NCBI GenBank assembly: GCA_965197525.1
Contig: OZ240211.1
Span: 1,312,001-1,376,000, forward strand
DNA from: Nitrosopumilus sp.
GTDB lineage: Archaea > Thermoproteota > Nitrososphaeria > Nitrososphaerales > Nitrosopumilaceae
DNA length: 64,000 nt
Direction of reading: 5' to 3'
A program made the translations under genes and the position numbers. Shown here piece by piece: positions 1 through 64,000 of the stretch (within the stretch, counting starts at the first letter, position 1; every line of letters starts with the position of its first letter). The notes beneath the pieces are model-generated. The model saw only the letters and a program-made list of their open reading frames with translations, did not search any database and was not told the DNA's origin.

Positions 1-268
1 ATAGTGCGGCTATCTCCTTTTTGTTGATTTTAAGTAAATCTCGTAGTGGTTGGGCAATATCAATATCGTGCATTTTAGCGACCCGATCTGCTAAATCATA
101 CACTATCTTGGTTTCTACGATATTTGAAGAATCTGCATTGGTTGATTTTGCTTCTTGAGCAAGTTCAAAGATACGAGTTGTCTCATTTGCAAGTTCGTTG
201 TAATAGTTATGATAGTAGTCGGGCATTGGAATGTTGGCGGTGCGAAAAGAGTTATTATCTTCAAGCAT
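1..268 (-). CDS. polC: DNA polymerase D large subunit DP2, N-terminal 89 codons (runs off the window)
   Basis: Not in the ORF track. Manual translation from ATG at 268 gives MLEDNNSFRTANIPMPDYYHNYYNELANETTRIFELAQEAKSTNADSSNIVETKIVYDLADRVAKMHDIDIAQPLRDLLKINKKEIAAL, which matches the DP2 N-terminus (DLADRV motif) as I recall it for Nitrosopumilus. Confidence 0.85.
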   Translation of the reverse strand, partial: MLEDNNSFRTANIPMPDYYHNYYNELANETTRIFELAQEAKSTNADSSNIVETKIVYDLADRVAKMHDIDIAQPLRDLLKINKKEIAAL

Positions 269-272
269 GATA

Positions 273-1052
273 CTATGTCTTTGCTCTTTGAATCGCCGTT
301 GTTATGTCTTGAAGTTTTTCGAGGTTTCCGCCCTTTTCAAGGAACGTGCCAATAACTAGGGCGTCGGCGCCAGCTTTGACTAAATTCTCAGCAGTTTCAA
401 CGTCCTTGATTCCGCCTCCCACAATTAAAAATCCATTAAATGTATGTCTAACGGTTTTTACCATTTCAGGTGTAACGTTGGTTTTCGCACCAGAGCCAGC
501 TTCCAAGTATACAAAACGCATACCTAAAAACTGAGCTGCTAGTGCATATGCTGCAGCAATCTTTGGCTTGTCAAATGGAATTCCACGCGCTGATCCAACA
601 AACCAAGCAGATGTTCCATCACCTATTACCAAATACGCCGTTGGAAGTGGCTCTAACCCAAACTGAGAAACACTTGGTGCTGCTAAAGCTTGTGCTTGTG
701 TAATAAAATATGGGTTTTCTGAATTCAAAAGCGAGCTAAATAAAATTGCGTCAGCACCGGGTGCAACACCTGTAGTATTGCCCGGAAATAGTATTACAGG
801 AATGTTAAGATTGTTCTTAATTCCTTTTACTATTTCTGCCATCTCAATTTGGTTAGTTGCAGATGAACCGCCCACTAAAATTGCAGAGGCGCCTATCTTT
901 TCAACGTCTTGGGCAAGTTTACTTGACACCTCTAAATTTGAAACTTCTGAGTCAATTAATACAAATAATAATGCATTCTTTGTTTTTAATTCTGATTTGA
1001 GATAGGTTTCGGTTTTTCCTTCGGTCATGATATAGGTTTGAAAGTATCTCAT
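273..1052 (-). CDS. Geranylgeranylglyceryl phosphate synthase (likely start 1028)
   Basis: Motifs LIDSE, ILVGGSS, ILFPG, YLEAGSGA, IVGGGIK, ADALVIGT of the GGGP/HepGP synthase TIM barrel. Confidence 0.93.
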   Translation of the reverse strand: MRYFQTYIMTEGKTETYLKSELKTKNALLFVLIDSEVSNLEVSSKLAQDVEKIGASAILVGGSSATNQIEMAEIVKGIKNNLNIPVILFPGNTTGVAPGADAILFSSLLNSENPYFITQAQALAAPSVSQFGLEPLPTAYLVIGDGTSAWFVGSARGIPFDKPKIAAAYALAAQFLGMRFVYLEAGSGAKTNVTPEMVKTVRHTFNGFLIVGGGIKDVETAENLVKAGADALVIGTFLEKGGNLEKLQDITTAIQRAKT

Positions 1053-1062
1053 TAAAGTTTAA

Positions 1063-1455
1063 TTGGAATATAATATACAGATCTGTATAGCTATGGACAA
1101 GTTAGAAAAATCTAATTTTAATAATATTATACGTAAAATTATCAAAAAATCATTGTTTACAGAGAGACAAATTGAAATTATTTTAAATCAACGAGGTCTT
1201 CTCCAATCGGACTTTTTCATTACTAAGGGTGCGTATTATAGGCAAGTTAGGCAGTCAAAAGACAAACTTATGAGTCTGTTCTATACTATTGTGCTTTTTC
1301 GGGGTTTGGGCATACTTTTACCAGATGATATTGATGTGATATCAAAACTCTCTGAACAGGTAGATGTGATTAATCAGAGTGATATTGATCCTACTAAAGA
1401 AGATGATGTGATTAATTTGATTGATAGGCTCATTAATCAAGCGTGTAATCTATAA
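1063..1455 (+). CDS. Conserved hypothetical protein, possible HTH (SLFTERQIEII)
   Basis: Clean 130-aa ORF divergent from GGGPS; LuxR/sigma-like TERQ motif. Confidence 0.6.
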   Translation: MEYNIQICIAMDKLEKSNFNNIIRKIIKKSLFTERQIEIILNQRGLLQSDFFITKGAYYRQVRQSKDKLMSLFYTIVLFRGLGILLPDDIDVISKLSEQVDVINQSDIDPTKEDDVINLIDRLINQACNL

Positions 1456-1573
1456 TCGCTGTGATTGTGGTGTAATATTATAAAATTTATTGTGATATAT
1501 GGGTGAGTTTCTTAAGCTAAGTGTAAAATAATGTTGCTTAGTTACAATAAATCACGATAGATCTGTAAAAATA

Positions 1574-2185
1574 GTGATGTTAGTAGAGATTCCAGACACC
1601 GTTGTGATTATAGGTGTGATTATAGCATTTGTTGTGGGCGTGGTTGGTGTGTATGCTTATCATAGAATATCGCAGGCAACAAAGCCAAACAGTGATGTTT
1701 TGGATGCAGGCCAGAATGGGAGGCTGGAGTATTATGAAAGGCAGTTAATAGATATAAAAATACGCCTAGATGCCATGGAAATGCAGGATACAGAGCATGA
1801 GGCGGCGGATAAGGATGTGAATTTGAGGCATTTTATAGAAGAATTAGTAAAAAACAAAGAGTTGGAGGATGGTGGCGATAAAACAGGTAGTGCCAAAACG
1901 GAGCCTAAAAAAATAGTTGCTGAACCTAATATCGAACGGCTAAATACAATGGATTATGTGTTGCATTTAATCACACAACATGATATGACATCACGTGATA
2001 TAAAAATCACGTTAAATAAGAGTAGAGAGCATACTGCAAGGTTGATGAAGGAGTTGTTTGAGGAAGGTTATGTAGAACGTCGTGCAGGAACCAAACCGTT
2101 TGTCTATTCAATCACGGAAAAGGGTAAAGAAAGAGTAAAGCAGCAAAGAAAAATTAATTCATCAACAGCACAGAAAGATGTATGA
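1574..2185 (+). CDS. Membrane-anchored winged-helix protein (N-terminal TM, coiled coil, C-terminal MarR-like wHTH)
   Basis: Hydrophobic residues about 10-30; C-terminal MTSRDIKITLNKSREHTARLMKELFEEGYVER...YSITEKG. Confidence 0.75.
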   Translation: MMLVEIPDTVVIIGVIIAFVVGVVGVYAYHRISQATKPNSDVLDAGQNGRLEYYERQLIDIKIRLDAMEMQDTEHEAADKDVNLRHFIEELVKNKELEDGGDKTGSAKTEPKKIVAEPNIERLNTMDYVLHLITQHDMTSRDIKITLNKSREHTARLMKELFEEGYVERRAGTKPFVYSITEKGKERVKQQRKINSSTAQKDV

Positions 2186-3028
2186 GTAATCTTCCTGCTT
2201 TAACCGGATATATACTACCAACATGTTTGGATAAAGAAAACATTGTCGAATAAATTTGTAAGAGTTGTGTGGAGATATAATAAATGTGTGTTTGTTCTTT
2301 GTAAGTAATAGAATTATGCTTAATTGTTCATGAATTTAAAGTTATAATTGGAGCATTGTGTGTTTGATAAATTCTATTTAATAATATAAGGATATAATTT
2401 TGAGATATGGCAGTTTTGAATAATATGTAGTTATTAATTATTTGGTGAGTATTAAGCGATTATGTGGATGTAATTAATAAAAAATTTGTTTGTGTGTAAT
2501 TGTATAAAATTGAAGTTGTTGGAAACTGGTTCCTATAAGATATGTAGTTTTAGATATCAAAAAATATAGATGTCTTTTCTTTGTTTGCTCATTGATCTAA
2601 GAGGTCCTATAACTAGTTGAAGGCGTGTGTTTTTGATGGTTTGTCTGTCATAAAAAATCAATGGTGATATATCTAGTGATGGTTTTTGTGGTTGGTAGAA
2701 TGGTGTAGTTTATTATAATAATTTTAGTGCTGTACAATGTCTTGCATCCAGCACATGAACTTGCCGCATCCGCCGATGCGGTTTTGGTACGTGTTTACGT
2801 CGTGCCTAGAAAAATAATCAATGCCGCCAAAGCATGCTAAATTTGTGCCTAAATCGGAGGATTTTCCCAAACTGCGTGAACAGATACCAAAAATAATCTT
2901 GGAGGGTTTGCAACAGACTGCCTGAAGGCGTCCAGATCAGACGGCATGATACTGTCCTTATGAAAACCTCAGGAACTCTGATGACTTCGTGGAGGTTAAA
3001 TGTAATGTAAATCTAGCCAACACAACAC

Positions 3029-3691
3029 ATGATCCCTGAAATTCATGATGCCAACCCAAAGACATGGCTAACTCCGTTCCGCAGCAACAGTATATTTTAC
3101 ATCTTCAAGATGGGTCTGTTCTACCATGGATTGGGCCTGCTTTTGTGGTATGCGGGATCTTTTTTTGCCACAAGCGCCATTCCAGGCTACGAGGCACCCC
3201 ATTTTCCAGTGTCCGTATCCCTTGCGCTAAGCTCTGGGTTGCTGGAAGAGGCGGTGTTTTTTGGAATTCCATACTACATGCTGGCCGGCAACCCACTTCT
3301 GCTTCTAGGTTCAGGGGCAATCTGGTCGGTGTTGCACCTGTACGGTTCCGGAGCACTCTCAATTGAATCGCTGTCCTACGGCGGATTCTTTTTTGCAGTT
3401 CCGCATGTGTTTTTCAGCATAAGAACGTGGATAAGCCGCAAGGGGTGGTTTGCAATTTTGTTTCACTCCGCATGGAACACCGCGTTTCTGATGTCCTACT
3501 GTGCGTGGGGATTTCGCCAGTGCGGCGCGTTTAACAGCGTGATGGATGTCGCAAACGTGGTTGTGGCGGTGTCGGTAGGTGTCATCCTGTATATTACACA
3601 CAAAAATAAAGAGAGGAGAATCAACAGGTTTTTCTATCTTGTGCCTGTAGTAGTTATAATAGCCACCATAGCATATACATTTTCGATATAA
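3029..3691 (+). CDS. CPBP/Abi (CAAX protease-like) intramembrane glutamic endopeptidase
   Basis: Multi-TM protein with LLEEAVF, WSVLH and FHSAWN motifs (EE, H, HxxxN). Confidence 0.8.
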   Translation: MIPEIHDANPKTWLTPFRSNSIFYIFKMGLFYHGLGLLLWYAGSFFATSAIPGYEAPHFPVSVSLALSSGLLEEAVFFGIPYYMLAGNPLLLLGSGAIWSVLHLYGSGALSIESLSYGGFFFAVPHVFFSIRTWISRKGWFAILFHSAWNTAFLMSYCAWGFRQCGAFNSVMDVANVVVAVSVGVILYITHKNKERRINRFFYLVPVVVIIATIAYTFSI

Positions 3692-3692
3692 G

Positions 3693-4364
<672 letters not shown>

Positions 4365-4419
4365 ACTACACGTATTTGATAATAATGAATATATTTATTT
4401 TTATAGATATATTAGTTGT

Positions 4420-5580
4420 ATGAGATGTGTTGTCCTTGTAATGTTTGTTTGTATGTCAATGAGCGTGCCATTTGCAACTGCAGCACAGCTTAATGCTGTA
4501 GTGCTGGCGGACGGGGACGTGATAAGACCGTCATTTCAATTTTTAAAGATAGTATATATCCAGTATCCTGACGGCGGAGAGATCTCAGAAATGCTGCAAG
4601 ATGTAGAGCGCGCCCTATCGTTTACAACGGATAGTAGTTTGGATGCAGATAGTAGGGTTGTAGAGCAGATAAACCAGAATCTAAAGAATGTGTCAAGCAA
4701 CGCAGTTGCCACCGGCGTAGCAATCAGCTACCAAAGCACGCTGCATGGAAATGAGAAATATGCGGTAATAGAGTACAAGATAAACGTAGAGCCTGTCATT
4801 ACGGATTACGTTGTTGCAAGATCCTTTGAAAAAAGCACAGTTGATGCGAACTGGCGTGGAATTTCAATTGATGGGCCGGTCATCATTCAGACGGCCTACG
4901 GGCCGTTTAATGTGAACAGCCCAAAAGCGGCCCTTGATGTGATGGTGCCCGAAGTTTCAGAGAGGCTCGGGAATGTGGCGATGTTGGAACTGCCCATAAT
5001 TGATGCCGGTGGAATATTGGAACTGCCGTTGAAGGAGTGGCATTCGCTGTTTGATAATACGGCAATAATTTCAGATGCTAAAGCATACAACTATACTGGA
5101 AAGTATGTTGTCACGCATTACACAATGGGTACATGCGACATATTCCGCGGACTGTGTGGTGCGGACAACCAGGATGTTGTTGAGGAGGTCAGTCTTGATA
5201 AGACATACACCATAAAGACGGTCAGGTCAGATGATGATGCAAGTATTGCATTTGAGGGGTATGTAAATACTGCAAGGGATGCGCGGGGTCAGGAGGTATT
5301 TCACACAAGCTTAAGATCACTTGTCGAGCAGGAACCTGATACCGGCGAATTTCCTGCAATCATAATGTACGGAATGGCTGGAATGGCTGTTGTTGGAGGA
5401 GTGCTGTTGTTTGCAATAAGCAGTCGAAAACTAAAAAACGACAGTCTTAACGGTGGCCAGACAGGGATTGACCCGACACATCTTGCGTCGTGTGAGAGCA
5501 ACAGTTCTGCTGCAAGCTACAAGACAAACAGGGGGGAATCCCATCTGATAACGTACAGGGGATCAAAGATGCCGATCTAA
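4420..5580 (+). CDS. Secreted, C-terminally membrane-anchored hypothetical protein (ORF track start 4348)
   Basis: Signal peptide MRCVVLVMFVCMSMSVPFATAA; C-terminal TM IIMYGMAGMAVVGGVLLFAI followed by a GQTGIDP...TNRGE tail. Confidence 0.7.
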   Translation: MRCVVLVMFVCMSMSVPFATAAQLNAVVLADGDVIRPSFQFLKIVYIQYPDGGEISEMLQDVERALSFTTDSSLDADSRVVEQINQNLKNVSSNAVATGVAISYQSTLHGNEKYAVIEYKINVEPVITDYVVARSFEKSTVDANWRGISIDGPVIIQTAYGPFNVNSPKAALDVMVPEVSERLGNVAMLELPIIDAGGILELPLKEWHSLFDNTAIISDAKAYNYTGKYVVTHYTMGTCDIFRGLCGADNQDVVEEVSLDKTYTIKTVRSDDDASIAFEGYVNTARDARGQEVFHTSLRSLVEQEPDTGEFPAIIMYGMAGMAVVGGVLLFAISSRKLKNDSLNGGQTGIDPTHLASCESNSSAASYKTNRGESHLITYRGSKMPI

Positions 5581-5765
5581 GGAACTGCTGATTGGTAGAA
5601 CGTGTTTGTATAAGACGGTAGAGCTTTTTAAAATGTGTGCGGTGCTCGTCAAGACGGTGTTTTTCTAAAGACGATATGTAATGGTTTGAAAACACCGTTG
5701 GTTTTAAGATCCTGTTAGACTCGCGTCAGACTAGGCGATCCGATAGAATGAGGTGTGGGGATTAT

Positions 5766-6167
5766 TTAGGATGGTTTGTGTTGTTGGTGTTTTGGTTCTA
5801 ATGGTATGGTTTGATACATCCATTCACGGCCTGCTCTAGCTCTACGTGTTCTGCCTTTGGTTGAAAATCGTGACAAATAAGTCGATATTACGCTTAGTTT
5901 TACAGGTTCGTTGTACTCGTCTTCATATTTTTCTAAAATATTAGTAGAGGTAAATTTGCCTAATGGATAGAATTTGTCAACAATATGCCATATTTTAGCA
6001 CCAAGAGAGTCTAAATTTGTAAATTCTTGAGGGTTCTCAATATCTACTAAATCCATCACTTCAAATAATTTTAGAACCTTATCCCGAGTAACATTTCCAT
6101 TTAATTTAATATCATAACTGGCACCAGTTGAGTCTTCAATATTTATTCTAATTTGTTTTTTGGTCAT
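5766..6167 (-). CDS. Conserved hypothetical protein next to oriC (probable wHTH)
   Basis: 133-aa ORF divergent from cdc6; LSVISTYLSRF...GREWMY winged-helix-like C-terminus. Confidence 0.65.
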   Translation of the reverse strand: MTKKQIRINIEDSTGASYDIKLNGNVTRDKVLKLFEVMDLVDIENPQEFTNLDSLGAKIWHIVDKFYPLGKFTSTNILEKYEDEYNEPVKLSVISTYLSRFSTKGRTRRARAGREWMYQTIPLEPKHQQHKPS

Positions 6168-6638
6168 TATTAGGATTTATACTAGCAAACATTAACAATT
6201 CAAAGCTTCATAAAATATTTGTTAACTAATTGAATTGTTAAGTTTGACTGTATGGGTTGTGCGTAGGTAGTTTTTTAATATTAACAATAATTTTATTAAA
6301 ATAAAGGAGTTTTATGGGTGGTTATGCCTAGAGTGGAAATGAAGGGGTTGAAATGGTATGGTTAACAGTGTTAATAATGGTTTTTATGCCTAGAGTGGAA
6401 ATGAAGGGGTTGAAATGTGGTTTTTCTTCAATATCTTAACAAGATAATAACAATTTGTTAATGAATTGGTGTTGGAACCCACACACCAGTATTTCCACTC
6501 TTATTTTCTTTATTTTTTTTGAGAAAATTAATTTATATAAAAATAATTAATTACAAACTAAATTACAATTGTTACTTTACTCTTTACTTTATTATTTCAA
6601 CTATAATATACTAATAATGAAATCTAATGGAAATATAG
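6168..6638. promoter_or_regulatory. Chromosomal replication origin oriC with ORB elements
   Basis: Two identical 34-bp repeats TTATGCCTAGAGTGGAAATGAAGGGGTTGAAATG (6322-6355, 6384-6417) with ORB core and G-string; inverted mini-ORB ATTTCCACTC at 6491-6500; AT-rich 6500-6630; directly upstream of cdc6. Confidence 0.9.
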
Positions 6639-7850
6639 GTGTGTGGGATGTCTGACCCAATAGATAGGTTACTTGATGCAGCTGAATCTGGGAAACTAAT
6701 TATAAAAAATCGTGAAACCCTTCAATTTACATACATACCAACAACAATCTTACATAGGGATACGGAACAAGAAAAAATAACACAATCCCTCTTACCAATT
6801 TTAAAACAATCACGACCATCAAACCTTCTTGTATATGGTAAACCTGGAACTGGAAAAACTTTAGTGGTAAAAAAAATCCTTTTTAAAATTCAAGAACGGG
6901 TAGAAAAATCCAAGTTCCCAATTAAACTCATCTATTCTAATTCAAAAGACGAAACAACATTATATGGATTATTAGTTAGTATAGGTCGGCAACTTGATTT
7001 AAACGAAAAAACCTTACCATCAACAGGTCTAGCAACAAGTGAAGTCTTTAAGAGACTGCTAAATAGAATAACTGCTGATAACCTTAATGTGATTTTAGTA
7101 ATTGATGAAATTGATTATCTTACACAACTAGTAATTAAAACTGGCAGAGATATTTTATATCAACTTACACGCGCAAATGAGAGATTGCAACAGGGCTCGC
7201 TAACAATAGTTGGTATTTCAAACGATTTAACATTTAAAGAAAAATTAGATCCAAGAGTAATTAGTAGTTTAGGCGAGGAAGAGATTGTATTTACAAACTA
7301 TAATGTAGAACAGATTAGAAAAATTCTTGAAGAAAGAGTTAATGAATCTTTTATAGAGAACGCAGTTGATGATGCAGCTTTAAACCTCTGTGCTGCTCTT
7401 GCAGGAGCAGAACACGGTGACGCACGCAGAGCAATTGACCTAATCCGTGTAGCCGGAGAGATCGCAGAACGCCAACAATCAAACCACGTTACAGCCATCC
7501 ACATACGAGAAGCAACTCAAAAAATAGAAGAAAACAAAGAAGAGATCACGTTACGATCGTATACCCTACAAGAAAAACTAGTTCTTCTCGCTATTATGAA
7601 AGCAAACGGATCATCTACTGGTGAGGTTTACATTTCTTACAAAAACCTCTGTAAAACAGTCAATCAAGACGCATTAACCCAGAGACGCGTTACACAAATA
7701 CTCAATGAAATTGAATTATCTGGGCTGATCACCGGACGAGTCGTTCATCAGGGCATCCATGGAAGAACAAAGAAATACAAATCCACAATCTCTTCTGAAA
7801 TAATTAAAAAAACATTTCATGACGATTTAGTTTTACAAGACATTATCTGA
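6639..7850 (+). CDS. cdc6: Orc1/Cdc6 replication initiator (likely start 6648)
   Basis: Walker A GKPGTGKT, Walker B VIDEID, GDARRAIDL, C-terminal wHTH. Confidence 0.97.
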   Translation: MCGMSDPIDRLLDAAESGKLIIKNRETLQFTYIPTTILHRDTEQEKITQSLLPILKQSRPSNLLVYGKPGTGKTLVVKKILFKIQERVEKSKFPIKLIYSNSKDETTLYGLLVSIGRQLDLNEKTLPSTGLATSEVFKRLLNRITADNLNVILVIDEIDYLTQLVIKTGRDILYQLTRANERLQQGSLTIVGISNDLTFKEKLDPRVISSLGEEEIVFTNYNVEQIRKILEERVNESFIENAVDDAALNLCAALAGAEHGDARRAIDLIRVAGEIAERQQSNHVTAIHIREATQKIEENKEEITLRSYTLQEKLVLLAIMKANGSSTGEVYISYKNLCKTVNQDALTQRRVTQILNEIELSGLITGRVVHQGIHGRTKKYKSTISSEIIKKTFHDDLVLQDII

Positions 7851-9284
7851 TGTCATATTGTAATTTTGATAGACAGGTTTGCCAGTTTTCAAATTCACCA
7901 TAATTGCAATACCCGGATTTGGAATCATTCCAACACTTGCTTGGAAAGGCGTTTGTTTTTGCCACGAACCTGAATTTATTAATAAAACCCCCCTGTAATT
8001 TGCTATTTGTGCTCTATGAACGTGACCTACATGAAAAATATCTGGAACGTCTTCAATTACCAATAAATCCTCACTTTCAGGCGCAGTTGGTGTTCGACTA
8101 CCATAAATCGGGTTGAGATGTCTTGCTTTTAGCAGATGTTTCATTACATCGGCTGGTTTGTCATAACTTAACCCCGGGGTTGTCTTTACAATGTCATCAA
8201 TACTCTGACCGTGAAACATTGTTACTTTAACACCATTCAAGGAGACAACTGCAGGATTACCTACCATAAAGACATTATCCCGTTCCCACAAACCAGAGTT
8301 GTATTTTTTTGGTATGGCAGGCTGTGGTAGCGCTCGTCTTCCAGGATCGTGATTTCCAGGCATTATAACAATCTGTATGTTTCTAGGAACCTTGTTGATT
8401 AACTCCTCTGCTTTTTGTAACTGTTGTTCTATTGTTTGACAGACCAGCTCCTTATCTTGGTTAGGATATATCCCAACCCCATCTACTAAATCTCCTGCTA
8501 TTAGGATAAAGCGAACTTTTCTTGCAATTGGATCTGGACTAGACATCCACAAAACAAATCGTAGGAACTCCTCCTCCATAAAATACTTACTTCCTATATG
8601 TAAATCAGAAAGAAACACCGCATATACCTCCGACCCCGATCTGTTCTTCTCCTCTTGTGGTACGTCTGGAAAGATTATATCATTAATAACAAAAGCTAGT
8701 TTTTTACCCAACGTTGTTTTTATTATTACAAACTGATCAACTAAGAGCGTACCTGCAACCTTTTGCAACTCTGAATCAAAGACGACGCCTTCAAACACGC
8801 CTGTTGAATCCTCTATCTCCACCTTTGTAACACTTCTTTCGGCCTCTCTCTTATTAACAAGCCCACATACATACATACTATCATTCGACTTTGTACTTTT
8901 TACTGATGCAATTGTTTTAATCATCTTAGATTCCGGTCTCTCCAACACAATTTGCCTTAGTTTATGAAAACGGTTAGCAAACAACGCATTATATCCATCA
9001 ACCCCTTCTCCAGTAGCTATCTTATTAGTGGGTTCTGATACCACCCTCACTTCATTTTCTAATGTTAGATCTTCTTTTATCCCAAGATACGTCTCTAAGT
9101 CATCTTGATCAATTTGAAATATTTTCTGCTTGGTCTTTTTCATCACTAAATCTTTTATGATCTTCTCTGACGCTTTTATCTCTAAACTTCCTAACAACTC
9201 TAAAGCCCTTGGATTAATTTGAACACCTTTCTTTAACGCATAGTTTAGTACAGGGATCATCTCTTTTTTCATACTCATAAACAC
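7833..9284 (-). CDS. polB: DNA polymerase D small subunit DP1 (proofreading exonuclease)
   Basis: OB fold plus phosphoesterase motifs SDLHIGS, GDLVDG, PGNHD, FHG, GHVH. Confidence 0.95.
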   Translation of the reverse strand: MFMSMKKEMIPVLNYALKKGVQINPRALELLGSLEIKASEKIIKDLVMKKTKQKIFQIDQDDLETYLGIKEDLTLENEVRVVSEPTNKIATGEGVDGYNALFANRFHKLRQIVLERPESKMIKTIASVKSTKSNDSMYVCGLVNKREAERSVTKVEIEDSTGVFEGVVFDSELQKVAGTLLVDQFVIIKTTLGKKLAFVINDIIFPDVPQEEKNRSGSEVYAVFLSDLHIGSKYFMEEEFLRFVLWMSSPDPIARKVRFILIAGDLVDGVGIYPNQDKELVCQTIEQQLQKAEELINKVPRNIQIVIMPGNHDPGRRALPQPAIPKKYNSGLWERDNVFMVGNPAVVSLNGVKVTMFHGQSIDDIVKTTPGLSYDKPADVMKHLLKARHLNPIYGSRTPTAPESEDLLVIEDVPDIFHVGHVHRAQIANYRGVLLINSGSWQKQTPFQASVGMIPNPGIAIMVNLKTGKPVYQNYNMTSDNVL

Positions 9285-9325
9285 GGTTTGGTTTAATTAA
9301 ATCTGCTTACAACAACTCTCAAATA

Positions 9326-9871
9326 TTGTCAAATATCAACTGCAATGTGAATAAATCAAGAATAATAATATTTTTTATATTTATGTGGCTATTTGCAGCA
9401 ATCTTTCAACTCGGATCCATGTCCTCCGTTAGCGACGAAGACGCAATGATCTTTATGGAAGAATTCGAAGAGCTCGTTCTTAACATTGATGCATTTGGAA
9501 TATTTTTACATAATACAACTATTGCACTACCAATGTTTATTCCCGGAGCTGGCGTTGCTTGGGGTCTTTTTTCTGCTTGGTCCACAGGATTTGCTTTTGC
9601 AGCAATTGTTACTACAACGCCTGAACTGTCACACATTCAACCACTAACAATTATCTTCTTATCACCGTTCGGATTAATGGAGATCGTTTCATACTCTTTG
9701 GGCATTTCTAGAAGTTTTATCTTAATTAGGGCGATTGGTAAAAAAATGGATTTAATACCTTTCATCAAGCCAACATTGATTGAAATCGGGATTGTTGTAG
9801 GTCTTCTCTTAGCTGGCGGGTATCTAGAATTTTACATGTTAGAACTAGCTCGAGACGCCACACCAATCTAA
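9326..9871 (+). CDS. SpoIIM-family (DUF95) membrane protein
   Basis: IFLHN, P.GLMEI and LLLAGGYLE motifs; multi-TM. Confidence 0.8.
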   Translation: MSNINCNVNKSRIIIFFIFMWLFAAIFQLGSMSSVSDEDAMIFMEEFEELVLNIDAFGIFLHNTTIALPMFIPGAGVAWGLFSAWSTGFAFAAIVTTTPELSHIQPLTIIFLSPFGLMEIVSYSLGISRSFILIRAIGKKMDLIPFIKPTLIEIGIVVGLLLAGGYLEFYMLELARDATPI

Positions 9872-9920
9872 TTAACTAAATATTCCATCTATTGGCCGAT
9901 CAAGTATAACCTTTATGCAG

Positions 9921-10637
9921 CTAGACTTCCCACTGCCATCTGTAATTTATATACGAGTCTAACTTGTTTTGGTGAAACACCATTACCGACATGTCAGAGA
10001 ATTCTTTATCTTCCAACTCTTTTACCATACCCATAAACTGTGTTTCATTTTTTGTTGTTACCGCCTCAAACACGTGAACTTTCATCTTGACAGTATCAAA
10101 CCCACGTTCTTTAAGGTACTTGGCAACCTCTGATGGCATAAAATGTTTGTCTGGTCGTTTTGGCCATGGTCTGGGAACTAATACCACATTATACCCATCA
10201 ATTATTGCTTTCTGTAATTCTAGTTTTTTATCTTCAATCGACGCAGTTACATGCATTGTGATTACTTTGGACTTGTCAAGTGGAACTTGTGCCTTTGCTG
10301 CAGCAACCTGAACCGAACTAATACCTGGAATAATTTCCACCCGTCCAAAAATCTCTGTCAGCCTGTCAACAACCTCCGACTCTGAAAAATTTACATCACC
10401 GGTAAATGGAACTACCAAGATTTTCTCATCCGTTCCCAAGAGAATTTTTTGATAAGTTTCCTCCTGATCGCTCATTGTAATCTCATGAATCTCTTTCCCT
10501 TTCGTCCACTCCTCTATCGTACTCAAGGTGTATTTATAACCAATAACAATATCGCAACTCTGAATAATCTCCTTTACAACCCCCGTTACATATTTTGGAG
10601 AACCAGGACCAACACCTACCGCAAAAACTTTTCTCAA
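9921..10637 (-). CDS. cbiE: Precorrin-6Y C5,15-methyltransferase subunit CbiE
   Basis: VGVGPGSP, TGDVNFS, IIPGISSVQVAAAK tetrapyrrole methylase motifs. Confidence 0.85.
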   Translation of the reverse strand: MRKVFAVGVGPGSPKYVTGVVKEIIQSCDIVIGYKYTLSTIEEWTKGKEIHEITMSDQEETYQKILLGTDEKILVVPFTGDVNFSESEVVDRLTEIFGRVEIIPGISSVQVAAAKAQVPLDKSKVITMHVTASIEDKKLELQKAIIDGYNVVLVPRPWPKRPDKHFMPSEVAKYLKERGFDTVKMKVHVFEAVTTKNETQFMGMVKELEDKEFSDMSVMVFHQNKLDSYINYRWQWEV

Positions 10638-10639
10638 TC

Positions 10640-11179
10640 TTATTTTACAAAACTTTGTCTGTCTTTAATATATTGCACAAAAGATGCCCAATCAACCTTC
10701 ATGTATTTTGTTGGCTCTTTTGCAGGATATTTTACCCAATCTTGAGCTATTGAGTATTGATGCTTCTCTTTTTGGCCATCCTTTTCATACTCAAGCTGTA
10801 ATGAACTGCCCCAATCCTTCTCCGTATAACCAATACTAGTAATATCATCAAAACCTAACTCAACATTTCGTTCATCCTCTAAATCATTCATAAGATCTTC
10901 TTCATTATACCCATCATGCCGAATCATCACATTTCTTGACCTTATGAAAGTAATCACCTGTCTCTGCGTGATTGCCTTCCACCAATTTATCTTTGACTCT
11001 GTCTTATGCACGAACATGAGGTGCTTATCTGTTAGTATCAACATACCTTCCCTTCCCCCGATTGACAGAAACTTTTTAGACTCTCTCCAAACCGAAACTA
11101 TATGAGCTTGGATCTTCTCATCAGATAGCACACTATTAATCCATTTGACTTTATTAAAAACTAATACGGTCTTATTCAA
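10640..11179 (-). CDS. Conserved hypothetical protein (PH-like fold possible)
   Basis: EGMLILTDKHLMF beta-rich motif; clean ORF co-oriented with cbiE. Confidence 0.6.
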   Translation of the reverse strand: MNKTVLVFNKVKWINSVLSDEKIQAHIVSVWRESKKFLSIGGREGMLILTDKHLMFVHKTESKINWWKAITQRQVITFIRSRNVMIRHDGYNEEDLMNDLEDERNVELGFDDITSIGYTEKDWGSSLQLEYEKDGQKEKHQYSIAQDWVKYPAKEPTKYMKVDWASFVQYIKDRQSFVK

Positions 11180-11350
11180 ATTTTATTTTTTATCTCTTGT
11201 AGATTCTTCCTTACAGGCAACACGTGCGCACACTCTGTTACCATATTTTATTTATTAAACAATACAAGATCGTGATCTCTTGACTTGTATAATTTTTAGT
11301 TTAAAATTTAGACAGCACTAAAATACAATTAGCTTTTAAAGAAGTGTTTA

Positions 11351-12910
11351 TTGATGAAATTATTGAATAAAATATTCCTTATTATTGCAGTCTCGCTATT
11401 TGCAATTGGTTTTACCAACCACGCCTTTGCTCAGTATGACGACAAACTAGTTGTGTTGAACACAAACCATGGAAGCATCATAATTGATTTTTTCCCAGAC
11501 GATGCCCCAAACCATGTAGAGAATTTTATCAAATTAACTGAATCTGGTTATTATGATGACGTGTTATTTCATAGAATTATTCCCGACTTTATGATTCAAG
11601 GCGGTGATCCAAACACAATTGATGGCGATCCGAGTACTTGGGGAACCGGCGGCCCTGCAACAAATCTGGATGCAGAGTTTAATAACATCAAACACAATCG
11701 TGGCATAGTCTCAATGGCTAGGGCTCAAGATCCAAACAGTGCAGGATCACAGTTTTTCATAGTACATAAAGATGCTAACTTTCTTGATGGTCAATATACC
11801 GTGTTTGGCAGAATAGCAACTGAAGAGAGCTTTGCAACTCTTGACAAAATTGCCGCAGTAGAAACAAACGACAGAGACGCTCCCTTGGATCCTCAATACG
11901 CCAGAATTCTATCCGTACTTGTGCTTGATGAAGCTAATGTTCCCGATCTTCTTGAACTAGATGAGCCGCAACGCATTGACACCTTCTCCAACCCCAATAC
12001 ATCTATTCCTCCCCCTGTAGGGGATACAACGTTTGAAAGTGTTGAGCATGATATTAAATTTGATATACCTGAAGGTTGGCTTTTACAAGAATTAGATAAC
12101 ACAGATCCGAACGCTCCTGACATGGTTGCGTTAGGTCCTACAATAGGAAACTTCCCTGCGGCCATATCCTTATCTGTGGAGCAAACTAATGGACAAACAT
12201 TAGATGAGATCGTGGCTGCCGATTTTGAGATTCTAAAAGAAGCTATTGAAGGGAAAATCTTGACAATAATTTCACAAGAGGACACCACCATCATTGACAA
12301 CGAGTCACACAGTGTTGTTGCAGAGAGTGTTTTTGACCTTGGCGGCCAGCCTACTTATATAAAATTCGAGAAAACCATAATCTATGATGAGGAAAAATAT
12401 TATGTATTTACCTATTTTGATGACAAGGACGATTTTGATACACATTTACCACAATTTACGAAACTAATTAACTCTATTGAAATAATATCCGAGCCTACTG
12501 CTTCTACTGACGCCGGCGACATTGACACCGGATCCTCTGATGAAAATGGCGGCTGTTTGATTGCTACTGCAACATTTGGTTCTGAATTGGCACCCCAAGT
12601 ACAACAACTAAGAGAACTCAGAGACAACACCATCTTATCAACGGAATCTGGAACTGCTTTTATGAATGGATTTAACCAGTTTTACTACTCTTTTTCACCA
12701 ATGATTGCTGATCTAGAACGCGAAAACCCACTGTTCAAAGAAATAGTCAGACTCTCAATTACTCCAATGCTAACTACCCTCTCAATCCTTAATCATGTCG
12801 AAGTTAACTCTGAAGCTGAGATGATATCAGTGGGTCTATCAATTATTATGTTGAATGTTGGAATGTATTTTGTAGCACCTGCCGCAATAATTTACAAGAT
12901 CAGACGATAA
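11351..12910 (+). CDS. Exported cyclophilin-type peptidyl-prolyl isomerase with CFI-box C-terminal domain
   Basis: Signal peptide; FHRIIPDFMIQGGDP, SMARAQDPNSAGSQFFI; C-terminal GGCLIATATFGSE...LRELRD...FYYSFSP plus TM. Confidence 0.92.
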   Translation: MMKLLNKIFLIIAVSLFAIGFTNHAFAQYDDKLVVLNTNHGSIIIDFFPDDAPNHVENFIKLTESGYYDDVLFHRIIPDFMIQGGDPNTIDGDPSTWGTGGPATNLDAEFNNIKHNRGIVSMARAQDPNSAGSQFFIVHKDANFLDGQYTVFGRIATEESFATLDKIAAVETNDRDAPLDPQYARILSVLVLDEANVPDLLELDEPQRIDTFSNPNTSIPPPVGDTTFESVEHDIKFDIPEGWLLQELDNTDPNAPDMVALGPTIGNFPAAISLSVEQTNGQTLDEIVAADFEILKEAIEGKILTIISQEDTTIIDNESHSVVAESVFDLGGQPTYIKFEKTIIYDEEKYYVFTYFDDKDDFDTHLPQFTKLINSIEIISEPTASTDAGDIDTGSSDENGGCLIATATFGSELAPQVQQLRELRDNTILSTESGTAFMNGFNQFYYSFSPMIADLERENPLFKEIVRLSITPMLTTLSILNHVEVNSEAEMISVGLSIIMLNVGMYFVAPAAIIYKIRR

Positions 12911-12974
12911 CAATAACAGCCACACCAAATCTACAAAATCAACAAGTTTTATTGAAAGTATGATGGTATGGTAA

Positions 12975-14339
12975 TTACCACACATCATCTACTTCATCGA
13001 GTGGCTTGTATTCTTTTTGCGCCTTTACATTTAATATTTTTAATCTTGCAATATCCCTATCAAAGAACAGATCTATTATCCAATCAAGAAGTACCCTAGT
13101 TCTTTTGTCGATTGTTGAAATTTTTGAAAGATATACATTCCTCCAAAGCAACCACGCCCAAAATCCTGAAATATTCATTCCAAAGAACGAAGCAATTCCT
13201 GTCCTTTTTCCAATAATTGCCATTTGTCCTTTGCTACGATACACAAATTTTTTTTTAGCAGTATTTGTGATCAACGCTATCAAGTTTTTTGCAGCGATCT
13301 CTGCTTGTGATTCAGCAATTTGTGCAGTAGGAGGCAACGGCCGTTTTGTCTTAGGCTCTATAAATAATGCTGAATCACCAATTGCAAAGATTCCTGGAAA
13401 TTCTGGAACCTCTAGATATTCATTAACTACAATCTTCCCTCTCTCCGTTTTAAACATTGATCTCTTAATTGTGTTTACTGGAGTGACTCCTGCAGTCCAA
13501 ACTAAAGTTTTAGTAATTATTGAATTAATTTCTGGCCCATCTGACGACTCGTTATCCAACGACTTTATCATGACTTCATCTCCATCAAATGAAGTTACTG
13601 CAGTTTTTAATTTTATTTCAATCCCTCTCTCTGTCATTTTTTCTTTAGCAAAATTTGCTAATTTTTCATTAAATCCAGGCAAAATTATTTCCAGTGCTTC
13701 TAACACGATTACTCTGATATCTTCTTTAAGAATAGTAGGGTAATGCTTACGCGCATCTAATAACAAATCCATTAACTCACCGGCAGTCTCAATTCCAGCA
13801 AAGCCTCCGCCCACTACCACAAAAGTCAAAAACTTTTTACGACGAATAGTATCAGTTTCATTTACCGCTTGTTCTAACATATCAATTACCCGACCTCTTA
13901 ACATGAGTGCGTCATTCAATGTCTTCATAGTATATGCATTCACTTCAACATCTGGCATTCCAAAGAAGTTAGTCTCACTACCAAGTGCAAGTACCAAAAA
14001 ATCATAATGAATCGATAGACTCCTCTTATCTCTGGTTCCCCATAAAGTTACTATTTTTCCATATGGATCAATGTTTTTGATACGGCCCTCATAAAATTTT
14101 GTTTTTTTACATATGGTTCTAATAGGCAAAACAATATGTCTTGCTTCAATCATTGCAGACGCAACCTGTGGTAACATTGGTGTAAACAATAGGAAATTAT
14201 CTTCACTTACAATTACCAATTCTACCTCAGGATCGTCACCAAACTGTGATTCTAACTTTCTGGCACATTTTATTCCAGCAAAGCCTCCGCCTAAAATTAC
14301 AATTTTTTTCTTATTTTTAGCCAAATATGTCCTTCTCAT
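12975..14339 (-). CDS. ndh: Type II NADH dehydrogenase-like FAD-dependent oxidoreductase
   Basis: Two Rossmann motifs GGGFAG, LFTPMLPQV, WTAGV, FAIGD, PPTAQIA. Confidence 0.9.
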   Translation of the reverse strand: MRRTYLAKNKKKIVILGGGFAGIKCARKLESQFGDDPEVELVIVSEDNFLLFTPMLPQVASAMIEARHIVLPIRTICKKTKFYEGRIKNIDPYGKIVTLWGTRDKRSLSIHYDFLVLALGSETNFFGMPDVEVNAYTMKTLNDALMLRGRVIDMLEQAVNETDTIRRKKFLTFVVVGGGFAGIETAGELMDLLLDARKHYPTILKEDIRVIVLEALEIILPGFNEKLANFAKEKMTERGIEIKLKTAVTSFDGDEVMIKSLDNESSDGPEINSIITKTLVWTAGVTPVNTIKRSMFKTERGKIVVNEYLEVPEFPGIFAIGDSALFIEPKTKRPLPPTAQIAESQAEIAAKNLIALITNTAKKKFVYRSKGQMAIIGKRTGIASFFGMNISGFWAWLLWRNVYLSKISTIDKRTRVLLDWIIDLFFDRDIARLKILNVKAQKEYKPLDEVDDVW

Positions 14340-15037
14340 AGTTTAGAAGAATATATGCTATAAACAATTAATTGTTAAATATTTTATTTTATTTTTTGAA
14401 CTATTATTGAGATTTATTATACTATTATGCTTGTTTTTTTACAAATTATTGTATTTAATTCTAATAATAAACAATAATAACAAAGGCACATTATTGATCA
14501 TTTAATTGAAACAGAATAACCACCAACGATTGTTTCATTTTAGCAAACTATGACGCACCAAAACAACACTACACACACATTATATTATCTGGACGACGCC
14601 TCCGTCCAAAATTTATGAAATTTCCTAATTGTAACTAAGTTGACTGTTTAACAAATACAACAAACGATTGTAAATCTGCTTAGATGTATCACAAACTCAG
14701 CTAAACTATACTTATTATATACATCAGTCATTACAATATTATTTTACTTGACGGTTGTAATTCATCAAAAGTATGATTACATAAGATAATACAGTAATAA
14801 TATAGATATAACTGAACAATATACCGAATATGTGTAGTTAAATGAAGACTAATAAGTTGAATCTTGATGCATGAAAATTACTCAAAAATAATTCTGATGG
14901 ATTTATTATATTTGTATTAGTATGATAGGTATGAAATCCGATTATATCGAAAAACAAATCTACACACAAAAAATAGCCAAAGCATAGGAACATCCAGTTG
15001 TACTTTGTGACTCAGATAACAAGACGGAGGTAATACG

Positions 15038-15187
15038 TTGAGCTCTGACATTAAACGCCTTGCTGACTATCTTGGCCTTACCGTTGAACAAGCTGAGAGA
15101 GAGGCAGATCGTAATATGAATCCCATGAAGTATGTTGATTCTACTTGGTCGAAACCCAAACTAGATGAACAAAACAACCAAGATTAG
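15038..15187 (+). CDS. Putative 49-aa small protein
   Basis: GGAGGT Shine-Dalgarno at 15026-15031, TTG start; MSSDIKRLADYLGLTVEQAEREADRNMNPMKYVDSTWSKPKLDEQNNQD. Confidence 0.5.
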   Translation: MSSDIKRLADYLGLTVEQAEREADRNMNPMKYVDSTWSKPKLDEQNNQD

Positions 15188-15535
15188 ATGATCACGAGGT
15201 TCTCAAACCAATTAATTAATTCCTCCAAATGGCAGATCTGTTACTACCAAATACACATTACACATTTTCTAAAATCAGAAAAATATAACACACAACATAG
15301 TAATTAATCTCACTTTCAATCATATTTCTCAAATGTTTTTTATTATTCAATTAACCACAAATTTGTAACATATAACACCGATTACAGACAGTTCTTAATT
15401 TGTTAATTAATTTAACAGTTAGATCAAACATTCTTTAAACACAGACCATATTCAATATCAAAACAAGTGCACATTATCAATAACTATTGTTAAGATTTTA
15501 AATAATAAAAAGAGGTTAAAATTGATTGAGTTAAT

Positions 15536-15835
15536 CTAGTCGATTAATTCAGTCCAACCTTTGACGAAGACGGAGTTCTTGTAGAGTGGAACTGGTTGTC
15601 CAACTGTAAAGTCCATTGGTCTCATCCAAAAGATCGCTTTTGTTGGGCATACACCGATGCATGCACCATCAGAAATACATCTCTCTGGATAAAATACAAA
15701 TGCTTTACCTCTTTTCCAGCCTTCAACTGGTTTTACTCTAAGGACATCTGGACCTAATGTAGTACAGATTTCTACGCATAGTGCGCATCCGATACACATC
15801 TGTTCACTGATGTCTGGAATAATTCCTACTGGCAT
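15536..15835 (-). CDS. 2[4Fe-4S] ferredoxin
   Basis: CIGCALCVEIC and CISDGACIGVCP cluster motifs. Confidence 0.95.
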   Translation of the reverse strand: MPVGIIPDISEQMCIGCALCVEICTTLGPDVLRVKPVEGWKRGKAFVFYPERCISDGACIGVCPTKAIFWMRPMDFTVGQPVPLYKNSVFVKGWTELID

Positions 15836-15889
15836 TATGAAATTAAATCTTGAATCATCATTAATATAATTTACCTAAAATTATCATGC

Positions 15890-15926
15890 TATAACGGCGT
15901 TTGTTGTTTTATAACGGCGTTATAAA
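15890..15926. promoter_or_regulatory. Candidate transcription-factor sites upstream of the ferredoxin gene
   Basis: TATAACGGCGTT twice (15890-15901, 15910-15921); second copy is the dyad TTTATAAC-GGC-GTTATAAA. Confidence 0.5.
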
Positions 15927-15964
15927 TCATTATAATAGTGCTTGAGACATTATTTTACAACCTT

Positions 15965-16576
15965 TCAAAGTGGCAAGATTGTAAGGCCGTCTATATTTTT
16001 TTGAAGAAGGTAATTTTTTGTGTTCTTGGACTGTAAGATATAACGTCCTCCTGGGGATAAAAGCCACCTATCATTCTCTGACTTTCTTACCATACCGGTT
16101 ATAACTACCGAGGACTTGGGCTGCCTCACAAAGGATGTTAGTAGCATGATACATGAGTGAACAAATTGTGCATGCTTTTGACTGCCCAATAAATTGTAAA
16201 CTCCATTTAAGGAATCAATGATCACCAAAGACTTCTCTTTTGACGCCTTGGATATCACTCTAGACAGCTTATCTCCCCAATCTCTCTTATTTGGTGTGAG
16301 AATTGATACACCCTCCCTTTTTTGAATCATGCCTGATCTAATATATCCTGTATAAAGCAAGTCAAGATCAATAAAGATGACAGATTCATTTCTTGAATTA
16401 ATTAACCTATCAAGAAACTCTATTTTATGAAAAGGTTCTAAACAAGAAACAATATTTGGATTATACTGATCAAACTCGTTTTGAATCCACTCTAAACTAT
16501 TTTCTACGACGCGTTCAAGGTTTTTATCCAATATCCCTTTAGCGTCGTGTAGATATAATAATGAATATAGTATCAA
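15965..16576 (-). CDS. Hypothetical protein, degenerate RecA/KaiC-like fold
   Basis: VIFIDLD and LVIIDSLNG Walker-B-like strands; no intact Walker A. Confidence 0.55.
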   Translation of the reverse strand: MILYSLLYLHDAKGILDKNLERVVENSLEWIQNEFDQYNPNIVSCLEPFHKIEFLDRLINSRNESVIFIDLDLLYTGYIRSGMIQKREGVSILTPNKRDWGDKLSRVISKASKEKSLVIIDSLNGVYNLLGSQKHAQFVHSCIMLLTSFVRQPKSSVVITGMVRKSENDRWLLSPGGRYILQSKNTKNYLLQKNIDGLTILPL

Positions 16577-17724
16577 AAGACGTCTCTGACGACTTTCCTA
16601 AATCTGAGAAGATCTATCTAAACAACGCGTCTGTTTCCCTTATGCCTCTGAAAAGTATTGAAGCCATGAACGAATTTCTAATGACGTATAATTCGTTAGG
16701 TCCTGACTCAAAGGATGCAGGACCGTTCATCAATGAAAAACTACAAAATGTCAGAAGGATCATCTCCAAGATCATCTCCTGTCAGCCAGACGAGGTAGTT
16801 CTTACTCAAAGCACAACTGACGGAATTAACTTTGTAGCAAATGGATTATCCTTTGATAGCAATTCTAGTATTATTATTCGTGGAATGGCACATGAACACC
16901 ATTCTAATTTCTATCCCTGGATTAAATTAAAGGAAAAACAGATTTCCATAAAAAACTTAACGATTGACGATAATGGTTTTTTCAATTTAGATGATCTAAA
17001 ATCATATGTTAGTAATAATTCTAGTACAAAACTAGTTGCATTAAGTCATGCACTGTATAACACTGGCGCTTTGTTACCTGTCAATACAATAGGTGAAATT
17101 CTTCAAGAACACCACGTACCCTTCTTTCTTGATAGTGCACAAACTGTAGGATGTATAGACGATGCAAGCACATCAAAAATACAATGTGATTTTATGTCTT
17201 TTAACGGCTCCAAATGGCTTTGTGGTCCAATGGGTACAGGATTATTTTATTGTAGGAGAGAATCAAGTCACTTACTCCAACCAACAACGATTGGTGGTGA
17301 ATCTGGAATGGTTTACGACGATACCAAGATTGCATTTAAAGATCTGCCTGATAAATTTCAAACTGGTTTTAGAAATTATGTAGGAATTGTTGGATTAGAG
17401 TCATCTGCTAACTATTTAGTGAATTTTGGTATAAACAACATTCAGCAAAAAAACCAGCACCTCTCCAACCTTCTTAGAGAAGAGTTGATAAAAATTCCAA
17501 ATGTTACACTATATGGCCCAAAAGACAAAGATGACAGGACTAGCATTGTCTCCTTTAACATTAGAGGAGTCAGCTCCCAAGAAGTTGTAGATAGACTTGA
17601 AAAACAGAATATTATTCTAGCTGTAAGAGAGATCTTTGATCAAAAGATCGTACGTGCATCTCCGCACTTCTTCAACACAGAATCTCAAATACAAAAAACA
17701 GTTGATGCAATAAAACAACTATAG
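16561..17724 (+). CDS. Class V PLP-dependent aminotransferase-family enzyme
   Basis: YLNNAS, EHHSN, DSAQTVG, FNGSKWLCGPMGTG (PLP lysine), VRASPHFFN. Confidence 0.9.
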   Translation: MNIVSKDVSDDFPKSEKIYLNNASVSLMPLKSIEAMNEFLMTYNSLGPDSKDAGPFINEKLQNVRRIISKIISCQPDEVVLTQSTTDGINFVANGLSFDSNSSIIIRGMAHEHHSNFYPWIKLKEKQISIKNLTIDDNGFFNLDDLKSYVSNNSSTKLVALSHALYNTGALLPVNTIGEILQEHHVPFFLDSAQTVGCIDDASTSKIQCDFMSFNGSKWLCGPMGTGLFYCRRESSHLLQPTTIGGESGMVYDDTKIAFKDLPDKFQTGFRNYVGIVGLESSANYLVNFGINNIQQKNQHLSNLLREELIKIPNVTLYGPKDKDDRTSIVSFNIRGVSSQEVVDRLEKQNIILAVREIFDQKIVRASPHFFNTESQIQKTVDAIKQL

Positions 17725-17976
17725 ATCTTCTTGCTCTTCAATTACCATCATAGTCAAGGTTGACTGGACTTTGTTAATTCTTCTGATCTTATTTGTAATT
17801 ATTGCACGAAGATTCTCTCCGTTCTCTGAAGATATTTTTATAATAATATCGTATATGCCGTATATTCCCTGAATCTCAAACTGCACGTCCTCTTCTGAGA
17901 GAATCTGTTTTAATTCACTGATAATTGACTGGTCTGATCCCAAATCTGAATTTACTAATACATACGCAGTCGACAT
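17719..17976 (-). CDS. Lrp/AsnC ligand-binding (RAM) domain protein
   Basis: AYVLVN...GIYGIYDIIIKI...KIRRINKVQSTLTM; no HTH. Confidence 0.88.
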   Translation of the reverse strand: MSTAYVLVNSDLGSDQSIISELKQILSEEDVQFEIQGIYGIYDIIIKISSENGENLRAIITNKIRRINKVQSTLTMMVIEEQEDL

Positions 17977-19426
17977 CTAACAACCACATTTAATGACATT
18001 ATTTAATCCTTGATTACGGGACTTAAATACCTAGGTTACATTTCTGCACCAGAGTTTTTTTCTGACAGTCCAACAAATCATTCACAGCTTGGTTCTTGCC
18101 GTCTTTTTTAGAAACAACATGGTGTAAGCCATGTCTTGATTCTTTTGTCTTATGACGATAATCCCTACCGCCACTAATAACACTGACACTATTAGATGTG
18201 CCATTTTTATTAGCTAAAATAATATTTTCCATGCTGTCACACCTGTAGTTTCCATATCTGTCTACAAGCGGGAGCCTTCGTATGCACGGAAGTCCGTAAT
18301 GTCTGATGTTTGCGCCGGCGTTACCGTCTGCATCGCACAAAAATCCACAGCATACGCATTGAAACACATCCCTGGTGGTTCTAGAGTTACAGTTGATCAT
18401 ATTACACTTACTACACGTTATGCTGGTGTAGTGCGGAACAATCTCAAGTGTTTTGGTTCCATGGTTTTCGGCAGTCATTTTTATTCTATCCCCCATTCTT
18501 CCCATACCTGCCCCGTAAATCTCCCTGTTAAGACCGCTTTTCCACTTTTCATTTTTTGCAGTTATATTGCCAATGTTTAGTTTTTCCATGACTATCACTC
18601 CTGTTCTCATCACAATCTGTTTGGCAAGGAAATTATTGTGCTCTGTTCTTCTGTTGTTGAGTGTTTTTTTCATCCTCTTCAATTTGCGATCATTTTTTTC
18701 CATCTGTTACTATGCAGTTTGTGATCATCTCTTTTTGACTGTTGTTTTGAGATCACATCATCTTTTTTTCTCCTACAGGTATAAGGTGTCCTGTAAAAAT
18801 CGGCGTTTATTCCGTCATGAACTACTAGGGATCTCTTAACTCCCATGTCTATTCCGCATACGACTGTACAATTCATATTTTTAGGTCTCCGTATTTTTAG
18901 TGTCAGATGGATCTCAAACGTGCGGTTCGAATCGTTTGTATTGGCAGTGATTTTTTTGGTGTTCTCTACAAGCCTGTATGATACAATGTTGGTCTGATAG
19001 AATTTGCTAGTGCTGTTTTTGTCTCTTTCACATACCAGCTGCTTTGGAAGACTCTTCAAAGACGACAACAGCTCCACCTGGCCTATACTAGGCAGGTTCA
19101 TGTACAGTTTTTTCCACTTTCTCATCCTTAGCGAGGGATTCTGACCGTTTACTGTTATGGATGCATGCTTTGCATTTTTGGAGTTTCTGAACAAACTGTT
19201 TCTGTCAATCCATTTGTTTGGTTTGAGATTTTTAAATGACATGTGCCAGTTGTGGTTCTTACCCCCAGTCTTTTTTGCCCAATTTCGTACTCTACGTTTT
19301 TTTGCGCAGGATTTCAAATGTTTGTCTGCCGTATCATGCCCCTGTTGGAACGCAGTCGTTGCCACATTGGTGTGGTATCTGTTGCTCCATGGTATGGTGT
19401 GATGTATATTAGTAATGGCACGACTT

Positions 19427-20726
19427 CAGTAGTCGGAAATGTACTCCCTAAATCAACCAACAGACGTTCTCAATTATGTTAACATTCTTCGAACATACTG
19501 ATCTATTACCTACAGTGCCCTTACCCACCTTAGTGTTAACGCAAAAAGGTGGGCAGGTACACCACAATAAGATTGGAGAAAGGATACTTAATACCTTGTC
19601 AGGAATACTAGAGTCTGCACCCATAGGATTCTCTACGAGGAACAATGCCCAATACGGGGTAAGCGAGTTTGCAGCCATACTGATGAAGATGTCTGAATCC
19701 AACATAGCTTCTGAGGAGGCAATCCGGCTGCTCAAGCACGCCAAAAAGAGGATGCCGTCGCCCAAGTGGTTTCGCAACATGATAAACTCGCTGGAATCAG
19801 ACAGTGCAGACGAGCTCTGCACGGATATGATCACACGCACCGCAAGGCTTGCCAAGAATACGTGCCGGTACAAGGGGGGCGTACTAGTAGCAATAGATAA
19901 ACACCTGATACCAAGGCACGACAAGGACAACATGTCACATCTGACAAGATCCAAACCAAAGGGCGGTACAAGCAAGTTCGAGTGTTACGCAACAATGCAT
20001 GTGGTAGCAGAACAGGTTCCGGCCATTTTGGAGTGCATGCAGGTCACGCGCAGCGTGGATGACGCCGACTTTGTGCGTAAATTCGTCCAAAAACTCGTGG
20101 ATTACAGGATACGGGCCCGGTTGCTGCTGATGGACCGCGAGTTTTACTCGACTGAGATAATCAAACTTATATCAGAACACGGACGCAAGTTCCTGATGCC
20201 TGCAGTCAAGAACACGGGGATAAAGAGGATGATACAAGAGCATCACGATAAATTACGCAAGGCAGTCTCGCAGTACACCGTCAGAAACGCAGCAGGCCAG
20301 TCTGTCACATTCACATTGATAATCACACCCTCAAAAAAGATAGACGATCCTGATGTCAATACCACGGAAAGATATCATGTCTTTGCCACCAATCTTTCTC
20401 CTACCAAGGCACTAGACGAGATTGAGACGCTTCCGGAGGAGTACCGGAGAAGGTGGGGGATAGAGACAGGATACAAGCAAGTCGAGCAGGTACGCCCGAG
20501 GACAACAAGCCGCAATGCGTCGTTTAGGGTAATCATGTTTTACGTCTCGCTGTTCATGTACAACGCGTGGGCAGTGGAGCAGTATCGTGCAGATTCGAGT
20601 TATGATCGTGTGACTTTGGCACTTGTCGTATATGCTACAGCAATGGTTGCATTGGAATTATGTAGGATGGTGGGTCAACCGTATGATGTCGGAAAACCTG
20701 CCTAATGGGTACATTTCCGACTACTG
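19427..20726 (+). mobile_element. ISH3-like (IS4 superfamily) insertion sequence, apparently intact, 1300 bp
   Basis: 18-bp perfect TIR CAGTAGTCGGAAATGTAC (19427-19444; 20709-20726); 5-bp TSD GACTT (19422-19426; 20727-20731). Confidence 0.95.
19476..20705 (+). CDS. DDE transposase (ISH3-like)
   Basis: AIDKH, MDREFYS and YRRRWGIETGYK (YREK signature). Confidence 0.93.
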   Translation: MLTFFEHTDLLPTVPLPTLVLTQKGGQVHHNKIGERILNTLSGILESAPIGFSTRNNAQYGVSEFAAILMKMSESNIASEEAIRLLKHAKKRMPSPKWFRNMINSLESDSADELCTDMITRTARLAKNTCRYKGGVLVAIDKHLIPRHDKDNMSHLTRSKPKGGTSKFECYATMHVVAEQVPAILECMQVTRSVDDADFVRKFVQKLVDYRIRARLLLMDREFYSTEIIKLISEHGRKFLMPAVKNTGIKRMIQEHHDKLRKAVSQYTVRNAAGQSVTFTLIITPSKKIDDPDVNTTERYHVFATNLSPTKALDEIETLPEEYRRRWGIETGYKQVEQVRPRTTSRNASFRVIMFYVSLFMYNAWAVEQYRADSSYDRVTLALVVYATAMVALELCRMVGQPYDVGKPA

Positions 20727-21014
20727 GACTTGTCTTGATTTTGTCATATTTTTCAACCAGTCCTGTCTCTACTCCCATGTTGAAAAAATACGTCTGAAAA
20801 TTTGCAATCTTGCGTGCCTTTAATGACAATTCTTTTGTCTGCCTTGGTTTTACAATCACTGTTCTATAAATAAAATCTTCTATTTCTTTTTTCATCTAGT
20901 TAATAGTCTGTGTATTATATATAAGCGACGTGTATAATGTAATCCAAGTATGTAATTCCCTTGATTACCTTAAAATTGATTAAATACCACTTATTTTTCT
21001 ATACGTACATCAGC

Positions 21015-21659
21015 ATGCATCCACTAGATCTCTCCCTTACCATAACAAAATCAATTCCAACCTTTCCAGGTTCGCCACAACCGCAATTTATCCGATGGGC
21101 AGACATCCAAAAAGACGGATATAACCTTGAATTATTGTTCCTCAGCTCGCATACTGGTACACATATCGATGCACCATATCATTTTGTCAAGGACGGCCTC
21201 AAGATTCACCAAATCTCACTAGCTAGACTAGTTGGCAAGGCCATTCTAATCAAACTTCCCAAAACCAGCTCCAACAACGTTATAACAAAGTCCGATATTA
21301 TAGCATTTGAAAAAATCAATGGAAAGATTCCAAACAACTCTTCGATCTTCTTTTTTACGTCATGGCAAAAAAATCTGAAAAAAGAGAACTATTTTACTGA
21401 AAACCCCGGTCTTGATGCATCCTCTGCTAAATATCTAGCATCAAAAAAGATCAATCTAGTTGGCATAGATTCTCCAAGCATAGATGTTGGGCAAGATACC
21501 TCATACCACGCACACCACACTCTCTCTCGACATAATATTTTGATAGTAGAGAATCTAACGAATTTGGACAAGATATCTTCCATAAACTTTGATTTTGCAA
21601 TTCTTCCATTAAAACTCCAAGATGCAACCGGCTCTCCTGTGCGTGCTATTGCACTATAA
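21015..21659 (+). CDS. Cyclase family protein (kynurenine formamidase-like; ORF track start 20961)
   Basis: SHTGTHIDAPYHF, VGIDSPSID, IVENL, GSPVRAIA. Confidence 0.9.
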   Translation: MHPLDLSLTITKSIPTFPGSPQPQFIRWADIQKDGYNLELLFLSSHTGTHIDAPYHFVKDGLKIHQISLARLVGKAILIKLPKTSSNNVITKSDIIAFEKINGKIPNNSSIFFFTSWQKNLKKENYFTENPGLDASSAKYLASKKINLVGIDSPSIDVGQDTSYHAHHTLSRHNILIVENLTNLDKISSINFDFAILPLKLQDATGSPVRAIAL

Positions 21660-21715
21660 TTTATTAAAAGACATATTTCCAATACTAAAAATATACAATC
21701 TAATTATCATTCTGT

Positions 21716-22213
21716 ATGAGCAGACCCGGAAATTTTTATAGAAAGATTCACGGAAGAATCACAAAAAAACCCACTAATTTTTCTTGGCTAATTGAGAAGA
21801 GATTAGCAGGTTCAGGCATACCTACAAGTTCTGATGAATTTAACTGGGTTTTGAGCCAAGGTGTAAAATCAATCGTAACTATGACTGAGAATGCTTTACC
21901 TGCCACGTGGGTAAAAGACATTGACTATCTACACGTACCAACTCCTGATTTAACAGCTCCTGATATAGACAGAATAGACGCCGCAGTGGATTTTATTCAA
22001 GAAAAAATCAAAAATGATATACCTGTGATGGTTCATTGTGCTGCAGGCATGGGGAGAGCAGGTACTATACTTGCATGTTATTTTATCAAATACAAAAAAT
22101 TCTCAGCGGATAAAGCAATTGAAAAGATTCGACATGAACGACCAGGTTCTATTCAATCTCAGGTGCAAGAGACTGCGATTGAATTTTATGAAAAACATGT
22201 AAAAATTAGTTAA
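21716..22213 (+). CDS. Dual-specificity protein phosphatase
   Basis: VHCAAGMGRAG (CX5R) motif. Confidence 0.92.
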   Translation: MSRPGNFYRKIHGRITKKPTNFSWLIEKRLAGSGIPTSSDEFNWVLSQGVKSIVTMTENALPATWVKDIDYLHVPTPDLTAPDIDRIDAAVDFIQEKIKNDIPVMVHCAAGMGRAGTILACYFIKYKKFSADKAIEKIRHERPGSIQSQVQETAIEFYEKHVKIS

Positions 22214-22356
22214 ATAAATTCTGAAACTAATTTCCCATCCACAATTTTTATCTTCAAAGTCTTATTCTCTTGAAAGACCAACGTTATACCGCCATCCTCA
22301 TCAGGATCTTCAACCTTGACTAGCTCTAACATTTTGATTGAATCAAATTTCGTCAT
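22210..22356 (-). CDS. 48-aa microprotein, paralog of 22368-22520
   Basis: MTKFDSIKMLELVKVEDPDEDGGITLVFQENKTLKIKIVDGKLVSEFI; below the ORF-track cutoff. Confidence 0.75.
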   Translation of the reverse strand: MTKFDSIKMLELVKVEDPDEDGGITLVFQENKTLKIKIVDGKLVSEFI

Positions 22357-22367
22357 TCATTATTCAC

Positions 22368-22520
22368 CTACTCTGGAATTGATACCGCCTCAATCTTTCC
22401 ATCAACTGCTTTTATGAACAAAAATCTATTATCTTTAAAGATAAAAGTAATTCCACCCTCCTTGTCCGGATCTTCTACTTCAAGTACTGGTTGTCCTAGC
22501 AGACCGTCGTATTTTGCCAT
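22368..22520 (-). CDS. 50-aa microprotein, paralog of 22210-22356
   Basis: MAKYDGLLGQPVLEVEDPDKEGGITFIFKDNRFLFIKAVDGKIEAVSIPE; shares VEDPDxxGGIT...IKxVDGK. Confidence 0.75.
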   Translation of the reverse strand: MAKYDGLLGQPVLEVEDPDKEGGITFIFKDNRFLFIKAVDGKIEAVSIPE

Positions 22521-22799
22521 ATAGAATTACAGCAAAAAGTTCCTTATATCCCTAATTATGTTATTTTTTCTATCCGTCTATCTTTTCACAATTGTTCAGA
22601 TCCGACTACAATCATATCTATTTAGTGTGACGTCATTAAGTCTTTGCAATTTACCGAGACATCGAAACGGCTATAGCTGGGAACGTTTACCATTGTCAAA
22701 ACTAGGTGGATTACTTCCCGTCACTTGGAAGTTGTAGCATCTTACCTTACCACAGTCCAGATCTGTAGGACAGGGAGAAACGCAGACACATGGTACGAG

Positions 22800-22977
22800 G
22801 GATCATATCTTGGTTGTTTTTGGGATTCTGACACTATCAGCTTTTCTGTGATGGGAATTGGGTCATGGAGAGTATCCAGCGGGATCCTTGTTTAGCTATA
22901 AATTTGTCAGGAAAAGAACATACCGATATTTTTGCATGCCTCACCCATGACAGACCGGATTAGTTGTGGTAGAATAA
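22800..22977 (+). pseudogene. Blue-copper (cupredoxin) protein remnant
   Basis: 22891-22977 reads FSYKFVRKRTYRYFCMPHP*QTGLVVVE*, with TGA at the conserved Trp; upstream frames are broken, so the 5' boundary is approximate. Confidence 0.65.
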
Positions 22978-23065
22978 CTAGTAAGGATTTAATTTAATCC
23001 AAGTGTTTATCTTATTGATGTTTGGTTTCTGGTATGTTAGGTAGAACATTACTTCAGGATTGGAT

Positions 23066-23296
23066 CTAGCCAGACGGTAAACCATCATTAATGATTTTTT
23101 CCAACACGTCCTTTCTATGGTAAAATGCAAGCGGGTCAGTATCAAAAATACGGTATAGTTTTTTTATTGCCCATAAAGGCACATCAAGCCCTGAAGAGAC
23201 GTTGCATTTGTCACAGACGCCGGTGGTGTCAAATGGTTTTCCCCCATCGTACTCTTTCTGGCAGATGGGGCACACGGGTTTGCCTGACGACATCAT
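23066..23296 (-). CDS. Small putative Zn-binding protein (ORF track start 23359)
   Basis: CPIC...CDKC pair. Confidence 0.5.
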   Translation of the reverse strand: MMSSGKPVCPICQKEYDGGKPFDTTGVCDKCNVSSGLDVPLWAIKKLYRIFDTDPLAFYHRKDVLEKIINDGLPSG

Positions 23297-23360
23297 GTAT
23301 ACCTGTCTTGTAGTCAGGCGAATGGATAAAAAAAATGGATAGGTTTTATTGGTCAGCATG

Positions 23361-24062
23361 TCACAGCACGAGGTATCTGTCTCTCTCTATGTTCCACATT
23401 GAATAATGCGCGATTGTGGTAAATTTGACTAGGTCTCCGTCATGCATGATCCTGTCCGTACAGGTTTGCTGGAATGTGGCGTTGTTGTCTACGATGTTGT
23501 TGCTTGCACATAGCCAACCCTGAGTGAAGTTGTGAACTATCACTTCATACGTGTAAAATGAGGTTCCCCAGCATGCTGGATATACACCAATAGATAGGGG
23601 ATCGGTGTATATGATTGCCCAGTATGATGTGTCTGTTGGCGTGTTGATGGTTGCTCTGGCATTATATGTCTGGCTTGAATTATTGCATCCAATCTGTGCG
23701 TCATCCACTATCACATAATGGCCTGACGATGACCGTGGCATTCTGTCTACCTTGTTTGTCTGGCCTTCGTATGTGTCAGAAATCGGGGATAACCGTTGAA
23801 TTTTCTCATCTATTGCTGACAGCCTTTCATTAAGGTTTGCGATGTTCTCAAGATGCGTGTTTCGTTGCTCTTCTGTCTGAGATGCTGCTGCAAGCTTCTC
23901 CTCTTCTATGATTTCATCTTGGATTGTATTTGCTTGTGCAAACAACTCAATCAGCCGCTCTCTTATGTCACTGACCTTTTCTGTTGCAGAGGATTGTTCA
24001 ATTCCCATGGGAATCACCAATGCCAAAGCAAGCATAGACATCAAGAAAATAACTTTCTTCAT
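23361..24062 (-). CDS. Secreted hypothetical protein: signal peptide, coiled-coil segment, 4-Cys beta-rich C-terminal domain
   Basis: MKKVIFLMSMLALALVIPMGIEQSSA signal; acidic heptad region; four Cys in the C-terminal half (ORF track start 24128). Confidence 0.7.
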   Translation of the reverse strand: MKKVIFLMSMLALALVIPMGIEQSSATEKVSDIRERLIELFAQANTIQDEIIEEEKLAAASQTEEQRNTHLENIANLNERLSAIDEKIQRLSPISDTYEGQTNKVDRMPRSSSGHYVIVDDAQIGCNNSSQTYNARATINTPTDTSYWAIIYTDPLSIGVYPACWGTSFYTYEVIVHNFTQGWLCASNNIVDNNATFQQTCTDRIMHDGDLVKFTTIAHYSMWNIERDRYLVL

Positions 24063-24830
24063 TGCAGAATCGAAGAAATATAAAGTTAATAGGGTTTGAT
24101 TAAAAATATTTTGAACCAACAAAGTCATTAGCTCCTACATTGAGCGCGCAAGTAATTATGTGTTTCTGAGGAATTTTACCGAATAAAATAAAACATGATT
24201 TTTAGAAAGTTAGGATAATTTCAGTTCGTCTGTCAAGCGTAGTTTTCTCCAAACTCCTAGAGATGGTCTTTGAATAAATTAGCCAACCACATCACCAGAA
24301 TGACCAGAATTCCTCAGATAAGCCAGATCTAATAAATTCATCAGAAACCATAAGAATGATTTCTATTAATATGAGAAGCCAAGTCTTGAAAAACATCTCA
24401 TTTTCCAAAATCAATGCCAAAAACTAGGCACAAAAGATCCGTTAACAGCAGGAAACTACGTGGAACAATAACTAATTCGCGCTCGTATTACTGAAAGTGG
24501 TCATTTCACCACTGAGCTGATTGTTTTGAATCCATTCTATGGTACTCTCCTTTTGTTCCATCTTGTCCTGTAGGAAGGCAATTCTTTCGTGGATTGTCGT
24601 CATGTTTTCACGCAAAACATCCTCCCTAAAAACACATGTCCCGCTTTAATCTTAATTACCAGTATGTTTTCCTATGAAATTCAAAATCCCCGCACTTGGT
24701 GTGTGTTTGTGCGCCTTTATAATCAAGCGAGTTGTTTGCCAATACTTTGTCCCTGATAAATTAACACGTCATGGCAATAATGTTTACTTCAATATTTTTT
24801 GAATCAAATCCTATTAACATAACATCTTAA

Positions 24831-26078
24831 ATGTGGGTAATGACTACAAAAACTACAAAGACAACACTGATTGTAGCAATTGCCGCAGCGATGATCCTGT
24901 CCGTAACAGGCATGGATTATGTGTCAGGGCAAGAGTCTACCACCAGCAGGATCGCCGAACCACAGGACTCACCTGCAAAGATAGCCATTCAGGAAAGAGC
25001 AGACACGCTGTTTGCAGAGCAGGAACTCGTATATGCTGAAGGCGCACCGCTCAAGTCAAAGTATGACAAACGCGGAATGGACGCAATGACGGAACAGGAA
25101 GTCAGGAACATGAAGCGAATAGCCAAACAGTTGGAAAACATAAAGCTGAAAATTGACAGGCTTAATACTGAATCCAAGGCCTTGGTCACCATTTCAGACA
25201 ATGACAAGAATGTACTACGCAACGCAATGGATGCGATTGTGGATGCAGAGATCCCCTTCACTGGAATGTCTTCTGACTGGAACAACGAAGCGTTAGCTAT
25301 AGGGTTTGAGACTCAGGAGCTTGCAGACCAGTATGCGCCACAGATTGACGAACTGACTGACGTGACGTTCTATACGCGCGTTCACGGTTATCCAGTATTG
25401 GACGCGTGTGCATCACTGACGTCCAACTGTGACCCGTTACTGGGAGGAGTGAAAATCGCTATCGATTTTGCCCCCGATAACCCAGTGGGATGCTCGTATT
25501 CCACGGCAGCAGACAGGGATGTGTTCTGGTGGACAGACTATGGGTTCCTTACTGCAGCGCACTGCTTCCCGCATAATGCATCTGGTACTGACGTTTGGCA
25601 GCCAGATGAGAACGGCGGAAAGATAGGCGACTTGAATATCTGGAAGTGGGACACAAACAGTGCTGATTGTGACTGTGCCTTTGTCAAAAAGGCAGGTAAT
25701 GAGATGCACTGGAAAGCCGCATATGAAGGCTCACACGACTCGATCTCATTCGGCGGATTTTCAGATCCCTCAGTAGGTGAATACGTGACAATTGTAGGCC
25801 AGAACGGAATACGCCACAACCTGCAAGTTGATTCGTTGGAATACACAGCAAGGACAACTTCACATGACAATCCTCCCGTCCGGCATCTCATGGTAGACAT
25901 GATTGAGCTGGACAACTGGGGAACGTCATCAGGTGACAGCGGAGGCACCGTTTATGGAGCAGGTTCCAACCCGCACTACCACGGCATAATCCAAGGTCAC
26001 ATTGGTTCCACCGGGTCATCTGGCAAGACGATAGTCAGCGCATGGACAAACATAGACACACACTTTGGACTTAACTAG
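24831..26078 (+). CDS. Secreted chymotrypsin-clan (S1, alpha-lytic-like) serine protease with pro-region
   Basis: Signal peptide; catalytic triad FLTAAHC, DCDCAFV, GDSGG; LLGGVKI at the start of the mature domain. Confidence 0.9.
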   Translation: MWVMTTKTTKTTLIVAIAAAMILSVTGMDYVSGQESTTSRIAEPQDSPAKIAIQERADTLFAEQELVYAEGAPLKSKYDKRGMDAMTEQEVRNMKRIAKQLENIKLKIDRLNTESKALVTISDNDKNVLRNAMDAIVDAEIPFTGMSSDWNNEALAIGFETQELADQYAPQIDELTDVTFYTRVHGYPVLDACASLTSNCDPLLGGVKIAIDFAPDNPVGCSYSTAADRDVFWWTDYGFLTAAHCFPHNASGTDVWQPDENGGKIGDLNIWKWDTNSADCDCAFVKKAGNEMHWKAAYEGSHDSISFGGFSDPSVGEYVTIVGQNGIRHNLQVDSLEYTARTTSHDNPPVRHLMVDMIELDNWGTSSGDSGGTVYGAGSNPHYHGIIQGHIGSTGSSGKTIVSAWTNIDTHFGLN

Positions 26079-26715
26079 TCCATTTTTTTCTTTTCTCAAA
26101 CCGATTAGAAAGAACACGTTCCAAAAGTATTCCCGTTGTAACCACCATTGCCGGAACAATCAGTGAAATCGCGATAGACTCGATAGAATATGCTCCTGTC
26201 AACGTATCTGTCACATGGGAAAAGACACCGTCAAGAATTACTGTGGCGTCGGGATCTATTTTATCTTCTGGTTTGGAAGGAACTTGGTACTTCCTGACTG
26301 CAAACCATGACACAACCCCTGCAATGCCTACTCCAGCAAACCTCATAACACGTATCAGTGCGTTTGATAGAGATTTGCTTTTTCTGGCTTTCTCTGCCGC
26401 CTTTTCGGGCAGTATCAGTATGCCAGGCTTTGCAGCATAGTATTTCATTGTTCTGTTTTTGCTGTTGAATTTTGTCTTGGAAACCACTACTACACCAGCA
26501 CACATCATGATGTTGAGATGATGTATTACCAGTGACAGTGACAGTTCAGTCTTCTTTGAAATCTCCTGTGCGGTAAGCTCCTCGTTCCACAAAAACTGTA
26601 GGATAACCTTGCTGTTTTTGCTGTTCAGAGTCTTTCCAAGAGGCTTGAGTTTTTCATCCTTGTTGGAAAATATCATTACATCTTCAAACGGTTCGTCTTT
26701 GGAAGCGTCTACCAT
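26071..26715 (-). CDS. ArsR-like wHTH regulator with two C-terminal TM helices
   Basis: LTAQEISKKTELSLSLVIHHLNIMMCAGVV...KYY; TM segments FAGVGIAGVVSWFAV and IAISLIVPAMVVTTGILL. Confidence 0.8.
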   Translation of the reverse strand: MVDASKDEPFEDVMIFSNKDEKLKPLGKTLNSKNSKVILQFLWNEELTAQEISKKTELSLSLVIHHLNIMMCAGVVVVSKTKFNSKNRTMKYYAAKPGILILPEKAAEKARKSKSLSNALIRVMRFAGVGIAGVVSWFAVRKYQVPSKPEDKIDPDATVILDGVFSHVTDTLTGAYSIESIAISLIVPAMVVTTGILLERVLSNRFEKRKKWTS

Positions 26716-26873
26716 TTAAAAAAACGACAGCTCTTCATATTAAAAAGATTTGTTTGATCAGGTTACCTACCGACAACTTCCCAGTCCGTTATAGATCTAT
26801 ATGTGGAAACAATCAATCATTAATATCCATCAAGATCTGAATATTACAATACTATAACAATATCTCTGGCATC

Positions 26874-27410
26874 CTAACCAACTGCGACTTCGATCTCATT
26901 GGCGTGGTTCTTAATATTTCCAGTTTCAGTATAATCGTGCTTTTGCCATGACGCAAAGACCTCCGCACTAATCTTATGCTTACCTATGCCTAAATCTGAT
27001 GCCTTGAACACAAATCTTTCATCAAAATCAAATAATTCTTTCCTTACATCTTCCTCCGTTAATCTGATAAACGGCTCAAAATTTTTGGCCACCTGCACCC
27101 AAATTCTTTTATCTTTCATTGGATTGACGAGTTTTGGGTTTCTTGTCCAAAAGATAGATGCTTTTCTATAGGTATCAACCGTTCGTCCTAACTCCTTCTT
27201 CCTGAATCCTCCAGATGTTAGTTTTACACCGTATTTTATCTTAAATGAAACATCATTGTTGTTGTATGCCTTGGTCCAGTTACTCTCATTAAAATCATCT
27301 CTTAAACCTCCCCGTACAGAAAACTGCACGTTTATCTGAATATTTTCATTGAGTGCGTATGCATCCTTTTGACTTGTCAATTTTATCTCTGAGATTCGAC
27401 TTTCACCCAT
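26874..27410 (-). CDS. Conserved hypothetical protein (Ig-like beta sandwich possible)
   Basis: Clean 178-aa ORF divergent from rpoL. Confidence 0.6.
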   Translation of the reverse strand: MGESRISEIKLTSQKDAYALNENIQINVQFSVRGGLRDDFNESNWTKAYNNNDVSFKIKYGVKLTSGGFRKKELGRTVDTYRKASIFWTRNPKLVNPMKDKRIWVQVAKNFEPFIRLTEEDVRKELFDFDERFVFKASDLGIGKHKISAEVFASWQKHDYTETGNIKNHANEIEVAVG

Positions 27411-27457
27411 TTACTACATAATGATTTATATCCGCAATATGTGCTTTTTCTGAATAC

Positions 27458-27736
27458 ATGAACGCGCAAGTGATAAGTTCCAAGCCTAAAGAGATCAATC
27501 TTTCAATCACCCAAACCGATGTAGGGATTTTATACATCATTCAGCATGAGCTTTTACAAGCATCAAACGTTGATTTTGCAGGAGTTATTGTAAAACACCC
27601 TCTTACCAACGAATGCTGGATGAGAATTAACTCTACTACAAAGCCGTTAGGGGTGATTAAACGTGCAACAGGATCTGCAACAACCATGGCAAACGAACTC
27701 AAAGAACTATTCAAATCTGAACTAAAGGTAAGCTAA
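27458..27736 (+). CDS. rpoL: RNA polymerase subunit Rpo11 (L)
   Basis: V.FAG...HPL motif; adjacent to TFS. Confidence 0.85.
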   Translation: MNAQVISSKPKEINLSITQTDVGILYIIQHELLQASNVDFAGVIVKHPLTNECWMRINSTTKPLGVIKRATGSATTMANELKELFKSELKVS

Positions 27737-27737
27737 A

Positions 27738-28055
27738 TTGAAATTTTGCCCAGACTGTGGAGTTAAATTAAAAAATAGCGATTCCGGTCTTCAATGCCCC
27801 AAATGTGGTCACATTGAAGGATCAAAGATAAAACCCAAAAAACAGATTGTTGAAGATCAAGAACCCACCAAAGATTTTACTGTTTTTGAAGCAGATGAAG
27901 GTGATGAGATGCTACCTACAATTGAGATAGAATGTGAAAAATGCGGTCATAATCTGGCTGTTTGGTGGATGTTTCAAACTCGAAGTGCTGATGAACCAAC
28001 TACCCAATTTTACCGATGCCAAAAATGTAAATATACCTGGCGTAATTATGCATGA
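27738..28055 (+). CDS. tfs: Transcription factor S
   Basis: FCPDCG...CPKCG N-terminal ribbon; CEKCG...QTRSADEPTTQFYRCQKC. Confidence 0.95.
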   Translation: MKFCPDCGVKLKNSDSGLQCPKCGHIEGSKIKPKKQIVEDQEPTKDFTVFEADEGDEMLPTIEIECEKCGHNLAVWWMFQTRSADEPTTQFYRCQKCKYTWRNYA

Positions 28056-28660
28056 TTTTTTATTTCCAAGCAAGATATAGATTTTAATTTTTTAATTATT
28101 CAATCTACACACAATAACCATATCCAATCTTGATCCCAAAAACTGATCTATCAAATCGCAAACTCTAATAATAATTTCTCATCTATAGTATTATGATAAG
28201 CCAATTCTATTATTATTGTTTTGAAATTAACGATCATGTGTATAAAATAAAAAATATATTTGGAGATGGAAAACAACGACTGGCATCAAGACACCATACT
28301 TTAATTCAACACAATAATATCAAACTGTTTCAATTCCCAAATAATGATTTTTACTAGTTTTTGGTCGCAAAGTACAAATCTGTAGTCTTGGTTCTATTAC
28401 CACAATCATCATCATCTCAATAATGTGATTAATAATCATTGATGGTCATTACAACCATTCACTTTCCACGAAAGTTTTACGCCGTACTTCAAATTAAAAA
28501 ACAGATTGATTTACGCCTAAAATTAACTACATCGCACATAGTAAAACTACAGATAAGAAAGCCATTCTGTCTAACATAATACTACGATTATCTAAACATC
28601 AAACATATTGGTTTAAGAGGATAGTATTTTTGTATCAGTTTATAAAATTTATAAAATAGG

Positions 28661-28751
28661 TAGTGTGTTTCATAACCCTCTTAGTTATGCCCAGACGGTT
28701 GCTAGGTGGCAGGTATTTCGCGCATATGATTTAGAGTTATGAAACACACTA
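28661..28751. mobile_element. 91-bp MITE with 16-bp perfect TIR and 8-bp TSD
   Basis: TAGTGTGTTTCATAAC (28661-28676) / GTTATGAAACACACTA (28736-28751); AAAATAGG at 28653-28660 and 28752-28759. Confidence 0.85.
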
Positions 28752-28791
28752 AAAATAGGATAATTTTTATCACAGCGTTTAGTTCGAAATA

Positions 28792-29544
28792 TTGAATTTG
28801 ACTTTTGAAGCAAAAACAAACGGCTCAGATGATCTAAAAGCTATCATATCTGCCATATCTACCCTAGTTGAAGAAGCCACCTTTGTTGCAACATCTGAAG
28901 GAATTACGTTTAGAGGCATGGATCCATCTCATGTTGCCTTGATTGATATATCATGGCCTAATTCGGCATTTGAAAAGTATCAATGTGACAGTGATGTTCA
29001 ATTTGGAGTACGAATAGATGAATTTTCAAAACTTATCAAACGCGCAGATAAAAAAGACAGTATTGAGATCAGCATCTCTGATGACAATTTGTTGCTTGTA
29101 TCAGTTGGAAAGAATAAAAAATACAAGATACGGTTAATTGAAAGCAGTGCAACTGACACTCCATTACCAAAAATCTCCTACGAGTCTAAAATTGTTTTAT
29201 CACCAGCAAAATTTGATAAAATTCTAGGTGATGTTCAAGTCGTATCTGAATATCTTACCATTAATACCGTTAAATCAAACGGTAGTTTTTCAGGAAAAGG
29301 TGACTTTGGTGAAGTCACAATTGATCTAGAAAAAGATGATAAGGATATTGACGAGATCTCTTCAAAAGAAGACAGCACTGGCACCTACAGCCTTGAATAT
29401 CTAAACCCAGTCGTCAAAGCAGTAGGATCAAAGGCAGGTTTTGTCACATGCGAATTTTCAGATGCAAAACCTCTCAGAGTTGAATTTAAAGTCGCAAATA
29501 TTGGCAGAATTCACTTTTACCTTGCTCCGCGTGTCGAAAGTTAA
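28792..29544 (+). CDS. pcn: PCNA sliding clamp
   Basis: MDPSHVALI, YSLEYL, FYLAPRVE. Confidence 0.97.
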   Translation: MNLTFEAKTNGSDDLKAIISAISTLVEEATFVATSEGITFRGMDPSHVALIDISWPNSAFEKYQCDSDVQFGVRIDEFSKLIKRADKKDSIEISISDDNLLLVSVGKNKKYKIRLIESSATDTPLPKISYESKIVLSPAKFDKILGDVQVVSEYLTINTVKSNGSFSGKGDFGEVTIDLEKDDKDIDEISSKEDSTGTYSLEYLNPVVKAVGSKAGFVTCEFSDAKPLRVEFKVANIGRIHFYLAPRVES

Positions 29545-29579
29545 AGTATTTAACGATTGATTAATTTAGTTGATCTGAA

Positions 29580-30986
29580 GTGAGACTTGTAATTAAATAT
29601 GGTGGAACGTCAGTCTCTTCTACAAAGGACATTCATGCCATTACAAAATACATTTACCTATTATCCAAAAAAAATCAAATTCTAGTTGTGTGTTCTGCTA
29701 TAACTGAAACAACAGATGATCTCTTAGCAATTTCAGATTCTATTAAGAATGAAGATAAAGCGAAAACCAAACTACTCACATCAAGGATTATTGCAAAACA
29801 CAAACTATTAGCAAAAAAAACCATCAAAAAACCAAGCATGCTAAAAAAATTACTAGTACAACTAGATCGAGATTTTACTGAATTAGTTGCTTTAATTGAC
29901 GGCATGATCTTACTTGGTGAAGTTACGTCAAGATCAATGGATTATCTACTATCGTTTGGGGAACGGCTATCGACCAAATTAGTTTCAGCAGCAATTAATG
30001 ATTTAGGTAAGAAATCAATCTCTCTTACTGGCAAGGACGTAGGAATTATTACTGATTCTAATTTTGGACGAGCTCAACCCCTACTTGATACAACAAAACT
30101 GAGGGTATCAAAAGTTGTTAATGATTTATTTTCAAAGAAAATAATTCCTGTTGTTGGCGGCTTTGCAGGCTCTGATCAACACGGTCATGTAACTACATTT
30201 GGCAGAGGCGGCTCTGATTATTCTGCCTCAATTATTGGTTCTTGTATTAAAGCAAACGAGATCTGGCTGATGAGTGATGTCGACGGTCTAATGACTGCTG
30301 ATCCAAATATCGTAAAAAACGCAAAGCTACTTCCAGAAGTTTCGTATGTTGAGGCAATTGAAATGGCATTATTTGGAGCCAAACAGATACACCCACGAAC
30401 GTTTGAGCCACTACTTGAAAAAAAGATTCCTATGAGAATTAGAAGTTCATTTAACACAGACAATGAAGGAACACTAGTTACTGAATCTACATCATCTAAC
30501 TCTATTAAAAATCCTGTAAAATGTGTAAGTAGTATTCAAAATAATGGGTTAATTGACATTAGGGGTGGAAGTATGGTGGGAACTCCTGGCACTGCTGCCA
30601 AGATATTTGCCACATTAGCAAGAGCTGGAATTAATGTGATGATGATCTCCCAGAATCCTTCTGAATCAAGTATTACCATTGTAGTCAAGAATAATGATCT
30701 TGACAACGCAATTACAGCATTAGAGTTGGAATTGTTAGGCAAGATCATTAAAAAACTAGAGGTTACGACAAATGTTGCAGTTATTGCATTGATTGGTTCA
30801 GGAATGCGTGGGACAGTAGGCGTTGCCTCAAAAGTATTTAGCGCAATTGAGAAACATCACGTTAATGTCTCAATGATTACTCAAGGTTCTTCTGAACTTA
30901 ATCTGGCATTTATAGTCAAAAACACTGACACAATTGCTTCTGTAAAAGCACTACATAACGCATTTGATCTTGATAAAATCAATTAA
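29580..30986 (+). CDS. lysC: Aspartate kinase
   Basis: KYGGTSV, VCSA, SFGERLS, GRGGSDYSA, DVDGLMTADP, two ACT domains. Confidence 0.96.
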   Translation: MRLVIKYGGTSVSSTKDIHAITKYIYLLSKKNQILVVCSAITETTDDLLAISDSIKNEDKAKTKLLTSRIIAKHKLLAKKTIKKPSMLKKLLVQLDRDFTELVALIDGMILLGEVTSRSMDYLLSFGERLSTKLVSAAINDLGKKSISLTGKDVGIITDSNFGRAQPLLDTTKLRVSKVVNDLFSKKIIPVVGGFAGSDQHGHVTTFGRGGSDYSASIIGSCIKANEIWLMSDVDGLMTADPNIVKNAKLLPEVSYVEAIEMALFGAKQIHPRTFEPLLEKKIPMRIRSSFNTDNEGTLVTESTSSNSIKNPVKCVSSIQNNGLIDIRGGSMVGTPGTAAKIFATLARAGINVMMISQNPSESSITIVVKNNDLDNAITALELELLGKIIKKLEVTTNVAVIALIGSGMRGTVGVASKVFSAIEKHHVNVSMITQGSSELNLAFIVKNTDTIASVKALHNAFDLDKIN

Positions 30987-31026
30987 AACAAATGATTTAA
31001 AGGCAAAAAAATTTTACGTATCTGCA

Positions 31027-32559
31027 ATGAAGAAATTCTTAGCTGTTTTAGTTGGCATATCTATTATAACTAGTCTACTTTACGTGTCAACAACATCCGA
31101 TCAATTCGTTAATGCTGGTTCAACAAAAAAGTTCCATTTTACAGATACTGTTACATCTACCTTTGATCCGGGACAAGGACACGAGAGTCACCAAATTGCA
31201 TTTATCCTATCCCCAAACGAGGGAACCATCTATGACGGTTCTATAACATTTGCTTCAAGCAAACCGATTCAAATTGCCGTTTTCCATGAAATTCTTCCGA
31301 ACGAGAGAATCGGTCAACCCACATGGAGTGTGGATGGGGAAACTATTTACGGATTTTCCTTGATTGATTTACAACAGCGTGCAGGTTCTCTGGAATTTAC
31401 TGGAGCTGCACTTGCGTTACATGTTGCTAATTCCGATGAGTTTACTGCGACTGTAAGTGTTGATGGTTGGATTCGTGGCCAACCTGCTGACATAATATTA
31501 CAAAAAACCGAGCATCAAATTGAAGAACCCTCTTTTGCACTATCTAGAACCAGCATTCCAGTTACAATTCCGATGCATAAGGGGGTTTATGAAAGTGGGC
31601 AAATTTTGTATATTATAACTGATGGGAGTGATGCAGACTATGCAAAAACTTTATCAGAAAAACAACAATGGAACGTAGAGACATCAACCGTACTTGCAGA
31701 CGTGCCAGAGGACATACTCGGACAAATGTTTGTTTTTACAAATGGGATTAGAGGCGATGGAATCTATGGATTCCAAGACGAAGTGTTTTCCAGCACTCCA
31801 TCACAAGAGTCTGAATACAGTGCACTTCATTCCGTAATTGAAGTTTCATGGAAGACGGGTCAAAGAGAGAGTGTCTTTGAATCGGCAGCTGATATAATTG
31901 CTGCAGAAGAGTCTGGCAGAATTAATTTTAATCAAACTGGGGTTATTCTTAACACACCTCAAATCATTTGGCCGGATAGCCAAATGATGGTACGTGAAGA
32001 TCAAGAGATTACCGATGATACAACGTATGATGAAGGCCAGATAGTTGAGATTGATCAAGATGAGATGACTGTGACTTTTGTGGCACATCGAGGTTGGGGA
32101 TCTGACGGAAAGACAGTCTACTATATCATTACTGATGTCACACCATTGGGGCCAGCACAAACAATTGGCGTCGCATACGCCTCAACCAATGCAGAACTAA
32201 TCTCTCACTCCAGCGCAGGTGATCTCTACCAATTTAAGAATGGCATCCAAGGTTCTGGTGCATTAGGATTCCAGCCTGAAATTGCAGACAGGTCACTCAG
32301 TGATGAAAACTATAGTCCTATGTGGAAGGTTTATCTTGCTGAATGGCACGATGCAGATACTGCAAAAATTTTAGAGTCGATATCTGATCTTGATTCATTT
32401 CGTGCTAATGATTTGATATCAGTCAGTATTGCTAGGCCGACTGTTAGTGATTATATAATTAATTCTCCATTTATAGATCCATTTCAGCAATGGGATGATG
32501 ATACTGATAATGATGATGATGATGAGGTAGACGATGAAGATAACGCAGATGGAACTTGA
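31027..32559 (+). CDS. Exported protein with two internal repeat domains and an acidic tail (ORF track start 30964)
   Basis: Repeats YIITDxS...F.NGI.G.G..GFQ....YS(A/P)..; D/E-rich C-terminus. Confidence 0.7.
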   Translation: MKKFLAVLVGISIITSLLYVSTTSDQFVNAGSTKKFHFTDTVTSTFDPGQGHESHQIAFILSPNEGTIYDGSITFASSKPIQIAVFHEILPNERIGQPTWSVDGETIYGFSLIDLQQRAGSLEFTGAALALHVANSDEFTATVSVDGWIRGQPADIILQKTEHQIEEPSFALSRTSIPVTIPMHKGVYESGQILYIITDGSDADYAKTLSEKQQWNVETSTVLADVPEDILGQMFVFTNGIRGDGIYGFQDEVFSSTPSQESEYSALHSVIEVSWKTGQRESVFESAADIIAAEESGRINFNQTGVILNTPQIIWPDSQMMVREDQEITDDTTYDEGQIVEIDQDEMTVTFVAHRGWGSDGKTVYYIITDVTPLGPAQTIGVAYASTNAELISHSSAGDLYQFKNGIQGSGALGFQPEIADRSLSDENYSPMWKVYLAEWHDADTAKILESISDLDSFRANDLISVSIARPTVSDYIINSPFIDPFQQWDDDTDNDDDDEVDDEDNADGT

Positions 32560-32626
32560 CGATGTATGATATGCATGGTTACAGCAATAGATGTTACGAT
32601 AACATTCACAATACTAAACGGATAAA

Positions 32627-33451
32627 TTGCTTGATAACAAATCTATTTTAAAATTGACTCTAGGGAAGCTATACATTGTGGGTGTCGGACCCGGACATCA
32701 CGATCATATGACGTTTCGTGCAAAAGAGGTTATTGCTCAAAGTGATACAATCGTTGGATATGAGACTTATGTAAATCTGGTTGCGGATCTTATTGAGGGC
32801 AAAACCATTTATCGATATGCAATGACTCAAGAAGTAGAACGAGCTCACCAATGTATAGATCTTGCAAAATCTGGAAAGATAGTCTCACTTGTATCAAGTG
32901 GTGATCCCGGGATTTATGGTATGGCAGGATTAATTTTTGAGACTCTTGCAGCTACAGGCTGGAATCCCAAAGACGGTCTTCAAGTGGAGATTGTGCCTGG
33001 CGTATCTGCATTAAATTCTTGTGCATCAATTATCGGATCACCATTAATGACTGATTTTGCAGTTCTTAGTATGAGCGACCTGCTTGTTCCATGGAAAATT
33101 ATTGAAAAGAGAGTAAAAGCTGCAGCACAAGGCGATTTCGTCATTGTAATTTATAATCCTGCAAGCAAGAAGAGGATTCACCAATTGCAAGATACAAGAC
33201 AGATTTTGTTGCAGTATAGAAAACCTACTACCCCTGTTGCAATCATCAAAGGCGCATTTCGGGAATCTGAAACTATTGTTATGACTGATCTAGAAAATCT
33301 CCCAAACCATTCTGACAAACTAGGCATGATTTCTACTGTCATTATTGGCAATTCTTCTACCTTTACCTACAAAGACCTGATGATCAACCCTAGAGGCTAT
33401 AAATCAAAATATAATCTAGAGGAGCAAACAAACCCCAATCTCAAGGTCTAA
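32627..33451 (+). CDS. cbiH: Precorrin-3B C17-methyltransferase
   Basis: VGVGPG, SSGDPGIYGMA, DFAVLSMSDLLVPW, IYNPAS, PRGY. Confidence 0.93.
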   Translation: MLDNKSILKLTLGKLYIVGVGPGHHDHMTFRAKEVIAQSDTIVGYETYVNLVADLIEGKTIYRYAMTQEVERAHQCIDLAKSGKIVSLVSSGDPGIYGMAGLIFETLAATGWNPKDGLQVEIVPGVSALNSCASIIGSPLMTDFAVLSMSDLLVPWKIIEKRVKAAAQGDFVIVIYNPASKKRIHQLQDTRQILLQYRKPTTPVAIIKGAFRESETIVMTDLENLPNHSDKLGMISTVIIGNSSTFTYKDLMINPRGYKSKYNLEEQTNPNLKV

Positions 33452-34491
33452 TGACTATATCTAATTGCTTCATTTTGTTCTTCAGTTAAATTCAAACTAT
33501 TTCTTATAGGAGAGACTATTTTTACTAGATAATCTCCAACCGTCTGTTTTAGGTCACCTGGGTGCAATCGCTTTTCTGCGAAATCTGTTTCAATTTGTGT
33601 ATAATCTGAATATGTTATATTTCCTCCAAACTTCTCAGGCCTTTCTACATTAATCTCCTTGAACTCGTGCAAGATTAGTGTTCTTACAATCTCTAAAACT
33701 GGATTATTCGCGACGTTCCCTTCTTCACACCATGCTTTGCTAATCTTCTTTTTTATCTCTTCATCTGAGTTATGAATGAATATTCCCGAGTTGGGATCTG
33801 ACTTGCTCATCTTGCTTCCTAGAGAGTTCTTTGCATCAAGGGGTTTTACAAGTCCAGGCAGCAGTTTATGATGAACAGCGATTGGAATCTGCCATCCCAT
33901 TTTAGGATAAATCTCTCTCACTAACATATGGATCTTTCTTTGATCCATTCCTGAGTGAGCAATATTGACATCTAAAGAATGGATGTCTACTGCTTGCATT
34001 GCAGGATACAACAGTTTAGCAACATCGATTTTTTTATCATCCTCCGAACGCCCCATAATTGTGAGTGTCCTCATAGTTCTTGCAATTGACATATGTTTTG
34101 TAAATTTTACAAGCTCTGTCCAATACTCTTTCTTCTCTTCATATAGTTTTGAGCCTAGGATGATATCGGCATCAGGACAGACTAATTTGAAAGCATCTTG
34201 ATAGTATTTGGAAATTTTGGAGATTCTCTCCCAATCTCCGCCAAGTTTGTCGTTAATTAGAGTATGCCAATCGGCAAGAAAAATTTTACATCTTACACCC
34301 GCCTTTGTAAAATCATTGATTTTAAAACCTGTACTAATTAGACTACCTAGATGTAGAAATCCAGAGATTTCCAAACCAATGTAATGTGTTGGAGAAGAAG
34401 TTGTTTTAAATAAATTAATTAATTCCTCATGTGTCACCACCTCTTCAGTGGGAGGTCTTTCAATCAACCTTATTTTTTCTAAAATATCCAA
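33448..34491 (-). CDS. tyrS: Tyrosyl-tRNA synthetase
   Basis: YIGLEISGFLHLGS (HIGH), LYPAMQAVD, GMDQRKIH, KMSKS, LHPGDLK. Confidence 0.93.
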   Translation of the reverse strand: MDILEKIRLIERPPTEEVVTHEELINLFKTTSSPTHYIGLEISGFLHLGSLISTGFKINDFTKAGVRCKIFLADWHTLINDKLGGDWERISKISKYYQDAFKLVCPDADIILGSKLYEEKKEYWTELVKFTKHMSIARTMRTLTIMGRSEDDKKIDVAKLLYPAMQAVDIHSLDVNIAHSGMDQRKIHMLVREIYPKMGWQIPIAVHHKLLPGLVKPLDAKNSLGSKMSKSDPNSGIFIHNSDEEIKKKISKAWCEEGNVANNPVLEIVRTLILHEFKEINVERPEKFGGNITYSDYTQIETDFAEKRLHPGDLKQTVGDYLVKIVSPIRNSLNLTEEQNEAIRYSH

Positions 34492-34716
34492 ACCACAAAA
34501 CTTTTGATCAGTAAACGTATAAAGCTATTCAAAACCAGTTCTCTGGTTTTGATATCTGGATAAAACATGCATTCGCTGCGATTGGTGTAATATGTTGCAT
34601 AACCCCTATAATTACCTGAATATTCTAATATACGTAATCTGTCAGCTTTACTGTTAATTCAGATTGAGATAACCCTAATGGTAACTCCCACTACACCATC
34701 GGCGCATCACTCTTCA

Positions 34717-34911
34717 TCATTTACAATTCTTCTTATGTTTTCTTAGTGTCTCTAGCGTATCAAATTCGGCACCACATGCTCTACATTTCTCTTTCTTTTT
34801 GTTATGGGCTTTTTCCTGATGTTTTTTCAGTCTGTCTGAATCAGGAAGAACGGTTCCACACTTTTTACATTTTAATTCATTTTTGTTTCTTCCAAACAAT
34901 CCCATACCCAA
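34717..34911 (-). CDS. Small C2H2-type zinc-finger protein
   Basis: CKKCG...HQEKAH and CRACG...H...C. Confidence 0.8.
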   Translation of the reverse strand: MGMGLFGRNKNELKCKKCGTVLPDSDRLKKHQEKAHNKKKEKCRACGAEFDTLETLRKHKKNCK

Positions 34912-34964
34912 TATATCTTCACATACTAGAAATAGTTTTACGAAATGAGTCTAAACTCCTAAAT

Positions 34965-35537
34965 CTAAGTCCGTGATCCATCTAGGCTCTTTCTAGGCTT
35001 TATGCTTAGGTAAAATGCATGTGCACTAATAATAAAGGCCGCAAGAAACACCTTAGTTGCAAAGACTAGGTTCCACGGTCTATCTGGATCTGGATAAGCT
35101 ACTGACAATTTATCAATATCTGGAACCACCCCATTAACTATCCCTGCAGTTATCTGTGCGTTTAATACTGTAAAATTGTACAACACTTCATAGAAGGTTA
35201 TGATTGTAAATCCCAACAACATTAGTTGTAGTAGTGCCATTCTTGTGCCTACAATCTTATCCCCAGCTGTTCGTCTCCATCCAATTCTAGAGCAACAGTA
35301 CCATCCAATTATAGTTGAAAAAAATATCCAAGTAGAGACTCTAGCAAAATTTTCAAACGGAATAGTTGTATTGTGAATTGCTTCTCCCATCACATAAGTT
35401 CCATTTTCTAACCACTCCATTGTAGTTACGTAAACCCCAAAGATTAGCGATGAGGCCATTATAATCCCACTGACGTAAAAAATATACAAATAAACCCTGT
35501 AACTTGGATCTGTTCTTTCAAGGTGTCGAGGTTTCAT
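34965..35537 (-). CDS. Hypothetical membrane protein (4 TM)
   Basis: Hydrophobic helices; FYEVLYNF and PWNLVFATK motifs. Confidence 0.65.
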   Translation of the reverse strand: MKPRHLERTDPSYRVYLYIFYVSGIIMASSLIFGVYVTTMEWLENGTYVMGEAIHNTTIPFENFARVSTWIFFSTIIGWYCCSRIGWRRTAGDKIVGTRMALLQLMLLGFTIITFYEVLYNFTVLNAQITAGIVNGVVPDIDKLSVAYPDPDRPWNLVFATKVFLAAFIISAHAFYLSIKPRKSLDGSRT

Positions 35538-35755
35538 AATGCCGTTTTCTTAATTTTGAATTATAAAAATTCATGCTTCTATGACGATGACGATTATGCG
35601 TACATACTCTCACTAGAGAGTAAGTATCTATTGAAAGTTATAATTGATACACCTCCCAGAGGTAATAGAAGAAAGAGGATTACAACAATTCTACCTCATT
35701 TAGGTCAATTACTCTACAACGCCAACTTTATTGCCACAACCGTTCATGATGTATC

Positions 35756-36244
35756 ATGAATATTATCGGTGAAGCGATTGGAGAACTTTGTAAGACCATC
35801 TTGCCCATCCCAGAAGAGTATTATTTCGGAGATCATACCTCATCGATAGCGGTATGTACACTCTCAAGTATTAGTTTATTACGTGATCTTTCAAACTCTA
35901 AAATCTTAAACAGTATCTCAGTTGTTGGAAGATTACTTTCTGAAAATAAAGGAATTGATGGGATTATAAAACACCTATACAAGAATCAGCAAATAACGAC
36001 TATGATAGTTTGTGGCAAAGAAGTCTGGGGACACAAAGCAGGCCACTCTTTATTGGAACTACATAAAAATGGAATAAATCAAAACAAGAGAATCATTAAC
36101 TCATCTAGCCCTGATCCATTTATTACTGCATCTGCCTCTGAAATAAAACACTTTCACGATCATATCACTTTGATAAATCTGATTGACGAGACCAATCCAA
36201 ATATGATAGTCAGAGAGATTCAACGAATACTATTACAGCGCTAA
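35756..36244 (+). CDS. MtrA-like (tetrahydromethanopterin methyltransferase subunit A-like) corrinoid protein
   Basis: IAVCTLSS, G.L.SENKGI, IVCGKEVWGHKAGHSL..LHKNG, SPDPF. Confidence 0.85.
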   Translation: MNIIGEAIGELCKTILPIPEEYYFGDHTSSIAVCTLSSISLLRDLSNSKILNSISVVGRLLSENKGIDGIIKHLYKNQQITTMIVCGKEVWGHKAGHSLLELHKNGINQNKRIINSSSPDPFITASASEIKHFHDHITLINLIDETNPNMIVREIQRILLQR

Positions 36245-36600
36245 TACCCATTCTTCTGTCTATCTATGTTTATTTGATTCTTTTTTCTATATTCTGCAAC
36301 AATATCTTCTGGATTGAGATTCAACTCTATTGATGCCTGAACGACAAAATGCCAGATATCAATTAACTCTTCTTTGGCTTCTGCCTCATTGAATTTAACT
36401 GGATTCTTCCACCACTTCCAATTTGTCAGTCTTTGCAATTCAACTGCTTCATGAATAATTGCAGTACATAATGCAGAAACCTTCTCTTCTGTATCTTTGG
36501 GATACCTATCTGATTTGATGACGTTCGCTAGATTCTTTTGAAGTTTGAATATTGTATCTAGCGTATCACCACTGTTTTTTGTATCTAATGACAACGACAA
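36241..36600 (-). CDS. All-alpha dimeric dUTPase/MazG-like pyrophosphatase
   Basis: EAVEL...WKWWK...EELIDIWHF...KNQINIDRQKNGY. Confidence 0.88.
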   Translation of the reverse strand: MSLSLDTKNSGDTLDTIFKLQKNLANVIKSDRYPKDTEEKVSALCTAIIHEAVELQRLTNWKWWKNPVKFNEAEAKEELIDIWHFVVQASIELNLNPEDIVAEYRKKNQINIDRQKNGY

Positions 36601-36630
36601 GTTTTTGTCAGATACCAGTCTTAAATCTTT

Positions 36631-37533
36631 TTAGAAATGCATCATATCTTCATATATTTTACATCGGTTCTCGATATCACCATCTTTAATACCTAACAAC
36701 CCATCCAAACCATACCCTCCAACTGCAAAAGATCCCATAACATTCCCATAAGTTATCGCTTTTTTAATATCTGAAAAACTTGTCGTGTTCTTTCCTGCCA
36801 GATAACCAATCATTGCGCCTGCAAAAGAGTCACCTGCACCTGTTGGGTCTAATACATCTTCTAGCGGGAACCCAGGCATTGGAAATACTGTATCTTGATA
36901 AAACATTAGAGAGCCATGTTCTCCTTTTTTAATAATTATGTATTTTACTCCCCATTCCATCATCTTTTTTGCACATTTAATCAAGTTAAACTCTTTTGTA
37001 AGCAATCTTGCTTCCTCATCATTAATTACTACCCCGTCAACTGATTGGATCATCTTAATTACCGCATCACGTTTTGTGGATATCCAAAAATCTATCGTGT
37101 CACACATTGAAAATTTTATTTTATCAAATTGCTCTAATACCAAAACATTCTGCTCTGGATCATTATTTGCAAGATATACAAATTTAGATTTTCTATAGTC
37201 GTTAGGTACACTGGGCCTAAAATCTGTCAAGACATTTAGTTCGGTGCTCAACATAGTCCTAACACCTAATGTCTCGTCATATTTACCATCATAATGGAAG
37301 GTTTTACCTTTTTTTATGGTTAAGCCCTGTAAATCAAGGCGTTCTGATAGGATTCTATGATATTTTTCTGGAAGATCATCTCCTGCTACTGCAATCAATC
37401 CGGTATCCACAAAATTACTTGCCGAGATTGCAGCAAATGTCGCAGCACCCCCTAAAACATTCTCTAGAGTTCTTTTTGGTGTTCTGATGGTATCTGATGC
37501 TACAGAGCCGAAGACAGACAGCATAAGACACAA
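36631..37533 (-). CDS. PfkB-family sugar/nucleoside kinase
   Basis: GSVASD, GGAATF, IIKKGEHGS, DPTGAGDSFAG. Confidence 0.93.
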   Translation of the reverse strand: MCLMLSVFGSVASDTIRTPKRTLENVLGGAATFAAISASNFVDTGLIAVAGDDLPEKYHRILSERLDLQGLTIKKGKTFHYDGKYDETLGVRTMLSTELNVLTDFRPSVPNDYRKSKFVYLANNDPEQNVLVLEQFDKIKFSMCDTIDFWISTKRDAVIKMIQSVDGVVINDEEARLLTKEFNLIKCAKKMMEWGVKYIIIKKGEHGSLMFYQDTVFPMPGFPLEDVLDPTGAGDSFAGAMIGYLAGKNTTSFSDIKKAITYGNVMGSFAVGGYGLDGLLGIKDGDIENRCKIYEDMMHF

Positions 37534-37536
37534 AAA

Positions 37537-37989
37537 TTAATTTTGATGTATAAATTTACTTGTCTGTTCGTTTGTTGGATAGAATACAAATGGAATGTCA
37601 ATAGATGCAACAAACACATCATATCTTGTCTCACCTGTAATCTTTATCTTTCCTGTGTCATCTCTAGTCTCAATGTCTTTATGAAACGTGCCTTTAACAT
37701 TTGTACTATCCAGCGGATTTAAAACAAATGGTTCTAATTGACCCATTCCTATTATCTCATCATCAGAGATTATCGAGAATTGAGTCTCACCTGCTGTCAA
37801 CAGTAATAATGTAGGATTTTCAAATTTTAACTCTATATTATAATCCAAACCATTCTCATCTTCATTAAATAACTGACTTTCTACGATGTTAGTTTTTATC
37901 TGTGATATGGATGTGTATTGTACGTACCCAAAGGCAATGATACCTAATACGATTAAGAATACAATTGCTCCCTTTTTCGCAGATCCCAT
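37537..37989 (-). CDS. LEA_2-like membrane-anchored hypothetical protein
   Basis: N-terminal TM; IELKFENP beta-sandwich pattern. Confidence 0.55.
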   Translation of the reverse strand: MGSAKKGAIVFLIVLGIIAFGYVQYTSISQIKTNIVESQLFNEDENGLDYNIELKFENPTLLLLTAGETQFSIISDDEIIGMGQLEPFVLNPLDSTNVKGTFHKDIETRDDTGKIKITGETRYDVFVASIDIPFVFYPTNEQTSKFIHQN

Positions 37990-38120
37990 ACTTGGTTTTT
38001 CATAGTTTTTATTTTAACTCAAGCCCAAAAAAATTGCAATAAGTTGTGTAAAAATTTTGATCTAATCTCTAGTCTGATTAGAGCTAGCGTAATAAATTCA
38101 AATTTTATAAATTATATTGA

Positions 38121-38615
38121 TTGGCACGAATCAAACTCAAAACAGGTGAAAACGAGATAGAGGTGGATTCAAAAGATCTCTATGTCGATAATCAATTACT
38201 GAGTCAAATTATCACTAGCATCTCAAACCATCTACCAGAAGACAAGCCAAAAATAGTATATGATGCAGAATCAGTATCTGAACCACCATCATTACCACAA
38301 CAAGTTAATTATTCATCCCAATCTGGTTTGGAATATCTAAACGATGCTGAAGTTTACGAACCTGAATTTACCCAACCAAAACATATTACGATTAAAGAGA
38401 TACCATCAAAATTAAACATTTTAGAGTCTGATGGGTTCTTTGAATCACAAAGAACAGTAACAGAGATTCTTCAACAGCTTCGAGAGTATGGTTGGTCTGC
38501 AAATCCTCTAGATGTCTCAAAAACTTTGGTAAAGATGGCATTTAACAAAGAGATAGTGCGAAATTTTTCAAATGACAGAATTCATTATTTCCAACCAATA
38601 CCCACTTTATCCTAA
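38121..38615 (+). CDS. Hypothetical protein with C-terminal wHTH-like segment
   Basis: 164-aa ORF; FFESQRTVTEILQQLREYGW...LVKM. Confidence 0.6.
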   Translation: MARIKLKTGENEIEVDSKDLYVDNQLLSQIITSISNHLPEDKPKIVYDAESVSEPPSLPQQVNYSSQSGLEYLNDAEVYEPEFTQPKHITIKEIPSKLNILESDGFFESQRTVTEILQQLREYGWSANPLDVSKTLVKMAFNKEIVRNFSNDRIHYFQPIPTLS

Positions 38616-38802
38616 AACTAAGACACTTCTTCTAGAACCGCACATTACTCCGGCACAATAAAAAATGTTGTCAGTTTGACAGAATCTAATTCCATAAACA
38701 CAGGCTTTACATAATGATCTTTTGAATTATCTTCAATGAGAATCTCTTTTCATGAAATGACGTTCAAATATCAATGACACGTATCTAATTTCATCAAAAT
38801 CG

Positions 38803-39021
38803 TTATACCTTGTCATTTTGTGCATCTTGATTCTTACTGAGATGTTCTAAAATGGCCCTAATCTCCACACCCAAATCTTGTGCATCTTTTGCGATGTCTA
38901 GCTTTTCAGGAATACTATTTTTAAAATCCAAATCTTCTGACATAATACTCTGTTTTTGTATACAATCAAGATGATCTTGATCTGTAGCTGAGATTTTATG
39001 ACACATACTACATAGTTTCAT
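38803..39021 (-). CDS. Small hypothetical protein
   Basis: 72-aa ORF with CSMC...H..C. Confidence 0.5.
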   Translation of the reverse strand: MKLCSMCHKISATDQDHLDCIQKQSIMSEDLDFKNSIPEKLDIAKDAQDLGVEIRAILEHLSKNQDAQNDKV

Positions 39022-39077
39022 AAATTATACTCATTAATACCACGATTTAATAATTTCATTTTATCTCTTTGTTACGT

Positions 39078-39151
39078 GGGATCGTAGTCTAGCTTGGTAT
39101 GATACTAGTCTGGGGGGCTAGTGGTCGCAGGTTCAAGTCCTGCCGATCCCG
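39078..39151 (+). tRNA. tRNA-Pro(GGG), no intron, CCA not encoded
   Basis: Acceptor stem GGGATCG/CGATCCC; anticodon stem CTAGT/GCTAG with loop CT-GGG-GG; T-arm GCAGG-TTCAAGT-CCTGC. Confidence 0.95.
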
Positions 39152-39916
39152 TTACAATCTTAAAACTTTTAACAAATTATTGAAATTTTCTTGTGTCCTG
39201 TACTGTTTGTACTGCCGTAATGCATCAATAATCTCCTCTTTTGGTGGATTTTTGTATATTTTTTGGATTTTTTTTGCAATTCCTGTTCCAATGAAGAAAG
39301 CCTGAGTAATTGATGTAACATTAGAAGGGCGTCTACTTGTACTAGAACTCTCAAAATCAATCAACATAGCTTTTGTTTCACTCACAATAACATGCTTTGA
39401 GATATTGTTTAGTTCTCCATGATCAAAGCCTATCTCATCTAATCTATAACAATCTTCTAAAATATTTTTTATAACAGTCTTTAGTCTTTTAGAACTGCCT
39501 ACTCCTTTTAACAAATCCACCCAATCTCGAAATTTTTTACCTTGAATATGTTCCATGACTAGAAAATTTCTACTGACATCAAACATTTCGGGGCCAACGT
39601 TTACAGAATTTGCTAATTTTAATAAAACAGCTTCATCTTGCATTCGCTCTCTTTGTGAGTCAGTTCTTCTAATCTTTAATGCAATCTTTTTATTTTCATG
39701 TTTTGCAACAACTACAACACCAACGTATCCTTTACCTAAAATGGCTAACCCTCCAATTGTAGTGGGCCCAGTTAATGAGATTGCACTAATCTTTAGTGTT
39801 TCCAACTCTTTAATTCTTGATTTTATCTGTCGACTGGTTGCTTTAGGATATCCTAAAACATTAGAGTAGGGCTTGTCTACAAATTTTTTAATTGAAATAA
39901 AGGAATACATCATCAA
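39152..39916 (-). CDS. RIO/Bud32-like Ser/Thr protein kinase
   Basis: LGKGYVGVV, ALKIRR, LVMEHI, DHGEL, LIDFE. Confidence 0.85.
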   Translation of the reverse strand: MMMYSFISIKKFVDKPYSNVLGYPKATSRQIKSRIKELETLKISAISLTGPTTIGGLAILGKGYVGVVVVAKHENKKIALKIRRTDSQRERMQDEAVLLKLANSVNVGPEMFDVSRNFLVMEHIQGKKFRDWVDLLKGVGSSKRLKTVIKNILEDCYRLDEIGFDHGELNNISKHVIVSETKAMLIDFESSSTSRRPSNVTSITQAFFIGTGIAKKIQKIYKNPPKEEIIDALRQYKQYRTQENFNNLLKVLRL

Positions 39917-41222
39917 TTAAAATTAACTCACTTGCTACCTCTTTAATTGATTTGGTTAAATTTTTCTTGCCGACTGAAACTTCAACACCTTCTTTTAAAT
40001 CCCTTTGAAGGCCTTTTGGAACATTTTTTTTGGCGTCTTTTAAACAGTCAACCATAAACTCTGTTGCATTAACATATCGTCTCTTCTTTAATGCTGTAAT
40101 TTTTTGATCTTTTCCAATCCACATAGGTTCATTATTTCTAAGATTTTTAGATATGAATTTTTTAGAATCATCTTGCCTGAAAAACTCGGGCCCATTTTGA
40201 GAGTATATGTAGCTAATTTCTATAGATTCCAAGAAGAAGAACAAGTAAATCTTCTTATCTTGCCCTACATGCGGTCTGCTTCTAAGTACTGTAAACCCGT
40301 TTGATTCTAACTGCGATGATAACACACCTACCATTTTTTTTATCTGACCCCATATTATATCAGGCCTATTTTCTTTAAAATTAAATCTCACCACTAGTAG
40401 ATTGTTCCAATATGTTTCTGAAATTCTGGTTTTGGCCTCTATAAAAAATTCTTTTGATGGTTTATCCTTGAATGCTCTGCATAAAAGAATGAATTTCCCG
40501 ATATTCTCTGTTGATATTGCAGCAGCTAAATTCCTGTTACTGTCAACCGGATCCATAATCACTAGCGGCGTGTCAAATATTTTTGTAGCCTCGCCAATAA
40601 CTTGCTTTTCTTTTATCTCTGACATTGAGTTTATCAAATTCCTGAAACTTTTGTATCTTAAAATTAAAACCTCTGCAACATAACCACTGAATCCCTGTGT
40701 TGCAATCTCTGCTCCCAGAATTTTATTTGATCTTAAAAATGTCTTCAGAATTCTAACCTCGTTTCTCATCTTAGGTGTTAACGCCTTTCTCATATGTCTA
40801 GTATGAAATGGGGATCTGTCTGCTGCACTTTTCCACTCGCCATTCTTTACATCATAACATGGCACAATATTCACTCGAGTATCTTTAATTTTTCCTTCAA
40901 CATATGGGTGTTGAGAATATCTTATGTCTCTGGAATCAACAGGCAATACACCCAAACCAATCTCCAAAGAAATCTTTTCAAATTCTTTCTCCGATACATT
41001 TTTTTTAAATCTAATAAATATGTCAATATCTGAATTTTGCATCAACCATGTTTTTTTTGCAAACGAACCGCCTAATTCCAAATCTTTTATTTGTGGATAT
41101 CTTTTAATCTCATTTTCAATTAACGTGCATATTTCTTTAGCAGTTTTTTCACGCAACTGCTCTGTTTTTTTTGGGGGCTCGACGTATTTGGAAATCTTGG
41201 AGATTGTGTCTTTCATTTCCAT
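39888..41222 (-). CDS. cca: Archaeal CCA-adding enzyme (likely start 41216)
   Basis: GGSFAKKTWL..SDIDIF, HPY, DRSPFHT, GFSGYVAE, MDPVD.NRN. Confidence 0.95.
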   Translation of the reverse strand: MEMKDTISKISKYVEPPKKTEQLREKTAKEICTLIENEIKRYPQIKDLELGGSFAKKTWLMQNSDIDIFIRFKKNVSEKEFEKISLEIGLGVLPVDSRDIRYSQHPYVEGKIKDTRVNIVPCYDVKNGEWKSAADRSPFHTRHMRKALTPKMRNEVRILKTFLRSNKILGAEIATQGFSGYVAEVLILRYKSFRNLINSMSEIKEKQVIGEATKIFDTPLVIMDPVDSNRNLAAAISTENIGKFILLCRAFKDKPSKEFFIEAKTRISETYWNNLLVVRFNFKENRPDIIWGQIKKMVGVLSSQLESNGFTVLRSRPHVGQDKKIYLFFFLESIEISYIYSQNGPEFFRQDDSKKFISKNLRNNEPMWIGKDQKITALKKRRYVNATEFMVDCLKDAKKNVPKGLQRDLKEGVEVSVGKKNLTKSIKEVASELILIDDVFLYFN

Positions 41223-41392
41223 ACCTTAATCTCCACTGAACTCTTGCAATCAGTTTGGCCATATGGATTTATTTTATTTTTTTTAAACTTTATCCTCAAT
41301 ATTTCATGCATAGCATAACCAATCATTCTTACTCTTTCAACTCTTATCCCGTTCAACCTCCTTTTAATTTTAAATATTGTGATGTAAGATTC
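41213..41392 (-). pseudogene. thpR: Remnant of RNA 2',3'-cyclic phosphodiesterase (thpR), C-terminal part
   Basis: Startless frame ESYITIFKIKRR...EILRIKFKKNKINPYG...VEIKVWK* resembles the ThpR C-terminus (PHITxxR motif decayed); its TGA overlaps the cca ATG. Confidence 0.5.
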
Positions 41393-41501
41393 TAACTAAC
41401 TCTCAGTCTCATCCCCTTGGTTAGTTTGATAAACTAGGATGATTTGCCAACCTGATACGTATTCTCAGTTAACTTCATACTGATCTCTGATTCCCTAACA
41501 T

Positions 41502-42053
41502 GTGTTGAAAAAACTAATCATATGTTTGACAGGCATGCCTGGAGCTGGTAAATCTACTATTGCAAACGGATTAGAATCTAGGGGCTATCGTGTTATTAAT
41601 TTAGGCAACCAAGTCCGCAAAGAAGCAGAGAGAAGAAATTTAGAATTAACTCGTGATGTTCTTGGAAAACTCATGCTAGAACTACGAGAAAAAAATGGTC
41701 CTGGTGCAGTAGCAGAACTAGTTAAACCACAGATAGAATCTTCAACTGCTAATGTAATAGTGGTAGATGGAGTAAGATCAAATGATGAAGTCCAAGTTCT
41801 CAGAAAATTCGGAACAGTGAAATTATTGGCAGTTCATGCATCCACAGATACAAGATTTGATTTTCTTCAAAAAAGAGGGAGACAAGACGATCCTAAAACA
41901 AAAGAACATTTTGATGAGAGAGACAGTCGTGAATTAGGAGTAGGTATTAGCAATTCAATTGCACTATCTGACTATGCAATATCCAACATTAATCTAACAA
42001 AAGACGAGTTAATAGAAAACACTTTCAATCTCATTCAAAGTTGGCTAGAATGA
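41502..42053 (+). CDS. Nucleotide kinase, UPF0200/dephospho-CoA kinase-like
   Basis: GMPGAGKST, VVDGVRS, RFDFL.KRGR.DDP, RDSRELGVG. Confidence 0.85.
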   Translation: MLKKLIICLTGMPGAGKSTIANGLESRGYRVINLGNQVRKEAERRNLELTRDVLGKLMLELREKNGPGAVAELVKPQIESSTANVIVVDGVRSNDEVQVLRKFGTVKLLAVHASTDTRFDFLQKRGRQDDPKTKEHFDERDSRELGVGISNSIALSDYAISNINLTKDELIENTFNLIQSWLE

Positions 42054-42448
42054 AGATCCCCCACATTAATTGTCACATCAAGATGATATCCACTATTAAT
42101 CCTTCAGAAGATCCTAGCAAAATATCTACAGCAATAGCTAACGTTTTTCCTTACTCTGTAATTAAAACCAACAGTCTCTTAATAACAGCTACATCACAGG
42201 AGTTAAGATCATTTGAGATGATTTATGAAGCAATCCATAACCATCAATCCCAAAAAGCTTACAGCCGTCATTTGCAAAATAACATTAATGGTAATACAAC
42301 ATGGTTTCTTCTTAATAAACAAGCAGCATTTGTTAAAAGAGTGGTAATATGTGATGAATCAGAGGAATCTCCATTAGGCCCAATAACGGTAACTCTTACA
42401 TCCTCAAATATTGATGAGATCATCGACTGGCTAGTTCAGCAAAATTAG
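42041..42448 (+). CDS. UPF0201/DUF54 family protein
   Basis: INPSED..KI..AI.N, LNKQAA, PLGPI. Confidence 0.85.
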   Translation: MARMKIPHINCHIKMISTINPSEDPSKISTAIANVFPYSVIKTNSLLITATSQELRSFEMIYEAIHNHQSQKAYSRHLQNNINGNTTWFLLNKQAAFVKRVVICDESEESPLGPITVTLTSSNIDEIIDWLVQQN

Positions 42449-42496
42449 TGAAATGTTGTTAAGAAAATTCACGCATTATCGATTATTTTTTTTAGT

Positions 42497-42898
42497 TTGA
42501 AACTAAAATCTATTTTTCAAGGTTATTATCTAATGTTGCTAAAATTAGTTATAATTGCAGGCATTGTTATCTTTGGGGTCACGCTTTTTGCTAGTGATAT
42601 CCAAACATTTCTTCCAACCACCTCCTCAATTGCTGTTGATTCACTCACAGCTGACGTTGCTGACCTTACTGTGCAGGCATCTGATTCTGTAGAACAACGC
42701 CTAGATACCACAGTTGATACAATTAAAAACACAGCATACGACGTTTTAACAACACAATTCAACAACGCTGAAGTACTAATAACTGATGGAATTACTAATG
42801 TAACTGATTCAACTCAAAATGTAATTGATGATGGGTTATCAAATTTTAAACCTATTGAACCACTAACTAATCTGTTTAACAATAGCTCAAGTCCTTAA
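42497..42898 (+). CDS. Exported or membrane-anchored hypothetical protein
   Basis: N-terminal hydrophobic helix; T/D-rich amphipathic body. Confidence 0.55.
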   Translation: MKLKSIFQGYYLMLLKLVIIAGIVIFGVTLFASDIQTFLPTTSSIAVDSLTADVADLTVQASDSVEQRLDTTVDTIKNTAYDVLTTQFNNAEVLITDGITNVTDSTQNVIDDGLSNFKPIEPLTNLFNNSSSP

Positions 42899-42989
42899 CT
42901 ACCATTATTCTTAATGCTCCATATGGCCGTGTGGTCTTTTGACTGCTTGTTTACCGTGCAGAACGCCACAACATGCCATGGTATGAATG

Positions 42990-43721
42990 CTATTTTTTAC
43001 CATTCTCTTTGAACAAAGCGACTAATCTTGGTAATGATGATGCCCCGGTCTCTCTTATACTCAAGTCCATGTTAGGTGACATCTCTGTACTAGACGGATT
43101 GATCTCTATTATTACTGCATTATTTCTTCTTGCATAGTTTGGAAGTGTATTTGCCGGTGATACTACAAGTGATGTTCCTACAACTATCATAAGATCACAC
43201 TGACTTGCAAAATCTATAGCTCTTTCCCATGTATCCTGCGGCAGACCTTCTCCGAACCACACCACATCTGGTCTAAGCATATTGCCACACTTGCAGATGG
43301 GTAAACTATCGTTGTATTCTGTTAGTACTCTATCTTTAAAATCACATACGGTACATCTGATCTTTATGATACTTCCATGCAGTTCTTGCACATTTGAACT
43401 GCCAGCTCTCTGATGCAGTTCATCAACGTTCTGTGTCAAGACTGCAACTTGGACATACTCTTCCAACTCTGCAATTGCCTTGTGACCTTGATTTGGCAGC
43501 GCTTGCAAAATATTTTTTCTTCTGTCATTGTACCACTCCCAAACTAATTTTGGATCCTCATAAAATGCATCTATGCTTGCTAGTCGCATTGCATCGTGAT
43601 TTCTCCATAATCCGTCTTTACCTCTGAATGTGGGTATTCCGCTCTCTTGTGATATTCCTGCCCCTGTCACAAAGGCAATTTTTTTGATCTCATTAATTCG
43701 TGTCTTGATTAGATCAAACAT
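42990..43721 (-). CDS. cobB: Sirtuin, NAD-dependent protein deacylase
   Basis: TGAGISQESGIPTFRG, TQNVD.LH, HGS, RPDVVWFGE, VGTS. Confidence 0.95.
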   Translation of the reverse strand: MFDLIKTRINEIKKIAFVTGAGISQESGIPTFRGKDGLWRNHDAMRLASIDAFYEDPKLVWEWYNDRRKNILQALPNQGHKAIAELEEYVQVAVLTQNVDELHQRAGSSNVQELHGSIIKIRCTVCDFKDRVLTEYNDSLPICKCGNMLRPDVVWFGEGLPQDTWERAIDFASQCDLMIVVGTSLVVSPANTLPNYARRNNAVIIEINPSSTEMSPNMDLSIRETGASSLPRLVALFKENGKK

Positions 43722-43722
43722 C

Positions 43723-44622
43723 TCATTTAATCTCCACCTCTAATAGATCTTTTGCAGTTATCACACAATCAAATATTTTTTTTGCCTCCTCCAAATGCCT
43801 TGTTTCATCTTTGTACCTTGCTGAAAAATGTGTTAAAATTAGATTTTTTACATTTGCATTTTTTCCCAAAACAGCTGCTTGGCTTGCAGTTGAATGCTGC
43901 GTATCTATTGCCTTTTGCTCTTCATCATCTAGGAATGTAGCATCAAACACAAGATAATCACATCGCTGAAAAAATTTTTCTAATTTCTTTGTAGGCGCTG
44001 TATCACCGGAAATTCCTATCTTTTTCCCTGCTCTACTTGGACCTAGTACCTGTTCTGGCCTTATTACCTTTGTATCAACGACAACTCTCTGTCCGTTCTG
44101 TAATTTGCTCCATAATTGGCCTTTTGGTACTTTTAACTCGTGTGCTTTTTCTGCATTGAATCTTCCAGGTCTATCTTTCTCTTTGAACAAATATGAAAAT
44201 GCTGTAACTGAATGATCTGCCTGGCACACCTCTATTGAAAATTTTTCATCCTCAAAAATAATACCCTCTTTAACAACGGTAATTGGTGCATCAAACGATG
44301 ATCTAAAACCCAGGATCTTTATACTATTATCAATGAATTCCTTTATCCCCTTTGGTCCAAAAATCTCTAATGTCTTTGTCCTCTTTTGCATAGACATTGT
44401 TTGTAATAATCCTAAAACTCCTATACAATGGTCACCATGTAAATGGGTAACAAATAATTTCATCTTTTTATTCCAGCCTAGCCCTGATCTCATATATGCC
44501 ATTTGTGTGGCCTCTCCTGCATCAAACATCAAGATCTCCCCATCTCTCTCTAAACAAACACATGATAATCCTCTATCTTCGGTGGGTTGAGATGCTGACG
44601 TACCTAAAAACACAAGTTTCAT
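43723..44622 (-). CDS. rnz: Ribonuclease Z
   Basis: FLGTS, THLHGDH, exosite GKF...GVP.G, SGDT, HST, LTHFSARY. Confidence 0.95.
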   Translation of the reverse strand: MKLVFLGTSASQPTEDRGLSCVCLERDGEILMFDAGEATQMAYMRSGLGWNKKMKLFVTHLHGDHCIGVLGLLQTMSMQKRTKTLEIFGPKGIKEFIDNSIKILGFRSSFDAPITVVKEGIIFEDEKFSIEVCQADHSVTAFSYLFKEKDRPGRFNAEKAHELKVPKGQLWSKLQNGQRVVVDTKVIRPEQVLGPSRAGKKIGISGDTAPTKKLEKFFQRCDYLVFDATFLDDEEQKAIDTQHSTASQAAVLGKNANVKNLILTHFSARYKDETRHLEEAKKIFDCVITAKDLLEVEIK

Positions 44623-44831
44623 TTCATTATGATTATTCTAATCAGGCTTTTATGCCTATAGATTCAATCAATCTAAAAAATTAAGATTTGGACAACGCTG
44701 ATCCAATATTCTTAATATCATGAAACCAAAACTGCCCTAACTGCAACAACTGCTAATGATTGGAGTGTAAAACATGCCAATTACAAGTAAAATCATTTAA
44801 CACAGCATTATTTTACGAAACAATACTAGTA

Positions 44832-45716
44832 CTATTCTGCTATTGTTTTGGCAATCGTATTTGTAATATCCACCATTGTAGATGTCTTGTTAGGAATTGT
44901 ATTAGTGCTGATAATTTCTTCCACCCCTGACTCTCTTATCTTTTTCTCTGCATTATCTATCAAAAGAGCGTGTGTACATACTACATACACTTTGTTACAT
45001 CCTTGTCTTCTGAGAAACTCTGTAGCTTTCACTATGCTACCTCCAGTACTTATTATATCATCAACTATAATTAGATCTCTTTTTACTACATCAGCATTAT
45101 CGGTTTCAATTTGAACCTGTCCCGTCTTTTTATCCCTCTTCTTCTCTAAAGCAATACACTCTGATCCAAACTCTCTTGCAAATTCTTGAGCTCTATCTCT
45201 TCCACCCTGATCAGGGGAGACTACCAATGGATCTACCAAATTCAATCCTTTACAATATTGCACAAGATCTGGAATTGCCGTTACATTTTCTGTGTTCATG
45301 TCAAAATGTTTTAATCCTAATACACTATGAATATCAACTGTAATAATTTTTGACGCACCTGCACCTTTGAACAACTTTCCGAGAACTTGCATAGTAACAA
45401 TCTCGCCTGACAGAAATTCTTTATCTTGTCTTGCATACCCCATGTATGGAACTACGGCAATTACATCTGATGATGTCTCTTTGGCCTTTGCAATTAATGA
45501 TAATACATGTACAAGATTTGTATCAACTGGCGGGCAGGTTGACTGTACAACAATGGTCTTATCCTTTGATAAGCTCCCACTCAATGTTATCTTACTCTCC
45601 CCATCTGGGAATATTCTAATCTCTGATTTCACCAACTCGGCGTTTATCTTCTCAGACAGCCCCTCTGCTAAACCCTCAGAGGTTTTTCCCGAAACTATTG
45701 TTACTTTGCTCAACAA
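44832..45716 (-). CDS. prs: Ribose-phosphate pyrophosphokinase
   Basis: FPDGE, PYMGYARQD, VSPDQGG, VDDIISTGGS. Confidence 0.96.
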   Translation of the reverse strand: MLSKVTIVSGKTSEGLAEGLSEKINAELVKSEIRIFPDGESKITLSGSLSKDKTIVVQSTCPPVDTNLVHVLSLIAKAKETSSDVIAVVPYMGYARQDKEFLSGEIVTMQVLGKLFKGAGASKIITVDIHSVLGLKHFDMNTENVTAIPDLVQYCKGLNLVDPLVVSPDQGGRDRAQEFAREFGSECIALEKKRDKKTGQVQIETDNADVVKRDLIIVDDIISTGGSIVKATEFLRRQGCNKVYVVCTHALLIDNAEKKIRESGVEEIISTNTIPNKTSTMVDITNTIAKTIAE

Positions 45717-45755
45717 AAAAATATGATTTGTAGGGATTCTTAAGTTTTGAGAACA

Positions 45756-47555
45756 TCATTCATCCTCACCGCCACCACGACCTAGATCACCCATACCATA
45801 TTCTTCAATCACTTCTTCTCTTTGTTTGTCAAACATATCAATCTCCTTTTGTTCACGTTTTTCATCTCCTTGATATATAGTCCTAATTGGCCATGGAATT
45901 CTAATATCATATTTTTTGAACTCTTCATACATGATCAGTCTCATATCCGTTTTAGTCTTGAATTGTGCACCATAGTCTCTAACATAGAGCCATAATGAAA
46001 AATCCAACGCAGAGTCATTAAACTGATTAAATCTGATAACGGGTTGGGTTATATCAACATGAACATCTTTATCACAGCCACAACTTGGTTTGTTCTCATC
46101 TAGATACGGACACCGTGTCTGTCTTACCAGGTGTCTTCCTTTTCCATCAATAGTCTCTTTCATTGCGCGTTGTCCGACCTTGACCAGTATTGCTGCAACT
46201 TGTTTGGGATTGTTAAGATAGGATACCCCTACTTGTACAATCGCAGGCACCATCCTTATCTCTTTTGAGTAATTAATAATCTGGGAATTAACCAACTGTC
46301 TTGTTGGAATTATAGCAAACGACTCATTCAGTGCATCTCGAATATATGTAACTCTGGGAGTAATTTTATGCACGTATCCGTTATATCCCGTATCTAGTTT
46401 TATCCGCTCTCCTTCTGCGAATATCTTCTCTTTTCGAATCAAAATATACGCGAAATAGTTCTGCATTGTCTCTTGTAGTGCCAACCCAATACCGATAGCC
46501 AATCCTCCTGTTGCAGTGGCAAGAACGATCAAATCAATACCCCACCAGCTAACAACTCCAATAACGACTGCGCCAAAAATTCCCAATGGCAAAACCTGTC
46601 TAATATTTTTTGGTAAGTGTTTTCTCTTCTTTCGCGCATATCCCGGCGGTTTTGCACCAGCAACTATTGGCTCAAATCCATTTAACCTCTTCTCTTCTCT
46701 CCACGTATCAATTGGATATATCTCCTCACTGTCTTTACCTATTCTAAGTTTTTTCCCTGATTGATTGTTCTCTGAAACCGCATTATCAAAATAATTAATG
46801 TATTTCATTCTCTCTGACTTTTTCCACTCTTCAAATGGATTCTCGACTAATTGTTCATAACTACCAATTGGTAATCCTTTCATCGTTCTAAATGTTTCAA
46901 GAAACCTTCTACCTTCGTCAGTTTTGAGCTTTTCTCTGAATTTCTCATCTGTTATATCTTCGGGTGTGTTTTTAGGTGCTATCCACTTGAAACATTTGTG
47001 GAATAAATCCTTCTCATCGTCTTGAAATCCTCGCAGATCCTTCCATGCTTGAAAATCACTTTTTTCAAGATTGGATTTCTCTCTCTTTGTAAGCATTATA
47101 GGGATTAGCTGAGCAACAGAATACCCAATCACCAGTATGTTAATTGTATTAAGAATTTTTGAAAAGCTTTCTGCAGGAGTTAACTGCATATTATTATTTT
47201 GTGTTGTTGTGGCATTGTCTTTATCTGTTGCAATATCTACAGAATTTATTGTTTCTATTTCTTCAAATACATCAAAAGATTGGATATACACATTCATACT
47301 AGTAATGAGGACTATTGCAAAAAATGGCAATATGCCCACCCTAACAAATCTTGAAAGGTGAGGTCTCACATACTTAAATTTCTGTTTTTTGACCCAGTTT
47401 GAGAATCTACGATAAACTAACACAATAGTTACAATTCCAATAATTAAAATCGCAAGTGTAATTTGTAAGGCCTCAGATGATCCAACCAATTCAAAGACAT
47501 TATGAACTCCGCTTGCTTGGCCTGCAACTACATCTATTATCTCGTCTTCGACCAT
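45756..47555 (-). CDS. MscS-family mechanosensitive channel with long N-terminal and cytoplasmic insertions
   Basis: GLAIGIGLALQETMQNYFA, GERIKL, INYS, VGVSY, RIPWPIRT. Confidence 0.88.
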   Translation of the reverse strand: MVEDEIIDVVAGQASGVHNVFELVGSSEALQITLAILIIGIVTIVLVYRRFSNWVKKQKFKYVRPHLSRFVRVGILPFFAIVLITSMNVYIQSFDVFEEIETINSVDIATDKDNATTTQNNNMQLTPAESFSKILNTINILVIGYSVAQLIPIMLTKREKSNLEKSDFQAWKDLRGFQDDEKDLFHKCFKWIAPKNTPEDITDEKFREKLKTDEGRRFLETFRTMKGLPIGSYEQLVENPFEEWKKSERMKYINYFDNAVSENNQSGKKLRIGKDSEEIYPIDTWREEKRLNGFEPIVAGAKPPGYARKKRKHLPKNIRQVLPLGIFGAVVIGVVSWWGIDLIVLATATGGLAIGIGLALQETMQNYFAYILIRKEKIFAEGERIKLDTGYNGYVHKITPRVTYIRDALNESFAIIPTRQLVNSQIINYSKEIRMVPAIVQVGVSYLNNPKQVAAILVKVGQRAMKETIDGKGRHLVRQTRCPYLDENKPSCGCDKDVHVDITQPVIRFNQFNDSALDFSLWLYVRDYGAQFKTKTDMRLIMYEEFKKYDIRIPWPIRTIYQGDEKREQKEIDMFDKQREEVIEEYGMGDLGRGGGEDE

Positions 47556-47702
47556 CTAGCACACATCTCCCTTTGTATAGGTAATACAGACATCTATTAT
47601 CATTTCTAATTGTTATTTTTACTCTTTTTTTATTAAATTTATCAAATTTTTATACGCTAACTGATGTAACCTTTAACAAGGGGGAATCTTATTAGTTGTT
47701 TT

Positions 47703-49052
47703 ATGACCCTTCAAGAGTCTATTTGGGATAATGGCTCCCCCTCGCTAAAATCCTATACCCTCTCAAACTTTCGCACCCTGCCCCAAATTCAAAAACTTGG
47801 TGAGGATGCTCAATTTGAGATGGAAGTTGTAGGAAATGTCTTACCATTTAAAGCAAATAACTATGTCATTGAACAGTTAATTGACTGGAATAACATACCA
47901 AATGATCCAATCTTTGTCTTGACATTTCCTCAAAGAGGAATGTTAAAACCAGAACATTATGAAAAGATGGAGACTGCTCTGAAGAATAATGCTGATAAAA
48001 AAGAGATTGCATCTATTGCAAACGAGATTCGTTTACAGTTAAATCCTCATCCTGCAGGTCAGATGGAATTAAATGTTCCAGCACTTAGTGATGGGACTAA
48101 ACTATACGGAATGCAACATAAATACAAAGAGACTTGTCTCTTCTTTCCTAGCCAAAGTCAGACATGTCATGCTTATTGTAGTTTTTGCTTTAGATGGCCT
48201 CAGTTTGTTGGAATGGATGAGATGAAGTTTGCTATGCAAGAAGGAGCACAGCTTGCTCAATATGTTAGTGAACACCCTGAAATCTCTGACATTCTCTTCA
48301 CTGGCGGTGATCCAATGATTATGAGGGCAAAGATCTTTGGCAAATACATTGATACGTTAATTGACGCAAAACTCCCCAATCTCAAAACAATCAGGATTGG
48401 AACAAAAGCGTTGGCATATTGGCCTTACAAATTTTTGACAGATCCTGATGCCCAAGAGATGCTAGATATCTTTAGAAAGATTACTGACAATGGAATACAC
48501 CTAGCATTTATGTCCCATTTCAATCATCTAAATGAACTATCTACCGCTGTTGTCAAAGATGCAATCAAGGCAGTACGAGCAACGGGCGCGCAAATAAGAA
48601 CCCAATCTCCTCTTCTAGCACACATAAATGATGACGCAGAGATGTGGGCAAAGATGTGGCAAAAGCAAGTCGATTTGGGATGTATTCCATATTATATGTT
48701 CGTAGTTAGGGATACTGGTGCCCAACATTACTTTGGCGTTTCTTTGGATAAAGCATGTGATATCTTTACTCATGCATACTCTCTGGTAAGTGGTTTAGCT
48801 AGGACCGTACGTGGACCAAGCATGTCTGCAACCCCTGGAAAGGTGCACGTTCTTGGAACTGCAACCATAAATGATCAAAAAGTTTATGCACTACGATTCT
48901 TGCAAGGCAGAAATCCTGACTGGGTAAAAGAAATATTCTTTGCCAAATATGATAAAGATGCGATATGGTTAGATGATCTCAAACCTGCATTTGGTGACAA
49001 GTTCTTCTTTACTGACGAGCTCGAACGATTCAAATCCTCTAAAATGAGTTAA
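47703..49052 (+). CDS. KamA-family radical SAM protein (lysine 2,3-aminomutase-like)
   Basis: HKYKET, CHAYCSFCFRW, FTGGDPM, IPYYMF. Confidence 0.88.
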   Translation: MTLQESIWDNGSPSLKSYTLSNFRTLPQIQKLGEDAQFEMEVVGNVLPFKANNYVIEQLIDWNNIPNDPIFVLTFPQRGMLKPEHYEKMETALKNNADKKEIASIANEIRLQLNPHPAGQMELNVPALSDGTKLYGMQHKYKETCLFFPSQSQTCHAYCSFCFRWPQFVGMDEMKFAMQEGAQLAQYVSEHPEISDILFTGGDPMIMRAKIFGKYIDTLIDAKLPNLKTIRIGTKALAYWPYKFLTDPDAQEMLDIFRKITDNGIHLAFMSHFNHLNELSTAVVKDAIKAVRATGAQIRTQSPLLAHINDDAEMWAKMWQKQVDLGCIPYYMFVVRDTGAQHYFGVSLDKACDIFTHAYSLVSGLARTVRGPSMSATPGKVHVLGTATINDQKVYALRFLQGRNPDWVKEIFFAKYDKDAIWLDDLKPAFGDKFFFTDELERFKSSKMS

Positions 49053-49333
49053 ACTTTATTGCTAAATCTGTCATATTAAATAAATTGGGCATATCAAATT
49101 TTATTTCATAAAATAATAAAATACTACATCTGGTTTATCTTGTAGATGTGAAACAACGCGCATGTCTTTCAATCTATACATTTTGTGGCTAACTAACGCT
49201 GATTTTTTGTGACATGCTTGCGCATTTGATAATTATAAGATTATCCAAATACAACGTCATTCAGTTGCAATACGGCTAGATTGATCCAACTTGATACAGA
49301 AAGAATAAAACATTAACTCGGTTTTCCAAAGTC

Positions 49334-50488
49334 ATGGTAGAAAGCAATTATGATATTTTAGGAATAGTCGAGGGTTCAACTGAGAAAGAGATCAGAGATG
49401 CGTTTAGACGACTAGCTTTACAATACCATTCAGACCGCGGAGGTCAAAACGAGCAATTTATAAAAATTAAACAGGCATACGATGATCTAAAAATCGGCAA
49501 AAAACATCCTGATACTGATAGTGAAAAACTAAGAAATTCCAAGGTATATTCTGGTGATACAGAAGCCGAGGTCAGACGGAAAAATCAAATTCTAGGCCAA
49601 GAGCTATTCAAAGAGATGCAGGATGCCGAAGAGTGGGCAGCGGCATTAAATAACTCAAATTCAGTTGGGACACGTCTGTTTGGTTCAAAAACGCTAGGTG
49701 AGATTGAGTTGGAACGAAAGGCTAACGGCGCGTTATCAATCAAAGGCAATTTTATGGCAGGGAGTCTAACATATGACGGTTCTATTATCATGCAAGGCAG
49801 TATTACTAGTCCATCTTGGACACAAGAGTTTCAAACGAATATCCACCTGACAAAAGGAGATTTCAAATTTATTGAACCATTGGAGAACAAATACAAAATT
49901 GAGAATGGTGCAAAGATTACTGTAGATGCCGGAAATATAGTTGTAGGAAATATTTATGGTAGAAAATTCAGGGTTGAGGATCCTCAAGGCAGGGTTGGTG
50001 TATATCAAATCCAAGAGCATAAGACGCGTCTTTCAGCTCCTAACGGAAAAATTATTGCAGAAAATCTCGTAGACACAGTTATACTTGAAGCAGATACCAT
50101 CATTGTTCTCAATGTAGAGGATGATGTTACACTATCTGCACGTGAAGTTTTATTTTATGGGGGGAAACTTACCTATGACTCTGTTATCGAATTGAAGCAG
50201 GGAGGTATAATTAGATTTTTTGAGAGTTTTTCGATTCAGGGTTTAAGCGGTGACGCAATCATTAAGCTTGAGAACGGGAAAAAAATCAGGCTCTTTGATC
50301 TTAAAACTAAGAAAATCAAAGATCTAGCTGATGAGTTTGTTCCTAATAAAGAGAACTATCAAAAGGACACAACAATGGTGGGGCACGGTTTCACAATTAC
50401 ATATGAGATGCTAGACTACCTCTCAAAGAAAGCAACCAAAAAACGTAAGACCAGCTGGGCTTCAAGATTTGGATTTACTAAAAACTAG
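49334..50488 (+). CDS. J-domain protein with C-terminal beta-rich domain
   Basis: YDILG...EIRDAFRRLALQYHSDRGG...F.KIKQAYD.L. Confidence 0.8.
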   Translation: MVESNYDILGIVEGSTEKEIRDAFRRLALQYHSDRGGQNEQFIKIKQAYDDLKIGKKHPDTDSEKLRNSKVYSGDTEAEVRRKNQILGQELFKEMQDAEEWAAALNNSNSVGTRLFGSKTLGEIELERKANGALSIKGNFMAGSLTYDGSIIMQGSITSPSWTQEFQTNIHLTKGDFKFIEPLENKYKIENGAKITVDAGNIVVGNIYGRKFRVEDPQGRVGVYQIQEHKTRLSAPNGKIIAENLVDTVILEADTIIVLNVEDDVTLSAREVLFYGGKLTYDSVIELKQGGIIRFFESFSIQGLSGDAIIKLENGKKIRLFDLKTKKIKDLADEFVPNKENYQKDTTMVGHGFTITYEMLDYLSKKATKKRKTSWASRFGFTKN

Positions 50489-50614
50489 TCTGTCTTGTTT
50501 ATTACAATATATTGATTCATGTTTACATAAACTTTGCATGTTAGATAGTGCTATGTTTCAATCTTTGTTGTATTAGAATTTCATTTGAACTTTTTTTATT
50601 AACATCACGCCATA

Positions 50615-51280
50615 TTACATTCTCATTATATCCGAATGTAACACATCATAAGCTCGTGATGAATCACGTCCATTAATAATGATTATTATACCGTCTTGGC
50701 TGAAAAACGCATTTACCAACTCTATTCCATTTGCATGTAATACCTCTGCCACATATGACACTACATCTGATTGATTATGCGAATTTGGCATTGAGATTCG
50801 AATCTTTGCAAGACCCGTATTAAACAAATCATCCCTTTGAGAGACGCTATTGAAAATTTCTCTAACATCCTCCATATCCTCAGTAAGAAATCTAAACGAG
50901 TCTGCTAATCTAAAAAATTCATAATTGTTAGTTACCTTGGAGAATTTATCTAATATTGTCATCGGATCCATCTCCTTTGAATCTTTTACTGAAAACTTGA
51001 CGTCCATAATTCCATCCGTTAGTGATAATCTTGCATCCTTCAAAATTGATTCTTCTTTTAGCTGTTCTTTGACCTCAAAAGAATCTGCATATCGCTTGAT
51101 CGCAACTACAATAGTATTGAGATTGACGGTACTTCCTGCAATCTTTTCTATATCTGGTTGAATTTTTACTGCTAGTGCGGTATAGTTTATCAAATCCATC
51201 TTCATGCAATCATAAATTGATCGATTTCTACTAATTATTGCCCTTACAACTTCTGGAACTGATACGCCTGTAATTCTCAT
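50615..51280 (-). CDS. Conserved archaeal ACT-domain protein
   Basis: LINYTALA, C-terminal ACT (VVSYVAEVLHANGIELV). Confidence 0.75.
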   Translation of the reverse strand: MRITGVSVPEVVRAIISRNRSIYDCMKMDLINYTALAVKIQPDIEKIAGSTVNLNTIVVAIKRYADSFEVKEQLKEESILKDARLSLTDGIMDVKFSVKDSKEMDPMTILDKFSKVTNNYEFFRLADSFRFLTEDMEDVREIFNSVSQRDDLFNTGLAKIRISMPNSHNQSDVVSYVAEVLHANGIELVNAFFSQDGIIIIINGRDSSRAYDVLHSDIMRM

Positions 51281-51370
51281 TTATACTATTACATATGTTA
51301 CTTATAATAACATTTTGTCATAAATTTCATAATAAACAATAAATTTTAAAATAAACAATAAACTTTAAAT

Positions 51371-51390
51371 TATGTAATATATATTACATA
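51371..51390. promoter_or_regulatory. Perfect 20-bp palindrome, candidate operator of the hsp20-cdc48 unit
   Basis: TATGTAATAT-ATATTACATA directly after TATA-like CTTTAAAT (51363-51370) and 12 bp before the ATG. Confidence 0.6.
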
Positions 51391-51402
51391 TTGTAGATAA
51401 AA

Positions 51403-51906
51403 ATGACAACATTCTTTGATAATGAGATAGATAGGATCTTCAAGAGAATGTCAAATCCTTTTTTTCACATGGATGACATCTTTGGAGATCTCCCAGCAGA
51501 TGAGGCCAAGTCATACAGTTTTGGTTATACCATGACAGTTGGTCCTGATGGGAGGGTTGTTGTAAGGAAGCTTGGAGATGCTGCTACTGATAAACCAGAT
51601 CTGCCTCCAAACTTTGATGTACGAGAACCAATCGTCGATACGATCGTCGATGAAAAAGAAGAGGCAGTAAAACTCATAGCTGAGATGCCAGGAGTTGAAA
51701 AGACAGATGTTAAAATTCTTGTTGATGAAAACAAGATGGTGGATATTTCAGCAGAACGTGATACCAAAAAATATCATATACGTGTCCCATTAAAGCACAA
51801 AGTTGTTGAAGATTCTGCAAAAGCATCTTACAAAAACGGAATTCTACAACTAGTATTCAAACTAGTTGACAACAAACCAACTGGTAAAAAAGTGGAGGTT
51901 CAATAA
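51403..51906 (+). CDS. hsp20: Archaeal small heat-shock protein Hsp20
   Basis: GYTMTVGPDG, REPIVD, IAEMPGV.K, KASYKNGIL. Confidence 0.93.
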   Translation: MTTFFDNEIDRIFKRMSNPFFHMDDIFGDLPADEAKSYSFGYTMTVGPDGRVVVRKLGDAATDKPDLPPNFDVREPIVDTIVDEKEEAVKLIAEMPGVEKTDVKILVDENKMVDISAERDTKKYHIRVPLKHKVVEDSAKASYKNGILQLVFKLVDNKPTGKKVEVQ

Positions 51907-51945
51907 CCTCTTCTCTTTTTTTTTTGATAAAGAAGAAGTGATATT

Positions 51946-54087
51946 ATGAGTGAGATAATTTTAAAGATATCTGAAACCTCACAGCAACATGTTGGGAGAG
52001 GCAGAGGGATTGTTGACCCAAAGATTATTGAGGAACAAAAATGGAATACCGGTCAAATTATGGAATTAGCACATAATAAAAAAACAGCAGTAAAGCTATG
52101 GCCCGGCACACCTGACGAATATGGAACAGGAGTAATCAAGATCGATGGAATTACAAGACAAAATCTAGGTGCTGGTATAGGTGACAAAGTTTTACTAAGA
52201 CCGATCGAGTCAGTCAACGCCAAACAGATTGTATTATCTCCAACACAGAAAATTACCACAGAAGGTTTACAGGAATATATGGTTTACAACTATCTTAATC
52301 ACGTGTTTACAACCGGAGATTCAATATCCCTAAATACACATATGGGTAGCAAGATTGAGTTCATTGTAACTAGCATCTCGCCGTCAAGACCCTCCATTGT
52401 TACAGAAGATACTGTATTCAAACTTGGAACAATAACCAAACCGGTTAATTCCTCTATACCCAGAGTAACATACGACGAACTTGGGGGTCTGAAACGTGAA
52501 GTCTCAAAGATTCGTGAGATGGTTGAGCTGCCCATGAGACATCCTGAGTTATTTGAAAAAATTGGTGTTGATGCACCAAAAGGCGTTTTGTTGTATGGGC
52601 CACCTGGAACTGGTAAGACTCTACTTGCCAAAGCAGTTACTGGAGAGACTAATGCTCATTTTATTACATTGTCAGGTCCTGAGATTATGGGCAAGCATTA
52701 TGGAGAGAGTGAAGAGAGAATACGAGAAATTTTTGCACAGGCAAAAGAGAATGCTCCTAGTATTATTTTTATCGATGAGATTGACTCCATTGCTCCAAAG
52801 AGAGACGATGTGTCAGGCGAGTTAGAGAAACGTATTGTATCTCAACTATTAACGCTGATGGACGGTATGAAATCTAGAGGACAAGTTGTAGTTATTGCAG
52901 CTACCAACAGACCTGACTCTATTGATCCTGCACTCAGAAGACCGGGCAGATTTGACAGGGAGATTGAAATTGGTATTCCCGACGATCAGGGAAGATTCGA
53001 TATCTTGTCTATTCACACTCGTGGAATGCCAATTAACGACCAAGGAGTAGACCTCCGACAAATATCAAAGATTACACATGGATTTGTAGGAGCTGATTTG
53101 GAGATGTTATCAAAGGAAGCTGCAATGAGCTCTCTGCGCAGGGTTCTTCCTGAGATTGATCTTGATGAAGAAAAGATCTCCTCTGATATCCTTCAAAAGA
53201 TTCAGATTAGCAATAAAGATTTCAAAGATGCGTTAAAAGAGATTAAGCCAAGTGCCCTTCGGGAAGTTCAAGTGCAAATTCCAAATGTTAGCTGGGATGA
53301 TGTTGGTGGACTAGATCAGCTCAAAGAAGAGCTTCGCGAGTCAGTAGAGTGGCCAATAAAACACAAGGAAGCATATGATTATGTTGGCGTCGAATCTCCT
53401 AAAGGAATCTTACTTTATGGCCCTCCTGGAACTGGCAAGACAATGATCGCCAAAGCACTTGCAAAGATGACCGAATCCAACTTTATTAGTATAAAGGGAC
53501 CAGAACTACTCTCAAAATGGGTAGGCGAATCTGAGAGAGGAGTGCGAGAGATTTTTAGAAAAGCACGACAGGCCGCACCATGTATAGTATTTTTAGATGA
53601 GATTGACGCACTAGTCCCAAGAAGAAGCAACAACGATTCATCACACGTTACAGAAAATGTTGTCTCTCAAATTCTAACTGAGATTGATGGATTAGAGGAA
53701 CTACACAATGTCCTGATAGTTGGCGCAACAAACCGTCTAGACATTGTAGATGAGGCCGTTCTCAGACCAGGCAGGTTTGATAGGATTATCCAAGTCCCAA
53801 ACCCTGATACTTTAGGACGAGAACATATCTTTAACATTCATACACGAAACAAACCTCTTGCATCTGACGTAGAGATCTCGAAATTGGCAGAGTTAACCGA
53901 TAACTTTAGCGGAGCCGAGATTGCAGCAGCAACTAATAGAGCAGCAATAACTGCTCTGAAGAGATATGTCAGCGACAATTCTCGTAGTCTTAAAAACATA
54001 AAGATTACTCTACAAGATCTAACTGATGCTATAACAAAGGTTAAACCTCAAAAGGTAGAAGTTCCAATCACACAGTTCATAAAATAG
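51946..54087 (+). CDS. cdc48: CDC48/VAT AAA+ ATPase
   Basis: N-domain plus two AAA modules (GPPGTGKT twice, DEID, RPGRFD). Confidence 0.96.
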
Positions 54088-54116
54088 TCTAAATACTAAT
54101 GATATTGGTATAAAAC

Positions 54117-54335
54117 ATGAAACTTTATCTTGATTTTGAACCGTGCAAAGACTGTCATACTATGATGAATGAGTTGAGCAGTCCTGAAATGTTACTATCT
54201 GATGAAAAGACTAGGACTGATGAATCTGCAAAATTTCTCCGACATTTAACATATAATCACACCGAAGTAGTTCAAGCTGTTCTAAATGATCTTCCAAAAC
54301 AGAAAAAAGATCAAGAGCCTGATTTTTATCAGTGA
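54117..54335 (+). CDS. Small hypothetical protein
   Basis: 72-aa ORF with CKDC and H..Y.H. Confidence 0.55.
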   Translation: MKLYLDFEPCKDCHTMMNELSSPEMLLSDEKTRTDESAKFLRHLTYNHTEVVQAVLNDLPKQKKDQEPDFYQ

Positions 54336-54455
54336 GATCTTCTTCAGCAACTTACAAAATAATAATTAACATTAACTCTTATCACACGTTTATACATTCA
54401 TCCATTTTTAGTTCGGCAGCAGCAACTTCAAATTTATTATTATCGTAATGTCTTA

Positions 54456-54500
54456 TAATCTAATTAAAAATAATCTAATTAAAAATAATCTAATTAAAAA
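54456..54500. repeat. 3 x 15-bp tandem repeat TAATCTAATTAAAAA spanning the tfb stop codon
   Basis: Read directly: 54456-54470, 54471-54485, 54486-54500. Confidence 0.9.
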
Positions 54501-55419
54501 TATCCAGCGTATTTTTTATTAACGCTGCTCTATTTCTAATTGTAACGTCACTTATCTCAGTCTCCTTTGCGAATTTATTTTGAGATATTTTCTCATCATT
54601 TATGATACATGAAATATACAACGATGCAGCAGCTTGTGCCATAGGATGTTTCCCTGCAGTAATACGCTCTTCTTCACATCGCTTTAGTATGTTTAATGCA
54701 TCTCGTTTTGTTTTCTCTCTCAAATTCATATTGTTTGAGATTTTTGAGATAAATGAGGCTGTATCATACTGTTCTAGATGCAGTTCTAATCTCTTTACAA
54801 TGGTCCTCAAGTCTCTGGCAAGTATCTTCTTTTCTACGTTACCTGCTTTTGCAATATCATTTAACGTTCTTGGGATGTTGTTTTCTCTGCATGCAGCATA
54901 TAATGCAGCTGCAATCAATGATGTTCTAGTTCTTCCTCTAGTCAATTTTGCACTAACTATTTTTCTGTAAATATATGCTGCATTTTCCACTACATTGTTT
55001 GGAATTCCTAGTTTTGTCTTCATTGCATACAACAGACTAAATGCTTTGCTCAAATTAGCCATCTTTCTTGTCTTGCTTCGTTGATCCCACATACGTAGTC
55101 TATTAAACTCGTTTTTTACCTTGTTTGATAATACAGTACCAGAAGAATCTTTACCTACACCAATTACAGTTGATAGACCTCTATCATACATCGCTAAAGA
55201 TGTAGCAGAATTTATTCTTGCATGCATCATCAAATTTTGTTGTAAGTGTACACCACTCTCGTATGAGGAATCATCTATTTGTTGCATCAGAAGAGTCCCG
55301 CAACCACCGCAAACAACCTCGCCTCTCTCAAAGTCGGTTATTGTTTGAACAGTTTTGCACGTGTCTAGTTTACACTTGAGATCATTACTGATCGAATAAT
55401 TTTTTTTCACTACTAACAT
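54490..55419 (-). CDS. tfb: Transcription initiation factor IIB paralog
   Basis: Zn ribbon ITDFERGEVVCGGCG; RLRMWD; two cyclin folds (GRTR..LIAAALY.ACR, GKHP...AAA.LY). Confidence 0.93.
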   Translation of the reverse strand: MLVVKKNYSISNDLKCKLDTCKTVQTITDFERGEVVCGGCGTLLMQQIDDSSYESGVHLQQNLMMHARINSATSLAMYDRGLSTVIGVGKDSSGTVLSNKVKNEFNRLRMWDQRSKTRKMANLSKAFSLLYAMKTKLGIPNNVVENAAYIYRKIVSAKLTRGRTRTSLIAAALYAACRENNIPRTLNDIAKAGNVEKKILARDLRTIVKRLELHLEQYDTASFISKISNNMNLREKTKRDALNILKRCEEERITAGKHPMAQAAASLYISCIINDEKISQNKFAKETEISDVTIRNRAALIKNTLDIFN

Positions 55420-55567
55420 ATTTTAGCTGTTATAAAATAAAAACAGTTAGTTTCAGGTAATTTTATACCCGTAATTCAATCTCAAGTACGAAAAATTCCT
55501 TAAATTTTTGATAACGTGAATTCCATTTACGGTTTGATATGCCTTGTAATAAATGTTAAACATATTT

Positions 55568-56865
55568 CAGTAGTCGGAAATGTACCCCCTAAACCAACCA
55601 ACAGATGTTCTCAATTATGTTAACATTTTTCGAACATACCGATCTATTATCTACAGTGCCCTTACCCACCTTAGTGTTAGCACAAAAAGGTGGGCAGGTA
55701 CACCGTAATAAGATCGGAGAAAGGATACTTAATACCTTGTCAGGAATACTAGAATCCGCATCTATGGGATTCCCTACGAGGAACAATGCCCAATACGGGA
55801 TGAGCGAGTTTGCAGCCATACTGATGAAGATGTCTGAATCCAACATAGCCTCCGAGGAGGCAATCCGGCTGCTCAAGCACGCCAAAAAGAAGATGCCGTC
55901 GCCCAAGTGGTTTCGCAACATGATAAACTCGCTGGAATCAGACAGTGCAGACGAACTCTGCATGGATATGATCACCGCACCGCAAGGCTTGCCAAGAATA
56001 CGTGCCGGTACAAGGGGGGCGTACTAGAGCAATAGATAAACACCTGATACCAAGGCACGACAAGGACAACATGTCACATCTGACAAGGCCCAAACCAAAG
56101 GGCGGTACAAGCAAGTTCGAGTGTTACGCAACAATGCATGTGGTAGCAGAACAGGTTCCGGCCATTTTGGAGTGCATGCAGGTCACGCGCAGCGTGGATG
56201 ACGCCGACTTTGTGCGTAAATTCGTGCAAAAACTCAAGGGTTACAGGATACGGGCCCGGCTGCTGCTGATGGATCGCGAGTTTTACTCGACTGAGATAAT
56301 CAGGCTTGTATCAGAACAGAGACACAAGTTCCTGATGCCGGCAGTCAAGAACACGGGGATAAAGAGGGTGATACGGGAGCATCACGATAAATTACGCAAG
56401 GCAGTCTCACAGTACACCGTCAGAAACGCAGCAGGCCAGTCTGCCACATTTACATTGATAATCACGCCCTCAAAAAAGATAGACGACTCTGATGCCGATG
56501 CCACAGAAAGATACCATGTCTTTGCCACCAACCTTTCCCAGGTCAGGGCACTAGACGAGATTGATACACTTCCAGAGGAATACAGGAGAAGGTGGTGGAT
56601 ATAGACAGGATACAAGCAGGTCGAGCAGGTGCGCCCGAGGACAACAAGTCGCAATGCGTCGTTTAGGGCAATAATGTTTTACGTCTCGCTGTTCATGTAC
56701 AACACGTGGGCAGTAGAGCAGTACCGTGAAGATTCGAGTTATGATCGGGTAACTCTGGCACTTGTTGCATATGCTGCGGCAATGGCTGCATTGGAATTAT
56801 GTAGGATTGTGGGTCAACCATATGATGTCGGAGGATCTGCCTAAGGGGTAAATTTCCGACTACTG
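55568..56865 (+). mobile_element. ISH3-like IS, second and degenerate copy, 1298 bp
   Basis: Left TIR CAGTAGTCGGAAATGTAC; right TIR has one mismatch; TSD TATTT at 55563-55567 and 56866-56870. Confidence 0.93.
55617..56844 (+). pseudogene. ISH3-like transposase pseudogene
   Basis: Two 1-bp deletions relative to copy 1 (near 55975 and 56027) and GAG to TAG at the catalytic Glu (56602-56604). Confidence 0.9.
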
Positions 56866-56968
56866 TATTTTGTGTATGCACTCATGTCCAATGCAAATCT
56901 GGGTACGAATTTGCAAAAATTATGTCTTTGTTTATATGGGATCTGAGCCCACACATTTTTGCAGATTG

Positions 56969-57160
56969 CTACTTTCTAATTGATTCTAAAGAATGTCCAC
57001 GGTTGGTGATCATCTGAGTAACGGCTTCTACGGTGTAATCAATTCCATGTTCTTCATCGAAATGATTTCTCAATTTTTGAATCAGACCCACCGTTTTCTC
57101 CTCATCTAATACGTAATCACATTCAAAACCATAGTCTTCGCATCTTAGTTTTAACGTCAT
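56969..57160 (-). CDS. DUF1059-like small metal-binding protein (ORF track start 57220)
   Basis: LRCEDYGFEC...H..EEHG. Confidence 0.7.
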   Translation of the reverse strand: MTLKLRCEDYGFECDYVLDEEKTVGLIQKLRNHFDEEHGIDYTVEAVTQMITNRGHSLESIRK

Positions 57161-57670
57161 TTGATCTAGGTGGTATATAGAACCTATAAAAACTATGGAC
57201 ATAAATGACAGATAGTCCATACATTCTAAATTATTTCGTCACATCGCCTCTTACATGATACAAGCCAGATAATTAATTCATAAATTTGGATGAAAGGTTT
57301 AGAGTTCGTTTTCTTGAAGTTCGGCGTTAGGTATATTTCTGCGATACAAGATCACGAATATCCATACTGCTTGAACGTAACTATTATGGAATAGTCGTAA
57401 TCAATACAGCTGCAAACACGGTTTATCAGTCACGTATTAACTGTAGGTGATCATTAATGAGTGCAATTATTAATAATTAATTCAAAATGATGATGATACA
57501 ACCTAATAATTTGTGAAATCTTTCACATATGTAGATTTGACCAGTAACTTGATAGAAGTATTCACAAACAGTAACTTCATAAAGTTATCATAGAACTATA
57601 TCATGGTATGTAGATTAAACAATGTGATTTACATGAACTATAATTTTGTTTTTAAAAACACTTGGTCTGA

Positions 57671-57943
57671 TTATTTAAAAAATTGATCGACCTGATCTCT
57701 AAACTTGAGAGTAATCTTTCCAAAATCTGTAAAATCATCTGCAGTTGGATATTTCATTTTCGTTGCATATTGATTGATGAACACTGACAATGCGCCACCA
57801 ACGATCAAATTATTAACACAATCTGCTATGTTATTCGAATACGGAAATGCAACCTTGATAAATGGCAAGTATGTCTCTGTTTGCGAGATCATTAGTTTGA
57901 TGTGCTCTTCAACATGTTTTTCAATATCCTCTGGAATTGCCAT
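57671..57943 (-). CDS. Conserved hypothetical protein
   Basis: Clean 90-aa ORF. Confidence 0.6.
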   Translation of the reverse strand: MAIPEDIEKHVEEHIKLMISQTETYLPFIKVAFPYSNNIADCVNNLIVGGALSVFINQYATKMKYPTADDFTDFGKITLKFRDQVDQFFK

Positions 57944-58060
57944 AATTTTGGCTCCCTAATTTCTTATAAATATGATATTATTCTTGACTGCGCACCTGCT
58001 CAAAACAAGCCTACACATCTTAGAGAAAAAAAACAATTCAACTCTCACTCTGTCGTCTTT

Positions 58061-58408
58061 ATGTCAATAAAATTAAATTTATACTCTAAACTCTTGTCTA
58101 TATTGCTAGAATTAGACAAAAAAGTATTTGGAAAGATAACAACAAAGGAGATTATTGGCGCCGCACCACCTGCATTTCCTGATACTCGAGATATTTTAGA
58201 AGAAGAGCTTGAATCATTACTTGTGCAGCTAGTCCCGCTATCAAAAGAGAATCTAGAAAGGCTCTTAGAGCAACAGCAGATCGTGCAGTTACATGTTAAC
58301 AACAGACCAGGTGCTATGGCTCTAGCTCAAACCAAAATTCGTTTATTCAACGACTACAATCAAAAGTATATTCAAGCCATTAAACAAAGACTGGAAACAT
58401 TATCTTAA
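58061..58408 (+). CDS. Hypothetical protein (ORF track start 57902)
   Basis: Helical ORF from ATG 58061; HVNNRPGAMALAQ. Confidence 0.55.
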   Translation: MSIKLNLYSKLLSILLELDKKVFGKITTKEIIGAAPPAFPDTRDILEEELESLLVQLVPLSKENLERLLEQQQIVQLHVNNRPGAMALAQTKIRLFNDYNQKYIQAIKQRLETLS

Positions 58409-58683
58409 ACATACAACCATTAAAAATGGATACAAAGATCAGTGGGGAAAATGAAAATTGAGACAAGTTAGTAAAGATGTATCTAATAATCCAGAATTGT
58501 TTGTTGTAAACAATAATGCACAAGTAAAAACCATCAAACGAAGGACACATCTATTTCAAACCCGTCATCCCTGCATACTAGTGATTTAGAATATTTTAAC
58601 ACTGCAACAGTCTCATTTGCCGTCATACCGTTTTAAGTTACAATTAGAGATTTTTGTTGAATACATAATTTTATCATTTGCGT

Positions 58684-60171
58684 TTATTTGTCTTCTGTAT
58701 TTTTAGGATCTTTTTTGATAAATCCTCCTTCAGTTGGTTCTGGAGGAGGTATCTTCTTTGATCTTCCTAGTCCCATGGTTGTAATAATTACCGATGATAA
58801 AATAATAAAGAATACAAGTTGTGGATATGCATCAGCATTTGGCAGTCCCATGGTTATAGGATATGTTGCAAGTACAGCCGCTGCCAAACCTCTTGGGATC
58901 ATAGCATTTGTAACTGCTCTATCCAATCGTGAGAATCTCTTTGTCAACGTTATTTTACCTACAAACACTCTTCCAAAATAGACCACAATTGTCACTAGTA
59001 TTCCGAATACCAAGTATTCTATCTGTCCAAAACTTGCCATAAGTCCTACAAAGACAAAAAAGAACGATCGTACCAAAAATGTTAACTGATTGTGTGTTGG
59101 GTCATCGATTTCAATTTTCGGAATTCTAAATTTGAGTACGCGTGAGAGATGTTGTTTATTTCCAATCATTAATCCAAATACTAGTGCTGTTAGTGCACCT
59201 GACTCTCCAAACGTGTTTGCCAAGAAGAATAACACAAATAATATTCCCAATGTCAGCATGTATGCGTGTTGTGCGTTACCAAGTTTTGTTGATATATACA
59301 TCCATGGAACGCCCACTCCAAATCCCAGAATCAACCCAACGACTATTGCTCTTCCTATGGTTTCTTGCAGTGTTGTTATGTCAAATTGCCCTGCTAGCAC
59401 TGCTTCAAATAATATGAATGCAATAATTGTGGCTAAAATATCAGTTAGCGCAGACTCGAAACTTAGCATTGATTTTACCTCTTCTGAAATTTTGATATTT
59501 CTGACCAGTCCAAATACAATTGCCGAACTACTACCACCTACAATGGCACCTAGCAATATACTATCAAGCCATAACCATCCTAGTGCAAAGTGGGCAGCAA
59601 TTGAGATTATTGAAACTGACAATATAAAACCAATAATTGCAAGAGCAAATGAGAAATGAGCAGTCTTTATGACATGTCTAATATCCAGATTCAATCCCCC
59701 ATCAAACATGATAATTATCAATGCCAAGGCTGCAAAATACGGAACTATCTGTATTACAGTCTCTGGTTGAATAATTCCTAGTATTGGTCCAATAATTACT
59801 CCAAGAATCATAAGAAAAGCTACATCTGGAATGCCAGTTTTTTTAAAGAACGCCTCGCCCATAACTCCGAGAAAGATTACCACACCAGCTGCAAGTAGTA
59901 TAACATGGGCTTCTGCAAGCGATCCGTTCTCACTGATAATCCCATTCATCACTCCCTGCAGTTCTGCAAGAAATTCGTTCTCACTGATAATCCCATTCAT
60001 CACTCCCTGCAGTTCTGCAAGAAATTCGTTCTCACTGATAATCCCATTCATCACTCCCTGCAGTTCTGCAATCTTTTCAAAAACTATATTCAAATCTAAA
60101 TTAGATAATGGGATTATATCCTCTATCTGTCCCTGAATTAAACTTAGAATAGATAAAGATAAAAAATACAC
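58684..60171 (-). CDS. Cation:proton antiporter (CPA1/NhaP-like) with N-terminal repeat extension
   Basis: LIIIMFDGGL, LLGAIVGGSSSAIV, LSFESALTD, FFFVFVG, PRGLAAAVLA. Confidence 0.9.
   Translation of the reverse strand: MYFLSLSILSLIQGQIEDIIPLSNLDLNIVFEKIAELQGVMNGIISENEFLAELQGVMNGIISENEFLAELQGVMNGIISENGSLAEAHVILLAAGVVIFLGVMGEAFFKKTGIPDVAFLMILGVIIGPILGIIQPETVIQIVPYFAALALIIIMFDGGLNLDIRHVIKTAHFSFALAIIGFILSVSIISIAAHFALGWLWLDSILLGAIVGGSSSAIVFGLVRNIKISEEVKSMLSFESALTDILATIIAFILFEAVLAGQFDITTLQETIGRAIVVGLILGFGVGVPWMYISTKLGNAQHAYMLTLGILFVLFFLANTFGESGALTALVFGLMIGNKQHLSRVLKFRIPKIEIDDPTHNQLTFLVRSFFFVFVGLMASFGQIEYLVFGILVTIVVYFGRVFVGKITLTKRFSRLDRAVTNAMIPRGLAAAVLATYPITMGLPNADAYPQLVFFIILSSVIITTMGLGRSKKIPPPEPTEGGFIKKDPKNTEDK
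59925..60071. repeat. About 3 x 51-bp perfect tandem repeat (17-aa unit LAELQGVMNGIISENEF)
   Basis: Units start at 59925, 59976 and 60027. Confidence 0.93.
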
Positions 60172-60276
60172 TGCAAACGTCTTTTTTCTTTCTTCATAAA
60201 AATTATTCTTGATTAATTTAACTACATGGATCCTTTTTGTTAATAGTTACACATAAAATCACTCATTTCATATCTC

Positions 60277-60857
60277 TTGTACTTGAGCGGCACAGACGCA
60301 CTACGTGAGGATCACAAACAGATTAAGCGTCTTGATGCAGTCATTATAAAATGTTATACCAGTCTTTATGCTGGAAGAGATGTTCCATTTGCAGATTTGG
60401 AAAAGATCTCACTAGTAATAGAAGAATTTTTAGATTCTATTCATTATTCTAGAGAAGAGGATTCGTACTTTCCTTGTGTTGCAAGTTACGATACTTTCCT
60501 TGTGTTGCAAGTTGAAGCTTGAAGGCTGAGATTAGAGTTCTTTTAATTGAACACGAATTTTCAAGAAATATTGCACGACAGATAAAAAAACATGTTAAAA
60601 CTTGGCACCAAAGCAACAATGATAATGCACGCGAACCTGTCGCACGATACCTCAGAACATATTCGATATTCTTAATGGATCACATGCGAAAAGAAGAGGA
60701 TTTCTTTGATAAAGCCGAGGCTCAGATACTTTCAAAAGAAGAAGAGTACGACATGTACGAGCAGTTCAAGTCAGTTATGGCAATATCAAAGAAACAAGAA
60801 GATATGATAAAAGAGATTGAATATTTAGAGAAACAGTCTTGGGTTACTTCAACGTAA
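60277..60857 (+). pseudogene. Hemerythrin-domain protein split by a 23-bp templated insertion
   Basis: H..REEDSYFP, EHE..R, DHMRKEE motifs lie across two frames; duplicated 22-mer at 60466-60487 and 60492-60513. Confidence 0.8.
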
Positions 60858-60889
60858 GCTCTTTATGGGTTATTTCGATATTTTTACTT

Positions 60890-61405
60890 ATGAAACCGTT
60901 TATTCTATGGATGACCGGACTTCCTTGTTCAGGCAAGACTACAATAGTCAAAGATCTACAAAAAAGTATTCAAAATTTAGCCATGCTTGACGGTGATGAG
61001 TTACGGGAATGGTTCTCGCCTAAAGACTTTTCAAAAGCAGGCCGTGATGAGCATAACAAAAAAGTTGCGCATCTAGCAAAACTTTTACTCAAACACGGCG
61101 TCTCAAGCGTTGTGTCTTTGGTATCGCCCTACATCGAGAACAGGGAGAATGCCCGGGCAATTATCGATGCAGGTGACCAATTTGCAGAATGTTATGTAAA
61201 ATGTTCACTTGAAGAGTGTGAGCGCAGAGATGTCAAAGGCATGTATGCAAAGGCAAGAAGAGGCGAGATCAAAGGATTTACTGGAATTGACGATCCTTAT
61301 GAATCTCCGGAGAGAGCTGATCTAGTAGTTGATACAGAGCACAGCTCCTTATCTGATAGTGCAGCCCAGGTAAAGGAATTTCTTAGAGGTAGAAATCTAC
61401 TCTAA
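60890..61405 (+). CDS. cysC: Adenylylsulfate kinase (ORF track start 60839)
   Basis: WMTGLPCSGKTT, LDGDELR, SPY...R, RDVKGMY, FTGIDDPYE.P. Confidence 0.93.
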   Translation: MKPFILWMTGLPCSGKTTIVKDLQKSIQNLAMLDGDELREWFSPKDFSKAGRDEHNKKVAHLAKLLLKHGVSSVVSLVSPYIENRENARAIIDAGDQFAECYVKCSLEECERRDVKGMYAKARRGEIKGFTGIDDPYESPERADLVVDTEHSSLSDSAAQVKEFLRGRNLL

Positions 61406-62221
61406 CTTTTGAAACTCTCTGACTAGCTCATCATGTACCAACCCATTTGTAACGAGAATCCCGTTGTGATGATATACATCTCTATTGTTATATGTGATCT
61501 GTCCTCCTAACATATCTGTCATCTTTCCCCCAGCTTCTGAAATGATGCAGTGTGATGCTGCCGAATCCCACTCTTTGATCTTGTTTGTAGTTGTAAGATA
61601 TACTTCTGCTTCCCCTGAACTGATCTTTCCAACCTTTAGGGAACTTCCAATACTCTGGAAATCCATTACGTTTAATCTCTTGATAAACAACTTCTCTCTA
61701 TCTGACAAATGATGTCGGGATCCAACAACCCTACATTTTGAAATTTCTGAAACCTGAGTTACCGTAATCTTTTCCCATCTATTACCAGAGTATCTAAAAG
61801 CACCACTGTTCTTTTGCGCAACAAATAATGTATTTTCAGTAGGCCATCCTATCACTCCAATTATTGGTTTTTTATTTCTGATCAGGGATATCATTACTGT
61901 AAACTCCCCTGTCCTGTCAATGAAATCTGACGTTCCATCAAGTGGGTCTACAATCCATATACTATCTCTTGACAATCTACCGGCATCATCAACATCATCT
62001 TCTTCTGATAAAATCTGGTGTTCCGTGTCCCGTGATAATATCTCCTTGATAATTTCATTACTCTTTAGATCAGCATCTGTAACTGGAGAGTCGTCATTCT
62101 TTGTAGACGTCTTGTAATCTCTGTTCTGATAAATCTCTAATATTGCATCTCCTGCTTTGATGACTGCCTGTACTGCGATATCCAACTCGGGTATCTTATC
62201 TGTAATCGGAACCGCCTTCAA
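61397..62221 (-). CDS. cysQ: 3'(2'),5'-bisphosphate nucleotidase
   Basis: SPVTDAD, LSEE, VDPLDGT, GSSLK, EWDSAA. Confidence 0.93.
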   Translation of the reverse strand: MKAVPITDKIPELDIAVQAVIKAGDAILEIYQNRDYKTSTKNDDSPVTDADLKSNEIIKEILSRDTEHQILSEEDDVDDAGRLSRDSIWIVDPLDGTSDFIDRTGEFTVMISLIRNKKPIIGVIGWPTENTLFVAQKNSGAFRYSGNRWEKITVTQVSEISKCRVVGSRHHLSDREKLFIKRLNVMDFQSIGSSLKVGKISSGEAEVYLTTTNKIKEWDSAASHCIISEAGGKMTDMLGGQITYNNRDVYHHNGILVTNGLVHDELVREFQKLE

Positions 62222-62234
62222 TTATAATTACTAC

Positions 62235-62441
62235 CTAGGTTGTGAGTTCCGGTTTTAATGTCCATACAACTCCTAGAACAATAAATGGTATTGTCATAAC
62301 TCCAATAATTCCTAATATGGTGTTAAACTGTTCTTGTGATACCTCTGGATTATTCACTATCCATGGTAGTGGTAACGTGATAATTACCCAAATAATTCCC
62401 AGCAATATTATTAATTTGGCCTTTGCTTTTCTACTCTTCAT
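62235..62441 (-). CDS. Small 2-TM membrane protein
   Basis: Two hydrophobic helices. Confidence 0.6.
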   Translation of the reverse strand: MKSRKAKAKLIILLGIIWVIITLPLPWIVNNPEVSQEQFNTILGIIGVMTIPFIVLGVVWTLKPELTT

Positions 62442-62480
62442 GTCTATTCTACTTTAGTGTCGTATTAAATTCATGTGAAT

Positions 62481-63230
62481 TTATTTTATTGACTCTCCAC
62501 CATCTACTGTAAGTACTGCGCCTGTAATCCATGATGCATCATCATCTGATGCAAAGTATAGGACCGCCCTTCCTATCTCATCGGGCTGACCAATTCTGCC
62601 TAATGGATGTTCTTTCTCCACGAACTCTCTATCATTTTTGGTCAACATAAACGGTTTTGTCATATCAGTCTCTACCACACCTGGACAGATACAGTTGACT
62701 CTGATCTTATCTTTGGAATATTCTAACGCCCAACACTTTGTCAAATGAATCAAAGCAGCTTTTGAGGCAGAGTATGCATCAGCAAAGAATCCTTGGTATG
62801 CCTTTATTCCCGCATCAGATGCGATATTGATTATTGACCCAGACGTCTTTTGTAGATGAGGTATCGCTTCTTTTGTGAATCTGAACTGCCCTGTAAGATT
62901 CACATCTAAAACATCATTCCATTCTTCCTCTTCTATTTCATGTAATTGTCTTATTCTGGGAAATATGCCTGCATTATTTACCAGAATATCCAACTTTGAG
63001 CATCTTTCTATTATATTATTTATCGTACGTTTTACCTCGCTTTGCTGCCTGACATCCGCTGCTATTCCAATACTGTTTGGAATCTTCGATACTGCTTTGT
63101 GTAATCTCTCTTGATCCTTTGCAGTGATTACCACGGTTGCTCCGTTTTCTGATAAAATTTTTGCAGTCGCAAATCCTATACCGCGACTTCCACCTGTTAC
63201 CAATGCAATTTTTCCTGATAGCTTTTTCAT
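62481..63230 (-). CDS. Short-chain dehydrogenase/reductase
   Basis: TGGSRGIG, NNAG, YSASK, VNCICPG, DGG. Confidence 0.95.
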   Translation of the reverse strand: MKKLSGKIALVTGGSRGIGFATAKILSENGATVVITAKDQERLHKAVSKIPNSIGIAADVRQQSEVKRTINNIIERCSKLDILVNNAGIFPRIRQLHEIEEEEWNDVLDVNLTGQFRFTKEAIPHLQKTSGSIINIASDAGIKAYQGFFADAYSASKAALIHLTKCWALEYSKDKIRVNCICPGVVETDMTKPFMLTKNDREFVEKEHPLGRIGQPDEIGRAVLYFASDDDASWITGAVLTVDGGESIK

Positions 63231-63478
63231 AGATTTTAGATCTAAATTCGTAATTTATAATATTCACACAACTATCTGAAAATATTTTCCAAAAAGTATC
63301 AATTCAATACAAAATTTCGCTAACTGTTAGAAGATCAGATTCTTATACCAAATATTCATGTATGCTCCTATTACTACTATTGCTATCTACTAACACAGCA
63401 GACCCCGCAGAATAATGACTTGTCATACGATGCTATGAATTGAGGAAATCTCTTTTAAAGTTCTGCTATGTTGTGGGT

Positions 63479-63925
63479 TTACATCCCTTCATTCTCTAAA
63501 ATGATCACTGATACTGAGCCATTGGTCTCACCGTTTGGATCAACTGTAACTGTGATCTCTTGCGTCTCTGGAATTGTAATGTTGTCTTCTCCACCGTACT
63601 CCCAAGTGTAATATTCTGAGATCTCAGTTTGATGTAAAGTGCCTACTAGTTTGAACTCTTCTGAAAAATCAAATGTATCACCACGTAGAGTTATTGTCAT
63701 GATTTGTGGACTGCTTCCATTTGGCACAAATATAAATTTGTACTGCCCTTCTTTTGCAGTAAATACACTAGTATAGATTCCATCAACATATAATTGAGGA
63801 TCAGCCAATGTTGCATGAAATACTGTATTGCCTCTTTTTTCAAGCGGTGAGCTAGATAACGAACCTATTAGGAATATTCCAGCTATGACGACGATTGGTA
63901 CTATCACCATTATCTTCTTATTCAT
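63479..63925 (-). CDS. Membrane-anchored hypothetical protein
   Basis: N-terminal TM followed by a beta-rich domain. Confidence 0.6.
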   Translation of the reverse strand: MNKKIMVIVPIVVIAGIFLIGSLSSSPLEKRGNTVFHATLADPQLYVDGIYTSVFTAKEGQYKFIFVPNGSSPQIMTITLRGDTFDFSEEFKLVGTLHQTEISEYYTWEYGGEDNITIPETQEITVTVDPNGETNGSVSVIILENEGM

Positions 63926-64000
63926 TCTTGAAACATTCTTGCTTTATCTATTATAAAAATATCTGTACTGCCGCTCCAGTTTACTGGTGTGTAAATGGAG

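Follow-up and report, generated by a model that had tools for sequence, protein, structure and literature searches.

The element at positions 18018-20960 of the window (the whole 64,000-nt stretch of DNA that was analysed, Nitrosopumilus sp. contig OZ240211.1, positions 1,312,001 to 1,376,000 of the forward strand) is probably, at a probability of about 0.8, an inactivated copy of a non-autonomous IS1595-family insertion sequence (IS), which carries TnpB and a putative guide-RNA scaffold as its only cargo and would have been moved in trans by an IS1595-type transposase. Because its inverted-repeat ends are of IS1595 type and are accompanied by 8-bp target site duplications (TSDs), the element most likely borrows an IS1595 transposase. 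A non-autonomous, tnpB-only cassette with terminal inverted repeats (TIRs) and TSDs, moved in trans by a DDE enzyme, had already been proposed in the first-pass annotation; this proposal was upheld, the lineage with the same ends being IS1595, and the trans step is read from the matching ends.

All positions given below refer to the window. The element is bounded by 25-bp TIRs (20/25 identical), and the 8-bp TSD TTGATTAC is present as exact, unstranded copies at 18010-18017 and 20961-20968. In tnpB orientation (minus strand), the 3'-end TIR, GGGACTTAAATACCTAGGTTACATT, is located at 18018-18042 and contains the tnpB stop codon (18023-18025), and the 5'-end TIR, given as reverse complement GGGAATTACATACTTGGATTACATT, is located at 20936-20960. 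A TATA-like box, TTATATATAA (20915-20924, minus strand), lies ~25 nt upstream of the tnpB ATG at 20895 and is the putative promoter. The gene itself was found in two parts on the minus strand, ~55 N-terminal codons at 20732-20895 and ~465 C-terminal codons at 18023-19421. After taking out the nested IS that separates them and one copy of its TSD GACTT, the body measured 1638 bp. The imperfect TIRs with their exact flanking duplication were re-read in the sequence as first annotated, and the body length, the TATA-like box and the stop inside the TIR were likewise recovered. A frameshift near 18690-18703 had been missed in that annotation. Since the window tnpB is both split by the ISH3-family IS and frameshifted, it is a pseudogene and the window copy is dead. 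The omegaRNA-like structured region (18018-18247, minus strand) overlaps with the codons for TnpB's 88-aa C-terminal extension and continues into the TIR; the same 3' terminus was found in all genome copies of the tnpB element. Outside the element, an Lrp/AsnC-type gene (17719-17976, minus strand; Pfam AsnC_trans_reg) and a putative cyclase gene (21015-21659, plus strand; Pfam Cyclase, 113.8 bits) flank the insertion.

The nested IS has a length of 1300 bp (19427-20726, plus strand; transposase 19476-20705), 18-bp TIRs (CAGTAGTCGGAAATGTAC) and a 5-bp TSD, GACTT, with unstranded copies at 19422-19426 and 20727-20731. Its transposase matched Pfam DDE_Tnp_1, with transpos_ISH3 as top NCBIfam match. 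Contigs from other samples contained the element without the nested IS, the junction skipping 19423 to 20729. This ISH3-family IS is a later insertion into the tnpB element and not its mobiliser, as had been pointed out before from its TIR and 5-bp TSD, which differ from those of the element.

Eight copies of the element, the window copy included, were found in the complete 2.21-Mb Nitrosopumilus genome. The seven further copies were 93-95% identical, and six of these seven retained both ends, each bordered by its own exact 8-bp TSD (TAAAAAAA, AATCAATT, AATTCAAT, CTAAATCA, CTACTGAA and ATGTTAAC). Together with the window copy, seven different exact 8-bp TSDs were thus present at seven genome sites. 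Exact 8-bp TSDs of varied sequence were also present at four metagenome sites, metagenome homologs at 42-55% identity retained TIRs and exact TSDs, and TIRs measured 25-30 bp in all copies and homologs examined. This TIR/TSD pattern is far beyond chance. In eight congeners the Lrp-like and cyclase genes were neighbours separated by ~70 nt, the target site being present once, and metagenome contigs joined 18007 to 20959, leaving out exactly the element and one TSD. The differing 8-bp TSDs and the occupied and empty alleles show that the element has moved repeatedly. Further copies with the same TIRs, new 8-bp TSDs and no IS605-type ends, as well as the empty site, were what the first-pass annotation had proposed to look for; relatives holding both TSD copies with no element were not found among the congeners and metagenome contigs. 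Two protein-less MITE derivatives (386 and 165 bp), also with TSDs, had arisen from the full element by internal deletion. Inspection by eye of the 5 nt preceding each TSD showed no conserved TAM-like motif, so that there is no evident substrate for TnpB in its usual role of homing.

As tnpB is the sole gene, with no transposase in any tnpB element examined, the element is non-autonomous. Four sibling copies (A-D), which differ from each other by 1.5-5%, encode an intact 522-aa TnpB with its stop codon in the TIR. Copy A is located at C1:545581-547217 of the genome. The protein matched Pfam OrfB_IS605 (PF01385) and Cas12f1-like_TNB (PF07282) and NCBIfam guided_TnpB (110.5 bits versus a cut-off of 100), and the family matched ISDra2 TnpB and Cas12f chains; no domain beyond the TnpB modules was found in the intact protein with Pfam and NCBIfam. 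D248, E336, D422 and the four cysteines of the CxxC..CxxC motif were invariant in 15 homologs, and the TnpB of the four sibling copies is predicted to be catalytically intact. An AlphaFold model of the 522-aa protein was poor (mean pLDDT 54; ~25-30 in the C-terminal extension). In homologs down to 42% identity, the tnpB stop was located within the TIR or ≤28 nt from the element end and the ATG 38-118 nt from the opposite end, and three more TnpB lineages, at ~30% identity, had the same architecture. In a tree, TnpBs bounded by GGG-type ends formed one deep monophyletic clade, so the association of TnpB with these ends is old and not a recent capture. The word "captured" in the first-pass annotation, which suggests a one-off event, is not borne out by this clade.

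The last ~230 nt of the element form a covarying, omegaRNA-like structure and may act as guide-RNA scaffold. The copy A equivalent of 18018-18247 folded with z = -2.9, and RNAalifold on eight diverse homologs yielded 42 pairs, 14 of them with compensatory double changes. With this structure, which was derived from the same eight sequences, 92.8% of cells were paired versus 30-43% in slid controls. Four-fold sites varied less in the structured region than in the RuvC core. A metatranscriptome contig spanning 18018-18203 (the last 186 nt) and continuing into the flank provides weak evidence; depth differences among RNA contigs are unable to rank parts of a gene and give a weak hint only. A search of Rfam returned no match to the element.

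A 333-aa IS1595-family transposase is encoded in the genome at C1:615175-616176. Its D..D..E triad is intact and its alignment full-length; it scored 154 bits on NCBIfam transpos_IS1595 (cut-off 75) and matched Pfam DDE_Tnp_IS1595 and Zn_ribbon_IS1595. Relatives were encoded at 80 loci, among them 22 complete IS1595-family elements with TIRs starting GGG[AG][AC]TTATATAC, which precede the transposase gene by ~90 nt and recur in inverted orientation behind it; exact 8-bp TSDs bordered 17/22. The GGGRMTTAYATA tip is common to the termini of the tnpB element and to these 22 elements. One end of L044, a transposon of a congeneric genome with IS1595, methylase and endonuclease genes, was identical to the 5' TIR of the tnpB family at 24/26 positions, compared with a mean of 6.9 and a maximum of 17 matches for 20,000 random 26-mers. 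For a Nitrosopumilaceae IS1595 (L125) and a tnpB-only homolog (L098), the TIRs were identical at 28/30 positions, counted by hand. The autonomous DDE IS with the same ends that had been sought since the first-pass annotation thus belongs to an IS1595 lineage, one of the four families named there. With tblastn, tnpB was found in 0/80 of the IS1595 loci; its observed occurrence was thus confined to non-autonomous elements.

The genome's own IS1595 copy with the 333-aa gene is not intact. Its left end (genome position 614150) lies ~0.9 kb of IS6-derived DNA away from the gene and is only 17-18/26 identical to the TIRs of the tnpB family, and its right end was not found. An autonomous partner with GGGRATTAYATA ends was not detected in the same genome, where all such termini belonged to tnpB elements, two MITEs and solo relics. 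A TIR pattern scan of the genome contigs gave three solo matches only, and searching these contigs with TnpB, as single query or alignment, returned nothing useful. Two congeners with GGG-type tnpB elements gave no PF12762 match; a third contained only a truncated IS1595/IS6 chimera, yet two of its tnpB copies were 99.5% identical. IS1595 ISs of 906 bp that occur in the genus, and the genome's own 284-aa copy, were rejected as partner, their GGTGATTRT ends having a family-level likeness only. Within IS1595, one subgroup has the end signature 'ggnnatTAT', and subgroups with passenger genes are known (ISfinder).

In the mechanism that we propose, an IS1595-family transposase would bind the TIRs in trans and excise or copy the element, and insertion would take place at 8-bp staggered breaks in AT-rich sequence. 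The TATA-box promoter next to the inner edge of the 5' TIR would drive expression of TnpB. An omegaRNA scaffold would be transcribed from the terminal ~230 nt, a segment overlapping the C-terminus of TnpB and finishing with the 3' TIR; the guide may be taken from the DNA next to the element, in the manner of IS605 TnpB and of Fanzor elements.

It is very improbable that the element is instead autonomous, with TnpB itself serving as transposase through its RuvC (RNase-H-like) domain, recognising the TIRs and inserting the element with an 8-bp stagger. Such an activity would fit a gene that is the only one in the element and is intact in four copies 1.5-5% apart, the co-diversification of TnpB clade and TIR type, its absence from all 80 IS1595 loci and those congeners that hold the elements but in which no intact IS1595 transposase was detected. 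However, TnpB-less elements with a gene for a bona fide IS1595 DDE transposase have the same termini and TSD length, and the ends are therefore explained without a new TnpB activity; the 386- and 165-bp MITEs, protein-less and with TSDs, indicate that trans-mobilisation occurs. Moreover, the IS605-type elements studied do not need TnpB to transpose (PMC13565253), and Pfam and NCBIfam cover TnpB modules only, with no extra domain. Another DDE family might also move the element, for instance the IS6-family enzymes that are abundant in the genome. IS6-family transposases were present in 5/5 genomes carrying GGG-type tnpB elements, also make 8-bp TSDs, and have TIRs that GGG-type termini directly adjoin at three places. 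This source of the transposase is nevertheless quite unlikely, because IS6-type TIRs (GGTTCTGT...) have only GG in common with the GGGAATTA-ended tnpB element, the termini of which match IS1595-lineage elements over 24-28 nt, and because the tnpB family that has IS6-type ends forms a clade of its own. That second tnpB-only family (~35 copies in the same genome; first 18 nt of the TIR common to an autonomous IS6-family IS) resembles the present element in having tnpB only, TIRs, an 8-bp TSD and ends that match an autonomous DDE IS, but differs from it in its TIR, its partner IS6, its TnpB clade and a stop ~40 nt from the end.

In principle, an unrelated MITE that owned the TIRs and TSD could have been entered by an ordinary IS200/IS605 (IS1341-type) or IS607 tnpB element, since archaea very commonly carry IS1341-type elements with tnpB only (PMC3119063, PMC10691335). 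This is hardly credible given the placement of stop (in the TIR or ≤28 nt from the end) and ATG (38-118 nt from the other end) down to 42% identity, which contradicts the entry of an IS1341 element into an empty MITE that the first-pass annotation had listed as a refuting case. The three further lineages of ~30% identity share this architecture, the short MITEs are derived from the full element by internal deletion, and the complete genome is without Y1 or serine TnpA. In profile searches of the complete genome, Y1_Tnp, Resolvase and ISL3 gave no matches and IS256 gave only cross-hits on IS6 genes; Y1 TnpA (PF01797) had no match in the 2.21-Mb genome or in four congeners, with positive controls found, and the serine-recombinase TnpA (PF00239) had none in the genome. 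Finally, TnpB may have been exapted as an RNA-guided regulator or defence factor and merely still reside on a mobile cassette, which would agree with insertion sites that have no conserved TAM, with ORFs intact in diverged copies and with documented cases of TnpB exaptation (PMC10691335). Exaptation is unlikely here, as RuvC D-E-D and zinc finger are invariant, whereas known exapted forms are mostly inactivated (PMC10691335), and as the gene is multi-copy and mobile and not tied to one locus.

Transport of TnpB on DDE-type ends is rare but not unprecedented. Altae-Tran et al. 2023 (PMC10691335) described TnpBs that are associated with DDE transposases and lie between inverted ends (branches DDE-1 to DDE-6), along with solo TnpBs that share these ends; the branches are also summarised in PMC13565253. 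As in these cases, inverted terminal repeats of a DDE-type transposon enclose a prokaryotic TnpB, tnpB stops <250 bp short of the transposon end, and movement in trans is presumed for solo copies of tnpB (PMC10691335). The partners reported there are of ISL2, IS630 and IS1031 types, in contrast to IS1595 and a Nitrosopumilus archaeon as host here, and the branches combine tnpB and transposase in one element, in contrast to tnpB in 0/80 IS1595 loci. The Fanzor-like arrangement in a prokaryote claimed in the first-pass annotation therefore stands as an arrangement, but not as an unprecedented one. IS1595 elements, which are related to eukaryotic Merlin, have GG-starting TIRs, an 8-bp TSD and a transposase with Zn-ribbon and DDE domains (PMC8101967). 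The present element shares the TSD length and a TIR tip identical to that of IS1595-transposase-encoding elements; unlike these, it has no transposase gene, and its cargo is TnpB with an omegaRNA-like region versus nothing or restriction-modification genes.

Fanzor1 and Fanzor2* occur in eukaryotic and viral TIR/TSD transposons, including a Fanzor-only element in the Spodoptera frugiperda ascovirus (Yoon et al. 2023, PMC10711439). Like the latter, the present element is TIR-bounded, TSD-making and non-autonomous with a TnpB-type nuclease as its sole gene, and, as in Fanzor elements (PMC10711439), a guide-RNA scaffold, here deduced from sequence, would extend through the TIR. The likeness is in arrangement only: the host is a prokaryote (Nitrosopumilus chromosome), and TnpB is of ordinary size with a canonical RuvC. 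The 8-bp TSD, being variable, cannot be part of a fixed RNA scaffold, unlike what was proposed for Fanzors. IS200/IS605 elements have no TIRs and no TSD and need a Y1 TnpA (PMC13565253). The present element is like IS1341-type elements and their PATE derivatives in having tnpB as only gene, a putative 3' guide-RNA region and short protein-less derivatives; unlike IS200/IS605, the members of which have subterminal hairpins and insert 3' of a fixed tetra- or pentanucleotide, it has TIRs and an 8-bp TSD of varied sequence in a genome without Y1 TnpA, and unlike IS607 it has TIRs and TSDs in a genome without a serine-recombinase TnpA.

IS1595 joins the transposase families linked to TnpB. According to the prevailing model, TnpB is a homing nuclease that re-cuts the scarless empty site left by a Y1 or serine TnpA, and finds this site via a TAM equal to the target motif of the transposase. 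Active-looking TnpB/omegaRNA modules appear here to ride non-autonomous DDE-type elements (IS1595; IS6 in the same genome) with variable 8-bp TSDs, a compact prokaryotic counterpart of Fanzor-bearing TIR transposons. These elements may serve as a system to ask of what use TnpB is to an element moved by cut-or-copy-and-paste, what defines its guide and its TAM, and whether hitch-hiking on the enzyme of another transposon is enough for a guide-RNA nuclease to persist; they also offer a diverged clade of 520-aa TnpBs with a defined RNA region for genome-editing screens. A more far-reaching reading, which we consider doubtful at present, is that non-autonomous IS1595-type transposons have long carried this whole archaeal TnpB clade as their obligate and only cargo, in no case together with the transposase gene and with insertion at motif-free sites. 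If so, the omegaRNA-guided nuclease must act without a transposase-defined TAM: the TIR tip could provide the TAM, the TAM could be of very low stringency, or cleavage could have a purpose other than homing to empty sites, and the benefit of TnpB to the transposon would be independent of scarless 'peel-and-paste' excision.

The element (window 18018-20960) is flanked on both sides by the 8-bp duplication TTGATTAC (18010-18017 and 20961-20968), inside which lie imperfect 25-bp inverted repeats at 18018-18042 and 20936-20960 that agree at 20 of 25 positions. A nested ISH3-family IS of 1300 bp, bounded by 18-bp TIRs and a GACTT duplication of its own, is located at 19427-20726. After its removal, the element body is 1638 bp long and contains a single reading frame, a tnpB gene on the minus strand, which starts with an ATG at 20895 and ends with a stop at 18023-18025 within the TIR. 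Re-reading of the sequence showed that the first-pass annotation had described the duplication, TIRs, nested IS, body length and tnpB layout accurately, but had overlooked a frameshift near 18690-18703. Because this frameshift adds to the nested IS, the window copy is doubly broken. Elsewhere in the window, a 1316-bp stretch at 55556-56871 (C1:1367556-1368871; C1, the single contig of the host genome) with approximately 5 genomic occurrences is, judging by its size, probably a further copy of the nested IS.

For mobility analysis, the complete host genome (one contig, 2.21 Mb, 39.6% GC, 99% complete) was searched with BLAST. Seven further copies with 93-95% identity were found. Four are full-length, another is interrupted by a 16.8-kb insertion, and the remaining two are a 386-bp MITE formed by internal deletion and a truncated copy. 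As the first-pass annotation had anticipated, the other two-ended copies each carry their own exact and different 8-bp duplication (TAAAAAAA, AATCAATT, AATTCAAT, CTAAATCA, CTACTGAA and ATGTTAAC). In the split copy (C1:33714-52173), ~16.8 kb of inserted DNA separates the first 60 nt at the 5' end from the rest, yet the exact TSD CTACTGAA is retained. Two MITEs that encode no protein but share the TIR type and have 8-bp TSDs are present at C1:562158-562543 (ATGTTAAC) and C1:891809-891973 (TTTCATAT); the former, the 386-bp MITE, retains 315 nt from the 5' end of the tnpB element but just 73 nt from its 3' end. The predicted unoccupied site was likewise recovered. In eight congeners, the Lrp-like and cyclase genes that border the element here are ~70 nt apart, and the spacer aligns to the window locus minus the element and one TSD. 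In public assemblies, a 15-kb contig joins window position 18007 to 20959 and thereby skips 2951 bp, i.e. the element plus one TSD, and in a second, 10-kb contig the element lacks the nested IS and occupies a different site. The element at 18018-20960 is thus a genuine mobile element. Repeats altogether account for ~401 kb (18%) of the chromosome, including 5-15-kb tracts with ~45-fold internal repetition in giant repetitive protein genes (e.g. C1:2025460-2034857).

Elements of the IS200/IS605 and IS607 groups have neither TIRs nor TSDs (PMC13565253). Membership in either was therefore rejected, since TIRs and exact 8-bp TSDs are present here and neither a Y1 TnpA nor a serine recombinase was found in the complete genome. 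An ISL3 transposase was likewise absent from it, and IS256 models gave only weak cross-hits on IS6 genes. DDE transposases of the IS6 and IS1595 families are encoded in the host genome, which contains no intact autonomous element with the ends of the tnpB family. The best mobiliser candidate in the host is an IS1595-family gene at C1:615175-616176 (333 aa; 154 bits on transpos_IS1595) with Zn-ribbon and DDE domains and, by alignment, a conserved D..D..E. Both copies of this gene have a GGGGATTATATAC terminus ~1 kb upstream, pushed away by IS6-derived DNA. The resident copy is not intact as an element, and its own end is only 17-18/26 identical to the TIRs of the tnpB family. Immediately upstream of the gene, a tRNA-like 3' fragment (T-arm GTGGGTTCGAATCCCAC) is located at C1:615040-615130.

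Using the 333-aa protein as query, 80 loci were collected from other genomes and the terminus motif was counted in them. Complete IS1595 elements of 1.7-3.6 kb were identified in 22 cases, with GGG[AG][AC]TTATATAC... ~90 nt upstream of the transposase gene and an inverted copy downstream; exact 8-bp TSDs were present in 17 of the 22. In a congeneric Nitrosopumilus (locus L044), a transposon holds a truncated IS1595 transposase gene together with an N6/N4 methylase and an endonuclease VII, and its end agrees with the 5' TIR of the tnpB family at 24 of 26 positions (random 26-mers: mean 6.9 matches, maximum 17 in 20,000). For L125, a Nitrosopumilaceae IS1595 element whose transposase is 71% identical, the TIR matches that of the tnpB-only homolog L098 at 28/30 positions when counted from the printed sequences. 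The sought autonomous DDE element with the same ends thus exists as IS1595-family elements in other genomes. Given their matching termini and 8-bp TSDs, ends and footprint of the tnpB element are those of this IS1595 lineage, and the tnpB elements would ride on it non-autonomously, a mobilisation that we infer from the matching ends. tnpB was absent from all 80 loci. Two congeners with such tnpB elements gave no PF12762 match; another has only a truncated IS1595 chimera, yet two of its tnpB copies are 99.5% identical.

In congener G076, a 334-aa ORF (L045:937-1941) matches the IS1595 transposase over its first ~230 residues and is IS6-transposase-like thereafter, a chimera without the second D and without the E. 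Autonomous IS1595-family elements with GGGRMTTATATAC ends from bacterial MAGs and a Nitrosopumilus (L158, L130, L153 and L044) carry restriction-modification-like passenger genes (N6/N4 methylase plus an HNH, Mrr-like, Eco29kI/GIY-YIG or endonuclease VII nuclease). As many hosts belong to taxa typical of sponge microbiomes, horizontal spread of GGGRMTTATATAC-ended elements is suggested.

A tnpB-only IS with IS6-type ends offers a within-genome parallel. It is present in ~35 copies (exemplar C1:635341-636672, 1.33 kb), whose ~27-bp TIR (GGTTCTGTTGGGTTAAC...) is perfect and whose TSDs are 8 bp long. One of its TIR sub-variants shares the first 18 nt with an autonomous IS6-family IS (C1:746475-748444, 1970 bp, 8-bp TSD CTATTGTG) encoding a 378-aa SWIM + DDE_Tnp_IS240 transposase. 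In congener G280 (L077:6951-7905 and L120), a solo GGGGATTATATACGTGGATTACATT terminus lies within a ~3.2-kb IS6-type transposon (TSD CTGTGGCA), which also holds a small AbrB-like ORF and a membrane-protein ORF.

The four intact sibling copies encode a 522-aa protein that scores above the NCBIfam guided_TnpB cut-off and matches Pfam OrfB_IS605 and Cas12f1-like_TNB. The family profile matches ISDra2 TnpB, a mimivirus TnpB-like protein and Cas12f structures, and the RuvC D-E-D and zinc-finger cysteines are invariant among 15 homologs. The TnpB core stops near residue 434, followed by an 88-residue extension that stops no more than 5 nt short of the element end. The last ~230 nt fold better than shuffled sequence (z = -2.9) and change less at four-fold sites than the RuvC core. 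A consensus structure of eight homologs comprises 42 pairs, 14 with compensatory double changes, and 92.8% of cells are paired versus 30-43% with partners slid. By these measures, the last ~230 nt appear to behave like a guide-RNA scaffold. An RNA-library contig spans the last 186 nt and then runs into the flank, which is weak evidence as it comes from contigs only; an Rfam search of the element gave no match. No conserved motif precedes the TSDs of the genome copies, so TnpB homing guided by a TAM in the usual way would find no obvious substrate.

Metagenome homologs at 42-55% identity have the same TIR tip and the same stop at or just inside the TIR. The stop-in-TIR layout also occurs in further lineages in three congeners and in a second tnpB-only family of the host (C1:1984842-1986191, 1350 bp; GGGAATTATATA / GGGGATTATATA ends), whose stop is likewise separated from the element end by 5 nt; fragments of this family lie at C1:52607, 691037-691528 and 1871751-1871937. 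In a maximum-likelihood tree, a 100/97 branch sets apart every TnpB with GGG-type IS1595-like ends; the IS6-ended family (100/100) and ordinary TnpBs (97/95) are separate from them. The distribution is patchy: the GGG-type TIR was found in 4/141 genus genomes and close TnpB homologs in 0/300 other genomes of the class. The first-pass annotation had proposed a cassette that captured TnpB. The TIR-bounded tnpB cassette stands; a one-off capture does not, as deep homologs share the layout and fall on one side of the tree, and the TnpB/TIR pairing is thus old.

Altae-Tran et al. (2023) reported six branches of TnpBs that are associated with DDE transposases and have inverted ends, plus solo TnpBs sharing those ends (PMC10691335), and a 2026 review lists ISL2, IS630 and IS1031 as TnpB partners (PMC13565253). 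Fanzor-only non-autonomous TIR/TSD elements, in which the TIR belongs to the guide-RNA scaffold, were described by Yoon et al. 2023 (PMC10711439). No publication connecting TnpB with either IS1595 or Nitrosopumilus came up in our literature search. Since DDE-associated and solo TnpBs are already published, the kind of element is known; compared with those systems (PMC10691335, PMC13565253), the IS1595 partner, the purely non-autonomous lineage and the variable TSD are new.
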